A stretch of 64,000 nucleotides of DNA from an archaeon (lineage in GTDB: Archaea; Nanobdellota; Nanobdellia; CSSed11-243R1), in contig JAJRVP010000013.1 of assembly GCA_024277205.1 (NCBI GenBank), positions 8,735-72,734 on the forward strand, in the 5' to 3' direction. Both the position numbers and the translations under genes were made by a program. This document shows, piece after piece, positions 1 to 64,000 of the stretch. The stretch's first letter is position 1. Each line of letters opens with the position of its first letter. The notes under the pieces are model-generated. The model worked only from the letters and a program-made list of their open reading frames with translations. It did not search any database and was not told the origin of the DNA.

Positions 1-961
1 AACAGGAACTTATCCTTATGTTGGAAAAATATTTAGCGAAGATGGACAATATAACATACCACACACATTAGAAAAATCAAAAGATGGAACTGTTTATGTT
101 TCTTTTACAAAACTTCAAAAAATACCAGTTGTAGTTTTAATGAAAGCATTAGGCATGACAAAAGATAAAGATATAATTGAATCAATTTCTACAGATAGCA
201 AATTCTCATCTGACCTCTATATTAATATTTATGAAGCAAAGGATTTGAAAAAAATAGAAGACGCATTAGAAAATATTGGAAAGAGAATGGGTATTATGAT
301 TCCTGAAAAAAGAATTGAAAGAGCAGAAGAAGTAATTGATAAATTCTTTTTACCTCACATTGGACATTCAAAAGAATCAAGAATGCTTAAAGCATTATTC
401 TTGGCTCGTGCAGTTAGAAAATTATTACTTGTTTCTTATGGTGATGCTGAAGTAGATGATAAGGACCATTATAGTAATAAAAGATTAAGACTTTGCGGAG
501 ACCTTTTAGAAAACTTGTTTAGATTTTCATTTAGAATGATAATTGGAGATGCAAAATATAATTTTGAAAGACTTGTAAAACGTGGTAAAATACCTAATCT
601 ACAATCAGTTATACGTTCTCAATTATTAACATCAAGATTAAGAAGCGCATTAGCAACAGGCGAATGGATTGGAGATAGACATGGAATCTCACAGCATCTT
701 GATAGATTAAACTACTTTGCAACACTTTCACATATAAGGAGAGTTGTTTCACTTTTAACTGCAAGCAGAGAGAACTTTGAAGCTCGTGATTTGCACCCAA
801 CTCACTGGGGTAGGTTATGTACATCTGAAACCCCAGAAGGTGTAAATGTAGGACTTAGAAAGAACCTTGCAATCACTTGTGAAATTTCAACTGAACCTGA
901 AATTGGAGAGGATGAAATCATTTCAAAATTAAAGAAATTAGGATTGGAGAAGGTAGGATAA
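1..961 (+). CDS. rpoB2: DNA-directed RNA polymerase subunit B'' (Rpo2N), 3' partial gene continuing from upstream of the window
   Basis: Frame 2 is open from position 2 (TGTYPYVGKIFSEDGQYNIP...KIPVVVLMKALG...) and matches the RpoB N-terminal half; it is followed immediately by the B' gene, as in archaea with split rpoB. Confidence 0.85.
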   Translation, partial: TGTYPYVGKIFSEDGQYNIPHTLEKSKDGTVYVSFTKLQKIPVVVLMKALGMTKDKDIIESISTDSKFSSDLYINIYEAKDLKKIEDALENIGKRMGIMIPEKRIERAEEVIDKFFLPHIGHSKESRMLKALFLARAVRKLLLVSYGDAEVDDKDHYSNKRLRLCGDLLENLFRFSFRMIIGDAKYNFERLVKRGKIPNLQSVIRSQLLTSRLRSALATGEWIGDRHGISQHLDRLNYFATLSHIRRVVSLLTASRENFEARDLHPTHWGRLCTSETPEGVNVGLRKNLAITCEISTEPEIGEDEIISKLKKLGLEKVG

Positions 962-2763
962 TGGCAAATGTCTTTTTGAATGGTAAATTTATTGGAACTC
1001 ACAAAAATCCTGATAAATTAATTAAAGAAATAAAGGAAATGCGTAGAAATGGTAGCATGCCTTCTGAAATAAATGTTTCTTACTATAATGACGAAGATAG
1101 TATTTTCATATTTTCTGATAAAGGAAGAGCAAGAAGGCCATTAATTGTTGTAAAAAATGGTAAGTCTTTGCTAACAAAAGAACATATTGAAAAACTTAAG
1201 AAAAATGAGATTAAATGGGATGACTTAGTTAAAGAAGGAGTAATTGAATATCTTGATGCAGAAGAAGAGGAGAATGCATTGATTGCTGTTGATGAAAATG
1301 ATATTACACCAGAGCACACACATCTTGAAATTTCACCAATAGTTATTATGGGACCACAAGCAAACATGGTTCCTTATGCTCAACACTCTTTAAGTTATCG
1401 TATTACACTTGGAGCTAAGATGACAAAGCAATCACTAGGTATTTATGCAACAAATCTTCCTGTGCGCGCAGACACTGATGTTTCAGTAATACATTATCCT
1501 CAAGTTCCAATTGTTAAAACACAAATGTATGATCTGTTAAGAGTAGAGAATCATCCAGCTGGACAAAATGTAATTGTAGCAATAATGCCATTTGAAGGAT
1601 ATAACATTCATGATGCAGTTGTTATAAATAAAGCAAGTATTGATAGGGGGCTTTTTAGGGCAACAACATATAGACCATACAAATGCGAAGAACTAAGATA
1701 CCCTGGCGGACAAACAGATACAATTGCTGTTCCTGATAAGGATATAAAAGGGTATAGAACAGAACACGCGTATAGGTATCTTGAAGGGGATGGAATTGTT
1801 TATCCAGAGGTTGAAGTAAAACCTGGAGATGTTTTAGTTGGAAAAGTTTCACCACCAAGATTCTTGTCAAGCCTTGAAGAATTGCGTGTTGGGACAGAAG
1901 CACAAAGAGAAACCTCTACAACTCTTGCACACGGAGAACAAGGTGTTGTTGAGAGTGTTTTAATTTCTGAAAGTGAAGAAGGAAATAAATTTGTAAAAGT
2001 TAAAGTTAGAGATCAAAGAATTCCAGAGCTCGGAGATAAGTTTGCTTCACGTCACGGACAAAAAGGCATTCTTGGTTTGATTATTCCTGAGGAAGATATG
2101 CCATTTACAGAAAATGGAATAGTCCCAGATATCATATTCTCACCACATTCAATTCCAACCCGTATGACAGTAGGACACCTAATTGAAATATTGGGTGGAA
2201 AAGTTGGAGCCCTAAAAGGAAAGTCTATTGATGCTACTGCATTTCAAAGTATCAATGAATTTGAACTTAGAAAAATGTTAAAGGAAGCGGGTTTCAAAGA
2301 AGATGGAACCGAAGTCATGTATGATGGAAGAACAGGTGAACGAATCAGGGCAAGAATTTTTGTTGGAAGCCAATACTACTACAGGTTAAGACACATGGTT
2401 GCAAACAAAATACATGCAAGAAGCAGAGGACCAGTACAACTTTTGACAAGACAACCAACAGAAGGCCGTGCAAAAGAAGGTGGATTAAGACTTGGAGAAA
2501 TGGAGAAAGACTGCTTTGTTGGACATGGTGCAGCTCTATTGCTCAAAGAGAGGTTTGATTCAGACAGGGCAGTTATTCCAATTTGTAAACAATGCGGACT
2601 TTTAGCAATCTATAATAAATTTAAGAACAAGACAGTTTGTCCTGTTTGCGGAGATGATGCACCAGTTACTTTTGTTGAGATGGCTTATGCTTTCAAATTA
2701 TTGTTAGACGAATTAAAATCAATGTGTATTTATCCAAAATTAAATTTAAAACCCAAGTATTGA
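961..2763 (+). CDS. rpoB1: DNA-directed RNA polymerase subunit B' (Rpo2C)
   Basis: 600 aa with conserved RpoB C-terminal motifs (GDKFASRHGQKG, GEMEKDC) and a C-terminal Zn-binding CxxC...CxxC; the start overlaps the B'' stop (ATAATGG). Confidence 0.93.
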   Translation: MANVFLNGKFIGTHKNPDKLIKEIKEMRRNGSMPSEINVSYYNDEDSIFIFSDKGRARRPLIVVKNGKSLLTKEHIEKLKKNEIKWDDLVKEGVIEYLDAEEEENALIAVDENDITPEHTHLEISPIVIMGPQANMVPYAQHSLSYRITLGAKMTKQSLGIYATNLPVRADTDVSVIHYPQVPIVKTQMYDLLRVENHPAGQNVIVAIMPFEGYNIHDAVVINKASIDRGLFRATTYRPYKCEELRYPGGQTDTIAVPDKDIKGYRTEHAYRYLEGDGIVYPEVEVKPGDVLVGKVSPPRFLSSLEELRVGTEAQRETSTTLAHGEQGVVESVLISESEEGNKFVKVKVRDQRIPELGDKFASRHGQKGILGLIIPEEDMPFTENGIVPDIIFSPHSIPTRMTVGHLIEILGGKVGALKGKSIDATAFQSINEFELRKMLKEAGFKEDGTEVMYDGRTGERIRARIFVGSQYYYRLRHMVANKIHARSRGPVQLLTRQPTEGRAKEGGLRLGEMEKDCFVGHGAALLLKERFDSDRAVIPICKQCGLLAIYNKFKNKTVCPVCGDDAPVTFVEMAYAFKLLLDELKSMCIYPKLNLKPKY

Positions 2764-2776
2764 GGTGTAGAAACAT

Positions 2777-5419
2777 ATGATAGATGATGGGATAACCATA
2801 AACAAGGTATTGAGGGAAAAGGTAGGTTCGATAGAATTTAGAATGCTTTCCCCAGAATTAATTAAAAAAATGGGTGTAGTAAAAGTAGTTACACCAGAAC
2901 TATATGATGCAGATGGTTATCCAATTGATTCTTCTCTTATGGATTTAAAGATGGGAGTAATTGACCCAGGATTAAGATGTAGAACTTGTGGTGGAAAAGT
3001 TAGAGAATGTCCAGGACACTTTGGATATATTGAGCTTGCACGTCCTGTTTTCCACATAAGATATATCCCATTAATTTATGTTTTCTTAAAAAGCACATGT
3101 TCAGATTGTGGTAGAATTCTTTTGCCACAGGTTGAAATTGAAAAATGGCTAGAAAGATTAAGAAATATAAAAAAGATAAGAGGAACTATCAGCAGATTAG
3201 CAATTATCAAAGCTATTGTAAATAAAACAAAGTTAATTAAAAAATGCCCACATTGTGGTGCAAAACAAGAAAAGATAAAACTTGTTAAACCATCTTCTTT
3301 TGTTGAAGGAAATAAAAAATTAACACCTGTTGATGTTCTTGAAAGACTAAAAAGAGTTTCTGACACAGATTCTGAACTTTTAGGAATATCACCAGCAGCA
3401 GGAAGACCAGAATGGATGGTATTAACTCTTTTACCAGTTCCGCCAGTTTCAGTTAGGCCTTCAATAACATTGGAATCTGGTGAAAGAAGCGAAGATGATT
3501 TGACTCACAAACTTAGTGACATAGTTAGAACAAATCAAAGATTATATGAAAACCTTAGTGCTGGTGCACCAGAAATAATTATCGAGGATCTATGGGATTT
3601 GCTTCAGTATCATGTTACAACATTTTTCGCAAATAATATTTCGCAAGTTCCACCTGCGAGACACAGAAGCGGGCGTCCACTTAAAACTCTTGCGGAAAGA
3701 ATTAAAGGAAAAGAAGGAAGATTCAGAAGAAACCTTGCAGGTAAGCGTGTTAATTTCTCTGCAAGAACAGTTATTTCTCCTGATTCTCAATTAGATATTG
3801 ACGAAGTCGGAGTTCCAGAAGTAATTGCAAAAGAACTTACAGTTCCAGAAAGAGTAACAGAATGGAACATAAAAGAATTAAAAGAATATGTTAAAAATGG
3901 ACCAGACAAATATCCAAGTGCAAATTATGTTATAACACCAGATGGAAAACGTAAGGTTATTTCTGATGAAACAAGAGAAGTATTATTAGAAGAATTAGCA
4001 CCAGGATATATTGTTGAAAGACATTTGAAGGACGGAGATATTGTTTTGTTCAATAGACAGCCATCATTGCATAGAATGAGCATTATGGCGCATAAGGTTA
4101 GGGTGTTACCACATAAAACATTTAGACTAAATCTTTGCACAGTAGTTCCATACAATGCAGACTTTGATGGAGACGAAATGAACTTACATGTTCCACAAAC
4201 AGAAGAAGCAAGAGCAGAAGCAGAATTTCTTTTAGGAGTGCAAAATAACATTGTTACGCCAAGATATGGGCTTCCAATTATTGGATGTGTACAAGACCAA
4301 ATTACTGGACTGTATTTGTTGACAAAAACAGAAGATTTATTTTCGCAAAAAGAAGTATCGCAATTGCTTGCACAAGCAAGAGTCACTCAACTTCCAAAGA
4401 AACCAGCTTCAAGAAAAGGTGGAATTAATTATTATAATGGAAAACAAATATTCTCAATGATTCTTCCAGAGGTAGATTATAGGGAAAAATCAAAAACCTG
4501 TCCAAAACACCAACATTGTAAAGACCCAAGATGTAAATATTCAATGGTTGTAATTGAAAAAGGAGAATTAAAACAGGGCGTAATCGATGTTAAAGCAATT
4601 GGACCTGAAGCTCCAAAAGGAAAATTAATTCAAGCTATAATAAATAAATACGGCGACAAAGCAGCAGTTGAGTTTATACAAAAAGCAGCATTGTTAGGTA
4701 TGGCATACCTACAGAAAATTGGGTTTACTACTCTTTTAACAGATACTGATTTGCCAGAAGAAGCAATTAAAGAGATTAAAGAAGCATTTGACTTTGCACA
4801 AAAGAAAATAGATGCATATATTAAAGATTATGAAGAAGGCAAATTAGAAGCATATCCTGGAAGAACAGTTAGAGAAACACTTGAATTCAAAATAATTGAA
4901 TCAATTAACAGAGCAAGAAACAAAACAGGTAGAATTGTAGAAAGACACCTTAAACAAGATAATTATACATTAATCATGGCACAGTCAGGTGCAAGAGGTT
5001 CATTACTTAACTTATCACTTATGTCTGCCTCTGTAGGACAGCTTAGCCTTAGAGGAACAAGAATTAGAAAGGGTTATAGAAATAGAACATTGCCACACTT
5101 TAGATGGGGAGATGTTGGTCCTGCAGCAGGAGGTTTTGTAAGACATTCATACAAAGGTGGATTGACACCAACAGAATTTTTCTTTAACGCAATCACTGGT
5201 AGAGATACAATTATGGATACCTCAATGAGAACACCTAAATCTGGTTATCTTCAAAGAAGATTGATTAATGCACTTCAAGACTTAAAAATTGCATATGATA
5301 ACACAGTAAGAGATGCGTCAGGAAGAATTGTGCAGTTTGTATACGGTGGAGATGGAATTGATGTTTCTAAATCCGATAATGGAAGATTACTTATTCCAAA
5401 GGAGGAAGTAGTCAAATGA
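2777..5419 (+). CDS. rpoA1: DNA-directed RNA polymerase subunit A' (Rpo1N)
   Basis: 880 aa with an N-terminal Zn-binding CRTCGG..C, the [10 protein letters not shown] catalytic aspartate motif, and RNAP largest-subunit clamp/funnel regions. Confidence 0.95.
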
Positions 5420-6540
5420 TATTACCACAATCTGTAGAAGAACAATTGAAAGAATTGAAAGAAACACTTAAACTTAACAAGGCACAGATGGAAAAGTTGA
5501 GAAAAATAGCAGAGAGACAATATGAAAAGGCATTAATTGAACCTGGAGAAGCAGTTGGTGTTGTTGCTGCACAATCAATTGGAGAACCAGGTACTCAGCT
5601 TACTCTTCGTACTAAATGGCTTGCAGGAGCAACAGAAATGACTGTTACTCAAGGTTTGCCACGTTTAATAGAAATTTTTGATGCAAGAAGAGAACCAAGC
5701 ACTCCTGCTATGACAATATTCTTAAAACCATCCTATGCAACAAGTGAGCAAAGAGTTGAAGAGATTGCACTTAAAATTTTAGAAATCACACTTGATGATA
5801 TTATCAAGGAAATTGATGTTGACTTATTGAGAATGAGAGTTGAAATTGAACTTGACCCACAAAAGATGAAAAAGTTTGGAATAAAAGAAAAGAAAGTTCA
5901 TGAAATAATTTATGAAGAGTTTAAAACAGCAAAAATAACAACAGGAGCATACAAAATAAATGTCAAACCAAAAGATGAGGATATTGATATAAGAAAATTA
6001 TACAAATTAAAAGTAAAACTTAGGGCAATTCATATTGGTGGTATAAAAGGAATTAAGCAAGTTCTTCCAGTAAAGCACGGAAACAATTGGATAATTAAAA
6101 CTTCTGGTACAAACTTAAAAGAAATTTTAAAACTCCCAGAAGTTGATATTGAAAACACAACAACAAATGACATATTTGAAGTGTTTAGTGTTCTTGGAAT
6201 TGAAGCTGCAAGAAACACAATTATTGAAGAAACCATAAATGTCTTGAAAAATCAAGGTATTGAGGTTGATGTTAGACATATTATGCTTGTTGCAGATGTA
6301 ATGACAAATGATGGAACAATTAAAGGAATTGGACGTTATGGTGTAAGTGGTGCAAAAGCATCAGTACTTGCACGTGCAAGCTTTGAAGTACCATTAAAAC
6401 ACTTATTCAATGCAGCAGTATCTGCTGAAGTTGATGATTTGAGAAGCGTAGTTGAAAATGTTATGATTAATCAACCTGTTCCAGTAGGAACTGGTTTAGT
6501 CAATCTTAAAGTTGAAAAAAAGGAGGATAAGAAGAAATGA
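5416..6540 (+). CDS. rpoA2: DNA-directed RNA polymerase subunit A'' (Rpo1C)
   Basis: 374 aa with trigger-loop-like region ([13 protein letters not shown]); overlaps the A' stop (ATGA), typical archaeal split rpoA. Confidence 0.92.
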
Positions 6541-6821
6541 CAGAAACAATTAGTGATTTGCCTCAAGAATTTAAAAAAGCAATTGGAACAAAAAACTTAA
6601 TTTTTGGTTCAAAAAGCGTAGTTAAGGCATTAAAACTAGGGAAAATTGGAAAAGTTATTTTTGCATCAAATGCGCCAGAGAGCCTAAAAAAGGATTTAGA
6701 ATACTATGCAAAACTTTCAAATACAGAACTTAATGAATTCAAAGGAAGCAATAAAGAATTGGGTGTAAAATGCAAAAGAGCCCACAGTGTTTTGGTTGTG
6801 GCTTTGTTAAAGAGTAAGTAA
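6537..6821 (+). CDS. rpl30e: ribosomal protein L30e
   Basis: 94 aa, L7Ae/L30e fold signature ([16 protein letters not shown]...); conserved position after rpoA'' in the archaeal rpo operon. Confidence 0.8.
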
Positions 6822-6822
6822 A

Positions 6823-7248
6823 ATGGCAAACAAAATAAAACTTTCAATTGAGGACATAGGACTTATAACTACTTTTGAAAATGTTACTGGCGCCTCTGTT
6901 AAAGATTGTATTGTTGATAAAGAAAAAGAAAAGATAACCTTTATTGTTGCAGAAGGACAAGCAGGAATTGCAATTGGGAAAGGCGGAATAAATATCAAAA
7001 GACTTGAAGAAAAATTAAAGAAAAGAATTGAAGTTTTAGAATTTTCAAATGACCCATTGAAATTTGTTTCAAACATATTCCGTCCAATAAAAGTAAAAAA
7101 TGCATATATTGCTGAAAAATCTGATGGAACAAAAACCCTTTATGTTTCTCTTATTAAAGATAAATTGGGAATGATAAAAACAAAAAGCAAAAATGCTAGA
7201 GAATTAATTAAAAAGTATTTTAATATTGATGAAATTACAATTCAGTAA
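6823..7248 (+). CDS. nusA: transcription elongation factor NusA (archaeal KH-domain type)
   Basis: 141 aa with KH motif IGKGGINIKRLEEKL; conserved position between L30e and S12. Confidence 0.8.
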   Translation: MANKIKLSIEDIGLITTFENVTGASVKDCIVDKEKEKITFIVAEGQAGIAIGKGGINIKRLEEKLKKRIEVLEFSNDPLKFVSNIFRPIKVKNAYIAEKSDGTKTLYVSLIKDKLGMIKTKSKNARELIKKYFNIDEITIQ

Positions 7249-7268
7249 TCTTTATAAATAGTTTTTAA

Positions 7269-7721
7269 TTGGGATTTGATATGGCTAATAAACCAAGAGG
7301 ATTAAATGCTGGAAAGAAGCTAAGGCAGAGAAGGAAAAAATTCCTTTTTGCAAAAAAGGATTTAGCTAAAATGAAGACTAAGGAATACAAAAAAACAGAT
7401 CCACTCGAAGGTTCTCCAGCAGCAAGAGGAATTGTCTTGCAAAAAATGGAGATAGAAGTTAAACAGCCACACTCAGGTTTAAGAAAGTGTGTTAAAGTTC
7501 AAGTTGCAAAAAATGGAAGAACTATTACTGCTTACGCTGGTTATGGCCCAGGTGCAATTAAATTTATTGATGAACATAATGAAGTTATAATTGAAAGAAT
7601 GGGCGCACCACAAAGAAGAGCTTTCGGAGATATGCCAGGTGTTAAATTTAGAGTCATAAAAGTTAATGGTGTATCAATTAATGAACTTGTAAAAGGAAGA
7701 AAAGAAAAACCAATGCGTTAA
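7269..7721 (+). CDS. rps12: ribosomal protein S12 (uS12)
   Basis: 150 aa, highly conserved (PNSALRKC-like LRKCVKVQ..., KPRGLNAGKKL). Confidence 0.92.
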   Translation: MGFDMANKPRGLNAGKKLRQRRKKFLFAKKDLAKMKTKEYKKTDPLEGSPAARGIVLQKMEIEVKQPHSGLRKCVKVQVAKNGRTITAYAGYGPGAIKFIDEHNEVIIERMGAPQRRAFGDMPGVKFRVIKVNGVSINELVKGRKEKPMR

Positions 7722-7723
7722 CC

Positions 7724-7744
7724 TTTCTCTTTATAAAAGAGAAA
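7724..7744 (+). promoter_or_regulatory. perfect 9-bp hairpin (TTTCTCTTT-ATA-AAAGAGAAA) embedding a TATA-like TTTATAAAAG between S12 and S7
   Basis: Inverted repeat read directly from the sequence; could be an intrinsic terminator-like hairpin and/or an S7 promoter element. Confidence 0.3.
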
Positions 7745-7779
7745 CGTTAGCGAAAGAGAAAATTTTCAGAAAGCAGGGG

Positions 7780-8379
<600 letters not shown>

Positions 8380-8431
8380 TTATAAATTCTTTCTTTTTCG
8401 TGCAGGTTTTTCTTTTTAAGAAAAATGTAGA

Positions 8432-10075
8432 TTATTCATGTTTAAGCACCGTTTGATGCGGCATTTCTAAACTTGCTTTTATTAGACCCACAAATAAAGG
8501 TGCTGGATTTTCAAATCTTGAATGGAATTCTGGATGCGCTTGGGTTGCAATAAAAAATCTATGATTTGGAAGCTCAAGAAATTCCATTAATTTTTTATCA
8601 GGGCTTTTACCTGAAAACAATAATCCCTTTTCCTCAAGTTTTTCTATGAATTCTGGATTAACTTCATAACGATGTCTATGTCTTTCAGAAACAAACTCCT
8701 TTCCATATAATTCCCTAACTTTTGTCCCTTCTTTTAAAACAGCAGGATAAGCACCAAGCCGCATTGTGGCACCATATTGCTTTAATTTAATTAATTCTTT
8801 TTGCTCTGGCATAAAATCAATTACAGGATATTTTGTATCTGGGTCATTTTCTGTTGTATTTGCTCCTCGCATTCCGCAAACATTTCTTGCAAATTCAATT
8901 ACTGCCATTTGAAGTCCATAGCAAAGCCCGAGAAATGGCACATTATTCTCACGGCAATATTTAATGGTTTCAATTATCCCTTCTGTACCCATCTTCCCAA
9001 ATCCGCCAGGCACAACAATCCCATCATATTTTTTCAAAATTTCAGTTCCTTGCTCTTCAATTTTTGTTGACTGTATTTGTTCAATTAAGGGCTTAACTTT
9101 AAGATGTGCGCAAGCATGCCTTATTGCTTCTAAAACAGAAATATAAACATCCTTATGCTCAGAATCTCCATATGCAACATATTTTCCAACAACACCAATC
9201 TTAACAACTTTATCTGCATTTTTCATGTTTTCCAAGAGATGAGCCCATTTTTTCAAATCATCTTTTTTTGGATTAAGTCCAAACTTTTCAAGAATCTTTT
9301 TTCCAAAATTTTGCTCTTTAAAAATTAAAGGCACTTCATAAATTGTTTCTGAATCTGGGTCTTCAATTACATTTCCTTTGTCAATAAAACAAAGTTTTGA
9401 TATTTTGTCTTTTCTTGGCTCATCAATCCTTCTTTCACTTCTTGTAACAATAAAATCTGGCATTATGCCAGTTTCTCTTAAAAGTGCAGCAGCATGTTGC
9501 GTTGGTTTTGTTTTTAATTCCCCAACATTTTTCAAAAAAGGAATGTATGTAACTAAGATATATACTGAAGGAGTTTCTCTTCCCAATTCTCTTGCAGCAT
9601 AAAGAAAAACTTCATTTTGTATATCTCCTGTTGTTCCCCCAATTTCAACAAGCACAAAATCATTGTCTTCTTCTACAGCCCTTATCCTATCTTTTATTTC
9701 ATTTATAATATCTGGTACTACTTCTGCATTTTTACCTTTATAACCAAGTTCTCTTTCCCTATTTATGACAGCAAGATATATCTGCCCAGTTGTTATGTTG
9801 TTTCTTTTTGGCAGATTTTTATTAAGAAATCTTTCATAATTTCCTAAATCTTGGTCTATCTCTCCCCCATCTTCTGTTACCCAAACTTCACCATGTTCAG
9901 TTGGACGCATTGTACCAGCGTCAAGATTTATGTAGGGATCAATCTTAATTGCTGTAACTTTGTAACCATAACTTTGGAGCAGTTTTCCAATAGAAGAAGT
10001 TACAATCCCCTTTCCTAAACCTGAAAGCACACCACCTACAACAAATATATATTTAGCACCCATGTAAAAAAACAA
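8432..10075 (-). CDS. pyrG: CTP synthase
   Basis: N-terminal synthetase motif (IFVVGGVLSGLGKGI), C-terminal class-I glutamine amidotransferase (GLCYGLQ, HRHRYEVN); the likely true start is the internal Met at about 10063. Confidence 0.93.
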   Translation of the reverse strand: MFFYMGAKYIFVVGGVLSGLGKGIVTSSIGKLLQSYGYKVTAIKIDPYINLDAGTMRPTEHGEVWVTEDGGEIDQDLGNYERFLNKNLPKRNNITTGQIYLAVINRERELGYKGKNAEVVPDIINEIKDRIRAVEEDNDFVLVEIGGTTGDIQNEVFLYAARELGRETPSVYILVTYIPFLKNVGELKTKPTQHAAALLRETGIMPDFIVTRSERRIDEPRKDKISKLCFIDKGNVIEDPDSETIYEVPLIFKEQNFGKKILEKFGLNPKKDDLKKWAHLLENMKNADKVVKIGVVGKYVAYGDSEHKDVYISVLEAIRHACAHLKVKPLIEQIQSTKIEEQGTEILKKYDGIVVPGGFGKMGTEGIIETIKYCRENNVPFLGLCYGLQMAVIEFARNVCGMRGANTTENDPDTKYPVIDFMPEQKELIKLKQYGATMRLGAYPAVLKEGTKVRELYGKEFVSERHRHRYEVNPEFIEKLEEKGLLFSGKSPDKKLMEFLELPNHRFFIATQAHPEFHSRFENPAPLFVGLIKASLEMPHQTVLKHE

Positions 10076-10160
10076 TCACGCCATCTATTAAAAAGATTGT
10101 TGTTGCAAAAGAAAGGATAATTAAAAGAAATATTTATAAAATGTTTACTACTTCATAGTC

Positions 10161-10814
10161 ATGGGTGATTTAATGGATTATCGAGCACAAGCAGATAAAA
10201 TTTTAAAACAAGCTTTAAAAGATGAAATTGAACGGAAAAAATATGTTGGCATAGTTTTATATTTTCAAGCCCAAATCGAAAAAAGAAATAGATTAGGAAG
10301 ACCAATTGTTGAAAGAACAATACCTGATGTTGCTGAGGTTCTTAAAGAATTTGGATATAAAGGGTTGTTATATGATGAACGCCAAATAGATTTTTCAATA
10401 GAGAGAGATGATATTCCATTTGCCATTTTTCTCGGACCAAGACATTATTTTAAGGAGGATTACACTGCTATTATAGTTCAAACTCAAACACCTTATGGAG
10501 ATAAAGCCATAGTGCTTAACAATGATATCAGGGACAGATTGGAAGATGTTGTTAATGTTTTAGATGAAACCAGCATTTCATTTAATTTTAGAGATCTACA
10601 CATGAAATCCCTTTGTAATGGGGATTGCAGAGATGAAATTTCCTTGTTTAAACAAATTGCTGGAGATTGGGACATAGGTTACTCAACATTTACTAAAAAA
10701 GGAAGATTAGAACCAGAAGATTATTTCAAACTTGTAAGTGCATTAGAAGCAGTAAAAGTATTCCAACAAAGGATGCAATTAATCCCTGTTTGCGACCTTT
10801 TAGGAATTAAATAG
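10161..10814 (+). CDS. hypothetical protein (217 aa)
   Basis: Long ORF in coding-dense context, divergent from pyrG; no motif recognised. Confidence 0.5.
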   Translation: MGDLMDYRAQADKILKQALKDEIERKKYVGIVLYFQAQIEKRNRLGRPIVERTIPDVAEVLKEFGYKGLLYDERQIDFSIERDDIPFAIFLGPRHYFKEDYTAIIVQTQTPYGDKAIVLNNDIRDRLEDVVNVLDETSISFNFRDLHMKSLCNGDCRDEISLFKQIAGDWDIGYSTFTKKGRLEPEDYFKLVSALEAVKVFQQRMQLIPVCDLLGIK

Positions 10815-10849
10815 TAACTTTTAAAAACCCTACTTCTTTCTAAATTTCC

Positions 10850-13024
10850 ATGGCAGAAAAAGAATCTATGCTTGAAAAAATAAAAAGAGCAATGAAGGTT
10901 AAAGAACAAATTAGAAATATAGGTGTAGTTGCTCATATTGACCATGGAAAAACCACATGTTGTGATTCTCTTCTTGCTGGTTGTGGAATGCTTTCGTATG
11001 AAAAAGCAGGAGAAATTTGTTTCATGGACACAAAAGAAGTAGAGCAAGAAAGAGGTATTACTGTTCAATCTGCAGATGTAAACATGGTTCATGAATATAA
11101 AGGAAAGGAATACCTGATTAATCTTATTGATACTCCAGGACATGTCGACTTTGGCGGAGATGTAACAAGAGCAATTAGGGCTATTGATGGGGCTCTTGTT
11201 TTAGCAGATGCTGCTGAAGGAGTAATGCCACAGACAGAAACAGTTTTAAGACAAGCGTTAAGAGAAAGAGTAAAACCTGTTCTGTTCATAAACAAAGCAG
11301 ATAGGTTAATCTCTGAACTTAGGCTTAATCCTCAACAAATTCAAGAAAGATTTTTAAAAATAATTTCAGATGTAAACAAACTTATTCGAGATTTATCTCC
11401 TGAAGAATTTAAAGAGAAATGGCAGGTTAATGTTCAAGAAGGAAGTGTTTGCTTTGGTTCTGCTATTCACAAATGGGCGCTTTCATTTCCTGTTATGAAA
11501 GAAACTGGTTTGAGTTTTAAGGATGTTGTAGAAGCATACCAAAAAGGAAAAGAAGCAGTTGATGAATTTTCAAAAAAAGCACCTTTGCACATTGCAGTTC
11601 TTGATATGATTGTTAAACATCTTCCAAATCCAAAACAAGCTCAGCAATACAGAATGAAAGCTATTTGGCATGGAGATGAAAACTCTGAAGTGGGCAAAGC
11701 ACTTTTGAATTGTGATGAAAATGGTCCACTTGTTATGTGTGTTTCAAAAGTAGTAGTTGATCCTCATGCAGGCGAAATTGCAATTGCAAGAATATATTCT
11801 GGAACATTAAGCAGGGGTGCGCAAGTTTTCTTTAGCACAGGACAAGAAGCAAAAGCATCCCAAATATATGTTTGGAAAGGACAACACAAGTATCCTATTG
11901 ATTCTGCACCAGCAGGAAACATAGTTGGTGTTGTTGGGCTTAGAGGTGTTTCTTCAGGTGAGACAATTTCATCTATAAAAGATGTAGAACCATTTGAAAG
12001 CATTAAGCATATCTTTGAACCTGTTGTAACAAAAGCATTTGAAGCTAAGAACCCAAAAGATTTGAATAAATTAATTGAAGTTCTTAGAAACAAAAGCAGG
12101 GAAGACCCAACTCTTCGCGTTGAAATTAATGAAGAAACAGGTGAACACCTTGTCTCTGGATTGGGTGAACTTCATTTAGAAATTGTTGAAGATGATTTAA
12201 GAAGAGAGCATGGATTAGAAATAAAAACATCACCACCAATTGTTGTTTATAGAGAATCAGTAACAAAGAAATCTCCAATTGTAGAAGGAAAATCTCCAAA
12301 TAAGCACAACAAATTTTTGATTACTGTCGAACCATTGCCAGATAAGGCATTTGAAATGATTGAAGAAGGAGAACTTCCTGAAATAAAACCAAGAAAAAAA
12401 GATGAAGAGATATTCAAGAAACTTCAAGAAGCAGGTTTCAGCAGAGATGATGCAAAGCGTGTTAAAGATATTTTCAATGGTTCAATATTAATTGATAATA
12501 CTTCAGGTATTGTACACATTGGAGAAGTAATTGAAATGGTCATAAATGCATTTGAAGAAGTTATGAAAGCAGGGCCCGTTGCAAAAGAACCATGTATGAA
12601 AGTTCTTGTGAGATTAGTTGATTGTACTCTTCACGAAGATGCAATTCACAGAGGACCAGCACAAGTAATACCTGCTGTTAGGGATGCAATAAAACAAGCA
12701 TTTATGCAAGCAGAGCCAATACTTTACGAGCCAGTACAGACAATTAGAATTGATTCACCAGTGCAATTCATGGGTTCATTAAGCAAAATTGTTCAAAGCA
12801 GAAGAGGGCAATTGCTTGATATGCAACAAGAAGGAGAAACAATTGTTGCAATGGCAAAACTACCAGTTGCAGACATGTTTGGATTTACAGATTCCCTTAG
12901 AGGAGAAACAGAAGGAAGAGCATTTTGGTTCCTTGTGGATTCCAAATTTGAAAAGCTTCCAAAGTCATTGCAGGAAAATGTTGTTAAAAAGATAAGAGAA
13001 AGAAAAGGATTAAAAACTGAATAA
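10850..13024 (+). CDS. fusA: translation elongation factor 2 (aEF-2)
   Basis: 724 aa, GTPase G1 motif AHIDHGKTT, DTPGHVDF, NKADR, and the diphthamide-region HRG. Confidence 0.95.
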   Translation: MAEKESMLEKIKRAMKVKEQIRNIGVVAHIDHGKTTCCDSLLAGCGMLSYEKAGEICFMDTKEVEQERGITVQSADVNMVHEYKGKEYLINLIDTPGHVDFGGDVTRAIRAIDGALVLADAAEGVMPQTETVLRQALRERVKPVLFINKADRLISELRLNPQQIQERFLKIISDVNKLIRDLSPEEFKEKWQVNVQEGSVCFGSAIHKWALSFPVMKETGLSFKDVVEAYQKGKEAVDEFSKKAPLHIAVLDMIVKHLPNPKQAQQYRMKAIWHGDENSEVGKALLNCDENGPLVMCVSKVVVDPHAGEIAIARIYSGTLSRGAQVFFSTGQEAKASQIYVWKGQHKYPIDSAPAGNIVGVVGLRGVSSGETISSIKDVEPFESIKHIFEPVVTKAFEAKNPKDLNKLIEVLRNKSREDPTLRVEINEETGEHLVSGLGELHLEIVEDDLRREHGLEIKTSPPIVVYRESVTKKSPIVEGKSPNKHNKFLITVEPLPDKAFEMIEEGELPEIKPRKKDEEIFKKLQEAGFSRDDAKRVKDIFNGSILIDNTSGIVHIGEVIEMVINAFEEVMKAGPVAKEPCMKVLVRLVDCTLHEDAIHRGPAQVIPAVRDAIKQAFMQAEPILYEPVQTIRIDSPVQFMGSLSKIVQSRRGQLLDMQQEGETIVAMAKLPVADMFGFTDSLRGETEGRAFWFLVDSKFEKLPKSLQENVVKKIRERKGLKTE

Positions 13025-13110
13025 AAAGATTTTTAAACCCCCAATATTTTTAAAATCTATAATTTGGTGCTCAAAACCATGTTTAACTAAAAATCTGGAG
13101 GTTAGATAAT

Positions 13111-14376
13111 ATGGCAGCAAAACCACACATGAACTTGGTTGTAATTGGTCACGTAGACCATGGTAAATCAACAATAGTAGGTAGGATGCTTTTTGAAACA
13201 GGCACAATTACTGAACAGGATATTGAGAGATTGAAAAAAGAGGCAGCAGCTTTAGGGAAAGCTACATTTGAATTTGCATATGTACTTGATGCAACACGTG
13301 AGGAAAGATCAAGAGGAGTTACAATTGATTTGTCTCACATGAAATTCGAAACTCCAAAATATTATTTCACAATTATAGATGCACCAGGACACAGAGACTT
13401 TATTAAAAACATGATTACTGGTGCAGCACAAGCAGATGCAGCTGTACTTGTAGTTGCAGCAAAAGAAGGAATTCAACCACAAACAAAAGAACATGCATTC
13501 CTTGCAAAAGTTCTTGGAATTAAACAATTTATTGTTGCAATAAACAAGATGGACACAGTTGATTACAAAGAGGATGCATACAATTCATTGAAAGAGGAAT
13601 TAATTAAATTCCTTAAAACCGCAGGATTCAAAACAGATGAAATTCCATTCATACCTGTAAGCGCACTTGAAGGTGAAAATGTTACAAAGAAACTTGGAAA
13701 GATGGATTGGTGGAAAGGACCAACTTTGCTTGAAGCACTTGATGCACTTAAAGAACCAGAAAAACCAGTTGACTTGCCACTTAGACTACCAATTCAAGAT
13801 GTTTATTCAATTACAGGAATTGGAACTGTTCCAGTTGGCAGAGTTGAAACTGGTGTTATGAAAGTTGGACAAAAAGTAACATTTGAGCCAGCAAATGTTT
13901 CTGGTGAAGTAAAGTCAATTGAAATGCATCACGAACAAATGCAAGAAGCAAAACCAGGTGACAACATTGGTTTCAATGTGCGTGGTGTAACAAAAGAACA
14001 AATTAAAAGAGGAGATGTAGTTGGACCAGCAGATAAGCCACCAACAGTTGCAAAAGAATTCACAGCACAAATAATTATATTGCACCACCCAACTGCAATA
14101 AGCAAAGGTTACACACCAGTATTGCACGCACACACAACACAAGTTGCATGCAAGTTTAAGGAGTTAAAGCAAAAGCTTGACCCAAGAACAGGTCAAGTAG
14201 CACAAGAAAACCCGGACATGCTTAAAACAGGAGATGCAGCAGTTGTTGTGCTTGAACCACAAAAACCATTAGTGATTGAAAAGAGAAGCGAGATTCCAAA
14301 ACTTTCAAGCTTTGCAGTTAGAGACATGGGAGAAACAGTGGGGGCTGGCTTTGCAATTGACATTGTAAAGCGCTAA
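13111..14376 (+). CDS. tuf: translation elongation factor 1-alpha (aEF-1A)
   Basis: 421 aa, [21 protein letters not shown] motifs. Confidence 0.96.
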
Positions 14377-14377
14377 T

Positions 14378-14407
14378 TTCTTTCTTTTTAATCTCTTTTC
14401 TTTTGGT
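14378..14407 (+). terminator. pyrimidine/T-rich tract after tuf (candidate archaeal oligo-T terminator)
   Basis: tttctttctttttaatctcttttcttttgg immediately after the tuf stop. Confidence 0.3.
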
Positions 14408-14494
14408 AAAGCTTTTTCTTCCTAAGAGAACTGTTTTTTGATAAAGTTTATTAATAAGTGAGGCATATACTATGTAATCTTTTGGGGTGGTAAA

Positions 14495-15163
14495 TTGATG
14501 AATAGTAAAGGCGATGATATTCTTCCTATCGAATTGATCCTACTTGCAGGGTTTAGCAAAAGTGCTGGTATAAATGTTCATGGTGCTGCGTACAAGCTTA
14601 GAAGAACACATCATTATGTTGGTGAAGCTATTTTAACTCTTTCAACTGCATATGATAAACCTATTCTTGAAGAAAGGAAACCCGTTCATATTCCTGGAGG
14701 GTTTATTCCAACAAGTGTGCTTAGGGATACAAAGGATTTTGAATGGGCAAAAGAAGAATACGCTAAATTGACTGGTAAAGATTATTTAATCATTGAGCTT
14801 TACCCATATGGTTATTTTGGATATGTTGCAAAACATCTTTTTGAAAAAGGAGAGGATAGCATTAATGGAGTTGTAAAAGAATTGAATGAAAAAGCAATAG
14901 CGCCATATGAAGTTTTTGCAGCGTTCAATGTTATGGGGGATCCAAAAAAACATAATGTTGAATATGGCCCTATTGCGAAAATTTTTGGAGGATACCATGA
15001 TGCGCGCGCCCAGATTTTAGAAGGAATTTCACAAAAAGATGTTGAAGAAATTTACGAGCTCTACTTTAGAAGAACAGAATGGAAAAGAGACGGATTGGAA
15101 TGCAAGCTTAATTTTGATGGAAGCATTGAACTAATCCCTTACGAATTTGAAATAGATAGTTAA
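14495..15163 (+). CDS. hypothetical protein (222 aa)
   Basis: ORF inserted between tuf and rps10; no recognisable motif. Confidence 0.5.
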   Translation: MMNSKGDDILPIELILLAGFSKSAGINVHGAAYKLRRTHHYVGEAILTLSTAYDKPILEERKPVHIPGGFIPTSVLRDTKDFEWAKEEYAKLTGKDYLIIELYPYGYFGYVAKHLFEKGEDSINGVVKELNEKAIAPYEVFAAFNVMGDPKKHNVEYGPIAKIFGGYHDARAQILEGISQKDVEEIYELYFRRTEWKRDGLECKLNFDGSIELIPYEFEIDS

Positions 15164-15201
15164 GGAAATATATATTAACAAATATTGAGTTAGGATAAAG
15201 G

Positions 15202-15537
15202 GTGATGCCCATGACTGAAGTTATTTCTAAGAATATGCACGTTGAAGTACTTAAGCCCGAGTATCTTATATCTATTGCTGATTACATCCGCTCTCATAAG
15301 CAAGTACGTATTGATTCATTGTTTGAAGAGTTTAAACATATAAAACAATACCTGATTAAGGAAGCGTTATTCATTCTTGAAGAGCCAAAGTTTTTTGATA
15401 TAAATTTAGATCCTGTGATAAAGAAAGAAGATGGTTTGGTGAAGTTAATTAGCTCAGAACTACAGATAGCATCCCTTCTTCATCACTATCGTAACGATGT
15501 ATATCCGCACGTGAAAGCATTATATCTTCTTTTTTGA
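15202..15537 (+). CDS. hypothetical protein (111 aa)
   Basis: ORF inserted between tuf and rps10. Confidence 0.4.
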   Translation: MMPMTEVISKNMHVEVLKPEYLISIADYIRSHKQVRIDSLFEEFKHIKQYLIKEALFILEEPKFFDINLDPVIKKEDGLVKLISSELQIASLLHHYRNDVYPHVKALYLLF

Positions 15538-15659
15538 TTTTTTAGAAAGAGATACCAACACCCAAGTAATTCTTAGCGAGGGAGACTTGAATTATCAATA
15601 GAAAATATTGATTATGCTCGTTAGTAACTTTTATAAACCCCTTTTGATGTGAGAATTAT

Positions 15660-15968
15660 ATGCCAACAGCAAGAATAAGGTTGAGTTCAATCGACCCAAA
15701 ACAATTGAATGAAATTGTTAGTCAAATAAAGGAAATTGCAGATAAAACTAAAGTTAAGTATTCTGGTCCAATTCCTTTTCCAACAAAGAGACTTAAGATT
15801 CCTCTTCGCACTTCTCCAGATGGCAGAGGAAGAGAACTTTATGAAACTTGGGAGATGAGAGTTCATAAAAGAGTTATGGATTTGGACATAGATGAAAGAG
15901 CATTAAGATTAATAATGAGAATCCCAATGCCTAAAGACGTTAATGTTGAAATAGAAATTATAGAATAA
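15660..15968 (+). CDS. rps10: ribosomal protein S10 (uS10)
   Basis: 102 aa, S10 family (IRLSSIDPKQL..., PFPTKRLKIPLRTSPDGRG). Confidence 0.9.
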   Translation: MPTARIRLSSIDPKQLNEIVSQIKEIADKTKVKYSGPIPFPTKRLKIPLRTSPDGRGRELYETWEMRVHKRVMDLDIDERALRLIMRIPMPKDVNVEIEIIE

Positions 15969-16031
15969 TCCTTCTTTGACGCCTTTTTCTAATCCCAAAG
16001 TTAATATATAATAACTGATTTAGATATTACT

Positions 16032-16334
16032 ATGGAGGGGTGTAGTAACCTCGAAGGGACGTGTAATTCTTTTTTAGAAAGAAGTTCTTTATTGCTAAAA
16101 GCAATTAATGAGTCAGATAAGGAAGAGATAATTAGGACTGCTAAGATCTGGATAAAAGAATATCAATATTTTTTCGAAAAGCCAATGGTAATTCTTCCAG
16201 CTAATTATTTTTCTGTATTATCTTATTTGCACAATAACAATCATGGTATTTCAAAAGATAAAGTTTTAGAAGCAGCGCATCTGTTTTTGAATGGACTTGG
16301 TGCCTATAATAACTATTATCTAATTAATACTTAA
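16032..16334 (+). CDS. hypothetical protein (100 aa)
   Basis: ORF only. Confidence 0.35.
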   Translation: MEGCSNLEGTCNSFLERSSLLLKAINESDKEEIIRTAKIWIKEYQYFFEKPMVILPANYFSVLSYLHNNNHGISKDKVLEAAHLFLNGLGAYNNYYLINT

Positions 16335-16367
16335 ACTATAAAAATTATAAACTATTCTAAATATTGA

Positions 16368-16631
16368 ATGGGAAGATTACCAAAAGGCTGGAAAAAGAGC
16401 ATAGAAAACGATAATGTTATTGCTTATTCTAAAAAGAACTATGTTATATATATATTGAAGCACAAAAAGCCAAAAAAGCATTTTTGCGTTGAGCCCTTCA
16501 GAAAATTGGCAAACTACAAGCGCAGGCTTTTCACAAAAAAATTTCAAAAGCTTTCTTCTGCAAAAAAATTTGTTTGGGATTTAATGAAGCAAAAAGAAAT
16601 TCGTGGATACTATTTAAAAAATAAGGATTAA
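16368..16631 (+). CDS. hypothetical small basic protein (87 aa)
   Basis: ORF only; lysine-rich. Confidence 0.35.
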   Translation: MGRLPKGWKKSIENDNVIAYSKKNYVIYILKHKKPKKHFCVEPFRKLANYKRRLFTKKFQKLSSAKKFVWDLMKQKEIRGYYLKNKD

Positions 16632-17485
16632 TCTCTGCTATATCCCAATATACTAAATGTAATTATTGATGCTAGATGCACACATATTAAGTTTACCAAT
16701 GTTAAACCAACAGCCCCAGTGAAAAGCAACCAATTGGACATACTAATTCCAATCCCAATTGTGACAGCAGGAGGTATTAATGCTACAGCAATTGCAACAC
16801 CACTGAATTCACCGAGATTTCTTGTTGCAACACTTAATGCCCCAGCTGCGCCAGAAAATATGGCAATTCCAATATCAAAAAATGAAATTAAGCTTCTTCC
16901 TAACAATAAGGGATTTAGATTAATCTGTTGTATTACACCAGTTATTATCATGCCCCAAAATATTGCTAACAATATACCCCACAATTCTGAGGAAAGAGTT
17001 TTCGAAAGTTTTCGTACATCACTTTTTAAAAGATAATAACTACTTCCTATTAATGGATAAAGAAGAGGCGCAATTAACATACCTCCGATTACTACAATTA
17101 TATTTTCACCTAAAAGCCCAAATGCAATGATTATTGCTGAAAGCGAAATAAAACTTATATAAACCCAATTTAATGTGGCGCCTGCTTTTATGTCTGCTTC
17201 AATTTCTTCTTCAGAAATTGTTGGAGCTAATTCTTTTTTTCGTCTAGAAGGAACAGATGCCTTAACATCAATTATTGTAATAGAATTTTCAAATGACTTC
17301 CCAAAACCAGCTTTTTCTAATTCACCAAGCAAATGTCCAGTTTCTTTATCAGTTGTAAGAATTTCAAATTTGTAATATTTTTTTGTAGGTGTTAAGTCAT
17401 AGGAGATTATCTTTTTTTTAGCCAAGATATCCATAACTGCTTTTTTTTCTTTGTTGTTTCTTGTAAGCACTTTTATTAATTTCAT
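16628..17485 (-). CDS. membrane protein with N-terminal soluble domain and C-terminal multi-TM domain (DUF389-like)
   Basis: Hydrophobic C-terminal half; architecture resembles DUF389/TIGR00341 membrane proteins; last gene of the minus-strand ABC operon. Confidence 0.45.
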   Translation of the reverse strand: MKLIKVLTRNNKEKKAVMDILAKKKIISYDLTPTKKYYKFEILTTDKETGHLLGELEKAGFGKSFENSITIIDVKASVPSRRKKELAPTISEEEIEADIKAGATLNWVYISFISLSAIIIAFGLLGENIIVVIGGMLIAPLLYPLIGSSYYLLKSDVRKLSKTLSSELWGILLAIFWGMIITGVIQQINLNPLLLGRSLISFFDIGIAIFSGAAGALSVATRNLGEFSGVAIAVALIPPAVTIGIGISMSNWLLFTGAVGLTLVNLICVHLASIITFSILGYSRD

Positions 17486-17533
17486 GACCTCACCTTTTAT
17501 TTTTCAAAAAGTTACAAAGTTAAAAGCATTACT

Positions 17534-18760
17534 CTACTCATATCTGAGGGCATCTACAGGATTTAAGCTAGATGCTTTCTTAGCAGGCAACAAACCAGCA
17601 ACACAACCCATTGTAAAAGATAGGATTAATGCGCCAATTATCAAGTCAATTCCAACATAGGCTTTTAATGGCACAAATAATGTGGCTGATGCAAACATTT
17701 CAACTGCTTTTGCCATGCTGATACCCAAAATAATCCCTACTGTACCACCAACAACACCAAGGATTCCAGATTCAATTAGGAATATTTGCATAATATTTGA
17801 ATTTGTCGCACCAATAGATTTCATAATTCCAATCTCTTTTGTTCTTTCTAACACAGAAGTATACATAGTATTCATCACACCAACAGAGCCAACAATTAAT
17901 GAGATAGCGCCTATCCCAACCAAAACAACTTGAATTGTGCCAAAAAGTTGATTAATTAACCTTAGCAAATCTTCACTTGTTCTAACCTCAAAAGTTTCTT
18001 CACCTTTTTCCTGGTTTTTAAAATCTCTTAATGCTTTTTCAACTTCTTCTTTTACATTTATTGGACTATACCCTTCTTTTGTTTTTGCAAATATCATTGT
18101 TATCTCATCTTTTGTACCACTTATCTTTCTCAATTCTTCTATGGGTATAACAACTGAACTATCATCCTGGTTATTCCCTATTGGTTTGTATATACCTACA
18201 ACCTTGAATGCAGTATCTCCAATTTCTAATTTATCTCGTATTTCTACTTCATCTTTAAAGATATCCCCGCTTCCTAAAAGAGAACCCACAGTTGCTTTTA
18301 ATTTATCTCCTGGTTTTAGTTGTCTTCCTTTGTCAACTTTAAAACCTTGGACTTCTTCAAACAATTTTTCAGTTTCTTCATCTGTGGAAATTCCTATTAC
18401 ATTTATGAATTGAATTTCATCTCTAAACTTGACAGGCATTTGTTGAAAAATAATTGCCGAAACCAAATCTACACCATCCACATCCCTTATCACATCCACA
18501 TCTTTTTCAGTTAAACTAATGGTGCTAGAGGGAGGGCCAAATCCACCCATTCCACGAGGAGTAATGAAAAGTTTATCAGAACCAAATAATTGAAATTGCC
18601 TTTCAACCTCTTTATTCAATCCAACGCTCAGCGAAATTAAAGCAACCACAGAGCCAATGCCAATTATAATCCCAATAATTGTTAGCCAACTTCTTAATCT
18701 TCTTTTTCTTAAATTAATAAATGAAAGTTTTAAAAAATCTTTAATCATTTTCTTTTCCAA
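17534..18760 (-). CDS. ABC transporter permease, MacB/FtsX-like
   Basis: N-terminal TM, large extracytoplasmic domain, and three C-terminal TM helices (FtsX-like permease architecture); start overlaps the upstream gene. Confidence 0.75.
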   Translation of the reverse strand: MEKKMIKDFLKLSFINLRKRRLRSWLTIIGIIIGIGSVVALISLSVGLNKEVERQFQLFGSDKLFITPRGMGGFGPPSSTISLTEKDVDVIRDVDGVDLVSAIIFQQMPVKFRDEIQFINVIGISTDEETEKLFEEVQGFKVDKGRQLKPGDKLKATVGSLLGSGDIFKDEVEIRDKLEIGDTAFKVVGIYKPIGNNQDDSSVVIPIEELRKISGTKDEITMIFAKTKEGYSPINVKEEVEKALRDFKNQEKGEETFEVRTSEDLLRLINQLFGTIQVVLVGIGAISLIVGSVGVMNTMYTSVLERTKEIGIMKSIGATNSNIMQIFLIESGILGVVGGTVGIILGISMAKAVEMFASATLFVPLKAYVGIDLIIGALILSFTMGCVAGLLPAKKASSLNPVDALRYE

Positions 18761-19971
18761 TAGTAATTATACACAAGATAACCAACTATACCTATTATGA
18801 TTAAACCAACAACCCATGCATAGTTCGTGCTTTCTTTTAAGCCATATCTGTTTATTTCAGAGCTTGTATATAGCTTTAATCCAACATCTATGTTTTCCAC
18901 ATATTCATTGTTATTGTTGTCAAAATAATTGACTTCAAAAGGCAAAATTACTTCTTTTGCATTAGTTGGTTTTACATAAAGTTTGAATTCAACAGTATCT
19001 GTATCATCAGAGTCTAAGTCTCCAATGTAAATCTTATCTCCTGTTAATTTTTCAAAATTGTCTGAATCAAGAAGTTTTATGTTTAAGAATCTTAAATCAG
19101 TTAAACCACTATTTACAACAATTAATTTTACAATTCCAGATTCTCCTGCTTTTAGAATTTCACTTTCATCTAGGTAAATATTGAATTTTGGTTTATCTCC
19201 AACAGTCACACCAATGATATCATTTCTTACATAATCTGCTCCAGTGCTGTCATAATAACTTATTTCTACAGGTATTTTGTATATACCGCTTTTTGCATCA
19301 GAAGAAGTGATAACATTAAATTCAATTTTTTCTATTTTTCCAGATTCGATAAGATAAATTCTTTTTTCAGTTGTTGAGTTTATGGGTGCAAAAGGAAGAG
19401 ATGAATTTGTTAAATCAAGTTTTATGTTAATGTTGCTTAAGAAAGAGTCGGCCATGTTTTCTAATTCAAAAATAATTTTTGAAATTTTTCCAGGAACTAG
19501 AATTTCAGGAAGTGTATATGTTTTTTCAATTGATAGAATGGAATCATGGGTTTGCACAAAGATATTTATTCTCTTGGTTAACCAATCATAACTTCCATAC
19601 TTGTATGCCACATCTAAGTAATTGTCTCCTTGAACTGCATTTTCATCTACTCTTACTTTGAATTTTAATATTACTTCCCTACCCCCAAGTATTGTTCCAA
19701 TATCTCTAAATCCATCTTCATTCGAATCAAATGAAAAGGGATATTGTGGTGATAATTGAATCATAACATTTTCTGCGGGGTCTCCACCAACATTTTCTAT
19801 TTTTAACCAAACATCTAAATACTTTCCAGGTTCAGCAGGATAAGGTTCATATTTAGTAACCTCAATAGATAAACCTGCAGAACGGGCGGATGATACCCCA
19901 ACTATTAAAAATAACATGGCAATAAAAATTAAAATTTTTTTCATAATACTAACCCCCGACAATTTTTCCAT
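18745..19971 (-). CDS. secreted beta-rich surface protein with C-terminal TM anchor (CARDB-like repeats)
   Basis: Signal peptide, repeated beta-strand-rich segments, C-terminal hydrophobic helix plus basic tail (YNYYWKRK). Confidence 0.55.
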   Translation of the reverse strand: MEKLSGVSIMKKILIFIAMLFLIVGVSSARSAGLSIEVTKYEPYPAEPGKYLDVWLKIENVGGDPAENVMIQLSPQYPFSFDSNEDGFRDIGTILGGREVILKFKVRVDENAVQGDNYLDVAYKYGSYDWLTKRINIFVQTHDSILSIEKTYTLPEILVPGKISKIIFELENMADSFLSNINIKLDLTNSSLPFAPINSTTEKRIYLIESGKIEKIEFNVITSSDAKSGIYKIPVEISYYDSTGADYVRNDIIGVTVGDKPKFNIYLDESEILKAGESGIVKLIVVNSGLTDLRFLNIKLLDSDNFEKLTGDKIYIGDLDSDDTDTVEFKLYVKPTNAKEVILPFEVNYFDNNNNEYVENIDVGLKLYTSSEINRYGLKESTNYAWVVGLIIIGIVGYLVYNYYWKRK

Positions 19972-20626
19972 CTTTTAATTTTATCAATCTTTGTAATCCT
20001 CTTGATATATCTAAATCATGCGTTACTATTATAATTGTTTTTCCTTCTTTTTTATTTAGCGCAATTAGTAAGTCCATTATTTCCCTTCCTGTTTTTGAAT
20101 CGAGATTCCCAGTGGGCTCATCTGCTAGGATCATATCTGGATTATTTGCAAGAGCCCTTGCAACTGCAACCCTTTGTCTTTCTCCACCACTCATCTCAGA
20201 AGGGAGATGGTTAATTCTATTTCCCAAACCCACAAGTTTAAGCAATTTTACCGCTCGTTTTTTTCTTATTTCTGGAAGGACATTTTGAAAAATCATTGGG
20301 AGTTCAACATTTTCTAAGGCAGTAAGAGATGGAAGAAGGTTAAAAGTTTGAAAAACAAAACCAATTTCCTTTCCTCTTAAAATTGCTAGTTCACTTTCTT
20401 TAAACTTAGTTATATCTTTTCCTTTAAAGAAAATTTTACCTTTTGTTGGCACATCTAATGTTCCAATTAAGTGCATACAAGTAGATTTTCCAGAACCAGA
20501 CGGTCCGATAATACCGACTAGTTCGCCTTTATTTATATTAAAAGAAACACCTCTTAATGCAGGGACATCTACTTTTCCCAATTTATATATTTTCCAAACA
20601 TCTCTAAACTCAATTAAATGTTTCAT
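19949..20626 (-). CDS. ABC transporter ATP-binding protein (MacB/LolD-like)
   Basis: Walker A GPSGSGKST, signature LSGGERQR, Walker B ILADEPT. Confidence 0.9.
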   Translation of the reverse strand: MKHLIEFRDVWKIYKLGKVDVPALRGVSFNINKGELVGIIGPSGSGKSTCMHLIGTLDVPTKGKIFFKGKDITKFKESELAILRGKEIGFVFQTFNLLPSLTALENVELPMIFQNVLPEIRKKRAVKLLKLVGLGNRINHLPSEMSGGERQRVAVARALANNPDMILADEPTGNLDSKTGREIMDLLIALNKKEGKTIIIVTHDLDISRGLQRLIKLKDGKIVGG

Positions 20627-21920
20627 TTTTGATTACAACTTTAATATCAAAGGGCTTATTTAATTTTTCTAAAACTTTCATCTTTAAAGTTTTAAATTCA
20701 CTTTCAAGATTTTTTATCTTATTTTTTAAATTTAAGATTTCTTTTTCAATCTCTTTATCCCATTTTTCAGAAACTTTTAATGTTTCAACCGCATTTTCAT
20801 AATCATTATCTTGAAATTTTTCTAGTTTTAATCTGAGGTTTTTGATTTCGTCTTCAATTTTTTCAATTTTGCTTTTGTATTCCTCAAAAAGAGTTGGGGC
20901 TTTGTCAATAATTTCAAATATTTTTTGTTTAGTTTTTTCATCAAATTTTAATTTATTTTTTTCAATTAACTTTTTAACATCTTTGATTATTTCAATAATT
21001 TCTTTTGATTTATCTAACTTCATACCTTCCATAGGCTCATGGATATATCCTTCTATAATCTTTATTTTTTCTTTATCAAGAAGTTCGCCATAATAGTGCA
21101 GATATTTTCTGAGGGCTTTATTAAGAGCATTTGCTTTATGTCTTAGTTCCAATTTTAATCTTTCTTGTTCTCTTTTTAATTCTGAAATTTGATGCTCAGT
21201 TGAAATTTTTTCTTTAAATTGCGAAGAATTTTCAATTTCTTTTATTTTGGCAGTTAAAATTTCCTTATTTTTATGCAAGCTTTCTAATTCTTTATTTTGT
21301 TCTTCCAACTCTTTTTTACTTTTTTCAATCTGTTTCTTTAGATGAATTAATCTTTTTGCATCTTTTTTAAGAGAGATAATGGCATTTGCTTTTTCTTGTT
21401 TTTCCCCAACTATTCCTTCTAATTCTTTTAACTTTAAACTAATATTTTTAAAAATATTATTTAGTTCTAGCATCTGCTTTTTAAAAGCGAGTTTGACAAA
21501 TTCTCCATGTTTACTAAGAAGGTTGGTTAATTCTTTTAATGCTTTCCAATTTTTTTCTTTAAATTCCACTAAATTATCCCAATTTTTTATTTCAAAGTTT
21601 GAATCAAGAAAACGTTTTGATATGAAAACACATTTATCTGCAAGATTATCTCTTCCAATTAGGATTCTTTTTTTCAATCGCGGGTCTATATCTGTAGTAA
21701 TTTTGCTTTCTTTTAGATTGTGTGCTATTTTAGATATCTCTTTAAAGTAAGCAGAAATTTTAGATTTAATCTTATTAGATTTATCATAAATATCTGCGAA
21801 CTCTTTTTGCTCTAAATCTTGGATTAATGATTCAAAATCTTCTAATTTAATTGTTTGTTCTTTTATTTCTGGCTCTTTTTTCTTGAACCATTTTAGGAAG
21901 TTAAACATATTAAAAATCAA
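20610..21920 (-). CDS. long coiled-coil protein (436 aa)
   Basis: Heptad-rich K/E/L composition throughout; no NTPase motifs; overlaps the start of the ABC ATPase gene (same operon). Confidence 0.5.
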   Translation of the reverse strand: MIFNMFNFLKWFKKKEPEIKEQTIKLEDFESLIQDLEQKEFADIYDKSNKIKSKISAYFKEISKIAHNLKESKITTDIDPRLKKRILIGRDNLADKCVFISKRFLDSNFEIKNWDNLVEFKEKNWKALKELTNLLSKHGEFVKLAFKKQMLELNNIFKNISLKLKELEGIVGEKQEKANAIISLKKDAKRLIHLKKQIEKSKKELEEQNKELESLHKNKEILTAKIKEIENSSQFKEKISTEHQISELKREQERLKLELRHKANALNKALRKYLHYYGELLDKEKIKIIEGYIHEPMEGMKLDKSKEIIEIIKDVKKLIEKNKLKFDEKTKQKIFEIIDKAPTLFEEYKSKIEKIEDEIKNLRLKLEKFQDNDYENAVETLKVSEKWDKEIEKEILNLKNKIKNLESEFKTLKMKVLEKLNKPFDIKVVIKNETFN

Positions 21921-21985
21921 AATAGTGTTGTTTATTAGTTCTTCGCAAACATTTTTAAATTAACAACTTCTTAGTTACGATATAT

Positions 21986-22996
21986 TTGGGGGTGGTTTTA
22001 TTGGTTAGTGTTCTTATTGGAGACGAAAAAATTGAATTAACAGAAAAAGAGATTCAAGCTCGTTCTAAAGTTTGTTTGCCACTTGATGGGTTAACAGAAG
22101 AGCAAGCACATGAAAGGATAAAAGAATTAGGGGATTTGGTTGGCATTTTCAAAGTTAATGATTTGTTTACTTCAATGGGCCCAAGAGCAGTTGAAATGAT
22201 TCAGAAACATGGGGCTAAATGTTTTCTAGATTTGAAATTTCATGATATACCAAATACAGTTAAAAATTATGCATTTCATGCAACAAATCTTGGGGTATAT
22301 ATGTTTAATGTCCATGCTTCTGGTGGTTTGGATATGATGCGTGCAGCAGTTGAAGGAGTTGAATCAGCAGTAGAAGAAGCAGAGAAGTATGGTATTGAAT
22401 TACCAAGACCAAGAATATACGGTGTAACTGTTTTAACAAGCTTGGATTTAGCCAGATTTTTACATAATAATGTACCTATTTTTAAAGCAGGAATTAAGTG
22501 TGTTCCAACAAATGAGGTCCTATCTCAATTTACGCTTGGTTGGGAAAGAATTAACTTTGAGGATTATTATGGTATTGAAAAGTTAATGAGTCAAAAGAAA
22601 ACCACAAATCCAACAGAGGAAGAGGAGCTGAAAATTAAAGAATGGGAACTTGTTTTATCAAACGACCACATGAACAATCTAATTAATAAGCAGGTTCTTC
22701 ATTTGGCAGAATTGACTCATAAGTCTGGATTGGATGGAATTGTTTGTTCTGCTGGAGAATTAGATTATGTCAAGCCATATCTTCCAGATAATTTTTCCTA
22801 TGTAACACCAGGAATAAAGGCACCAATTACTGGAAAGGTTGGTAAAGACCAACTAAGAGTTTTTACACCAAGCGAGGCAATAAGGCGTGGCTCTGACATT
22901 CTTGTTATTGGAAGAGCAATAACAGGGTACAATACTCCAGAAGAAAGGAGAAGAGCAGCATATCAAGTTCTTCAGGATATTGCATCTGTATTATGA
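21986..22996 (+). CDS. pyrF: orotidine 5'-phosphate decarboxylase (long, about 336 aa form)
   Basis: Active-site DLKFHDIPNT (D-x-K-x-x-D) motif and KVND substrate loop; longer than typical archaeal PyrF. Confidence 0.8.
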   Translation: MGVVLLVSVLIGDEKIELTEKEIQARSKVCLPLDGLTEEQAHERIKELGDLVGIFKVNDLFTSMGPRAVEMIQKHGAKCFLDLKFHDIPNTVKNYAFHATNLGVYMFNVHASGGLDMMRAAVEGVESAVEEAEKYGIELPRPRIYGVTVLTSLDLARFLHNNVPIFKAGIKCVPTNEVLSQFTLGWERINFEDYYGIEKLMSQKKTTNPTEEEELKIKEWELVLSNDHMNNLINKQVLHLAELTHKSGLDGIVCSAGELDYVKPYLPDNFSYVTPGIKAPITGKVGKDQLRVFTPSEAIRRGSDILVIGRAITGYNTPEERRRAAYQVLQDIASVL

Positions 22997-23685
22997 GGTG
23001 TGATAAAATGGCTTTTGATAGAGAAAAATATGAAATGTTTTTGATAGAAAATAACTGTGTTGGTTTTTTTGACCCACCAGTAACATTGGCATCAGGGAGA
23101 CCTGGATATTGGTATATGAATTTCAGAACTTTATTGAGTAATCTTAAATTAAAAGATGAAATGCTTAGGTTTGCATATTCATTTATGGAAGAACATAATC
23201 TTAAACCTGTTTGTTTTTATGGTGTTCCTGAGGGTGCAACACAATGGGGTTTGGGATTAACAGACATGATTGATTATCTTCCACCAGAACAAGTAAAACC
23301 AACAATTGGAAGGGCAAAACCAAAGAAGCATGGAGACCCAAAAGACAAGTATTTTATTGGAAATCTTATGCCTGGGGACAATATAGTAGTTATTGAAGAT
23401 GTAACTACAACAGGGAGTTCACTTTTGGGAGAATTAGATAAATTATCCGAAGCAGGATTAGAAATATTAAAAGTTGTTGCATTTGGCAATAGGCTTGAAA
23501 TTGGAAATGATGGAAAAAGTGTTGCTGAATTAGTTGCAGATAAAGGATATGAATATGTTGCATTAACAGATACATCCACCATACTTCCATTAGCATATAA
23601 TATAAAACAACCTGGAAGAAAAATTGCTGAGAAGATTGAGAAATATTCCAGGCAATACGGTGCAGTTGAATTAAAACTTTTGTGA
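22993..23685 (+). CDS. pyrE: orotate phosphoribosyltransferase
   Basis: PRPP-binding motif VVIEDVTTTGSS; overlaps the pyrF stop. Confidence 0.8.
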   Translation: MRCDKMAFDREKYEMFLIENNCVGFFDPPVTLASGRPGYWYMNFRTLLSNLKLKDEMLRFAYSFMEEHNLKPVCFYGVPEGATQWGLGLTDMIDYLPPEQVKPTIGRAKPKKHGDPKDKYFIGNLMPGDNIVVIEDVTTTGSSLLGELDKLSEAGLEILKVVAFGNRLEIGNDGKSVAELVADKGYEYVALTDTSTILPLAYNIKQPGRKIAEKIEKYSRQYGAVELKLL

Positions 23686-23689
23686 GAAC

Positions 23690-24586
23690 ATGAGAAAACT
23701 AGAAATTTATCCACCAATAATGAATGCATGCGGAATACTTAGCTATCTTTCTGTTTTTGAACATTTAGAAGAATTAGGTGCGGATGTTGGTGCGTGGATT
23801 CCAAAATCAATTGGGCCAAGAGAAAAACAAGGAAATGAAAACCCTGTTATCCATTTTAATGGTTCTGTTTTGATGAATTCAATGGCACTTCCATCAATGA
23901 GCCCAGATGATTTTGAAAAAGAACTTAGAGAATACAGAGGAGAGACACCATTGATAATATCGCATTATGGAGAAACCCCAGATGATTATGCAAGAAGTGT
24001 GGCAAGATTTGATAAATACTGTATTGCACATGAGATAAATATATCTTGCCCGAATTTTGTTCCTGGTGAAAAATCTATTTTAGAGAAATTAGAACCTGCA
24101 GAAGTATTAAGAGAAGTAAGAAAAGAGACAGACAAGCCAGTTATTGCAAAACTTTCTCCAAGTGACAATTACATTGGAATCGCTCAACAAATTGTGGATT
24201 ATGTGGATTACATAAATTGTGGAAACACTCTTGCAAGAGGTTTGGAAATAGAACCCTATAGTGGAAGGGCATACCTTGCAGGAACATTTGGTGGACTTTC
24301 TGGAGAAGCAATTCGCCCAATCACAACGAGGATGGTTTATGATATGTATAAATCTTTTGGAAATAGAATTGGAATAATTGCTACAGGTGGCATTTCAAAA
24401 CCAGATCACATAATCTCTTATGCAAGAGCAGGTGCTTCTCTATTTCAAATAGGAACAGCGCTCCACAAAAACTCAACATTCACAGCATTTTTCTTAAGAA
24501 ACATATGGAAAGATGTTGAAGAAATTCTAAAAGCAATTAATGTTAAATCAATTGATGAGATTGTGGGTGTTAATTTTGTTGGCTAA
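23690..24586 (+). CDS. pyrD: dihydroorotate dehydrogenase catalytic subunit (class 1B-like)
   Basis: TIM-barrel DHOD motifs (NISCPN, IIATGGI). Confidence 0.85.
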   Translation: MRKLEIYPPIMNACGILSYLSVFEHLEELGADVGAWIPKSIGPREKQGNENPVIHFNGSVLMNSMALPSMSPDDFEKELREYRGETPLIISHYGETPDDYARSVARFDKYCIAHEINISCPNFVPGEKSILEKLEPAEVLREVRKETDKPVIAKLSPSDNYIGIAQQIVDYVDYINCGNTLARGLEIEPYSGRAYLAGTFGGLSGEAIRPITTRMVYDMYKSFGNRIGIIATGGISKPDHIISYARAGASLFQIGTALHKNSTFTAFFLRNIWKDVEEILKAINVKSIDEIVGVNFVG

Positions 24587-25328
24587 GAAAAGGTTTGTCA
24601 TTAAAGGAGTAGTAGAACACAATCCATATATGAAGACTTTTGTATTTGAAGAATCTTTTAAGGCAAATCCTGGACAATTTGCAATGGTTTTTATTCCAGG
24701 TGTTGGTGAAAAGCCATTTTCATTAAGTTCGGGCGAGAGCATCACTGTTGAGAAACGAGGACATTTTACAGAAAAATTTTTTGAGATGGGGAAAGGAGAT
24801 TTTGTTTATATTCGCGAACCATTAGGAATTGGATTTTACAGAATGAATTACCTTGCAATTGCAGGTGGCTCTGGGATTGCACCAATAATTCATTTAGTGC
24901 ACGATGGAGATGTTAAAACCCTTCTTTATGGTGCAAAAGACAAAGAACATTTAATCTTAAATTCATTAGAGCAAAGGACAGAAGTTAGATATGCAACAGA
25001 TGATGGTTCTTATGGATATCCTGGTTTTGTAACAGATTTAATCACAAAAGAACTTGTGGATGAATATGAGTTTTTTGCAATTTGTGGACCTGAAGTAATG
25101 ATGAAACATGCAGCTGATAAGCTCGTTGAATTTGGTGTCCCTTCAGAGAACATCGAGCTCTCTCTTGAAAGATATATGAAATGTGGAGAGGGGCTTTGCG
25201 GAATCTGCGAAATTTCTGGAAGGCGTGTTTGTGTTGATGGTCCTGTTTTCACATATGATGAAGTTTTGAAAATGCCAGACTTTACAAAATTTAAACGAGC
25301 AAAATCTGGAAAAAAGGTGGTGCTATAA
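24540..25328 (+). CDS. pyrK: dihydroorotate dehydrogenase electron-transfer subunit (FAD/2Fe-2S)
   Basis: C-terminal cysteine cluster CGEGLCGICE...C; FAD/NAD-binding-like N-terminal domain; the true start is probably downstream of 24540. Confidence 0.8.
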   Translation: MLNQLMRLWVLILLAKKRFVIKGVVEHNPYMKTFVFEESFKANPGQFAMVFIPGVGEKPFSLSSGESITVEKRGHFTEKFFEMGKGDFVYIREPLGIGFYRMNYLAIAGGSGIAPIIHLVHDGDVKTLLYGAKDKEHLILNSLEQRTEVRYATDDGSYGYPGFVTDLITKELVDEYEFFAICGPEVMMKHAADKLVEFGVPSENIELSLERYMKCGEGLCGICEISGRRVCVDGPVFTYDEVLKMPDFTKFKRAKSGKKVVL

Positions 25329-26581
25329 TGGATTACTCAAACTTTTTTTCAAAAAGAACAAATTTAGTAACTGCTAGTTTTATAAGAAACATACTAAAAG
25401 CTGCAAAAGAACCAGGAGTAATCTCATTTGCAGGTGGGCTTCCAAACCCCCAAACTTTTCCAACAGAAGAACTTCAAGATATTCTTGCAGAAGTGGGTAA
25501 GGATAAGGCCGCATATCAATATGACACAACAGAAGGTTATGCTCCTTTAAGAAAATCTGTTGTGGAGTATATGTCAAAACTTGGAATAAATGCAGATATA
25601 AACAATGTTCTTATTACAACTGGTTCTCAGCAGGCATTATTTGAAACCGCACTTTTATTTTTGAATAGAGGAGATAGAGCAATTGTTGAAGAACCAACTT
25701 TTATTGGTGGAATTGGACCCTTCAAACTTTTTGGTTTTGAATCTCCAAATTCAGATAATATCGAAGGAATAGCAATGGATGATAAAGGTTTGCTTGTTGA
25801 TGAATTGGAAAGTAGATTAATGATTCTAAAAAATAAAAAATGGCAAATGCCAAAATTCGTATACACCATTCCAACATTTCAAAATCCAACAGGGATTACC
25901 ATGTGCGAAAAAAGAAGGAAAAAACTTCTTGACTTAGCACATGAATACGATTTTTTGATTATAGAGGACGACCCTTATGGAAGAATAAGTTATGAAGAAA
26001 ATGTTCCAAAACCAATTAAGAGTTTTGATGAGGAAGGAAGAGTTGTATACTTAGGAACATTTTCCAAGATATTTGCTCCAGGCTATAGGGTTGCTTGGGT
26101 TATTGCACCTACAGAAATTGTGGCTCAAATGGCAAAACTCAAACAAAATATTGATTTGCATACAGAAACATTTGGACAAATGGTTATCCAAAGATACATG
26201 GAACTTGGATTGCTTGAAAAGCACATACAAGAGATTATTCCATTTTATCAAGAAAAAAGAGACATCATGTTAAAATCAATGGACGCTCATTTTGACAAAG
26301 GATATTCTAACTGGGTAAAACCAAAAGGCGGGCTTTTTACATGGATAACTGTTCAAGGAGTAGATACATTGGCTTTAGCAGATTTAGCTGTAAAGAAGTA
26401 TAGAGTTGCATTTGTACCAGGACCTGCGTTTTATCTCCATCCCGATGTTGGGGGAGATGGTATGAGGATAAACTTTAGTTATCCTTCAAATGAACAGATA
26501 GAAGAAGGAGTAATACGTCTTGCAAATGCAATTGAAGAAGAAAGGAAAAAAGCATTTGAAGAGACACCCACAATGATTTAA
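25328..26581 (+). CDS. PLP-dependent aminotransferase (class I, LysN/2-aminoadipate aminotransferase-like)
   Basis: 417 aa, SFAGGLPNP motif and fold-type I features; overlaps the pyrK stop. Confidence 0.75.
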   Translation: MDYSNFFSKRTNLVTASFIRNILKAAKEPGVISFAGGLPNPQTFPTEELQDILAEVGKDKAAYQYDTTEGYAPLRKSVVEYMSKLGINADINNVLITTGSQQALFETALLFLNRGDRAIVEEPTFIGGIGPFKLFGFESPNSDNIEGIAMDDKGLLVDELESRLMILKNKKWQMPKFVYTIPTFQNPTGITMCEKRRKKLLDLAHEYDFLIIEDDPYGRISYEENVPKPIKSFDEEGRVVYLGTFSKIFAPGYRVAWVIAPTEIVAQMAKLKQNIDLHTETFGQMVIQRYMELGLLEKHIQEIIPFYQEKRDIMLKSMDAHFDKGYSNWVKPKGGLFTWITVQGVDTLALADLAVKKYRVAFVPGPAFYLHPDVGGDGMRINFSYPSNEQIEEGVIRLANAIEEERKKAFEETPTMI

Positions 26582-27348
26582 TTTTTTAATTTTATTGAAA
26601 AAACACCCCCCACATTTTTCAAAATTTGTTTTCTTACTTCTTCGGTTTCCATTTCTTTTATTTCTGCAATCTTTTCTATCACCAAAGAAATATTTCTTGG
26701 GTCATTTCTTTCCCTACTTGGCCCAAGATAGGGAGAATCTGTTTCAGTTAGTATGTTCTGAATAGGCAGTGCTTCAACAAGCCTTTGGTGTTTTTTGCTC
26801 CTTACAATAATTGGGGCTATAGAAAAGTAAAATCCTTCTGCAGCACCCATTTTTGCTAATTCAACATCTCCTCCAAAAGCGTGAAGAACAACAGGAACAT
26901 GGGCCATTTTTGAAAGTATGGCGATTGTTTCTTTTTCAGCATTTCTCGAATGCACATTTAAAGGTAATCTATTCTTATTCGCAAACCAGATAATCTCTTT
27001 AAATCTTTCAATTTCCAACTGCCTTTTTGCTTCATCTTTTATCCAATAGAAGTCCAAACCAACCTCTCCAAGTCCAATAATAGATTTTTTATTTTCTTCA
27101 ATAAATTTTAGCTCTTTGAAGAATTCCACATCAATCATTTCTGCAGCTTGAATAGGGTATATGCCAAGACACAAATTTACATTTTTGTATTTTAAAAGTT
27201 TTAAAGAATTTTTATTTCCTTTGGGCTCACCACTGCAGTTTATAATGAAAATACCTTTTTCTTCGCATTCTTTTAGAATTTTGTCTCTATCTTTGTCAAA
27301 TATTTCTTCATTCATATGCGCATGGACATCAATATATTGGATTTTCAT
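26578..27348 (-). CDS. tatD: TatD-family metal-dependent DNase/hydrolase
   Basis: 256 aa, N-terminal DVHAHM metal-binding motif; TIM-barrel hydrolase. Confidence 0.8.
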   Translation of the reverse strand: MKIQYIDVHAHMNEEIFDKDRDKILKECEEKGIFIINCSGEPKGNKNSLKLLKYKNVNLCLGIYPIQAAEMIDVEFFKELKFIEENKKSIIGLGEVGLDFYWIKDEAKRQLEIERFKEIIWFANKNRLPLNVHSRNAEKETIAILSKMAHVPVVLHAFGGDVELAKMGAAEGFYFSIAPIIVRSKKHQRLVEALPIQNILTETDSPYLGPSRERNDPRNISLVIEKIAEIKEMETEEVRKQILKNVGGVFSIKLKN

Positions 27349-28178
27349 TTTTTAATCACATAAAATATTTCGTTTTCGAAGTTTAATACTTTTACCTCAT
27401 ATTCAAGCCTTTTACACATTTTTATAATCCAGTCGCGGTTTGCTTTTTTCATCTCTTTTTGCCCAATTGTTTTTGTTGAAAAGCTAACAACAACCCACTT
27501 TGCTGTAATTGATTTTATTAGCAACTCCGCAATTTTTCTGCTTTTGATTATTGCTGTATCCAAAAATTTGAAAAGAAAAGCAACATCAAATTTGGGAAAT
27601 TTTTCAAAAATATTTTTTTCTTTTATTTTCAATAAATCCATTGCTTTTGCTTTGCCATTGATTTTTTCTTTTTTGAAAAATTTGCTAATTAGCTTAGCAT
27701 CTTCTTCGGATATATCAATTGCCCAATATGTCAAATTTTTAATATTCATATGTCCAAAAGAAAATGGATTCATGCCACAAGCCAAATCCAGAATTGATTT
27801 TGGCTTTCCAGTGATTCCCCAAATTTTTTCATATAACTTTGGATAACTCCCAAACCTTTCTTTTGTTGATAAATGGCTTTTAAGAATTGAATCGTAATCT
27901 CTTTTTTCTAGAAATTCTTTTCGCTTTTCAAAATCTTTCTTTGCATAGACACCATAAACTTTTCTAAGCTCACTTCTAATTTTTTTTATTAATTGCTTGT
28001 ATTTTCCCGAGCGGCTTAATGTTTTTGGCTCATGTTCGATTAAGAAATTTTTAAGTTTTGCATTGCTGCTCAAATATTTTTTAACTATTTTCTCTATAAA
28101 ATAATCGTCAATTGCAAAAAGCTCTTTCTTTTTCTTTACATCTTCAACTATTTTTCTAATTAATTCTCTAATTTTCAT
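27345..28178 (-). CDS. SAM-dependent methyltransferase resembling the FmrO/ArmA/Rmt family of 16S rRNA (G1405-N7) methyltransferases
   Basis: N-terminal helical region with H-x-S-T-x-E-R-like motif (HLSTKERF) followed by LDLACGMNP SAM-binding motif. Confidence 0.45.
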   Translation of the reverse strand: MKIRELIRKIVEDVKKKKELFAIDDYFIEKIVKKYLSSNAKLKNFLIEHEPKTLSRSGKYKQLIKKIRSELRKVYGVYAKKDFEKRKEFLEKRDYDSILKSHLSTKERFGSYPKLYEKIWGITGKPKSILDLACGMNPFSFGHMNIKNLTYWAIDISEEDAKLISKFFKKEKINGKAKAMDLLKIKEKNIFEKFPKFDVAFLFKFLDTAIIKSRKIAELLIKSITAKWVVVSFSTKTIGQKEMKKANRDWIIKMCKRLEYEVKVLNFENEIFYVIKK

Positions 28179-28220
28179 GGTTAATTAAAATAAAAGAAAA
28201 GAAAAAAGGCTTTCGCCTGT

Positions 28221-28508
28221 CTAATCCTTGCCCAAGACAATTTCAATTGTTGAAATTCTTACTTTTTTTCCGTCTTCACCTTCGAACTCTTCAGAGTTTA
28301 TTCTAATGTCCTTTAATTTTACATCTTGTACAAATCTATTTCTTACAACTTCTGCTACATCTACTGCTCTACTTATGTATTTTCCTCTGGCTTTTACTGT
28401 AACTTCTTTTACTCCAGAGTTGAATTGCATAACAACTCCTGTTACGTAGTTCATAAATGGCTTCTTTCCAATAAAGACTACGCTGTCTCCTTCTTTCTTT
28501 TCAGCCAT
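28221..28508 (-). CDS. albA: DNA/RNA-binding protein Alba
   Basis: 95 aa, strong Alba signature ([22 protein letters not shown]...[15 protein letters not shown]). Confidence 0.92.
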
Positions 28509-28509
28509 T

Positions 28510-28713
28510 CTAACGCACCTCCGTATCCTTGCTTGATTTAATCAAATGGACAATACATCCTGCTATTTTATTTCTTAGCTGTTTTGAAGGTATTTCTGCT
28601 ATTTCATCTAATGCTTTTTTATTCTTTTCAAAATCAGTACTAAATTTATCCTTATGCTCTTCAAACAATTCTTTTGATTTCCGTTTAATGTATGTTGTTC
28701 TTATACGTCCCAT
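28510..28713 (-). CDS. rps17e: ribosomal protein S17e
   Basis: 67 aa, MGRIRT...[20 protein letters not shown] matches the S17e consensus. Confidence 0.88.
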
Positions 28714-28838
28714 ATTTCAACCCTTTTTATAGCGCACTCTACACGCTTATAACTAATAATATGGAAATTTTTGGCTTTTTAAAGCTTTCTTAACACCTTT
28801 CAGTAAGTTTATTAAATTCAAAAATCCATAGAAATATT

Positions 28839-29735
28839 ATGGTATTTGGGGAAATAATAATAATAGCAGCATTAGTTATTGGATTTTTCTTAGCATTTAC
28901 AAAGTATCCATCTGTTAGATTTGGAACATATCTTGTTAGTTTGCTTGTCCTTGCCGGGCTTTTTTTCAAATTTTTTGTTAAAAAATATGACGAACACCAA
29001 CGCGCAATCATATTCCGCATGGGAAAATTCAATAGAATTGCAGGCCCTGGCTGGGCAGTTGTTATTCCCTTTTTTGAAAAAGAATTTGCAAAAGTTGACA
29101 TAAGAACAAAGATGTTAGACCTATATGTTCCAGTTGCATTTACAAATGATGATTTGAGACTTAAACTTGATGGTGTCATTTACTATAGAATTGTTGACCC
29201 AAATAAAGCAATTCTAAAAATAGACAACTACATGTCTGGATTAACAAATCTCATAGTTTCCCAAACAAGAAACCTTATTTCTTCACTAAGTATGCGCGAA
29301 GTATTTGGAAAACTTCCAGAACTAAACAGATTACTTGCAGACGCTATAAGGCGCGCAACATGGAAATGGGGCATTGATGTCCCAATGGTTCAAATAAGAA
29401 GTGTTGTACCACCAGAAGAAATAGCAGTTGCAATGCAGCAAAAAGAAATTGCAGCCCAATTTATGCAAGCTCAGAAATTCAGAGCTGAAGCACGCAAAGT
29501 TGCAATTGAAGCACTTGGGGAAGCTGCTAAGAAACTTGAGGATAGGGCGCTAATGTACTTGTATTTAAAAGCACTTGAAGAGATTAGCAAAGGCTCAGGA
29601 ACAAAACTTGTTTTCCCAGCACAATTTATGAATGTAATGAAAGGTGGGTTTGGAATAGGAACAGGTTTAAATGCAGCAGGACTTGACTTGAAAGAAGCAG
29701 TAGAAAAAGTAAAAGAAAAAATAAAAACTACATAA
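28839..29735 (+). CDS. SPFH/band-7 (stomatin/prohibitin-like) membrane protein
   Basis: N-terminal TM helices followed by an SPFH domain and a coiled-coil tail. Confidence 0.8.
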   Translation: MVFGEIIIIAALVIGFFLAFTKYPSVRFGTYLVSLLVLAGLFFKFFVKKYDEHQRAIIFRMGKFNRIAGPGWAVVIPFFEKEFAKVDIRTKMLDLYVPVAFTNDDLRLKLDGVIYYRIVDPNKAILKIDNYMSGLTNLIVSQTRNLISSLSMREVFGKLPELNRLLADAIRRATWKWGIDVPMVQIRSVVPPEEIAVAMQQKEIAAQFMQAQKFRAEARKVAIEALGEAAKKLEDRALMYLYLKALEEISKGSGTKLVFPAQFMNVMKGGFGIGTGLNAAGLDLKEAVEKVKEKIKTT

Positions 29736-30708
29736 TCTTTTTTATTTCTTCTAAAAATTCATCTTCTTTTTCTCTAGGAATTCTTGCTCCAGCAGCATTT
29801 TTTAAACCACCGCCAAAACCACCAACTTTTTTACAAACAGTGCTAAATATCTCACCCAAATTTACATCAAGCTTTGTGCGCCCTTCAATAGAAAGATCCC
29901 CATCTACAAAATTGTTTGAAACAATACAAATGAGGTTGGGATAGAAATTTACCAATGTGCCTGCAACATAGCTTTCTATTGGGAATTTGCTTTTAATTGG
30001 ATAATACATAATTTTATTTTCTATCTTGACAAAATCTTTATGGAACAAGAGCCAATAATCCCTTTCTTTTTGAGATAGCCTTTTTAGTCTCATTAATTTT
30101 TGAGAGTTTGGAGTACTTCCAAATATTGTTGTTGGCATTGACATGCTTTCAGCTTCTATCAAAGAATTTATTCCATAATTGATTCCTTTCTCACCAAAAA
30201 TTTTTGTAGAAGCAATAAAACTCACCATTGATTGCAATTGTTCATCTTTAAGCATTGGATAAAATTTTGAATAAATGCTTTTTATTTCTTTAAATCCAGA
30301 TTCGTCCTTGTCAGACAAGCAACCAAGTGCGCAAATCCAAGAAGCACTTTCAATATTTGCAAATTTGCTGCAGTATTTGTATGTTAAGTATGCAGCACAA
30401 TGTTTTGTGTCATGGAATATCTCCCAATCTCCTACTTTTCCTTTGTAAGGATGGTGGTCTATAACCAACATAGGTATTCCAACATCTTCTATTGATTGAA
30501 TAGGTACATCTAATGAGACAATCAAATCTGGTTTGTATTCTTTTATCCTTTCCTTTACTGTTTTATCAAATCCAACATGTTGCGGAGAAGTAATTGCAGT
30601 TGGAAAATTTCCAAGCTTTTTTAGCATAATTGAGAATATTGCTGCAGAAGCTATTCCATCACCATCCCTATGCGTTACAATTAATATTTTCTTTCCTTTG
30701 AAATCCAT
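29728..30708 (-). CDS. DHH-family phosphoesterase (NrnA/RecJ-like nanoRNase)
   Basis: DHH motif (LVIDHHP), DxD N-terminal motif (HRDGDG), DHHA1-like GGFGGGLKNAAG. Confidence 0.8.
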   Translation of the reverse strand: MDFKGKKILIVTHRDGDGIASAAIFSIMLKKLGNFPTAITSPQHVGFDKTVKERIKEYKPDLIVSLDVPIQSIEDVGIPMLVIDHHPYKGKVGDWEIFHDTKHCAAYLTYKYCSKFANIESASWICALGCLSDKDESGFKEIKSIYSKFYPMLKDEQLQSMVSFIASTKIFGEKGINYGINSLIEAESMSMPTTIFGSTPNSQKLMRLKRLSQKERDYWLLFHKDFVKIENKIMYYPIKSKFPIESYVAGTLVNFYPNLICIVSNNFVDGDLSIEGRTKLDVNLGEIFSTVCKKVGGFGGGLKNAAGARIPREKEDEFLEEIKKIM

Positions 30709-30753
30709 AGTATCCCCGCAACTCTTTTAAGCTATGAAATCTAAGAATTATAT

Positions 30754-31812
30754 ATGAGAAGAACATTCATATTTTTATTATTATGCTTTTTAATATTTTC
30801 AATTACTCAAGCCCGCTCATTAGACATATCAATTGATAAGACAGAAGTTTCTGCAAATTCAGAGATTACTATTGCCTATAGCATACAGTTTGATGAAGAA
30901 GAAACATTTACATATCAAGTTGGTGTAAAAGGAAATGAGTCTATTGTTCTTTTAAATGAAACAATTACAAGTGATAAAGCAGAAGGAGAGATTGTATGGA
31001 ATACTAAAAATTATCCTGCTGGCGAATATGAGGCATACATTTTCATTTATCCAACAACTTATTGGCCTTCTAGGAAATTTGAGATATTGCCATTCATGGA
31101 CTTTAAAATTGATTTTCAAAAACTTGACATTTTTGTTTATAAGAACAGCATAACAAAAGCCTTTGAAATAAAAAACACAGGAAACATTCCTCTTTTTGCA
31201 TCACTTTCATTAAAAGGTTTGAAATCTGAAGCTAGTTTAACACCAATAACATCAAAAATTGGTGTAAACAAATCAGCTTCTTTTTTATTTTCTGTTGAAA
31301 AACCAGATAAAACATATAATGCAACATTGACAATTGAATTAAGTGGTGGAGATGAATACCAAGAAGTTGAAATACCTATAACAATTTACAATCCCTTTGT
31401 TCTTATTGAAGCAAAAAATATTACTCTTGAAAGAACAGCCAATTCCCAAATTGTCAAAGGGGAGATATACAACAAGGGAAATGTCTATAGAAACATTACA
31501 TTAATTTTTAATTTAGAAGATAGAGAAGAAAAACAAGAAATTGTGCTTTATCCAAACAAAACATTTGAGTTAAACCAAACCTTTCCACTTAATGAAAAAG
31601 TAAATTCTTTAGAAATTAAATATATTGGAAATGAAGGAAAAGAGGAAGTAATTAAACAAAGTTTTGGAGTTTTACCTTCAATAGATTTATCCAATATTAA
31701 AGATAATTTGCCCTATCTGATTGTAAGCATAATCTTTTTGATAGGGATCCTTTATGTCTTGTTTAGAAAAAGAAAACCAAAAGATGTAAAATTTGAAGAA
31801 CAATCAATATAA
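30754..31812 (+). CDS. secreted surface protein with C-terminal TM anchor
   Basis: Signal peptide, beta-rich ectodomain, C-terminal helix plus basic tail (FRKRKPKD). Confidence 0.5.
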   Translation: MRRTFIFLLLCFLIFSITQARSLDISIDKTEVSANSEITIAYSIQFDEEETFTYQVGVKGNESIVLLNETITSDKAEGEIVWNTKNYPAGEYEAYIFIYPTTYWPSRKFEILPFMDFKIDFQKLDIFVYKNSITKAFEIKNTGNIPLFASLSLKGLKSEASLTPITSKIGVNKSASFLFSVEKPDKTYNATLTIELSGGDEYQEVEIPITIYNPFVLIEAKNITLERTANSQIVKGEIYNKGNVYRNITLIFNLEDREEKQEIVLYPNKTFELNQTFPLNEKVNSLEIKYIGNEGKEEVIKQSFGVLPSIDLSNIKDNLPYLIVSIIFLIGILYVLFRKRKPKDVKFEEQSI

Positions 31813-32596
31813 ACAACAAATATTTAGTACAAGTGTAATGCAAATGGCAGAAATTGAATGGGAAAAAGAATTTGGAATTGGAAAGTATGTATTTACCTTA
31901 GCAGAAATTAGAGATTTAGTTATATCTGCTTTAGTTCTCGGATTTCTTTTTTCAACAGTTTTGAGATATTTTCAAGTAACAACTTCAACATCAATACTAA
32001 TAAATTTCTTAATATCAACAGCAATTGTTGCTCCAGCATTAATACTCCATGAATTAGCACACAAATTTGTTGCTCAGCGTTATGATTGCAAAGCAACATA
32101 TGTTATGTGGCCAATGGGCGTTATATTTTCTATATTCATGACTTTAATTAGTGGATTTGTTTTTGCAGCGCTTGGTGCTGTAATGATTGCAACAACATAT
32201 TCCACTCGCTTAGGATATAGATTTATAGGTTTAACCAATGAAGAAATTGGTAAAATCTCTTGGTCAGGTCCAATAACAAACATTGCTTTGGCAATTATTG
32301 GATTTATTCTTTCACCATTGAATCCTTCTATATTCCATGTAGTTGTTCAGATTAATCTTATAATTGCAATGTTTAACATGATTCCATTTCCACCATTAGA
32401 TGGTTCAAAAATATTTGCATTGAGCAGGGTAATCTGGGCAGGCACACTCGCATCAGTACTTGTATTGCTTTTCCTTCCAGACATTTTGGGAGTTGCGCTT
32501 TCAATTTTATTGGCAGTAATTATAGTGGTTGCAATATTTTTGCTTGCAAGATGGATTTCACCATGGAAGCACCCAGAGGTAGAGCACAGATTTTGA
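31793..32596 (+). CDS. site-2 protease family (M50) membrane metalloprotease
   Basis: HELAHK (HExxH) in a TM helix and a downstream NMIPFPPLDGSKI (LDG) motif. Confidence 0.8.
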   Translation: MKNNQYKQQIFSTSVMQMAEIEWEKEFGIGKYVFTLAEIRDLVISALVLGFLFSTVLRYFQVTTSTSILINFLISTAIVAPALILHELAHKFVAQRYDCKATYVMWPMGVIFSIFMTLISGFVFAALGAVMIATTYSTRLGYRFIGLTNEEIGKISWSGPITNIALAIIGFILSPLNPSIFHVVVQINLIIAMFNMIPFPPLDGSKIFALSRVIWAGTLASVLVLLFLPDILGVALSILLAVIIVVAIFLLARWISPWKHPEVEHRF

Positions 32597-32655
32597 ATCT
32601 CACAAAACTTTTAAATAGCTAAAGTTAGTTAAAAATTATAATCGGAGGTAATAAA

Positions 32656-32922
32656 ATGGTCACAAAAGGAGAAAGGATTCAATCTAAAAACATCTTAGGT
32701 AGAACTGTTGTAAGCAAAGCTGGAAAAAAATTTGGAGAGGTTGGCGACTTAATTTTTGAATCAAAAACAGGAGAATTGATATATGTTGTTTTGAAAAATC
32801 CAACACCTTATGCAGCAAGTTTTGACTTAGAAAGAGATGAGAGAGGAAATATAAAAATTCCATTTTCATCTGTTGTTGCAGTTGGAGACTATGTAGTAGT
32901 CGCAGAAGAAGACATCCTTTAA
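32656..32922 (+). CDS. PRC-barrel domain protein
   Basis: 88 aa; PRC-barrel-like sequence (ILGRTVVSKAGKKFGEVGDLIFE...). Confidence 0.6.
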   Translation: MVTKGERIQSKNILGRTVVSKAGKKFGEVGDLIFESKTGELIYVVLKNPTPYAASFDLERDERGNIKIPFSSVVAVGDYVVVAEEDIL

Positions 32923-33043
32923 ACTTTTATTTTTCATTTCTATTAATTGAACGTTTTTCTAATCAAAACACTTAAATAACACCAAATTTAATATTAAATA
33001 ACTCGTAAAATAAGTAATTCTGCTTATTTTTACGGAAAAGAGG

Positions 33044-33484
33044 TTGATAAAAATGTCAGTTAAAAAAGGAGACATAGTAAAAGTTGAATATGTTGGTACT
33101 TTAGATGATGGGACTATATTTGATAGTTCTGAAAAACACGGGGCGCCAATCGAATTCAAGGTTGGTTCTGGAGAAGTTATAAAAGGATTTGAAGAAGCAG
33201 TAATAGGAATGAAAAAAGGAGAAGAAAAAGAATTCAAGATCCCACCTTCTGAAGCTTATGGCGATCATAATCCTGAATTAGTAAAAGACATACCAAGAGA
33301 ACAATTTCCAAAAGATATGGAAATTAAACAAGGCACAATAATTGGTATTGATATCCCAGGAGCAGGACAAATACCAGCAACAATTACAAAAGTAACTGAT
33401 TCATCAGTCACACTAGATTTAAACCCACCATTAGCAGGAAAAACATTAAACTTCAAAATAAAAATTGTTGATGTTATTTCTTAA
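33044..33484 (+). CDS. FKBP-type peptidyl-prolyl cis-trans isomerase (SlyD-like)
   Basis: KKGDIVKVEYVGTLDDGTIFDSS and FKVGSGEVIKGFEEAVIGMKKGE signature. Confidence 0.88.
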   Translation: MIKMSVKKGDIVKVEYVGTLDDGTIFDSSEKHGAPIEFKVGSGEVIKGFEEAVIGMKKGEEKEFKIPPSEAYGDHNPELVKDIPREQFPKDMEIKQGTIIGIDIPGAGQIPATITKVTDSSVTLDLNPPLAGKTLNFKIKIVDVIS

Positions 33485-34250
33485 TTCTTTTTTTTGAAAT
33501 TAGTTTATATGCAATTAGGCTCATATACCCAAAAGCAGCAATTGCATATGCATCCTTAAAATTTCCTTTGCTATATAACAAAACCTTGAGAGTTAAAGCT
33601 CCGAAGCCAATGACAAAAAGCACCCACAACGGAAAAATGTTTATTCTATCTGGCATTTGTGGTCTTAACTTTAAGAAAAATTCAACTATTGAATTTTCAT
33701 CAAAAGGATTAACTTCTATATTTTTAATTCCAAGTTTGTAATCTTTTGCAAGCTCAGCAATTTTTCCAGGATTTCCAAGAGATTTATTCGCAATTATTTC
33801 ATGCACAATCCTATTCGCATTTGGCAATAGTTCTTGAGCTAACAAAATTGATTCTTCTTTTGACAATTCCTTAAGCTCAACAATTTCATCTAAAAAGTAG
33901 AGCTTCCTACTCGAAGCTACTACAACAACAGCACCTTCGCTAATTAATTTTTCAATTAATCTTATTGTTGGTCTATAAATATCTTCGCAATTATCAATAA
34001 GCAAAACAGCTTTTGGTAAATATCTTTTAATTAATTCTAATTGCTCAGGAATTGTTATCCATCTAAATAGATTAACTTTGTAATGTTTTGCAATCGCATT
34101 AAGAATTTGCTTTGCTGAAGGATATTCAATATAAATTCCTTTTATCTTTTTTAGCAAGGTTGTTTTTCCAATACCTTTTGGACCTAACAAAAGTGTTGAT
34201 TTTTTCATTTTAATATTTCTTTCAATTTTGTAAAATTCATCTATATGCAT
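33474..34250 (-). CDS. P-loop ATPase with C-terminal membrane anchor (archaeal ATPase family)
   Basis: Walker A LLLGPKGIGKTTLL, Walker B LLIDNCED; C-terminal TM helices; start set at the internal Met (MHIDEF) because the annotated 5' extension overlaps the upstream gene. Confidence 0.6.
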   Translation of the reverse strand: MHIDEFYKIERNIKMKKSTLLLGPKGIGKTTLLKKIKGIYIEYPSAKQILNAIAKHYKVNLFRWITIPEQLELIKRYLPKAVLLIDNCEDIYRPTIRLIEKLISEGAVVVVASSRKLYFLDEIVELKELSKEESILLAQELLPNANRIVHEIIANKSLGNPGKIAELAKDYKLGIKNIEVNPFDENSIVEFFLKLRPQMPDRINIFPLWVLFVIGFGALTLKVLLYSKGNFKDAYAIAAFGYMSLIAYKLISKKRIKK

Positions 34251-34702
34251 AATACCACCACCAAAAGAATTGACATGATTGAAATCAAAGTTTCTTTCCA
34301 GCTGCCAGTAATTAAAGGCCCACCAAACACAACAAAGTTCTTTCTGTATGGCCAGAAAAGAGGGACTCCTGTATAAGTTAACATATCTGCAAAGAGATGG
34401 CTTCCTATTGCTAGCCAAGCCAATTTGTAAAATTTCAAATTAATTGCAAAAAAGTTTGTTATTAATATCGCAAAAATTAATGAATGTGTAAAACTTCTGT
34501 GCCCAAATTTTTTATAGATGAAAAATGAAATTGGTTTTATCCTTCCAAGTATTGAGTTTGGATGGTCGATATCTGGTAAGAGTGACATCATTGTAACAAA
34601 CAATAGCTCTCCGATGCCAACGTACCAGTTCAGCAGCTTGGCGAGCAGCAAGGCAATTGAAATATGCCCGAACGCGCGCATACAACTAAAAGCCCTATTC
34701 AA
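34241..34702 (-). CDS. membrane-bound metal-dependent hydrolase (DUF457/YdjM-like)
   Basis: Multi-TM with a PDIDHP motif; a paralog lies at 49203-49727. Confidence 0.55.
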   Translation of the reverse strand: MNRAFSCMRAFGHISIALLLAKLLNWYVGIGELLFVTMMSLLPDIDHPNSILGRIKPISFFIYKKFGHRSFTHSLIFAILITNFFAINLKFYKLAWLAIGSHLFADMLTYTGVPLFWPYRKNFVVFGGPLITGSWKETLISIMSILLVVVLCI

Positions 34703-34764
34703 TTTATAAAAGTTATATTTAAATAATTCGTTACCTTTATATATTGAATTTTCTTTAATTAGAT

Positions 34765-35514
34765 ATGCAAGTCTTAATAATTGATGTTTCTAAATGCCCT
34801 GAATGCAACTCAACTAAGATCCAATTTAATTCTAAGACTCATGAATTATACTGCCAAGAATGCGGCTATGTAATGCAAGATAGAATTCCTGTAATTGAGG
34901 CAAAATATGGAAAAGCTGAAAAGGTATATATTAATCCAAAGGAAAAGAAAATTGCAATTGTAATTAAGGGGATTCTGAAAAGCCCAATTGAGAAAAAGAT
35001 GACTCCTTTTTATGCAGAATTAAAAAAGTTTCGTTTGCCAAAATATGTTGAAGCTGAAGTTATTTCAATTTGCAAGAAATGTGTTGAAGAAAAATTAACT
35101 ATGAGCTATTCAAAGCTAAAGCTCCTTTCCGCCACAATTTATCTAGTTTCAAAAAGAGAAGGAATCCCAATTATGATAAAAGGATTAACCAAAACTTATG
35201 GCGTTGAAAAGTATGACATTTTAAAGGTTGCCAAATTTATTTCTAAGAAATTTAATCTAAAATTGCCAAACGGAGATGTTGAAAATTATATTATTAGAAT
35301 AACAAGTGACTTAAACAAAGAAGGAGAATTAACTCGCGAAGCAATTAAAATCTCTAAAACACTTAACATCTGCAACCCGCTTATAAAAACCGCCGTTGCA
35401 ATTTGGCTTGCTTCTCAAAAACTCAAAATCAAACTCAAAAAATACGAACTCGCAAATGCCTGCGGTATTTCTGAATTGACATTGAGGAGAAATCTGAGGA
35501 AAAGTTTAAATTAA
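34765..35514 (+). CDS. transcription factor TFIIB-like paralog (short, 249 aa)
   Basis: N-terminal Zn ribbon CPEC..x15..CQECG followed by cyclin-like repeats; shorter and more divergent than the canonical TFB at 58208. Confidence 0.65.
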   Translation: MQVLIIDVSKCPECNSTKIQFNSKTHELYCQECGYVMQDRIPVIEAKYGKAEKVYINPKEKKIAIVIKGILKSPIEKKMTPFYAELKKFRLPKYVEAEVISICKKCVEEKLTMSYSKLKLLSATIYLVSKREGIPIMIKGLTKTYGVEKYDILKVAKFISKKFNLKLPNGDVENYIIRITSDLNKEGELTREAIKISKTLNICNPLIKTAVAIWLASQKLKIKLKKYELANACGISELTLRRNLRKSLN

Positions 35515-35617
35515 AGAAATGATTACACCACCTTGAAATAAGAAAGTAAAAATATAAGTGAGTCAGGATGATAGAACTTGAGGGTTGCCCCCGTGCTAAT
35601 AGCTGGAGGAATGTTTT

Positions 35618-35974
35618 ATGGATTGTAATAGTGAACGAAAAGATATAATCAAAACGCTTTTGCTTGTGCTAAGTTTTGTTGGAGGCACAGCTTTATTGTT
35701 TTATTCTAATATCAATGCTACTGTTGCGATGAGTGCTTACTTTGTTATATACATTCTTTCCATATTATTCTTGGTTATTTTGTATCTAACAACGAGATTA
35801 GATAATTATCTGATGTTATCTGCTGTTCTTTTATTTGTATTTACTGTTTCACTTCCTTTGATTAGTGGTATCTTAAAATCGTTGGGTGGTATAAATTTGA
35901 TAGTAAGTTTATTAGTTGCAATAGTTTTATCTCTTGTTTTATCATATGTTGTCTCTAGAAAACTAATAAACTAG
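35618..35974 (+). CDS. small integral membrane protein
   Basis: Three predicted TM helices. Confidence 0.4.
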   Translation: MDCNSERKDIIKTLLLVLSFVGGTALLFYSNINATVAMSAYFVIYILSILFLVILYLTTRLDNYLMLSAVLLFVFTVSLPLISGILKSLGGINLIVSLLVAIVLSLVLSYVVSRKLIN

Positions 35975-36003
35975 TGCATCTCTAACGTTATACAGTGCTC
36001 TTT

Positions 36004-36516
36004 TTATTCTAATACTTTTGCATCAGTAAAGAAGACATTTACTTTTAAATTTTCACATAACTCTTCATTTAGGGGTATGTAAGGAATAATGATGAACATA
36101 TCTGAATCTTCATTAGGTACGATCCACCTAAAGTAATAGTTATACTCATCGAATTCCACAGGCATGTCTGGTGTTTTATCTGCATCAAGGGGGATTTGAT
36201 AGTTTGAAGGAACCTGTGTTCTTTTGTTACTACCGCTCAACGATTCATATACTAAATAGTTAACCCCTTCTTCCTTTTCAAATCCTTTCTTAGGATTTAT
36301 GTACAAAGTACAGTTCTCATATGTATTTCTCAATTTTGATCTGCACACCAGCTCAACATTGGGTTTTTCGATTATATTGCATGATATTTCTTCTGTTTTT
36401 TCTGTTTGTGTTTCATCTTTATCGCAAATACCATTGTCATTCGCATCTAGGCAACATTCTATGCCAACCTTTGAGATAGGGTTTATCACAAGTAACTTCC
36501 TGTTGGATACAACCAC
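36004..36516 (-). CDS. hypothetical secreted cysteine-containing protein
   Basis: ORF with several Cys; the upstream in-frame region is hydrophobic. Confidence 0.4.
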   Translation of the reverse strand: MVVSNRKLLVINPISKVGIECCLDANDNGICDKDETQTEKTEEISCNIIEKPNVELVCRSKLRNTYENCTLYINPKKGFEKEEGVNYLVYESLSGSNKRTQVPSNYQIPLDADKTPDMPVEFDEYNYYFRWIVPNEDSDMFIIIPYIPLNEELCENLKVNVFFTDAKVLE

Positions 36517-36622
36517 TTACAAAAACAATAGCTAGAACAATAGAGATTATCAAAAAACTAAAACCAACATATTTATCTAGTTTCATTACAAGTAACTAAA
36601 TTGTAGTTATTTAAAAAGTTTT

Positions 36623-36913
36623 TTACTTAAGAATATTTAAACATTTTAAAATTGAAAAGATTATGGCTATCATCAACATCACATACCCGAAGAGGTAAGC
36701 GGACCTTGCTTTTTCTTTCTTCATTAAATCAATCGTTTTATAAGTATCTAGAAGAACTCCAAGCGCGATACCAAATAAAGATAATAAGAAGAGTAATCTA
36801 AATATGCTAACTTCTTCGATAGTAATTAAAATAGATATCGCCAAAAACAAAATCATTGCTGTGTTAACTCGCAACGAAATATCAGTTTGGGAAGATACCA
36901 TTGTTTTAGTCAA
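36623..36913 (-). CDS. small membrane protein
   Basis: Hydrophobic 96-aa ORF. Confidence 0.35.
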   Translation of the reverse strand: MTKTMVSSQTDISLRVNTAMILFLAISILITIEEVSIFRLLFLLSLFGIALGVLLDTYKTIDLMKKEKARSAYLFGYVMLMIAIIFSILKCLNILK

Positions 36914-36958
36914 AGGAACTTTTGTTTTATATTCTTTTTCTCTTCCACAAAAAATTTT

Positions 36959-37801
36959 TCACCCTTCATGTTTTGCCTTTGGGGTGTCTTTGAAGCATCT
37001 TTCTTTGTATTCGCAGTATTTGCACATCCAGTTTGATTCTTTGTGAGCTCTTGCTTCTGCTTCTGGAAGTATATTTTCAACTAAGTGCTTGTGCAATTTC
37101 TTAAAGCGCTCAATTATTCTTCGAGCTTCAGCTTCATCATATTTTATTTCAAAAATTTTGCTTTTAAGATTTGTTTTGTCAATATAAAGCAAAATACCAT
37201 TATGGACTCCAGTGAAATGCATGTACAATTGCAGTTGCTGCACATTGTGAGGAGAAGCATTGTTCACCCATTGGATTCCTTTTGTTGATTTTACTTCAAC
37301 AAGATAAATTTTGCCACTTGCTTTTATTTTGATTAGATTATCTATGCGCCCAGATATTAGAAAATCCTCAACTTTCTCCTTAAATGGAAATTCGCTTTCT
37401 AATAATTCAACATCTTTTGTTTTTTCTGATTTAAGAACTTCAACAACAAAGTCGTGGATAATGTCACCCATTTTGAATATTTTTCTCAAGTCGGGGTCAA
37501 TTTCAGAAGGATACTTATAAGAGTACCAAACTTTGCGCATGCACGAGCCAGCCTCAGAAGGATAGTATTTTCCTATGCCTTTTGGCTTTGATTCCCTTTT
37601 TATGTGCTCATCAATGAGCTTGTCAAAGTCTATCACAATATATTTAATATTTACTGTATTTATAATTATTAAGGTGGGGTTCTGAGGTGTTTGATATGAA
37701 TATAAAAAACGTACTGCTTGATTGGAGTGGCACTCTTGTGGATGTTGTTGGATATTTACATCAGATAGACATGAGAATATTTGATGACTTTGGAGTTCCA
37801 A
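36959..37801 (-). CDS. Cas4-like / RecB-family PD-(D/E)xK nuclease with 4-Cys Fe-S cluster signature (DUF83-like); start uncertain
   Basis: N-terminal Cys (SEAGSC), motif II D (GRIDNL), motif III EVK (YLVEVKSTKG), QxxxY (QLQLY) and C-terminal CxxCx5C (CKYCEYKERC); no cas genes or repeats nearby. Confidence 0.6.
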   Translation of the reverse strand: MELQSHQIFSCLSDVNIQQHPQECHSNQAVRFLYSYQTPQNPTLIIINTVNIKYIVIDFDKLIDEHIKRESKPKGIGKYYPSEAGSCMRKVWYSYKYPSEIDPDLRKIFKMGDIIHDFVVEVLKSEKTKDVELLESEFPFKEKVEDFLISGRIDNLIKIKASGKIYLVEVKSTKGIQWVNNASPHNVQQLQLYMHFTGVHNGILLYIDKTNLKSKIFEIKYDEAEARRIIERFKKLHKHLVENILPEAEARAHKESNWMCKYCEYKERCFKDTPKAKHEG

Positions 37802-38340
37802 GAATTACAAGAGAAGAATTCCAAAGAAAATTAGAATTTGGTGCTGGAAAAGATTATATGGCTTTTTTCAAGGAATATGGCATTTACGATAAAGAAAGGG
37901 TTGATAATCTTTCTAAAAAATATGGACTTGCAATTCCACCTGATCCACCAATTATTGAGGATGCGATTATTACATTTAAGGAACTTAGCTCAAGAGGTGT
38001 GGATATTGTAATTTTGAGCACTGGGGGATTGGTAGGTAAAACAAAAGAAAATATTGTTGCTAAACTTAGGGAGATTGATGGGAAGAGATATATTAAAGAT
38101 GTTTATATTGCCATTGAAGGAAAAGAAAATGTAATACCAATACTTCTTAAGGAAAAGAATTTTGATCCTAAAGAAACCGCAATAGTTGGGGATAGAGTTA
38201 GTGACATAAAAGCAGGGAAAAGGCATGATTTGTACACTGTTGGAGTACTTTATGGTATGGATCCTCTAGAAAAAATTAGGGAAGCAAATCCAGATTACAC
38301 CATAAATTCTCTTTTGGAGTTATTAGAAATATTGTCTTAG
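37687..38340 (+). CDS. HAD-superfamily hydrolase (phosphoglycolate phosphatase-like)
   Basis: Motif I LLDWSGTLVD at the N-terminus; motifs III/IV (K..., GDRVSD). Confidence 0.75.
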   Translation: MFDMNIKNVLLDWSGTLVDVVGYLHQIDMRIFDDFGVPRITREEFQRKLEFGAGKDYMAFFKEYGIYDKERVDNLSKKYGLAIPPDPPIIEDAIITFKELSSRGVDIVILSTGGLVGKTKENIVAKLREIDGKRYIKDVYIAIEGKENVIPILLKEKNFDPKETAIVGDRVSDIKAGKRHDLYTVGVLYGMDPLEKIREANPDYTINSLLELLEILS

Positions 38341-38368
38341 AATTAAGATAATTCCATAAGACATTAAC

Positions 38369-39595
38369 TTAAAATTCTCCCAAGGCATAGCGGTTTGAGA
38401 TTTTTCGTTTTTCATGCTTGTGTTCTGAATATCTTTTGCGTTCTTTTTGTTCTTTATAGTGTTCTTTAAACTTTGGAATGTCATAATCTGCCTTTTCAAT
38501 TCTCTGATCCAAATACCACTCAATGCTTGATAAAAATTCTTTATCTCTGCTCGTAACAAGAGTAATTGCTTTTCCTAATTTTCCAGCCCTGCCTGTTCTT
38601 CCAATGCGGTGTACATAGTCTTTTGGGTCTCGAGGGACATTGTAGTTAATAACATGACTAACTCCTCTTATATCAAGTCCCCGAGCAGCCACATCTGTTG
38701 CAACAAGGATGTTAAATTTTCCTTGTCGAAAATTAGAGAGAACTTTATTCCTCCTTGCTTGGGAAAAGTTACCATGCAAGGCATCTGCTTTATAACCCAT
38801 TCTTTTTAGGTTATGAACTAATTTATCAACTGCAATTTTTGTATTGCAAAAGATAATTGCTGATTTTATTTTTTCTTTGGATAAGATTGTTTTAAGGGCA
38901 TTTAGTTTATTCCTATAATCAACTTCGCAGTAAACCTGTTTTGTATCCTTAACAGTTAATTCATCTTTGCTTACTTGAATTAGCTCAGGATTTTTCATAT
39001 AATCTTTTGCAAGATTCAAAATGGATTCTGGCATTGTTGCTGAAAAAAGCAAGGTTTGATGATTTTTAGGAACTTTTTCTAGAATGAATCTCATATCCTC
39101 TATGAATCCCATGTCCAACATTCTGTCTGCTTCGTCAAGAACAACAATTTTTATGTTGTCAAGCTTTAGGTTTCCCCTATTTATTTGATCAATTAATCTT
39201 CCAGGTGTACCAACTATGACATGAGTGCCGCGATGTAAAATTTCTGCTTGCCTATCTATGCTTACTCCACCATAAACAGATAGCACATTGATTTTTTTGT
39301 ATTTTCCAAGCTTTTTTATTTCATTGCTTACCTGTACAGCCAATTCTCTTGTTGGAACAACAATAATGGCTTGTGGTTTTCTGTGATTTATATCAATTTT
39401 TTCAATAATAGGAATGGCAAATGCAGCAGTTTTACCTGTGCCGGTTTGAGCCTGTCCTATAATGTCTTGTCCCTTTAATATCTTGGGGATTGTTTCTAGC
39501 TGAATAGGAAACATTTCAGAATGCCCTAATTCTTCTATTGCCCTTTTTAATTCTGGGCTTATTTTCAATTCTTCAAATTTTTTTATTTTTTCCAT
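38369..39595 (-). CDS. DEAD-box ATP-dependent RNA helicase
   Basis: Q-motif, AQTGTGKT, PTRELA, DEAD, SAT, HRIGRTGR. Confidence 0.93.
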   Translation of the reverse strand: MEKIKKFEELKISPELKRAIEELGHSEMFPIQLETIPKILKGQDIIGQAQTGTGKTAAFAIPIIEKIDINHRKPQAIIVVPTRELAVQVSNEIKKLGKYKKINVLSVYGGVSIDRQAEILHRGTHVIVGTPGRLIDQINRGNLKLDNIKIVVLDEADRMLDMGFIEDMRFILEKVPKNHQTLLFSATMPESILNLAKDYMKNPELIQVSKDELTVKDTKQVYCEVDYRNKLNALKTILSKEKIKSAIIFCNTKIAVDKLVHNLKRMGYKADALHGNFSQARRNKVLSNFRQGKFNILVATDVAARGLDIRGVSHVINYNVPRDPKDYVHRIGRTGRAGKLGKAITLVTSRDKEFLSSIEWYLDQRIEKADYDIPKFKEHYKEQKERKRYSEHKHEKRKISNRYALGEF

Positions 39596-39732
39596 AAAGA
39601 GCTTAGAATATTTGCTTTTAAAAGCTTTGGGTGTGGCATTTGGCTCGTTTCAACAAAGTTTTTTGATTATCGATATTATCCTAAAAATGTTATACATTGT
39701 CATTAAATTCATTGGAAATGTATAAAGATTAG

Positions 39733-39750
39733 CATTGGAAATATATAAAT
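39733..39750 (+). promoter_or_regulatory. BRE/TATA-like promoter element (ggaaATATATAAAT), second copy of a tandem 18-nt direct repeat
   Basis: Centred about 28 nt upstream of the ATG at 39774; a near-identical copy (cattggaaatgtataaag) lies at 39710-39727. Confidence 0.35.
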
Positions 39751-39773
39751 ATGCATATTTTGTTTAAAATGAT

Positions 39774-40883
39774 ATGGGGCCCTACAAAGTCGATACTAAA
39801 CAAAAAGTTATTATTTATAAAGGGAATAAATTATTTCCTAAAACAACAAAAATAGTTGGTATTTGCGCACCAGATCTATCTCGTAGGCATTTGGATTTAA
39901 AAGAACAAAAAAGATTTGCAGCATTAATTCGAATTTATGGAGTGATTCATAAATATGTAAGTGAATTTATGGAAGCGGAGGGGGTAGTCCTTTTTGATTT
40001 ACCAATAACAACCAGGATGATATCCTCACCAGGTGCTTTAACAGGAACTATAATTTCTGATGTGGATCCGTTTAAAATAAAATTCTTTGATAACGACGTA
40101 TTTTTAACACAATCTTCACAATTATATCTAGAATTTGCAATAACGTGTCCTGGGATAAACCAAGTGTACTGTTGGGACAAAAGTTTTAGAAGGGAAAGAG
40201 CCGATTTTAGGCACTTACCAGAATTTACTCACATAGAATATGAAGGAAATATTGACTTCGAACAGAATTTAGAGTTGCAAGAACGATTTTTAAAATATAT
40301 CGTTCATTCTTTATTGAGATATAACAAAGAGGAATTGGGCACATTCATTACAGAAGAAGATATGGCCCAATTGCAAAAATTAACACAATTAAAAAGATTC
40401 AAAAGGATAACCTTTCATGATGCGTTCAAGATTCTCTATGAATATACGAAAGATGAAAAATATAAAACTCCAACAATCAATAATTTTGGGGCATACGAAG
40501 AGATATTACTTACTGAATTAATGGGTAATGAGCCTGTTTTTGTGACGAATTACATAGGGGATGAAGTTGCTTTCTATCATGCTAATATGAAAGAGAACCC
40601 ATCTCTTGTGATGAATGCAGATTTGTTGTTTCCGGGGTATGGAGAATTAATAGGTAGTGGGCAAAGAGTTAATACCAGGGAAGAAACTTTGGCAAAGGCT
40701 AAACACTTCAAACTTAACATAGATGATTATCAGGCATATATAGATTCTAGAGATCCCATAAATCCCAAAATTCATTCTGGATGGGGAATGGGAATCGAAA
40801 GATTCCTACAATGTATTCTCAAGTTACCTTATATCTGGGAAGCTAAAGTTTTTCCGAGAGTAGATAATTCAAATAGACCGTAG
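39774..40883 (+). CDS. class IIb aminoacyl-tRNA-synthetase catalytic core without anticodon-binding domain (archaeal AsnA-type asparagine synthetase-like)
   Basis: Motif 2 FRRERADFRHLPEFTHIEYE and motif 3 GMGIERFLQCIL...FPR typical of AsnRS/AspRS; no N-terminal OB fold; 369 aa. Confidence 0.7.
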   Translation: MGPYKVDTKQKVIIYKGNKLFPKTTKIVGICAPDLSRRHLDLKEQKRFAALIRIYGVIHKYVSEFMEAEGVVLFDLPITTRMISSPGALTGTIISDVDPFKIKFFDNDVFLTQSSQLYLEFAITCPGINQVYCWDKSFRRERADFRHLPEFTHIEYEGNIDFEQNLELQERFLKYIVHSLLRYNKEELGTFITEEDMAQLQKLTQLKRFKRITFHDAFKILYEYTKDEKYKTPTINNFGAYEEILLTELMGNEPVFVTNYIGDEVAFYHANMKENPSLVMNADLLFPGYGELIGSGQRVNTREETLAKAKHFKLNIDDYQAYIDSRDPINPKIHSGWGMGIERFLQCILKLPYIWEAKVFPRVDNSNRP

Positions 40884-40891
40884 GTGATTTT

Positions 40892-41719
40892 ATGGAATTA
40901 AAAGACATAACTCCTGAAAAAATAGAAAAAATGGATTATAATGAATTAATTGCGATTGTAAGAGAAACAAATAGACCCCCAGGAGGATCTAAAGTAATTA
41001 ATGAGATATTAATTCATTCTTTTATGTCTGATAAGAGTAAGATTTTGGACGTGGGAACAAGTACAGGTTTTACATCATTGGAGATTGCTAAATTGATTAA
41101 TGCTGAAATAATTGGTATTGATATAAATGAACTTGCTCTAAAAGAAGCAAGGGAGAGGGCAAAAAAATATGGATTCCACAATTTAAAATTTTTGAAAGCC
41201 GATGTAACAAATATGCCATTTAAAAAAGGATATTTTGATATGGTGTTTTGTGGTAATGTTACCTCCATAATACCCAACCGAAAAAAAGCATTTGAAGAAT
41301 ATAAAAGAGTCACAAAAAAATGGGGTTTTCTAGCAGCAGTTCCAATGTATTATGTTAAAGAACCACCTAACGAATTGATAAAAAGGGTTTCAGATGCGAT
41401 TCATGTCAATATAAAACCTTTATTCAAAAAAGATTGGATTGATTTTTTTAAAGACCCAGAGTATGAATTGTTTTTTATGAAAGATTATCTCTTTGATAAA
41501 AAAACAGATAAGGAAGTAAATAATTTTGTTGATGAGATCCTTAAACGACCCCATTTGAGAGAGTTACCAGAAGATACCTTCAATTTGCTTAAAAAGAAAT
41601 ATAGGGATTATATGATGCTTTTTAGAGATAATTTAAGTTATATGGGTTTTTCTATATTATTGCTCAGAAAAAAAGATAAGGAGATTGATCCAGAACTTTT
41701 TACCTCAACAGAGATTTGA
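40892..41719 (+). CDS. class I SAM-dependent methyltransferase
   Basis: Motif I ILDVGTSTGF and acidic motif II (IGIDIN); 275 aa. Confidence 0.7.
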   Translation: MELKDITPEKIEKMDYNELIAIVRETNRPPGGSKVINEILIHSFMSDKSKILDVGTSTGFTSLEIAKLINAEIIGIDINELALKEARERAKKYGFHNLKFLKADVTNMPFKKGYFDMVFCGNVTSIIPNRKKAFEEYKRVTKKWGFLAAVPMYYVKEPPNELIKRVSDAIHVNIKPLFKKDWIDFFKDPEYELFFMKDYLFDKKTDKEVNNFVDEILKRPHLRELPEDTFNLLKKKYRDYMMLFRDNLSYMGFSILLLRKKDKEIDPELFTSTEI

Positions 41720-42642
41720 GTTTTAGAAAGAAGATGTTGAATATGGGAAAAATTGATATCCACACTCACATTGGAAAAGATGTTTTATTTGATAATATGG
41801 ACATTCATAAAGAATTAAATAAAGAAACAGCAAATTCTCTTCTAAAAAGAATGGATGATTTCGAAGTTACTTATTCTGTTGTTATGGCTCAACCATTCCC
41901 CACATATTATGACCCAAACTCAATCCATCTTGAAAAAATGAAACCTTCTGGTAAAGATGTGTTTCCATATAGATTAGAAAATGAATTTATTTTATCTGAA
42001 TGTAATGGCAAAGATAGATTACTGCCTTTTTTATTTGTAGACCCTTCTGAAAAATTGGAAGAACAAGTGGAATACATAAAAAGCAAAATAAAGGGAACAA
42101 ATAGAATTTATGGAATAAAGGTGCACCCATTTGCAACACACAGTTATCCCCAAAGCATAATTGATTCGGAGCTTGTTGTCTTAATGAGGGCATACAATTT
42201 ACCAATTATCTTCCATTCAGGTTCTGATGTGTATTCAAACCCCCAAAATATCATAGAATTATCAGAAGCACACCCTGACATAAGGATAGATATGGCGCAT
42301 TTATGTGGATTTGATAGAGATTTGTTTAAAAACTTACCTGACAACAAAAATTTATTTATTGATATCTCTCCATTTGTTTCCTTGTGCAAATCCGTGATAC
42401 ATAAAGATTTTTCAGTAGTTTCTAAAAATTATTTGGAACTTGATTACATAGATATTAAAGAAGTACTAATTTATTTTGTTTCAAATTACAGAGAAAAATT
42501 GATGTGGGGGACCGATACCCCATGGCATAATGTGACAAATACGAGTTATGAAATGGAAAATACTTTTTTGGAAATATTATCTTTTGAAGATAAAAAAATA
42601 ATAACTGAAACAAATGCAAAGAAATTTTTAGGCAATTTATAA
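41716..42642 (+). CDS. amidohydrolase-2 family TIM-barrel metal-dependent hydrolase
   Basis: N-terminal IDIHTHIG metal-binding motif; downstream His (KVHPF, FHSGSD) and Asp (WGTD) residues. Confidence 0.65.
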   Translation: MSFRKKMLNMGKIDIHTHIGKDVLFDNMDIHKELNKETANSLLKRMDDFEVTYSVVMAQPFPTYYDPNSIHLEKMKPSGKDVFPYRLENEFILSECNGKDRLLPFLFVDPSEKLEEQVEYIKSKIKGTNRIYGIKVHPFATHSYPQSIIDSELVVLMRAYNLPIIFHSGSDVYSNPQNIIELSEAHPDIRIDMAHLCGFDRDLFKNLPDNKNLFIDISPFVSLCKSVIHKDFSVVSKNYLELDYIDIKEVLIYFVSNYREKLMWGTDTPWHNVTNTSYEMENTFLEILSFEDKKIITETNAKKFLGNL

Positions 42643-42653
42643 ATAACCCTCAA

Positions 42654-43673
42654 CTAAAAGTGTATCCTAAATACATCTTCTTCAGAATCAAGTTCAACTT
42701 CAGCACCCAGGGGTACTGTGATAATTGGATCTGTATGCCCTATATCTACACCATAACAAATTGGAAAATCATAACCTTTAGTATTTTCAAGTATAATTTC
42801 TTTGAATTTTTCAACTTCGTTTTGGTTATATCTGAATGGCCTACCAACAATTAAACCCTTTATTTTTTCAAATATTCCCGCTATTCTAAGTTCTGTTAAA
42901 TAAGAATCTACGTTTGGGAGTGGTTCTCCTTTTGAAAAATCTTGCCCTTCAGGGATTTCAATAAATAGAATTTTATTCTTGTGATCTGGCCAATATGGTG
43001 TTCCAATTAGATGAATTATTGAGGATAAACACCCCCCAATTATTTGGGCTTTTGCTTTTCCATTTTTAAGCCAAGAAAAACCAGGGTTATTCTTTAATTT
43101 TCTTGCTCTTTTTAAGTCATCTTTTTTTGCCCAATCTAAAATTTCATCTGTCCATCTATCAGATGGTACTACCCTTCCTATTTTTTTACCTTTAAGAACT
43201 GCTTTTAAAAAATAATCAATGGTGTAATCCAACGGTTTTGGAAATTCCCCAAATTGCGTCATAGCACAAGGACCATAAAAACCCATTAGATTGGATTTTT
43301 TCATTAAAGCATAGTGAATAATTGATATATCTGAGTATCCACAAAAAATTTTTGGATGTTTCTTTATTTTTTTAAAGTTTAGATACTCTAAGGTCTGATT
43401 TGCTGTATTTCCTCCAATAGTCGTGAGAATTAAATCTACACTTCCATCAAAAAAAGCACTGTTGATATCATTTGCTCGCTCTTCTGGAGTTCCAGCACTC
43501 CAGTCTTTAACCTTTCTGATAGTTCCAAATTCCTTGACTCCAAATCCAATTTTTTTGAGGGCTTTAATGGCATTATGTATTCTATGTGGAAAAATGGCAG
43601 ATAAACAAGAAGATGGTGCGATAATCCCAATTGTACTTCCTTTTTCTATTTTCTTTGGTTTAATAATGTCCAT
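42654..43673 (-). CDS. S66-family LD-carboxypeptidase (LdcA/MccF-like serine peptidase)
   Basis: N-terminal GSTIGIIAPSS and catalytic-serine motif FCGYSDISIIH, characteristic of peptidase S66 / microcin C7 immunity protein MccF. Confidence 0.75.
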   Translation of the reverse strand: MDIIKPKKIEKGSTIGIIAPSSCLSAIFPHRIHNAIKALKKIGFGVKEFGTIRKVKDWSAGTPEERANDINSAFFDGSVDLILTTIGGNTANQTLEYLNFKKIKKHPKIFCGYSDISIIHYALMKKSNLMGFYGPCAMTQFGEFPKPLDYTIDYFLKAVLKGKKIGRVVPSDRWTDEILDWAKKDDLKRARKLKNNPGFSWLKNGKAKAQIIGGCLSSIIHLIGTPYWPDHKNKILFIEIPEGQDFSKGEPLPNVDSYLTELRIAGIFEKIKGLIVGRPFRYNQNEVEKFKEIILENTKGYDFPICYGVDIGHTDPIITVPLGAEVELDSEEDVFRIHF

Positions 43674-43711
43674 GATTTTAAGAAAAAGTACAAGTAATAA
43701 ATATTTTATGT

Positions 43712-44134
43712 TTAATATTTGTTGATAATTCTTGCCAATTCTTTCAATTCTTCTTCATCTGCTCGGATTCCAATATTATTTGGTCCTTTTTCTGTTGTTA
43801 GGTAACCCAAGTAAGATTCATCATACATTGGATATAATTTGATATGAGCATGATCGATCTCCATCCCCTCAAATACAATGAATACCCTCTGGCTTCCCAA
43901 TGACTTAGTAAGTTTATCTGCTGTTTCTTTAACAGCTAAAAATAGAGATATGTAATCCTCTTGTGGCATATCAAAAATATTGCTTCCAAAATGTTTTTTT
44001 GGGATGACAAGAGATTGACCTTTTGTATTTGGATAGATATCTAAAAATCCTAAATTTTTATCATCTTCATATATTTTGTGATAGGGTTCCTTACCCAAAA
44101 CCATTCTACAAAACAAACAATCGTGATTTATCAT
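43712..44134 (-). CDS. HIT-family hydrolase (Hint-like)
   Basis: Histidine triad (IDHAHIKLYP); 140 aa. Confidence 0.8.
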   Translation of the reverse strand: MINHDCLFCRMVLGKEPYHKIYEDDKNLGFLDIYPNTKGQSLVIPKKHFGSNIFDMPQEDYISLFLAVKETADKLTKSLGSQRVFIVFEGMEIDHAHIKLYPMYDESYLGYLTTEKGPNNIGIRADEEELKELARIINKY

Positions 44135-44246
44135 GATGTACTGAAGTAATTATGTGTTTATATATTTTATCACTCTAAAGTAACACAGGTTAACAAAAAC
44201 TTTAAATATGGATTTTGTATTATTTTTAATAACTCGATAGTAGTGA

Positions 44247-46793
44247 GTGATTAAAATGGAATCTGATAAAAAGAGTTTTTATTTAGTGTTTGCGTATCCT
44301 ACTGCATCCGGTACTGCTCATGTAGGGCACATGAGGTCTTATACTTTTCCTGATATAATCGCCAGATATCAACGTCTGAAGGGAAAAAATGTTTTTTTTC
44401 CATCAGGATTACATGCTACAGGGGTAGATTGTGAGAATCTGTTTCAGAATTTTAAAGAGAATCCAAAAATCTGTGAAAAATATGGTTTAAACGTGGAAGA
44501 TTTGGCAGAAATAAATTCGCCATTTGATCTTGTTAAATACCTAGAACGTCGCTTTAAAAAATCATTCAAGGATTATAACTTAAGTTTAGATTATGATTGT
44601 TTTGTAACCACTGTAGATGAACCGTATAAACGATTTATTCAATGGCAAATTAAAAAATTAAGAGAAAAAGGGTATATAATAAAAAAAAACCATAGACTTC
44701 CTTGGTGCCCAAATTGTGAACACACAGTATCTTTGGATCCTGCAGAGGCAGATCTTAAATTTGGAGGTACTGCTAGAATTGTAGATTATGCATTAATTAA
44801 ATTCGCAGTTGATAATGAAGATAATGTTTTTGCCCCCATAGGTACATTACGTTCAGAAACTATCTTTGGTGCTACAAATCTTTGGATTTCTAAAAATACA
44901 GAATATATAAAAACAAAAATAAATGGAGAATACTGGATAATTTCAAAAGAAGCATTAGCTAATTTGAGAGTCTATGATAACAATATCTCTATTGAAGAAA
45001 AAATTGATGCTTCCGAATTAGAAAGATTGACTGTAATAAATCCAGTTAACTTGGAAAGATTACCAATAATAGCAACAGATTTTGTAAAACCTGAAGAAGC
45101 AACAGGAGTAGTTATGTCTGTGCCCGCTCATGATCCTTATGATTTCATAAATGTTAAAAAATTTTTACCAGATGCGAATATTAAAATTGTTGTTAATACT
45201 AAAAAAACATTAGAAGAATTAATCGATGAATCCAAACAAACAGAAAAGGAATTGGAACAAATACTAAAAAAACATTATTCGGAAGAAAACAGAGGGACTA
45301 TGTTGGAATTCACAGGAAAATATGCTGGGATGAAAGCTTCAGAAGCAAGAAAAGAGTTGATTTCTGATCTAATCAAAATGGGCAAATGTGATATTCTACC
45401 TACTTTATCTGAACCAGTTAGATGTAGATGTGGGACTGATGTCACAATAAAAATAGTTAAAGGACAATGGTTTATAGATTATAGCAATCCAAAATGGAAG
45501 AAAAAGACTAAACATCTTTGTGAAGGTATCCAAACATATCCAAATGATTACAAAGATGAACTTCTAAATCATATCATTGATTGGATAGATGCAAGACCAT
45601 GCACAAGAAAACACGGCATGGGAACGGAATTTCCTTTAGAAGAGGGGTGGTTAGTAGAAGCACTTGCAGATAGTACAATGTATATGGCTTTTTTCCCAAT
45701 AATGAAGTATTACAACAATGGTAAATTAAAGATAGAAAACCTCACCGACGAATTTTTTGATTATTTACTTTTAGATAAAGGGGAGGTTGATACTGTTTCA
45801 AGTAATACAGGATTACCTAAAGAAACACTGTTGGAAATAAAAGATTTTTTTGAGGAAGTATACCCACTTGATCTAAATGCGGGTGGTATAGAACATAAAG
45901 CAGTTCATTTTCCATTTTTCTTATTTACTCACGCTGCTTTGTTAGATGAAAAATATTTTCCAAAATCCATTTTCCTAAATTGGCATGTTGTAGTTGAAGG
46001 GGAAAAGATGAGTAAAAGTAAGGGGAATGTGGTATTTTGGGATGATTTAATTAAACGCTATAAAAATGATCAGATAAGATATTATATAACTGCATCCACT
46101 AACCAATGGAGTAATTTCGACTGGCAAGAGAAAGAGTTAGTCGCTTATGCTAATAGGTATAATAAGCTTGTTAGCAACATTGAGGATATTTTAGAAAGGG
46201 TGGAACATTTAGATAAAATATCTGATAAGGACCATATAGATGAATGGCTTTTATCAAAACAGGATACGTTTATTAATGAGGCAACAAAAAACATGGAAAA
46301 TTATAACTTGAGAAACGTTCTCCATATTGTAGCATATGAGATGACAGAAACAATTAATTGGTATTTAGAGCGTGGTGGGTCAAATAAAGAAGTAGCGGAA
46401 GGATTTGTTTTTAATCAATTAGCTATGCTGACACCATTCTTGCCAGAAACTGTTGAAGATCTTAGTAAGAGTGTAAATTTGAGTATAGATCACTGGCCAG
46501 AATCCAACGGTGTCCAAAATAAAAAAATAGAAATGATAGAGGATTCAATTAAAAAAACAATAGAAGATATAAACAATGTTAAACGCATAAGCTCTGGCGA
46601 ACATCAAAGGTGTATACTTTATGTTGTTAGTGAAGTAGAGAAAAAAGTGTATGAATCTGCATTGCCATTGATAAAAGATAAAGTTGGTATCCCCGAAGTA
46701 ATGGTTTATCAGGTAAACGAAAAGAATGTTGAAGATCCTTTGGAAAAATCCAAAAAAGCAAAATTTTGTAGGCCGGGATTATTTTTGGATTGA
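44247..46793 (+). CDS. leuS: leucyl-tRNA synthetase, archaeal/eukaryal type, short form (848 aa)
   Basis: HIGH-type motif (PTASGTAHVGHM), KMSKS (KMSKSKGN); N-terminus strongly LeuRS-like; shorter than typical archaeal LeuRS (about 950 aa). Confidence 0.8.
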   Translation: MIKMESDKKSFYLVFAYPTASGTAHVGHMRSYTFPDIIARYQRLKGKNVFFPSGLHATGVDCENLFQNFKENPKICEKYGLNVEDLAEINSPFDLVKYLERRFKKSFKDYNLSLDYDCFVTTVDEPYKRFIQWQIKKLREKGYIIKKNHRLPWCPNCEHTVSLDPAEADLKFGGTARIVDYALIKFAVDNEDNVFAPIGTLRSETIFGATNLWISKNTEYIKTKINGEYWIISKEALANLRVYDNNISIEEKIDASELERLTVINPVNLERLPIIATDFVKPEEATGVVMSVPAHDPYDFINVKKFLPDANIKIVVNTKKTLEELIDESKQTEKELEQILKKHYSEENRGTMLEFTGKYAGMKASEARKELISDLIKMGKCDILPTLSEPVRCRCGTDVTIKIVKGQWFIDYSNPKWKKKTKHLCEGIQTYPNDYKDELLNHIIDWIDARPCTRKHGMGTEFPLEEGWLVEALADSTMYMAFFPIMKYYNNGKLKIENLTDEFFDYLLLDKGEVDTVSSNTGLPKETLLEIKDFFEEVYPLDLNAGGIEHKAVHFPFFLFTHAALLDEKYFPKSIFLNWHVVVEGEKMSKSKGNVVFWDDLIKRYKNDQIRYYITASTNQWSNFDWQEKELVAYANRYNKLVSNIEDILERVEHLDKISDKDHIDEWLLSKQDTFINEATKNMENYNLRNVLHIVAYEMTETINWYLERGGSNKEVAEGFVFNQLAMLTPFLPETVEDLSKSVNLSIDHWPESNGVQNKKIEMIEDSIKKTIEDINNVKRISSGEHQRCILYVVSEVEKKVYESALPLIKDKVGIPEVMVYQVNEKNVEDPLEKSKKAKFCRPGLFLD

Positions 46794-46797
46794 TAAA

Positions 46798-47313
46798 ATG
46801 GAATTTATATATGAAAAAAAGGTATTCAGGATTGATAGAGAAGTATATGCTACTATCTGCGATTTTTTTGAAAGTTATTCTTTTTATCGAATAAATGAGA
46901 TATTCATTATTCCTAAATCAATAAAAAATAGGAGGTCTCAGATTAATAGGATGCGAGTAGAAACTAACCACCTAAGATATCCAGTTAATGTAAAAATTAA
47001 TGAACGTGGTAATTTAAGGGAGTATTATATAAGAAGTTTTGGTTCTGATTTCAATCTTGTTTTATTTGAATGGTATGAAACTTGGGATAAACCATTTAGA
47101 GTTTATTCGTTGGGTAAGGGACTTTATAATAACAGAGAAGTGGCATTACTGGCATTAGCCCAAGCTTTTGGAGAAAAAGAGAAACTTATTGTTTTGGCAG
47201 ATGAATTAAAAAAGAAGGGTGAAAATTTATTTAGTGAACTAGAAATAACCATCTCCACAGAATTTCATTCATCATGTTTAAGAATTGCGGGCGTGGTTCA
47301 AGATGAATATTGA
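46798..47313 (+). CDS. hypothetical protein (about 171 aa from MEFIY)
   Basis: ORF immediately after the LeuRS stop; could be a split C-terminal module or unrelated. Confidence 0.4.
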   Translation: MEFIYEKKVFRIDREVYATICDFFESYSFYRINEIFIIPKSIKNRRSQINRMRVETNHLRYPVNVKINERGNLREYYIRSFGSDFNLVLFEWYETWDKPFRVYSLGKGLYNNREVALLALAQAFGEKEKLIVLADELKKKGENLFSELEITISTEFHSSCLRIAGVVQDEY

Positions 47314-48535
47314 GGGTAAACTTAAAGAAATGAAAAAAACACTAGAATTGGCTGAAGTAATTGATCTTGGGGGATATGGTAAGGGACTGCCCCTATGGCT
47401 GCCTTATGGGTTAAAAATTGCTGAAAGGATAAATGACTTATTTATTGCTCACTTACAAAAAAAATTAGATTTTGAAATTATAGATCACCCAAATCTAATC
47501 CCTCTTGAGGAATATTCCTCATTATTTGATAAAGTTGGTTTTGAAAATGTTTATGTTCTGGAAGGAGAGAAAAAGTATGTATTACGGCCAGATACACTAC
47601 AATTCAATTTCGAATATATTCTTCAAAAAGATATAAATGCAGCCTTATCTATTTCTTCTGGATTCAGAGTAGAAACAGGGATTACTGTTCCTCTTTTTAG
47701 GGATAGGCATATTTGGCCCTTTATTCAATTCAATAGTATGTGTGATAATACTGATCTAGAAAATTTGTTACAAAAGAATGTATCTGCTCTTGCCGAACTT
47801 TTTGAAGACATGTGTTTCCCATATTTCTTTGTTGATAGTGGTAAAAAGAGGAATTATGCGGGAAATCAAATAAATGGTATGACATTTATGGAAAGTGGGG
47901 AACTAACAATAATTTCGATGACGTATGTTCTATCAAATCTCTTTTCTGAACATTTTGGTGTCCCAAATAAGAAGATGATAGATTCGGGTTATACTGAAAA
48001 ATTAGTTGGTATGTTAGCTATTCTTCACAGAGATGAAAATGGACTTATTCTTCCAAGTAAAATTGCGCCCTACAACATAGTTTGTTTTTCACGGGAAGGT
48101 AATATTCATCCAGATATTAAGGAGATGTTGAATAGTACCTCTTTTAGGATTTACTATGACGAACAAGAGGATAAAATAAAAAGGAAGTTTAAAAGATGGA
48201 TTAGGAAGGGCACCAATATTATTTTACTGTGCGAAAATGATAAAATTGTAAAAGTTGTTAAAAGGTATAATGATTCCTCAGAGGAATTTAAGAATGTAGG
48301 TAGGTTTGAGCAGATCTTAAAAGAAAATGACGATTTTCTTAAGAATAGATGTATTCATTTAATTGAAAGTTTGTCAGATAGATCTAAAGAACCGTATATT
48401 GCTAGTCTTTGTGATGGATGTGCTGAAAATAAAAAAGTTTTTGGGAGAATATATCCAGAAAAAAAAGAAAAATGTGAATTCTGTGGAAAAGAAGGAGTTA
48501 AATACTTAGTTACAAATGTGTCAAGAATATACTAA
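47285..48535 (+). CDS. truncated/divergent class IIa aaRS paralog, ProRS-like (416 aa) with C-terminal Zn ribbon and terminal Tyr
   Basis: ProRS-like motif-2 region (FRVETGITVPLFRDRHIWPF), motif-3/anticodon-domain junction (LILPSKIAPYNIV), C-terminal CDGC...CEFC and final ...RIY as in archaeal-type ProRS. Confidence 0.5.
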   Translation: MRAWFKMNIEGKLKEMKKTLELAEVIDLGGYGKGLPLWLPYGLKIAERINDLFIAHLQKKLDFEIIDHPNLIPLEEYSSLFDKVGFENVYVLEGEKKYVLRPDTLQFNFEYILQKDINAALSISSGFRVETGITVPLFRDRHIWPFIQFNSMCDNTDLENLLQKNVSALAELFEDMCFPYFFVDSGKKRNYAGNQINGMTFMESGELTIISMTYVLSNLFSEHFGVPNKKMIDSGYTEKLVGMLAILHRDENGLILPSKIAPYNIVCFSREGNIHPDIKEMLNSTSFRIYYDEQEDKIKRKFKRWIRKGTNIILLCENDKIVKVVKRYNDSSEEFKNVGRFEQILKENDDFLKNRCIHLIESLSDRSKEPYIASLCDGCAENKKVFGRIYPEKKEKCEFCGKEGVKYLVTNVSRIY

Positions 48536-48539
48536 AGAA

Positions 48540-48724
48540 AGCCTCGGGAGGGACTTTCACGCACCCACGGAAATTCTTTCCGTGCACGCTTTCTTTTTAA
48601 GAAAGGGTGCTTTCGAACCCTCGACCCCCAGCTTACAAGGCTGGTGCTCTGGCCAATTGCTCCAACACCTTCTTTTGGTGCAGCTTTTCTTCCAAAGAAA
48701 AGGTGCTAGCTGAGCTACCGAGGC
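48540..48724 (-). tRNA. tRNA-Thr (anticodon UGU) with two introns (D-loop and T-loop)
   Basis: Minus-strand hand fold: acceptor GCCTCGG/CCGAGGC, D-stem GCTC/GAGC, anticodon arm CCAGC-CTTGTAA-GCTGG, T-stem GAGGG/CCCTC; about 50-nt insertions interrupt the D-loop and T-loop. Confidence 0.65.
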
Positions 48725-48797
48725 TTTTGTGTACTTTCCGTACACGCTTTTTCAAAGGGTGTAATTATTTAAATATTTTGATTGTATTCTTATTTTA

Positions 48798-49022
48798 ATG
48801 AAAATAAAACCTTTTGGAACAAGAGATATAATCAGAATTGTTATAACTTTGATAATAACATTGCTTGTTGGCATTTTTGTTGCACCAATTCAATCTTGGG
48901 TTTTAATATTGGCAATAGGAGTTTTAATCTATACTCTTTTACTTGAATTAATTAAATTTTATGCAGGCCTAAAAAATTTGAGAAAGAAGAAATTTGAAGT
49001 GGCAACTATCCAATTCGAATAA
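48798..49022 (+). CDS. small membrane protein (74 aa)
   Basis: Two predicted TM helices. Confidence 0.35.
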   Translation: MKIKPFGTRDIIRIVITLIITLLVGIFVAPIQSWVLILAIGVLIYTLLLELIKFYAGLKNLRKKKFEVATIQFE

Positions 49023-49200
49023 CTTCCCAACCATTGTCTTTTAACCTACATAGATGAATTGCACCACAAACTTCGCAGAAGTATTTTGTTTCTCCAGTTT
49101 TTTTGTTGATAACCATGTATTCTGCATGTTTTCCACACCCAGGACAGCGCGGAATTATACTGACAATTTTTACATCACTCATCCTTTTATTCACCCACAC
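49006..49200 (-). CDS. small Zn-ribbon protein (64 aa)
   Basis: CPGCG...x19...CEVCG. Confidence 0.4.
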   Translation of the reverse strand: MWVNKRMSDVKIVSIIPRCPGCGKHAEYMVINKKTGETKYFCEVCGAIHLCRLKDNGWEVIRIG

Positions 49201-49202
49201 TT

Positions 49203-49727
49203 ATGCGAAACTTAAAATATTTTAAAAACCTTTCTATGGATATGTCCAATGCACAAACTCACTTAATTGTTGGAACATTAACTTGTCTAACACTAGCATT
49301 TTTCTTATACAAATTTGTACATGTTAATTTGCTTGTTTTATTTGCAGGAGTAGTAATTGGGATTATTGCTTCTGAATTTCCAGATATTGACCATCCAAAA
49401 TCATTACCAAGAAAAGTGCTTAGAGGATTAATGCCTGCATTGATATTATTCATTTTTATCTATCTGTTTTTTGCATGGAGAATTTGGACAAAGAATTTTT
49501 TAATGATTTCACTATTTTTTGCAACACCATTTTTAATTATTTTTTCTTATGAATATTTTATACCAAAACATCGGAGAGCAACCCATAAATGGCCTGGAAT
49601 GGCAATGCTAATTGCAGTTACGATTCCACTTGCATCTGCTGTTGGTTTAGGAATTACAAACTTTTTAATTATTGCATCTTTTGCAGTTCTTGGTTTTTCA
49701 ACACACATTCTTTTGGACCACTTATAA
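49203..49727 (+). CDS. membrane-bound metal-dependent hydrolase (DUF457/YdjM-like), paralog of 34241-34702
   Basis: Multi-TM with FPDIDHPKS motif matching LPDIDHPNS in the paralog. Confidence 0.55.
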   Translation: MRNLKYFKNLSMDMSNAQTHLIVGTLTCLTLAFFLYKFVHVNLLVLFAGVVIGIIASEFPDIDHPKSLPRKVLRGLMPALILFIFIYLFFAWRIWTKNFLMISLFFATPFLIIFSYEYFIPKHRRATHKWPGMAMLIAVTIPLASAVGLGITNFLIIASFAVLGFSTHILLDHL

Positions 49728-50072
49728 TGGGGTTTTCTTGAATTTTTTTAAGAAGTTTTTGTCTTTGTTAAGTCTGATAAACACAGCTAGAATGTGCTTG
49801 CAAAAACCACGCTTTATGCTATGCCAATGGCAGTCACAGTTCCAAGATTCTGGAAATTTTTTTTCACTAAAATATATTACAGAATGGGTCGTATCATATG
49901 TTTTGTCTATGCAGGTGAATCCAATATGTTTTATTGTGATGTAGTCAACTTTGACATCTTCCCACATTCTTTTTGCAGAACTATAACTATTTTTGCTTAT
50001 TTCTTTATTGGATTCTATGCTTTCAATTGAAAGAAATTGGATGTCCATAATCAAAAGTAGTTTTTGCCCCAA
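49722..50072 (-). CDS. SWIM zinc-finger protein
   Basis: CDCHWHSIKRGFCKHILAVF fits the SWIM CxCxnCxH signature. Confidence 0.6.
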   Translation of the reverse strand: MGQKLLLIMDIQFLSIESIESNKEISKNSYSSAKRMWEDVKVDYITIKHIGFTCIDKTYDTTHSVIYFSEKKFPESWNCDCHWHSIKRGFCKHILAVFIRLNKDKNFLKKFKKTPL

Positions 50073-50215
50073 AGCACTATTAATGTAATTCCAAGTATGC
50101 TCATTGCAAAGATTTTTTGTAATGCGCCAACTTTCCCAATAACAGGGATGCTTAATACAGAAAATGCAGCTAAAACTCCAAGTGCAGAACCACCAATATC
50201 TTTTAAACTAATCAT
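50051..50215 (-). CDS. small membrane protein (54 aa), translationally coupled
   Basis: Unlisted ORF MISLKDIGGSALGVLAAFSVLSIPVIGKVGALQKIFAMSILGITLIVLWGKNYF; its ATG overlaps the upstream stop as ATGA. Confidence 0.35.
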   Translation of the reverse strand: MISLKDIGGSALGVLAAFSVLSIPVIGKVGALQKIFAMSILGITLIVLWGKNYF

Positions 50216-51138
50216 TTTTCACCACCTTTTATTCTTTTGATTCCAAGTTCTTCATAAATTGAGTTAACATCCTCTTCAGACATGCTTTTAACAATCCTCT
50301 TTATTTTTTGGATTACTTCAGATTCAGGATAAACTTTTTTCTTTCCCTTTTCCAATTTTTTTAGTTTATCTTTTTTAATCAATTCTTCAAGCATTTTAGT
50401 ATCAATGCCTTCACCCCTTAATGTATTCATCATCTCTCTTAAAGTATAGCCGCGAGACAATCCAAGTTTTAAATATGCTCTTAAATCCTCAAGGGTGGCT
50501 TGTTTTTTCATTATTTTTTTCAAATGTTTTGAATAAATATAAAGTATTAATGCTGCTGAGATTGCAATAACTAAAATTATTAAAACAGGAGTTATATCAT
50601 ATACTTCAACTTCTATTTTTGGGCAGTCAGCAGGACAGTTAAATGATGTTTCACCCAACTCACATATTTCATTACCGCAGAATATTACACCCTCACTTGG
50701 CAGAACACTCATTATAGATGTGCTTGTATCAAAGCCACCAGGATATGTCCAAACACTTATGAATTCTTGGCTTCCTGGCTCTTTTGCTTTTAGAGTATAA
50801 ACAAGTAAAACTTGCGATGGACCTAACCCATCTCTAAAACTCCAATGATATGCTGTTCTTGTTTTTCCCTGATATTGGTAAGAAGGCAAGGATTCAAGAA
50901 CAACAGCATCTTCATCATAATTATACACTTTCCATTCCTCTATTTCCCAACCAAGTGGAACAAATTCAATTACATCAAATGCATTAATTTGTTTTGTTGA
51001 TTTGAATTCAATAGAAACATTAACAGTGTTTGTTACTTCAACAGCACTTGGCATCTCTCTTTTGAACATTACATCTCCAAATGCAATTGGAAGCGCAACT
51101 ATTAAAATCAATGTTATCAATAATAAACGTTTATTCAT
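50212..51138 (-). CDS. single-pass membrane protein with secreted Cys-containing ectodomain and basic cytoplasmic tail
   Basis: Signal peptide, ectodomain with CGNEICELGETSFNCPADC, TM helix (VLIILVIAISAALILYIY), K/E-rich tail. Confidence 0.5.
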   Translation of the reverse strand: MNKRLLLITLILIVALPIAFGDVMFKREMPSAVEVTNTVNVSIEFKSTKQINAFDVIEFVPLGWEIEEWKVYNYDEDAVVLESLPSYQYQGKTRTAYHWSFRDGLGPSQVLLVYTLKAKEPGSQEFISVWTYPGGFDTSTSIMSVLPSEGVIFCGNEICELGETSFNCPADCPKIEVEVYDITPVLIILVIAISAALILYIYSKHLKKIMKKQATLEDLRAYLKLGLSRGYTLREMMNTLRGEGIDTKMLEELIKKDKLKKLEKGKKKVYPESEVIQKIKRIVKSMSEEDVNSIYEELGIKRIKGGEK

Positions 51139-51180
51139 GAATTAATCAAATAGTTGTATTCTTATAAATATTTAGAAAAA

Positions 51181-51401
51181 TGTCGGGGGTGGGACTTTCA
51201 AGCACCCACCAAATTTTTCTTTTGGTGCAGCTTTTCTTTTTAAGAAAAGGTGCTTTTGAACCCACGATCACCTGGTCATGAGCCAGGCATTCTACCAGAT
51301 TGTTCAACTTTCCGTCAACGCTTCGGCGAGACTTCGTCTCGACGCCCAGCGACAGAGTCGCTAGGTGCGCGAAGCGGAAAGGGTTGCTAAACTACCCCGA
51401 C
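51181..51401 (-). tRNA. tRNA-Met (anticodon CAU, elongator-like) with a large D-region intron and a T-loop intron
   Basis: Minus-strand fold: acceptor GTCGGGG/CCCCGAC, anticodon arm CCTGG-CTCATGA-CCAGG, T-stem GTGGG/CCCAC, discriminator A; a GC-rich insertion of about 80 nt in the D region and the conserved T-loop insert of about 50 nt. Confidence 0.55.
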
Positions 51402-51466
51402 ATATTTTGTTATTAAAAAGCATTATCAAAGAATGTTTATAAAAGTTGTTAAAAAATAGGTTTATC

Positions 51467-51784
51467 CTAAAAAGATTTTTTATAGAACTCATTTAATTCA
51501 CGTCTCCATATCTCAACATAACCATTTGCCTCAAGACAATTAAGAATAATCTCTGTTGCTATGCTGGCGTGTCCTAATGAATACGTGTTATTTATGATCT
51601 CTTTAGCACGTTCTTTTCTTGAATATAAATAAAAGTTTATAGCATCTACATTCCTTTCAAGCATCTTCTTTTGTAATTCCAAAATAATCTCATCTAACGT
51701 GTTTTTTTCAAGAAGGAGAGCCTTGTTGTTCTTGTCAACCAAATCTATGAATCTCCTTGCAGTTTCCATCGCAACTTTTTCCAT
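51467..51784 (-). CDS. hypothetical protein (105 aa)
   Basis: ORF only. Confidence 0.4.
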   Translation of the reverse strand: MEKVAMETARRFIDLVDKNNKALLLEKNTLDEIILELQKKMLERNVDAINFYLYSRKERAKEIINNTYSLGHASIATEIILNCLEANGYVEIWRRELNEFYKKSF

Positions 51785-51855
51785 GATTGTGAGAATTAGA
51801 TTTGTTTTAAAAAGATTTATTTAGTTAGAAATATATGTTGGGAAGTACATAAGAA

Positions 51856-52263
51856 TCAAATCAAATGTAATTTGATTTTTTCTGTGATTTCTCTGAACTT
51901 TTCAGATGTGTATGTTTTTGTTTTTTTTATGTTCATTAAATCCTCAAGAGAGTCGCTTTTAAGTTTTGGAAGAAGCCAGACATGAGCATGTGGAACCTCA
52001 TCTCCCAAAACATAAGAGAGAATTTGCTCGGTGCCAAAAGCTTTTCTTATTGCTTTAGCAATCTTTTGGACGACTTTGTAGTATTCGTCTATGTTTGGCA
52101 CATCCCAAACCCACTGAATATGTTCTTTTGGAATCACTAAAACATGTCCTTCTGTAACAGGACGGATTGAAAGAAAGGCAAGAAATTTTTCATCTTCATA
52201 AACTTTGTAAGCGTTTAGTTCTCCTTTTACGATTTTGCAGAATGGGCATTCAATTGTCTTCAT
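51856..52263 (-). CDS. HIT-family hydrolase
   Basis: Histidine triad (VPHAHVWLLP); N-terminal CPFC; 135 aa. Confidence 0.8.
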   Translation of the reverse strand: MKTIECPFCKIVKGELNAYKVYEDEKFLAFLSIRPVTEGHVLVIPKEHIQWVWDVPNIDEYYKVVQKIAKAIRKAFGTEQILSYVLGDEVPHAHVWLLPKLKSDSLEDLMNIKKTKTYTSEKFREITEKIKLHLI

Positions 52264-52816
52264 ATTCTACACCCATCTTCTCAAACAATAATCGTGCGTA
52301 TCCTTTATGGATTATATTTTCCTTTGGCAACTTAAGTTTTTCTATTAATCTAAGAATTCTCTTTTTTGCTTCTTCGCTGTTGTCCGAAATTAATTCAAAC
52401 TCAACAAAATCACCAAGCCCTTCAATTTTATCAAGGTTCACTTCAAACTCATTAAGCTTTCCTTGCTCCCTTGTTTTTACTTTTGAAATAACTTTTACAA
52501 AGCCAAGCTTTTCAAGAATTCTCTCCATGTCTTTTTTGTTTGAGATTTCAGTTTCATATTCTTCCCAAACTCCTTGCTTGCCTGTGAGCAATTTCATAGT
52601 TAGAATTGATTTTTCATTTTCGCTGCGAATTCTGAGAAGAAAGGAGCCAGCTTTTTGTAACTCCATTTCTTTTCCTTTTTGCTTGTAATAGTTATCAACT
52701 TGCTTTTTCGGGCTTCCAAATTTTGCGCCAATAGACTCTAGTTTCTTTTTCACTTCTTCCAAATTTTCAACTTTAACTTTTACTTCGATTTCCAAATTAT
52801 CCCTGTTTGTATCCAA
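52250..52816 (-). CDS. CYTH-domain protein (triphosphate tunnel metalloenzyme / CyaB-like)
   Basis: N-terminal E-x-E-x-K motif (LEIEVKVKV) and later LRIR; 188 aa; overlaps the neighbouring genes at both ends. Confidence 0.7.
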   Translation of the reverse strand: MDTNRDNLEIEVKVKVENLEEVKKKLESIGAKFGSPKKQVDNYYKQKGKEMELQKAGSFLLRIRSENEKSILTMKLLTGKQGVWEEYETEISNKKDMERILEKLGFVKVISKVKTREQGKLNEFEVNLDKIEGLGDFVEFELISDNSEEAKKRILRLIEKLKLPKENIIHKGYARLLFEKMGVEYEDN

Positions 52817-53294
52817 TTTTTCTTAAGAATTCTTTGCGCTCTTTAATTTTGTTTTCATCTTCAATCCCTTTTGGCTTGTTGCCATCAATCACACCAAGAA
52901 TTCCTTTTCCTTGCTCTGTTTCTGCAACAATTACTTCTGTTGGATTTGCAGTTGCTGTAAAAATTCTGCACACTTCGGGTATCATTTTAATCGCATTTAA
53001 AATATTGATTGGGTATCCATTTCGCAAGAAGATTATAAATGTATGCCCAGCCCCAATTTTGTATGCTTGCTCTGCTGCAGCTTTTTCTAGTTCTTCATCA
53101 TTACCTGTATGTCTTATTAGGCAATCTCCAGATGCTTCTACAAAACCAATTCCAAATTTTATATTTGGATTGCAATTGACAATTGCTTCGTATAAGTCTT
53201 CAACAGATTTAATAAAATGTGTTTGTCCAAGAATTAGATTAACATCTTGGGGAGATTCAATTTTTACAATTTTGATTTCCATTTGTTTCACCAA
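52797..53294 (-). CDS. archaeal adenosine-specific-kinase-family (PF04008-like) protein
   Basis: 165 aa; pattern IKIVKIE...GQTHFIKSVEDL...GIGFVEASG...HTGNDEELEKAA...GAGHTFIIFL resembles that conserved archaeal family, called from memory. Confidence 0.45.
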   Translation of the reverse strand: MVKQMEIKIVKIESPQDVNLILGQTHFIKSVEDLYEAIVNCNPNIKFGIGFVEASGDCLIRHTGNDEELEKAAAEQAYKIGAGHTFIIFLRNGYPINILNAIKMIPEVCRIFTATANPTEVIVAETEQGKGILGVIDGNKPKGIEDENKIKERKEFLRKIGYKQG

Positions 53295-53388
53295 ATCTAC
53301 AAAACCATTTTCAATATTAATATTTTCCTTATTTAATAACTACTACTACATAGTAGCATTTATAAATAAGAGTTGTTCTTAGTCAAGT

Positions 53389-53775
53389 ATGAACTCTGCT
53401 CACAAATACACAGAAAAAAGGTATTTGGTTTTAAGCAGAGATGTTATTACTAAATTTGAACCTTGGATGGAAAGAATAATTTCTGGATCTAATTATGATA
53501 AAATTTTGCTCGTAGGCAATGAAGCAATAGATTATAAAAGAGTAGAAATGGTTGGGGAGGATATAAGTAAATCCTTGGATTTAAACAGTTATTCTTTTTC
53601 AGCATCCCCAAACGGGTTTACAATAGGCGGGAATTATTTTTTATTGACAAATCCCTATTTGATTAAAATAAAACCTGACACACTTACTCTTGAAATTATC
53701 AAATATAAAGAAAAGATAGATATTATTAGAGGAGAGGTTGTTAGAACTCTTGAACAAGAAGTAATTTACCCATAA
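53389..53775 (+). CDS. hypothetical protein (128 aa)
   Basis: ORF only; convergent with and overlapping the NTase 3' end. Confidence 0.4.
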   Translation: MNSAHKYTEKRYLVLSRDVITKFEPWMERIISGSNYDKILLVGNEAIDYKRVEMVGEDISKSLDLNSYSFSASPNGFTIGGNYFLLTNPYLIKIKPDTLTLEIIKYKEKIDIIRGEVVRTLEQEVIYP

Positions 53776-54398
53776 TTTTTGATTTGTTTTTTATATACCT
53801 CAACCAGTTCTTTAAAACCATTTTTATTGAGCATATTAAGAGATTCGTTAAACCCCTCATCCCCAAGAATTCCTCTTAAGTATAATACATCAGATATGTG
53901 TTTTGGGTTGTTCCCCTTTCTACATGCTGCAAGTTTGAATCCAAGCCAAATCCATGGGGCTGGCAATTTTAAACCTTGGTAATGCATAGTTCCTTTTTCA
54001 TCAAATAGATAATCTTCAAGTTTGGCTGCATATTTTGGATCTATGCTTTCAAAAATACCCTTCATAAAAAATTCTACAGAGCCGTCGAAATCATCCAATC
54101 TTTTAAAATAAGAACCTTCTGGGGTAACACCAACGCCACAACCAAGATTAGAAAGAAGTTTGTCTTCTAATTTCTCATCATCAGAGAAGATATCCACATC
54201 CCCAGTATCCCTAAAATTGTCTATTTTTACTCCTGTAAAAATGTCTGCATAGCCTACTAATGCAAAGCTTCCAAAAACAATCATGTTCCCATTTTGATAT
54301 TCGCATTTAAGAGATTCAACTACTCTTTCAAATACAGGATAGCTTACTTTCAATCCCATAGTATACTCTTTTAACTCCATATTTATAAATGTTTTCAT
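53766..54398 (-). CDS. minimal nucleotidyltransferase (Pol-beta superfamily) domain protein
   Basis: hG[GS] motif (IVFGSFALVG) followed by the DxD (GDVDIFSDD) signature; 210 aa. Confidence 0.6.
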   Translation of the reverse strand: MKTFINMELKEYTMGLKVSYPVFERVVESLKCEYQNGNMIVFGSFALVGYADIFTGVKIDNFRDTGDVDIFSDDEKLEDKLLSNLGCGVGVTPEGSYFKRLDDFDGSVEFFMKGIFESIDPKYAAKLEDYLFDEKGTMHYQGLKLPAPWIWLGFKLAACRKGNNPKHISDVLYLRGILGDEGFNESLNMLNKNGFKELVEVYKKQIKNYG

Positions 54399-54415
54399 TT
54401 TTTAGTGACTACAGA

Positions 54416-54596
54416 TGGACCTGTCGGGACTTTCAAGCACCCACGAAAGTTTTCTCTTTCGTGCACGTTTCTTTTTAAGAAGGGTGCTTTTGAACCCGAA
54501 ACCTCCCGCAATCAGGAACCTCTTCTTTTAGTAAAGCTTTTCTTTTTAAGAAAAGGTTGTGCCAAGCGGGTGCGCTACCAATTGCGCCACAGGCCC
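54416..54596 (-). tRNA. tRNA-Ala (anticodon GGC) with a canonical anticodon-loop intron and a T-loop intron
   Basis: Minus-strand fold: acceptor GGGCCTG/CAGGTCC giving the G3:U70 Ala identity pair, discriminator A73, D-arm GCGC-AATTGGTA-GCGC, anticodon stem CCCGC/GCGGG with loop TTGGCA interrupted after position 37, T-stem TCGGG/CCCGA with an insert of about 50 nt in the T-loop. Confidence 0.65.
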
Positions 54597-54597
54597 A

Positions 54598-54969
54598 TCA
54601 TACTTTCCAAAAGTAACATTTTTCTTTTTTGCATCTTTCACATCCAAGATCTTCTCTTTTTGTATTGAATAAAGCCCATCTCTCTTCTTTTCGGATGTAT
54701 ACATGCATTCCACCTGAACATTTGTAGACGAAATAGCCGCCCATTTTATTGTAATTTTTGCTGAAAAGTATATCCACTCCATTTATTGTCATTTCAATTG
54801 TTTCTGAGTCATGTTTTTCTACATTTGTTTCAAATGCGTCATCTAATATTTCTGCAATATCTTTCTTTTTTTCATCTGCTCCTTTGTTATTTAGTTCCCT
54901 TTTTTGTTTACATAACGGACAGACACCCCATTCCATTAATGTTCCGCATTTTGGACAAAATAAACTCAT
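54598..54969 (-). CDS. Zn-ribbon protein (123 aa) with RpoM/TFS-like N-terminal ribbon
   Basis: N-terminal CPKCG...CPLC and a C-terminal Cys cluster (CERCKKEKCYFW); sits between two tRNA genes. Confidence 0.5.
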   Translation of the reverse strand: MSLFCPKCGTLMEWGVCPLCKQKRELNNKGADEKKKDIAEILDDAFETNVEKHDSETIEMTINGVDILFSKNYNKMGGYFVYKCSGGMHVYIRKEERWALFNTKREDLGCERCKKEKCYFWKV

Positions 54970-54982
54970 TTTATCACCAAAA

Positions 54983-55099
54983 AGGGCCTGACGGGATTTG
55001 AACCCGCGACCTGCTGGTTAAGAGCCAGCCGCTCTGACCAGACTTTGCCAACCCTTTTCTGTAAACGCTTTTTCCAAAAGGGTTTTGAGCTACAGGCCC
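54983..55099 (-). tRNA. tRNA-Lys (anticodon CUU) with a D-loop intron
   Basis: Minus-strand fold: acceptor GGGCCTG/CAGGCCC, D-stem GCTC/GAGC with a hairpin insert of about 40 nt (AACCCTTTT...AAAAGGGTT), anticodon arm GCTGG-CTCTTAA-CCAGC, T-arm GCGGG-TTCAAAT-CCCGT. Confidence 0.7.
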
Positions 55100-55160
55100 A
55101 CAAGTTTTAAACTGCACTAAATACTTTTAAAGATTACTTTAATAAAGAATAGAAATAATA

Positions 55161-55553
55161 TTATGAAATCAAAACAGCATTAATTGTTCCATTTTGTCCA
55201 GGCCTATTTGTTACTTTTGCTTTGCCTATTTTTGTCTCAATTATTGCACCCTTTGTAATTACTCCTCTTCTTGCAAAGTGTCTATTTGCTTGATTTTCAA
55301 TCACTTTTTTAATCTCGACTTTTTGATATTTTTTTGTTTTTGGATCAAGAACATTTGCAACATTAGTTCTTAATGCTCTTAATTTTTCTCCAGAACCATG
55401 AGTTCTTATTTTAATTACTTTTTGGCTTTCATCAACTTTTGTGTGCGCTGGATTTCTGCCCAACTCTCTTTTTCTCTTATCTCTAAGTTTTTTGTATTTA
55501 CTTCCACTTACTTTTCTTTTTCTTTTTGCATGCCAAATAACCATGGATATCAC
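55161..55553 (-). CDS. rps8e: ribosomal protein S8e
   Basis: 130 aa matching the S8e consensus (KRKRKVSG..., NRHFARRGVITKGAIIET..., RPGQNGTINAVLI). Confidence 0.88.
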   Translation of the reverse strand: MISMVIWHAKRKRKVSGSKYKKLRDKRKRELGRNPAHTKVDESQKVIKIRTHGSGEKLRALRTNVANVLDPKTKKYQKVEIKKVIENQANRHFARRGVITKGAIIETKIGKAKVTNRPGQNGTINAVLIS

Positions 55554-55586
55554 AACAAGAAATCTCTTTTTAAACTTTACTCATAG

Positions 55587-56018
55587 TTATATGTGTCCAA
55601 ACTGCTCAAAATAAGAGTCGTATATAAACAATTCTTCTTGTTTTAAAGAGATATTTTCAAGAGCAGTTTTATAAGTTTTATCACCTTCAAAGCCAAATCT
55701 TTTTTCTAATTTTTTTAAAAATTGGAACATGTTATATCTTGGTAGGTTCAGCTTTAATGTTGCATTTCCATTTTTATAAAAAAAGTTACAAGCAACATAA
55801 TCTCCAAAAAGTCTAGCTGTTCTCCCTTGCATAATAACTACTTTGGTTCCATCTTCTAAGGTTTGTTCTTGCGGTTTTATCCTCTTTGATTTTATTTCTG
55901 AGAAAAATGTTTCTTTTATAATTCTTTCTAATTTATTGCCTTCTTCATTTTCTAATAGGAGACACACATTGTAATTCCCATACGGCTCTTCACGCAATTC
56001 TTTAATTAATGCTTTCAT
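55587..56018 (-). CDS. hypothetical protein (about 143 aa from the internal Met)
   Basis: The ORF track gives 192 aa, but the N-terminal 49 aa look noncoding; no motif recognised. Confidence 0.4.
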   Translation of the reverse strand: MKALIKELREEPYGNYNVCLLLENEEGNKLERIIKETFFSEIKSKRIKPQEQTLEDGTKVVIMQGRTARLFGDYVACNFFYKNGNATLKLNLPRYNMFQFLKKLEKRFGFEGDKTYKTALENISLKQEELFIYDSYFEQFGHI

Positions 56019-56125
56019 GTTGACTAAAAATAAAGAGAGATATAAAAAAGTTTTGATAAAGGAAAAGTTTAAAAGGTAATAAAATTGTGATATGTTTATT
56101 ATTAAATTGTTGTGAGGTTTAAAAA

Positions 56126-56353
56126 ATGGAAGTAACAAGACCTTTGGATTTGTTAAATGCATCAAAAGACAAAAGAGTAATGATAGAACTAAAAAATGGA
56201 AAACAGTTTATTGGAAAATTGGTTGCTTTTGATATCCATATAAACTGTGTTTTAAACGAAGCAGAGGAAATGGAAAACGGAGAAACCAAGAGAAAGTTAG
56301 GAAAACTATTTTTGCGTGGAGATACAATAATACTTATCTCACCATCAGAGTAA
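56126..56353 (+). CDS. Sm-like archaeal protein (LSm/SmAP)
   Basis: 75 aa; Sm1/Sm2 motifs (VMIELKNGKQFIGKLVAFDIHINCVL...FLRGDTIILI). Confidence 0.88.
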   Translation: MEVTRPLDLLNASKDKRVMIELKNGKQFIGKLVAFDIHINCVLNEAEEMENGETKRKLGKLFLRGDTIILISPSE

Positions 56354-56365
56354 TAGGCGATTCTT

Positions 56366-56533
56366 ATGGGTAAAGGTACACCTGCTAGAGGAAAACATAG
56401 TAAAGGAAAAGTCCATATCACCTGTCGTAGATGTGGGAATCATTCTTTTCATGCAACAAAAAAAGTTTGCTCAAGCTGTGGATACGGAAAAAGTTCTAAA
56501 TTAAGAAAATATTCTTGGGCAAAAAGAAAATAA
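56366..56533 (+). CDS. rpl37e: ribosomal protein L37e
   Basis: Unlisted 55-aa [43 protein letters not shown]...; C4 Zn finger; conserved LSm-L37e gene pair. Confidence 0.85.
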
Positions 56534-56535
56534 TA

Positions 56536-58077
56536 CTAAATGGCTTTTTCAATAAAAGTTAATACGTTGTTGTATAGTTCTTTTGCCACTGTTAAATCCA
56601 AGCCCATTGAAGCAAGTTTGTAAGGTCCACCTATTTGTGTTATTGGAACTGTTTTACCACTACCAATTTCTATCTTGATAACATCATCAATTGATTTAAT
56701 TCCATTTTCATAGAGAAGAGTTGCATAACGTCTTGGCAAAACACCCTCTTCCACCATTGTTCTTGCAACTTCTATCACTGGATCTTTTTTGCCGTAATTG
56801 TTTGCCGCTTTTATAAAATGTTCTGCAAATTTAATTTCAAAACCATATTTTTTAGCTATTCTTTTTGGTGTGCTTCTTTTTATTTCTTCAATTGTGATAT
56901 TATTCAAACTCTTGGTTGATAAAACAAAATCTTCAAAATTAACACTAAATTCATTCAGTACATTGCTTGCAGATTCATTTTTGTGATACAAATTTGCTGT
57001 TGTTATAATGTCCTCTGCAATCTCATAGCTGATTCCACAACTTATTAAGATTTGAGGGGTTGTCTTTTGTAAATCTCTCACTCTTCGGATACCCATATTC
57101 CTAAGAGTAGATAAATAGTCTGAAAGATCATTTATATCTATCATCCTCTGAAGCAAACACAAGCCCGAACTTTTTGAAATCATTTTCTTGCTTGTATAAA
57201 TCATTTCTTCTGCAATAATTTCTGGTATGCCCATTAATTTCAATTCTTCAACACTGGCTTCTGAAAGTTCCCCAACTGTCTTATAACTATTTCCATAGGG
57301 ATTTCTTTTTCCAAGTTCTAATGTATAATATTTTAACAGCCCTTCAAAATCAATAAAATCGTCTAAAAGAGAGATTAAATGTGGAATATCCTCATCTCCC
57401 TCTTGCACAATATTAATTTTGGCATACAATTCGCAACATTTATTTAGCATATATTGAATGTCATTAGACTCTCCCAAAATTTCTTCTAAGATAGCAAGAT
57501 ATGTTGGAAATTCATCATCGGAACGTATGGAGTTTCTAATATCTTGCATAAGTTCACTATCCTCCATAACTCCATTGATTTTGAGATAGTGAATTTCATC
57601 TCTATGCCCAGAATCTAGTGATGAATAAAAACTGAACAAAGGCCCAACAACATTTTCAATTAATAATGTTAATTCTTTAGTGGATTTTATCTCTCCTTTG
57701 TAAAAATCGTATTCGATTCGTGAGAGCATTTTTTGAACAGAATGCATTGCTTCATTGTATTGTTCGCGTTGAATTTCAGTTCCCCACATTGGTGTCTCTG
57801 GAATTTCATCTACGTCTTCAATTATAACGACATCTCCACAATTTCTACATTCTTCAATTTCTTCCTGCCAGAATTTATATTCAGAGTACAAGTGATATGC
57901 ATTATCAACTATTGTTTCTGCTTGTTCTTTACTTATCCCAAGCGCTCTTTGTATATCTTCTGGATCTGCAAATGCAACATCTTCTATTGTAAAATAACCT
58001 TCTCTTTCAAGAATTTCTTTTCTTTTTTCTCCAATATTTCTTATGTTATCTATGTCCATAATCTCCCTAATCGTCAT
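56536..58077 (-). CDS. multi-helix-hairpin-helix (HhH) repeat protein, function unknown (513 aa)
   Basis: Several HhH-like segments (e.g. NIGEKRKEILEREGYFTIEDVA, PKRIAKKYGFEIKFAEHF); no catalytic motif recognised. Confidence 0.5.
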   Translation of the reverse strand: MTIREIMDIDNIRNIGEKRKEILEREGYFTIEDVAFADPEDIQRALGISKEQAETIVDNAYHLYSEYKFWQEEIEECRNCGDVVIIEDVDEIPETPMWGTEIQREQYNEAMHSVQKMLSRIEYDFYKGEIKSTKELTLLIENVVGPLFSFYSSLDSGHRDEIHYLKINGVMEDSELMQDIRNSIRSDDEFPTYLAILEEILGESNDIQYMLNKCCELYAKINIVQEGDEDIPHLISLLDDFIDFEGLLKYYTLELGKRNPYGNSYKTVGELSEASVEELKLMGIPEIIAEEMIYTSKKMISKSSGLCLLQRMIDINDLSDYLSTLRNMGIRRVRDLQKTTPQILISCGISYEIAEDIITTANLYHKNESASNVLNEFSVNFEDFVLSTKSLNNITIEEIKRSTPKRIAKKYGFEIKFAEHFIKAANNYGKKDPVIEVARTMVEEGVLPRRYATLLYENGIKSIDDVIKIEIGSGKTVPITQIGGPYKLASMGLDLTVAKELYNNVLTFIEKAI

Positions 58078-58207
58078 TATTTCATAAGAGTTTATAATCT
58101 TTTCTATGGTTAAGTAGTGAAAAATTACTAAAATTACATCGAAAGGTTTATAAGTGGATTTGGGCTAAATTTTTTAAACTTTATGGTTGAGAAAGGGGGC
58201 TATTTAA

Positions 58208-59131
58208 ATGAAAATGGGTAAAAAAATTTCTAAATGTCCTGAATGCGGTTCTAAAAAGTTATACTGGGACAGAAGTCGTGGAGAAGTTATTTGCAAGGCA
58301 TGCGGCTTTGTAATTGAAGAGAGACTGATTGATTTTTCACAGGAATGGAGAGAATTTGACTCTGAACAAGGAGAATCACGAAGAAGGGTTGGCTCACCAC
58401 TAACCTTTACAAAACATGATAAAGGTTTGTCTACAAAAATTGGTAAGGCTGGCGACTTAACAAAAATGACACCATCTGAGAGAAGAATGTATTACAGGAT
58501 GAGAAAATGGCAAACACGAATTTCCACTCCTATTGAACGAAATTTAAAATTTGCATTAGCAGAACTAAAAAGAATTGCAAGTTTTTTAGATGTTCCAAAA
58601 ATTGCAGAAGAAGATGCTGCCATGATATACAGAATGGCTGCTGAAAAAGGATTAGTTAGAGGAAGAAGCATGGAATCTGTTGTTGCAGGAGCTCTTTATG
58701 CAGCTTGCAGAAGACATGGTGTGCCACGAACCCTTGATGAGATATCCCATGCATTTCCACTTGATAAAAAAGAAATTGGAAAAACATACAGATTTATCTG
58801 CAGAGAATTAAGAATTAGAATTTTACCAACCTCACCACAGGATTATGTACAAAGGTTTGCATCTGAGCTGAAATTAAAACCCAAAACAGTTTCAAAAGCA
58901 GTTGAGATAATCAAAAAAGCGAACAAACTTGAGATAACAAGTGGAAAAGGTCCAATGGGAATTGCAGCAGCAGCTCTTTATGTTGCAGCATTGCTTTCAG
59001 GTGAAAAGAAAACACAAAGAGATGTTGCAGATGTTGCAGGTGTAACAGAAGTTACAATAAGAAATCGTTACAAAGAACTTTTAGAAAAACTAAAGCTTGA
59101 GGATCAAATAAAGAAAATTCGTGAGAAATGA
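58208..59131 (+). CDS. tfb: transcription initiation factor IIB (TFB), canonical
   Basis: N-terminal Zn ribbon CPECGS...CKACG, B-reader/linker, two cyclin repeats; 307 aa. Confidence 0.92.
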   Translation: MKMGKKISKCPECGSKKLYWDRSRGEVICKACGFVIEERLIDFSQEWREFDSEQGESRRRVGSPLTFTKHDKGLSTKIGKAGDLTKMTPSERRMYYRMRKWQTRISTPIERNLKFALAELKRIASFLDVPKIAEEDAAMIYRMAAEKGLVRGRSMESVVAGALYAACRRHGVPRTLDEISHAFPLDKKEIGKTYRFICRELRIRILPTSPQDYVQRFASELKLKPKTVSKAVEIIKKANKLEITSGKGPMGIAAAALYVAALLSGEKKTQRDVADVAGVTEVTIRNRYKELLEKLKLEDQIKKIREK

Positions 59132-59148
59132 TAATTTTTTCTTTTTTA

Positions 59149-59562
59149 TTAAATATTTCTTTGCCAAGCGTCATTTGGCAAAGAAGCATAAATATCTTTT
59201 TCAGTTTCAGGTATTTGCTCTTGTCTATGGTTTTGTGGAGTTACTAACTCCCAATAATGTATATTCCAATTTCTCCATACCCGTTTCTTACGTCCGTACA
59301 AACAAAATGTTCCATTAATATACCATCTTTTAATTACTCCTTTATCAACCAACATATAAAATACTTCTCTATCCGTGTCTCTTAACATATTGTCTGGTAT
59401 TGCTTTGTGGAATCCAAATAAGTTTAACAAATATGTTGCTAAACTCTCAGCGTCGTGATTAGTAAAATCTTCAAAACGTTCTTGCAATATGTTGGTTAAT
59501 TCTTCTTTTTTTATATACATAGTCCCACTAAAAAGAGTAGTTTGTTCTAATTCCTTTACCAC
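59149..59562 (-). CDS. hypothetical protein (137 aa)
   Basis: ORF only. Confidence 0.4.
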   Translation of the reverse strand: MVKELEQTTLFSGTMYIKKEELTNILQERFEDFTNHDAESLATYLLNLFGFHKAIPDNMLRDTDREVFYMLVDKGVIKRWYINGTFCLYGRKKRVWRNWNIHYWELVTPQNHRQEQIPETEKDIYASLPNDAWQRNI

Positions 59563-60631
59563 TAAAATGAGTGCGCGATGCTTTAAAACCTTTTTTCTTC
59601 AACAATTTGACAATTTCATCAACTTTCATCTTTTCCTTTCCAATTTCATAGGCTTCATAAAAATAAGGCACATTGACTTTTGACTCTTCAAGAATACGCT
59701 TTAGGAATTTTTCATGCTTTACTTTTAGCGAATTGAGATTTAGGACAAATTCTAATTTTTTCTTGCGTTTAATTGTTGCGGGCTCAAATTTTATCATCTT
59801 TTCAACTAATTTTGCATCCCACAAATTACCCACATAAAGAGGCCCTCCAAAAGAGAGTTTGTTCCTACACTTGCATTTTTCGTGCATTTCAAATTTTGTT
59901 GCAAATCTCCTTTTGCATTTATTGCAATAATAGATAAATCCAATATTTTGCAAAACATTTTTAACATGACTTCTTTGCGATTGAAAATAAATTCTATAAT
60001 AATGTTGTGTAGCATGGGCGAAAATGGGTTTTAAGGAGATGTTCTGTTTTGCTCCAATTTCAATAACTGCTTTTGCCAAAATTCTAATACCAATTTCATG
60101 GCTAAATTTTGTTTTCAAAGAAAAAGAGCCATATTTTCTAAAACAAGTCCAAGGATAGACTCCAAAAAGTGGTGCTGTGTCTGTTGCTGTAACCGCAAGA
60201 ATTCCATCTTTTTCTAGTCGCGGGATTGCTTGATATACATATGTAATCGGAGAGCCAAAAGGGTCAATATCTATAAAATCAAATTTTTCTTTTATAGTTG
60301 TGAGAAGTTCATCAGCACGCTTATTCGTTATTTTTATTGGTTTAATCTCATTTAGTTTTGCATTTTTTCTTATCAATTTAACAGCTTCTTTATTTATGTC
60401 ATTAAACCAAACTTTTGCATTTGTTTCTTTTGCCAATCTCAACCCACGAGCACCGCTTGCAGCTAATAAGTCAAGAACTTTCTTTTTCCCAGTTGTATAA
60501 ATAAATAGAATAGAGATATCTCTGTCAAATTCCTTTGCTGGATTGTAAAAAACAGGGAGTTTTTTTGAAATTTTACCAAGAGTTACATAAAGTTTTGTCT
60601 TGCCTTCTGTGACAATTTCATATTTTTGCAT
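59528..60631 (-). CDS. trm1: tRNA (guanine26-N2)-dimethyltransferase Trm1
   Basis: Trm1 motifs (PVFYNPAKEFDRDISI, LDLLAASGARGLR) and C-terminal Zn finger (CNKCKRR...CKC); start set at the internal Met (MQKYEI) because the upstream extension is a hydrophobic artefact. Confidence 0.85.
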   Translation of the reverse strand: MQKYEIVTEGKTKLYVTLGKISKKLPVFYNPAKEFDRDISILFIYTTGKKKVLDLLAASGARGLRLAKETNAKVWFNDINKEAVKLIRKNAKLNEIKPIKITNKRADELLTTIKEKFDFIDIDPFGSPITYVYQAIPRLEKDGILAVTATDTAPLFGVYPWTCFRKYGSFSLKTKFSHEIGIRILAKAVIEIGAKQNISLKPIFAHATQHYYRIYFQSQRSHVKNVLQNIGFIYYCNKCKRRFATKFEMHEKCKCRNKLSFGGPLYVGNLWDAKLVEKMIKFEPATIKRKKKLEFVLNLNSLKVKHEKFLKRILEESKVNVPYFYEAYEIGKEKMKVDEIVKLLKKKGFKASRTHFSGKGIRTNYSF

Positions 60632-60671
60632 AATATTAAAAAACACAATTATCTTTTTAATGTTGTTGAAA

Positions 60672-61268
60672 ATGGAATCTTTGCTGAATAAAATCAAAAA
60701 AATAAGGAAAACAGAAATTAAAGAGTTAGTTGACAAAAGGATTGAAGAATTTAAATCATTCAGCAAAAAATCAAAAAAAGAGATTTTCAAGGAGCTCTGC
60801 TTTTGCATTTTAACTGCAAATTTTAATGCTGAAAGGAGCATAAAAATTCAAAAAGAAATTGGAGAAGGATTTCTCATGCTTTCTGAAAAGCAACTTGCCA
60901 AAAGACTTAAAGAATTGGGGCATCGCTTTCCAAATACAAGAGCAAAGTATATCGCTGAAGCACGAAAAAAGATTGATGAATTAAAATTTGATAGAAATTG
61001 GCTTGTAGAAAACATAAAGGGGATTGGCATGAAAGAAGCAAGCCACTTCTTGCGAAACATTGGATTTGATGATTTTGCCATAATCGATTTTCACATAATT
61101 GATATTCTTGAGAAAAATAAGTTGATTAATCGCCCAAAAACAATTACAAAGAAAAATTATATTGCTATTGAGAATATTTTGAAAAAAATAGCAAAAAAAG
61201 TAAAAATGGCTCTTTCTGAACTTGATTTATATCTCTGGTATCTTGAGACTGGTAAGGTGTTGAAGTAA
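60672..61268 (+). CDS. ogg: archaeal Ogg2-type 8-oxoguanine DNA glycosylase/AP lyase
   Basis: HhH-GPD-like NIKGIGMKEASHFLRNIGFDDFAIIDFHI; about 200 aa from the internal Met. Confidence 0.75.
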   Translation: MESLLNKIKKIRKTEIKELVDKRIEEFKSFSKKSKKEIFKELCFCILTANFNAERSIKIQKEIGEGFLMLSEKQLAKRLKELGHRFPNTRAKYIAEARKKIDELKFDRNWLVENIKGIGMKEASHFLRNIGFDDFAIIDFHIIDILEKNKLINRPKTITKKNYIAIENILKKIAKKVKMALSELDLYLWYLETGKVLK

Positions 61269-61553
61269 CTATTTTGAAAGTTCTTCTTCCACTTCTTTTT
61301 TTCCAGCTTCCAATTCCTCTACTTGTTCTTTGTCTAACTTTAACAGCAAAGCCTGAAATTCTCCAACATGGGTTTTCTCTTCTTTTGCTATGTCCAACAA
61401 TATCTTTTTAATGTCCTCGCTTTGTGCCATTGCAGCAAGCTGTTCATATAGATTAATTGCATCAAGCTCTGCAATTATCCCAACCCTTAAAATTTCTTCA
61501 TCAATTTTTTCTTTTTTGACTTTTTCTAAGTCAATTGGTAAATCTGACATCAT
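61269..61553 (-). CDS. small ferritin-like/rubrerythrin-like helical protein (94 aa)
   Basis: E-x-x-H motif (EEKTHVGEF) and acidic helical composition. Confidence 0.4.
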   Translation of the reverse strand: MMSDLPIDLEKVKKEKIDEEILRVGIIAELDAINLYEQLAAMAQSEDIKKILLDIAKEEKTHVGEFQALLLKLDKEQVEELEAGKKEVEEELSK

Positions 61554-61596
61554 TTTGTATCACCCTTTATTTTCTTAAAGTTATGACTTTAAATGC

Positions 61597-62421
61597 TTAT
61601 GTTTTTTGTGCAATAACTATATAACCAGATTCTGTAGTTACCAATTTATTGGAAATTTCTGATAATTCTTTTTTTAATTCTTGTTTAGCTTGTTCTCTTA
61701 ATTGTTCTGGTAGTTGGGACAAATAGGTTTCATTACTTTTAGCATTTACAACTCTTAAACAGTTTTGTATTGGAATATTTTCTTTAAATCTAAATGCTAT
61801 AATCTTCTGTACATCAAACCCAACATTGGTTAACATGTCTTCCAATTCGTGTTCTGTGTACACTTTCAAGCCCACCAATTCTTGACATGCTTCTTTTAAG
61901 TCACCATTATATTTTTTTATTACATTACGATATGCTTGTTGTATTTCACTATACCACTCTGGAGATGGGGCAATTATACCTACTTTTCCTCCATGTTTTA
62001 AAATCCTAAAAATTTCTTTTAAAAAAACGACGGGTTGCGGAATCCAATGGATTAGATATGAATTAACACAAATGTCAAATGTTTCATCTTCAAAATTTAA
62101 TTTTGTAACATCCCCAACAATAAATTCGAGATTGTCCAATTGCCACTCTTTTGCTTTTGTGGATGCAAGTTCAACCATCTTCTCAGATATATCTACCCCA
62201 ATCACAGAGCCATTTTTTATTATCTTGGCTATCTCTATAGACAGATATCCAGGTCCGCTTCCTAATTCTAAAACGTTTTCATTTTGCCCAATGTTCAATT
62301 CATGCATTAGAATTAGATATTGGCATAATTTGCAAGGAATTACAAATTCTTCATATTCCTTTGCAGTTTGGTTATATATTTCTTTTACTTCTTGCGAATT
62401 CGCAGTTGCAGAGGTACTCAC
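61597..62421 (-). CDS. class I SAM-dependent methyltransferase
   Basis: Motif I VLELGSGPGYLS, motif II (IGVDISE). Confidence 0.75.
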   Translation of the reverse strand: MSTSATANSQEVKEIYNQTAKEYEEFVIPCKLCQYLILMHELNIGQNENVLELGSGPGYLSIEIAKIIKNGSVIGVDISEKMVELASTKAKEWQLDNLEFIVGDVTKLNFEDETFDICVNSYLIHWIPQPVVFLKEIFRILKHGGKVGIIAPSPEWYSEIQQAYRNVIKKYNGDLKEACQELVGLKVYTEHELEDMLTNVGFDVQKIIAFRFKENIPIQNCLRVVNAKSNETYLSQLPEQLREQAKQELKKELSEISNKLVTTESGYIVIAQKT

Positions 62422-62449
62422 CTTTTACATTCATTTTTATCACTCTCCT

Positions 62450-64000
62450 TTATTGTTTTTTATATCTCTTCATTAATAAAGAATTTGCTACAACAGATAC
62501 AGAGCTAAACGCCATTGCAGTAGCAGCAATCATTGGATTTAGAACAATTCCAAATGTTGGATAAAGGACACCAGCAGCAATAGGTATACCAACAATATTG
62601 TAAAAGAAAGCCCAAAAAAGATTTTGTTTTATTTTTTTGATAGTATAACTACTCAACTCAATTGCTGTAACAACATCTCTTAAATCATCTTTTATTAATA
62701 TTACATCTCCTGTTTCCATTGCTATGTCTGTTCCAGAACCAATTGCTATGCCCAAATCTGCTTGAGCCAATGCTGGAGCATCATTAATTCCATCCCCCAC
62801 AAAACCAACAAGGTATCCCTTTGCTTGCAACTCTTTAATCTTTTTGGCTTTTTCTCCTGGCAAAACATGAGATAGGACATTTTCCTTTTTTATGCCAACT
62901 TGCTTTGCAATTGCATTTGCAGTCCTTTCATTGTCTCCTGTTATCAACCAGACTTCTTTACCAATATTTTGCAGTTTCATGACTGCTTCTTTTGAGAATT
63001 TTTTTAATGTATCTGCTACAGAGATTAATCCAACAATCTTTTTGTCAACTGCAACTAGAACAACAGTTTCACCCCTTTTTTCTAGAATTTCTAATTCTTT
63101 TTCAATAGTATCTGTATTTATTTTATGAAGTTTCATAAACTCTTTATTGCCAACATAAATCCATTTTTTTCTGTATTGGCATTTTATGCCCATTCCAGCA
63201 GAAGTTTCATATTTAGTACCTTTAGAATCTGTTAATTTTTTATTTTTTGCTTCATCTACAATTGCTTCCCCAATTGGATGCTCACTTCCTCTTTCAGCAA
63301 TGGCTGCAAATCTCAGAACATCTTTTTTTGTATATCTCCCCATTGGTGTAATATTCACTACTTTTGGTTCGCCCTTTGTTAAAGTTCCTGTTTTGTCAAA
63401 TACAATCACTTGTAATTTATGCGCTATTTCTAATGCTTTGGCTTCTTTGATAAGTATCCCTTTTTCAGCACCAAGACCAGTACCAACCATTATTGCGGTT
63501 GGTGTGGCCAATCCAAGAGCGCATGGGCAAGCTATGATTAAGACATTAATCAAAATTGTTAGTGCAAATACAAAAGACATGCCAACAAACACCCAAGATA
63601 AAAAACTAATTATGGAGATTAATATGACTAATGGAACAAAATATTTTGCAACTTTGTCTGCTATCAGTTGTATGGGTGCTTTTGACTCTTGAGCTTCCTT
63701 TACAATTTTTATTATTTGAGATAGAACTGTGTCTTTTCCAATTGCTGTTGCTTTAATTTTAAGAAGCCCAGATTTGTTTATTGTGGCACCAATTACTTTG
63801 TCCCCTTTCTTTTTAGTGATTGGAATACTTTCACCAGTTATTACTTTCTCATCTATTGCAGAAGTACCTTCAATTATAATGCCATCTACTGGAATTTTTT
63901 CACCAGGTTTAACAACAATTATATCCCCAATCTTTATTTTTTCAATTGGGATTCTGATTTCTTTTCCGTTTCTGACTATGCGCGCAGTTTTTGGTTGGAG
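62450..64000 (-). CDS. heavy-metal-translocating P-type ATPase (CopA-like), C-terminal part; gene continues beyond the window end
   Basis: CPC motif in a TM helix (IIACPCALG), DKTGTLT phosphorylation site, GDGINDAP hinge; the reading frame is open through position 64000 on the minus strand. Confidence 0.9.
   Translation of the reverse strand, partial: LQPKTARIVRNGKEIRIPIEKIKIGDIIVVKPGEKIPVDGIIIEGTSAIDEKVITGESIPITKKKGDKVIGATINKSGLLKIKATAIGKDTVLSQIIKIVKEAQESKAPIQLIADKVAKYFVPLVILISIISFLSWVFVGMSFVFALTILINVLIIACPCALGLATPTAIMVGTGLGAEKGILIKEAKALEIAHKLQVIVFDKTGTLTKGEPKVVNITPMGRYTKKDVLRFAAIAERGSEHPIGEAIVDEAKNKKLTDSKGTKYETSAGMGIKCQYRKKWIYVGNKEFMKLHKINTDTIEKELEILEKRGETVVLVAVDKKIVGLISVADTLKKFSKEAVMKLQNIGKEVWLITGDNERTANAIAKQVGIKKENVLSHVLPGEKAKKIKELQAKGYLVGFVGDGINDAPALAQADLGIAIGSGTDIAMETGDVILIKDDLRDVVTAIELSSYTIKKIKQNLFWAFFYNIVGIPIAAGVLYPTFGIVLNPMIAATAMAFSSVSVVANSLLMKRYKKQ

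Follow-up and report, generated by a model that had tools for sequence, protein, structure and literature searches.

A tightly packed row of PF04008, CYTH, and HIT genes in a genome-reduced DPANN archaeon, probably a lineage-specific arrangement

The chemistry of the PF04008 family (“adenosine-specific kinase,” Adenosine_kin) is disputed, with kinase activity, ADPase activity, and “no activity” each reported for different members, as cited in PMC10248530. According to the same source, one member binds adenosine/AMP and bears a phospho-histidine, a second turns ADP into AMP by hydrolysis, and the T. maritima protein is cited as having no ADPase, kinase, or phosphatase activity. For CYTH proteins, Vogt et al. 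2021 give motif criteria that separate triphosphate tunnel metalloenzymes (TTMs) from class IV adenylate cyclases. The TTM features named there are ExExK, ExE (whose second Glu binds metal 2), and xRxR; the cyclase determinants are HFxxxxExExK, ExA, and the replacement of the central (gate-keeper) Arg by a small residue. The archaeal TTM SaTTM (Saci_0718, PDB 7NS8) hydrolyzes ATP to ADP and makes no cAMP in the account of PMC8233210, and it prefers inorganic triphosphate over NTPs in that of Vogt et al. 2021.

Members of both families stand together with a HIT gene in the 64,000-nt stretch of DNA analyzed here (the window), which belongs to a 684-kb DPANN (Nanoarchaeota-like) assembly that is 91.6% complete and carries ~700 genes. 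The minus strand carries four ORFs where the original prediction had placed them: a PF04008 gene (52797..53294), a CYTH gene of the TTM type (52250..52816), a HIT gene of the H-x-H-x-W subfamily (51856..52263), and, 71 nt beyond the HIT gene, the predicted fourth small ORF (ORF105; 51467..51784). The first three were said to overlap by 14 and 20 nt and to be translationally coupled. The longest ORFs do overlap by 20 nt (52797-52816) and 14 nt (52250-52263), and tight packing with possible coupling is upheld, although the 20-nt PF04008/CYTH overlap varies with the start codon that is chosen. The longest CYTH ORF has 188 aa, and its probable start is TTG 52795 (L8 of that ORF), which would give a protein of 181 aa and leave 1 nt between the PF04008 stop and the CYTH start. 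This start matches a 181-aa entry for the protein in the sequence collection (P0121), and the resulting N terminus, M-EIEVK, resembles that of PDB 2dc4. Similarly, the longest PF04008 ORF spans 165 aa, and ATG 53282, with GGTGA 5 nt upstream (read by eye), is the most likely start, giving 161 aa. Between the PF04008 gene and a divergent 128-aa ORF lies an A/T-rich intergenic region (53295..53388, read on the minus strand) in which TTTATAAA and TTAATATT stretches were recognized by eye; judged from them, it is likely the promoter region of the cluster. The PF04008, CYTH, and HIT genes are probably co-transcribed.

The PF04008 assignment, of which the original prediction was unsure, proved firm, with a Pfam score of 254.1 bits (E 5e-76; cut-off, 25) over profile positions 1-154 of 154. 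The closest solved relatives are ST1511 (E 7.5e-64; 217.6 bits), PAE2307 (9.4e-56), and TTHA1091 (8e-51). When aligned with 7 other sequences from related genomes, to which it is 55-86% identical, the protein shares 50 invariant columns, including two invariant His residues (H26 and H84). It is the single PF04008 copy in the genome and an intact member of a family very strongly conserved in archaea and bacteria, whose solved structures are trimers. Like PAE2307, ST1511, TTHA1091, and the T. maritima “adenosine-specific kinase,” to which it gives a full-length, high-scoring match, it has the invariant residues of the family, and nothing in its sequence distinguishes it from these proteins.

The CYTH domain, also proposed previously, was recovered above the gathering cut-off (85.0 bits, profile positions 1-179 of 179) in what is the only CYTH protein of the genome. 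The protein also scores 95.2 bits (cut-off, 57.95) against TIGR00318, the NCBIfam equivalog named “class IV adenylate cyclase.” Its best PDB relatives are archaeal, namely 2dc4 (E 4.8e-15), SaTTM 7ns8 (E 2.2e-13), and 1yem, and its weakest PDB matches are to the class IV cyclases 3n0y and 2fjt. An N-terminal ExExK is present (E9-I-E11-V-K13, aligned with MEIEVK of 2dc4), ExE is kept in the last strand (VEFEL, aligned with IEIEG of SaTTM, E135/E137), and L-L-R-I-R stands opposite A-L-R-L-R of SaTTM, so that the central Arg of xRxR is retained and the first position is non-aromatic. The thiamine triphosphatase signature W/YxRxR is absent, with Leu at the aromatic position. The HF pair of class IV cyclases, expected four residues before ExExK, is likewise missing; T-N occupies that place in the longest ORF, and the probable start at L8 leaves no N-terminal extension able to hold it. 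Neither the CyaB-type ExA nor a small residue in place of the central Arg is found. Thus, under the motif scheme of Vogt et al. 2021, the protein is predicted to be a TTM-type triphosphatase.

With SaTTM and a mostly archaeal CYTH cluster that includes the Pyrococcus proteins 1YEM and 2EEN, it shares a single-domain architecture of ~180 aa, and with SaTTM the ExExK at the extreme N terminus, the central-Arg xRxR, and the last-strand ExE; the match to SaTTM is nonetheless weak (53.8 bits) in a comparison made by sequence alone. With CyaB (e.g., that of Yersinia pestis, PDB 3N0Y) it has in common the Pfam CYTH family and the NCBIfam model named for CyaB, but it differs from CyaB in each of the determinants above and is predicted to be TTM-like. 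At E<=1e-5, a search of 5.8 billion clusters brought up no more than 18 relatives, which marks the protein as a divergent branch.

The HIT gene encodes 135 aa with an N-terminal CxxC. Its HIT domain agrees with the earlier assignment (Pfam, 61.0 bits; cut-off, 21.5), and an AF2 model (pLDDT 93.1) superimposes on HIT structures with TM scores of 0.82-0.84. The motif H92-A-H94-V-W96-L-L departs from the canonical triad H-phi-H-phi-H-phi-phi in that Trp replaces the third His, and in alignments with HIT proteins of the PDB the query PHAHVW lies opposite H-x-H-x-H. By alignment, H94 corresponds to the central (second) triad His, which we take to be the catalytic nucleophile of the HIT family. Trp occupies the column of the third triad His in 120 of the 121 sequences of the subfamily (motif H-A-H-V/I-W-L), a large group with its named members in DPANN archaea and Patescibacteria; the variant, as seen in this alignment, is a conserved subfamily trait and not damage. 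The Hint-like HIT proteins 1Y23, 3P0T, 7MQW, and 3LB5 have the same fold, the CxxC, and the first two triad His residues, but the third His is kept in the best 4 PDB profile matches where the window's protein has Trp. Scores against the NCBIfam equivalogs for HinT and purine nucleoside phosphoramidase were far below the cut-offs (47.4 versus 130 and 28 versus 206), and no solved or described member of the H-x-H-x-W subfamily was found in the searches made.

ORF105 (105 aa) is probably not part of the three-gene unit. It belongs to no Pfam family, its only match among 1.84 billion representatives was itself, and it is not present at the corresponding position in three related contigs (G001, G002, and L096). 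The single-sequence AF2 model (pLDDT 45) was not usable.

How far the three genes travel together was assessed in related genomes and at loci sampled across archaea and bacteria. All three genomes of the window's genus (the window's own, G000, together with G001 and G002) have them linked in the order PF04008 > CYTH > HIT, with extra genes inserted in two, and no such linkage was found in the other 38 of 41 related genomes. PF04008 occurs in 10 of these 41 genomes, CYTH in 19, and HIT in all 41. Among the 600 pattern matches listed from species genomes, at least 596 were confirmed as PF04008 loci, and the neighborhoods of 80 PF04008 loci were examined, Pfam being applied to the two nearest ORFs on each side (267 ORFs, a second batch at E<=1e-10). 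Counted with a custom HMM built from 19 sequences and narrower than Pfam, CYTH genes lie within ±4 kb of PF04008 at 1 of the 80 loci, that one in the window's genus (0 of 79 outside it), and near H-x-H-x-W HIT genes at 0 of 80 loci. PF04008 is found near 1 of the 80 H-x-H-x-W HIT loci. Neighbors are diverse both at the 80 PF04008 loci and at 17 CYTH loci (the G004 locus was scanned as well); a CYTH-HIT pair recurs in G040. Co-conservation in other genomes, by which the original prediction was to be judged, thus holds throughout the genus (3/3) and is absent from the other genomes and loci examined. A HIT gene is the immediate, co-directional neighbor of PF04008 at 5 of the 80 loci, two of them Aenigmatarchaeota records and three Chloroflexota records (L021, L026, L034, L079, and L090), and 73 of the 80 have no HIT within 4 kb. 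This adjacency in two other phyla is a weak lead. Genes of translation and tRNA metabolism (aaRS, TrmO, MiaB-like, and ribosomal proteins) were counted by hand at ~22-25 of the 80 PF04008 loci, about what is expected from four random neighbors in small genomes, and therefore no link to translation is drawn.

Five syntenic contigs, the window included, share a frame that runs from PF04008 to a homolog of ORF308, and what lies between differs. The window has CYTH, HIT, and ORF105; G001 has CYTH, a 214-aa protein without an assigned family, and HIT; G002 has a 132-aa protein without an assigned family, an NTase, CYTH, a 201-aa protein likewise without one, HIT, and two more ORFs; G003 has only Metallophos_2; and L096 has HIT and a CYTH relic. 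The relic is a spacer alignable to the final ~80 nt of CYTH in the window, from which it follows that L096 lost CYTH while PF04008 and HIT stayed. The 214- and 201-aa proteins, encoded between CYTH and HIT, are 48% identical to each other and match no Pfam, PADLOC, or PHROGs family; their best atlas score, 0.79, is a lead only. In a search with this protein as the query, no such gene was detected in the window's genome (91.6% complete). Its deletion in the window's line could have been one in-frame event at a GA microhomology, which accounts for the longer MKTI-EC start. Its insertion in the ancestor of G001 and G002 is favored by a six-protein tree rooted on G003, in which the window branches first and L096 stands beside G001+G002 (ultrafast bootstrap, 90), the G003 outgroup being a long branch with 3 of the 6 proteins. 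Genes enter and leave the slot from PF04008 to tRNA-Met/ORF308 freely, and the trio represents one state of it.

The cluster had further been described as lying in an island flanked by tRNA-Met and tRNA-Ala genes. Downstream, a tRNA-Met(CAU) gene interrupted in both the D-arm and the T-loop occupies 51185..51400 on the minus strand (outer limits and acceptor halves assigned by eye); its core, 51242-51314, scores 17 bits in Rfam (cut-off, 29). Upstream, a candidate intron-bearing tRNA-Ala(GGC) at 54491..54596, also on the minus strand, reaches 24.2 bits against the same cut-off of 29 and has the anticodon loop UU-GGC and the acceptor-stem pair G3:U70; ARAGORN did not call it, finding only a tRNA-Lys(CTT) at 54982-55055. 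Both flanking tRNA genes therefore fall below the Rfam cut-off, but tRNA-Met is conserved between HIT and the ORF308 homolog in three related contigs (G001, G002, and L096), where the T-loop insert is absent.

It is very unlikely that the DNA from one of these tRNA genes to the other forms a mobile or defense island with the trio as its cargo. Its position between intron-bearing tRNA genes would fit, as would the gene content that varies among sister genomes (for example, the G002 NTase with its weak matches to PADLOC candidate families). However, the GC content (0.33) equals that of the surroundings; four related contigs show synteny for PF04008, HIT, tRNA-Met, and the genes around them; and the 9 ORFs scanned include no integrase family. 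Searches for defense and phage families returned a generic HIT match in PADLOC (27.7 bits) and only HIT families without assigned function in PHROGs. Neither composition nor synteny supports the island framing. Still more improbable is a second-messenger module, an option raised by the original prediction, in which CYTH would be a class IV adenylate cyclase whose signal HIT and/or PF04008 degrades or senses. The TIGR00318 score speaks for it; against it stand the absence of each of the three cyclase determinants given by Vogt et al. 2021 (no HF, ExE and not ExA, central Arg kept), the archaeal TTMs as nearest solved relatives, and the lack of cAMP formation described for SaTTM in PMC8233210. 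As the CYTH protein has none of the class IV cyclase determinants, the cAMP reading is unsupported.

Two other readings give the genes a common function. The trio might be a dedicated pathway of adenine-nucleotide breakdown, in which HIT splits a dinucleoside polyphosphate (such as Ap4A, into AMP and ATP) or an adenylylated compound, CYTH turns ATP into ADP, and PF04008 turns ADP into AMP, with a net yield of AMP and phosphate for salvage. The three reactions connect on paper, the ATP-to-ADP step is described for an archaeal TTM (PMC8233210) and the ADP-to-AMP step for a PF04008 member (as cited in PMC10248530), and the genes keep their tight spacing and order in all three genomes of the genus. 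We nevertheless consider this unlikely: L096 dispensed with CYTH and retained the other two genes, the trio is unlinked in all genomes examined outside the genus, SaTTM favors inorganic triphosphate over NTPs in Vogt et al. 2021, and the T. maritima PF04008 protein is inactive in the assays cited in PMC10248530. Alternatively, the true functional partners may be PF04008 and HIT, sharing one adenylylated substrate, with CYTH as a passenger in this lineage, a proposal that we regard as quite doubtful. After the CYTH loss the two genes stand 73 nt apart in L096, and an adjacent, co-directional HIT gene at 5 of 80 other PF04008 loci compares with a rough expectation of about one or fewer. The adjacent HIT protein lacks the third triad His in L021, L026, and the window (Arg or Trp takes its place); in L026 the second triad His is replaced too. 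On the other hand, the adjacent HIT proteins are not of one subfamily (those of Chloroflexota have the canonical HLHFHLL, those of the archaea are variants), PF04008 is near only 1 of the 80 HxHxW-HIT loci and most PF04008 loci have no HIT nearby, the five cases may amount to perhaps two or three independent events, and neighbors of the metallo-beta-lactamase fold are about equally frequent beside PF04008 (L022, L024, L035, and L037). It is, to the same degree, doubtful that the pairing arose repeatedly, in the Nanoarchaeota lineage, Aenigmatarchaeota, and Chloroflexota, with a Trp/Arg HIT variant as the partner in the window, L021, and L026.

The locus consists of real genes in an ordinary lineage-specific arrangement. 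We favor, with some confidence, the explanation that the trio is a lineage-specific, probably cotranscribed row of three housekeeping genes, each common by itself, in a DPANN archaeon with a reduced genome and not a conserved dedicated system. The CYTH enzyme, using divalent metal ions, would cleave the terminal phosphate from inorganic triphosphate, from NTPs, or from both, and it is not predicted to make cAMP. HIT is predicted to free a nucleoside 5'-monophosphate from NMP-X, where NMP-X could be a phosphoramidate, an acyl-adenylate, or a dinucleoside polyphosphate. The loose theme that we infer is the conversion of nucleotide and polyphosphate species to NMP and phosphate in an archaeon dependent on scavenged nucleotides, which makes a role in nucleotide salvage or clean-up plausible. 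Some observations run against the housekeeping explanation. Three consecutive genes for nucleotide/phosphate enzymes with start and stop codons that overlap or lie 1 nt apart are unlikely for unrelated genes in a genome of ~700; the gene order is the same throughout the genus; and the PF04008-HIT adjacency (5/80) and the CYTH-HIT pair of G040 hint at some functional tie.

As it stands, the import of the locus is small: three genes of an uncultured DPANN archaeon are annotated, and the close packing of these genes is a local state of one genomic slot, open to change. By the published motif criteria, the NCBIfam label “class IV adenylate cyclase” would misname the window's CYTH protein. The recognition of a large HIT subfamily, with named members from DPANN archaea and Patescibacteria, in which H-x-H-x-W replaces the histidine triad may be useful, and the recurring adjacency of HIT and PF04008 offers a cheap hypothesis for a family of contested biochemistry. 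If the pairing were true, PF04008 would for the first time be placed in a physiological context, and a large uncharacterized HIT subfamily of ultra-small symbionts would gain a role.

The window encodes a PF04008 protein (52797-53294; 165 aa as the longest ORF), a CYTH protein (52250-52816; 188 aa as the longest ORF), a HIT protein (51856-52263; 135 aa) and, after a 71-nt gap, a 105-aa ORF without a Pfam match (ORF105, 51467-51784), all head to tail on the minus strand. The three domain assignments of the original prediction are borne out by Pfam, with 254.1 bits for PF04008 and 85.0 bits for CYTH, each over the whole profile, and 61.0 bits for HIT. The predicted overlaps of 20 and 14 nt hold for the longest ORFs, but the 20-nt overlap depends on the start codon: a 181-aa collection entry (P0121) and the alignment to 2dc4 (MEIEVK) point to TTG 52795 as the CYTH start, so that a single base separates it from the upstream stop codon. 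By eye, GGTGA precedes the PF04008 ATG at 53282, and GGGTG precedes the HIT ATG. Judged from sequence, the packing is tight enough for coupled translation under either start choice. The organism is a genome-reduced DPANN archaeon (assembly of 684,139 bases in 21 contigs, an estimated 91.6% complete), and GC is near 0.33 throughout.

The trio had been placed in a tRNA-flanked island. The tRNA-Met(CAU) gene (51185-51400, minus strand), interrupted in the D-arm and T-loop, does occupy the same place in the two other genomes of the genus and in the syntenic metagenome contig L096 (L011:7215-7445, L012:9265-9455, L096:4400-4625), while the candidate tRNA-Ala(GGC) (54491-54596) falls below the Rfam threshold, and a foreign or defence island finds no support in composition, synteny, PADLOC or PHROGs. 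The second tRNA-Met insert, ~55 nt in the T-loop, is confined to the window, the T-arm being uninterrupted in the three sister contigs (GGTTCAAATCC...); intron content of this tRNA thus differs between close relatives. ORF105, the small fourth ORF, has no relative besides itself among 1.84 billion representatives and is excluded from the unit because it is missing in the sister contigs. Farther away, ~9 kb of the window (39600-48800), holding ORFs of 848, 416, 369, 339, 308 and 275 aa and a second HIT-like gene (43712-44134), is missing at the matching spot in the congeneric genome G001, where the homologues of two window genes (48798-49022 and 38369-39595) are separated by about 1 kb.

The CYTH protein scores 95.2 with the NCBIfam equivalog TIGR00318, "class IV adenylate cyclase" (cut-off, 57.95), and automatic annotation would probably misname it as a cyclase. 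By the motif criteria of Vogt et al. 2021, a true class IV cyclase is marked by an HF pair four residues upstream of ExExK, by replacement of ExE with ExA, and by a small residue at the position of the central Arg. The CYTH protein shows none of these three marks: its ExExK motif (E9, E11, K13) lacks HF, LRIR is present, and VEFEL aligns with E135/E137 of SaTTM. Among proteins of solved structure it is closest to archaeal ones (2dc4, SaTTM, 1yem); its weakest PDB matches are the cyclases 3n0y and 2fjt. SaTTM splits PPPi and removes the gamma phosphate of ATP, and it does not produce cAMP (PMC8233210; Vogt et al. 2021). Based on the missing motifs, the archaeal relatives and the SaTTM activity, we read the CYTH gene as encoding a predicted triphosphatase.

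The HIT protein reads V-P-H-A-H-V-W-L-L-P where HIT proteins in the PDB have H-x-H-x-H. Since 120 of 121 aligned sequences (120 homologues and the query) carry Trp in the third-His column, this residue does not represent damage; the subfamily pattern is H-A-H-V/I-W-L, with CxxC and HxRWVWDV also invariant. A search at E<=1e-5 returned 1089 homologues with source names from DPANN archaea and Patescibacteria, including Nanoarchaeia and Pacearchaeota, and a full-text literature search for "HxHxW" found no relevant description. An AlphaFold model from 20 sequences (pLDDT 93.1) matches HIT structures at TM 0.82-0.84. The protein keeps H94, the counterpart of the middle triad His, which is the nucleophile in this family, and it is therefore expected to hydrolyse some NMP-X substrate. 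At 80 metagenome loci with HxHxW HIT genes (L096-L175; 49 spanning at least 4 kb), the recurring neighbors encode sugar-nucleotide enzymes (RmlC-like, 12; RmlB-like, 10), a second HIT protein (8) and HisRS (6); the gene most often lies between the RmlC-like and RmlB-like genes or directly after HisRS. PF04008, too, directly follows HisRS at two loci (L041, L088).

The PF04008 protein is unusually strongly conserved, with relatives across archaea and bacteria that are 59-92% identical to it, 217.6 bits to ST1511, and matches to PAE2307, TTHA1091 and PH1918 at E values of 1e-44 or better. The label "adenosine-specific kinase" given to the family is questionable. In PMC10248530, PAE2307 is cited as binding adenosine and AMP and containing a phospho-histidine, a Thermus homologue is cited for cleavage of ADP to AMP, and a Thermotoga protein is described as devoid of kinase, ADPase and phosphatase activity.

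Among 41 related genomes, the window's own included, searches detected PF04008 in 10, CYTH in 19 and HIT in all 41, and by coordinate comparison the three genes are linked only within the window's genus, in each of its three genomes. Even there, two of the three have extra genes: in G001 a 214-aa unknown separates CYTH from HIT; in G002 a 132-aa unknown and then a Pol-beta-type nucleotidyltransferase lie between PF04008 and CYTH, a 201-aa unknown lies between CYTH and HIT, and two further ORFs follow HIT. In G003, from another genus of the family, a Metallophos_2 phosphoesterase follows PF04008, and CYTH lies on another contig beside His_Phos_1. The other six PF04008-bearing relatives lack a CYTH match above the cut-off and have no HIT gene close to PF04008; a sub-threshold CYTH-like match in one genome (G030), 4.3 kb from PF04008 on the opposite strand, was left out of the counts. 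When the 80 top-ranking PF04008 loci of archaeal and bacterial species genomes were searched ±4 kb with our own CYTH and HIT models, CYTH occurred at one, in the window's genus, and HIT at seven; the neighbors are very diverse (Pfam on 267 ORFs). Near HxHxW HIT genes, PF04008 occurs at 1/80 loci (L096) and CYTH at 0/80. Another 17 CYTH loci from the class have diverse neighbors, with PF04008 and HIT both absent. These wider surveys match the restriction of the linked trio to the genus.

Several further arrangements were observed. CYTH adjoins a same-strand His_Phos_1 gene in two other genera of the family (G003, L189:3562-4038; G005, L192:445-1044), and the order in G040 is NMNAT-like, CYTH, HIT. 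His_Phos_1 and adenosine deaminase genes precede PF04008 in L053. A HIT match in two pieces with TAA between (G003:C34:31129-31501) may be a broken HIT gene, in a genome whose PF04008 locus is without HIT. In a Bathyarchaeia locus, one ORF (L043:1037-1837) joins an N-terminal CysRS part to the last 57 positions of PF04008, just downstream of a full PF04008 gene, and may be an assembly or duplication artefact.

The start codon and first four codons of the downstream gene lie inside the CYTH 3' end (ATGAAGAYAATTGA). In the window and L096 this gene is HIT, beginning MKTI-EC or MKTT-NC. The 214/201-aa gene takes this place in G001 and G002 and begins MKII, and HIT there has a separate ATG and begins M-EC. 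The two states differ by one indel, exactly between the CYTH stop codon and the second HIT codon. Mechanism favors a deletion. The phylogeny of six flanking proteins favors an insertion in the G001/G002 ancestor (support, 90), but its root, G003, is a long and partial outgroup. Synteny between L096 and the window extends from S8e to the YdjM-like gene, and the 73 nt of L096 between PF04008 and HIT align with the last ~80 nt of the window CYTH gene, which indicates that CYTH was deleted there. Whichever the indel direction, genes come and go in the slot that PF04008 and the conserved tRNA-Met/ORF308 frame enclose.

The PF04008-HIT pair is kept in L096 after CYTH loss, and HIT is the immediate same-strand neighbor of PF04008 at five of 80 other loci, two from Aenigmatarchaeota with triad variants and three from Chloroflexota with canonical Hint-like motifs. 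The Aenigmatarchaeota HIT-like genes (L021:3064-3999, L026:2427-2945) are directly upstream of PF04008 and have altered triads (PHAHIRVYP, FHEPQIHIVP, PHFNVRVYP); some of these proteins may be catalytically inactive. The PF04008-HIT adjacency is the one lead worth keeping.

The nucleotide second-messenger module, one option in the original prediction, is not supported by the CYTH motifs. That the trio degrades adenylylated or polyphosphorylated nucleotides stepwise to AMP is attractive on paper, but conservation gives this idea no support. In the best-supported reading, three housekeeping nucleotide/phosphate hydrolases are encoded in a row that is specific to this lineage and probably co-transcribed, and the row is neither a conserved pathway nor a signalling module.
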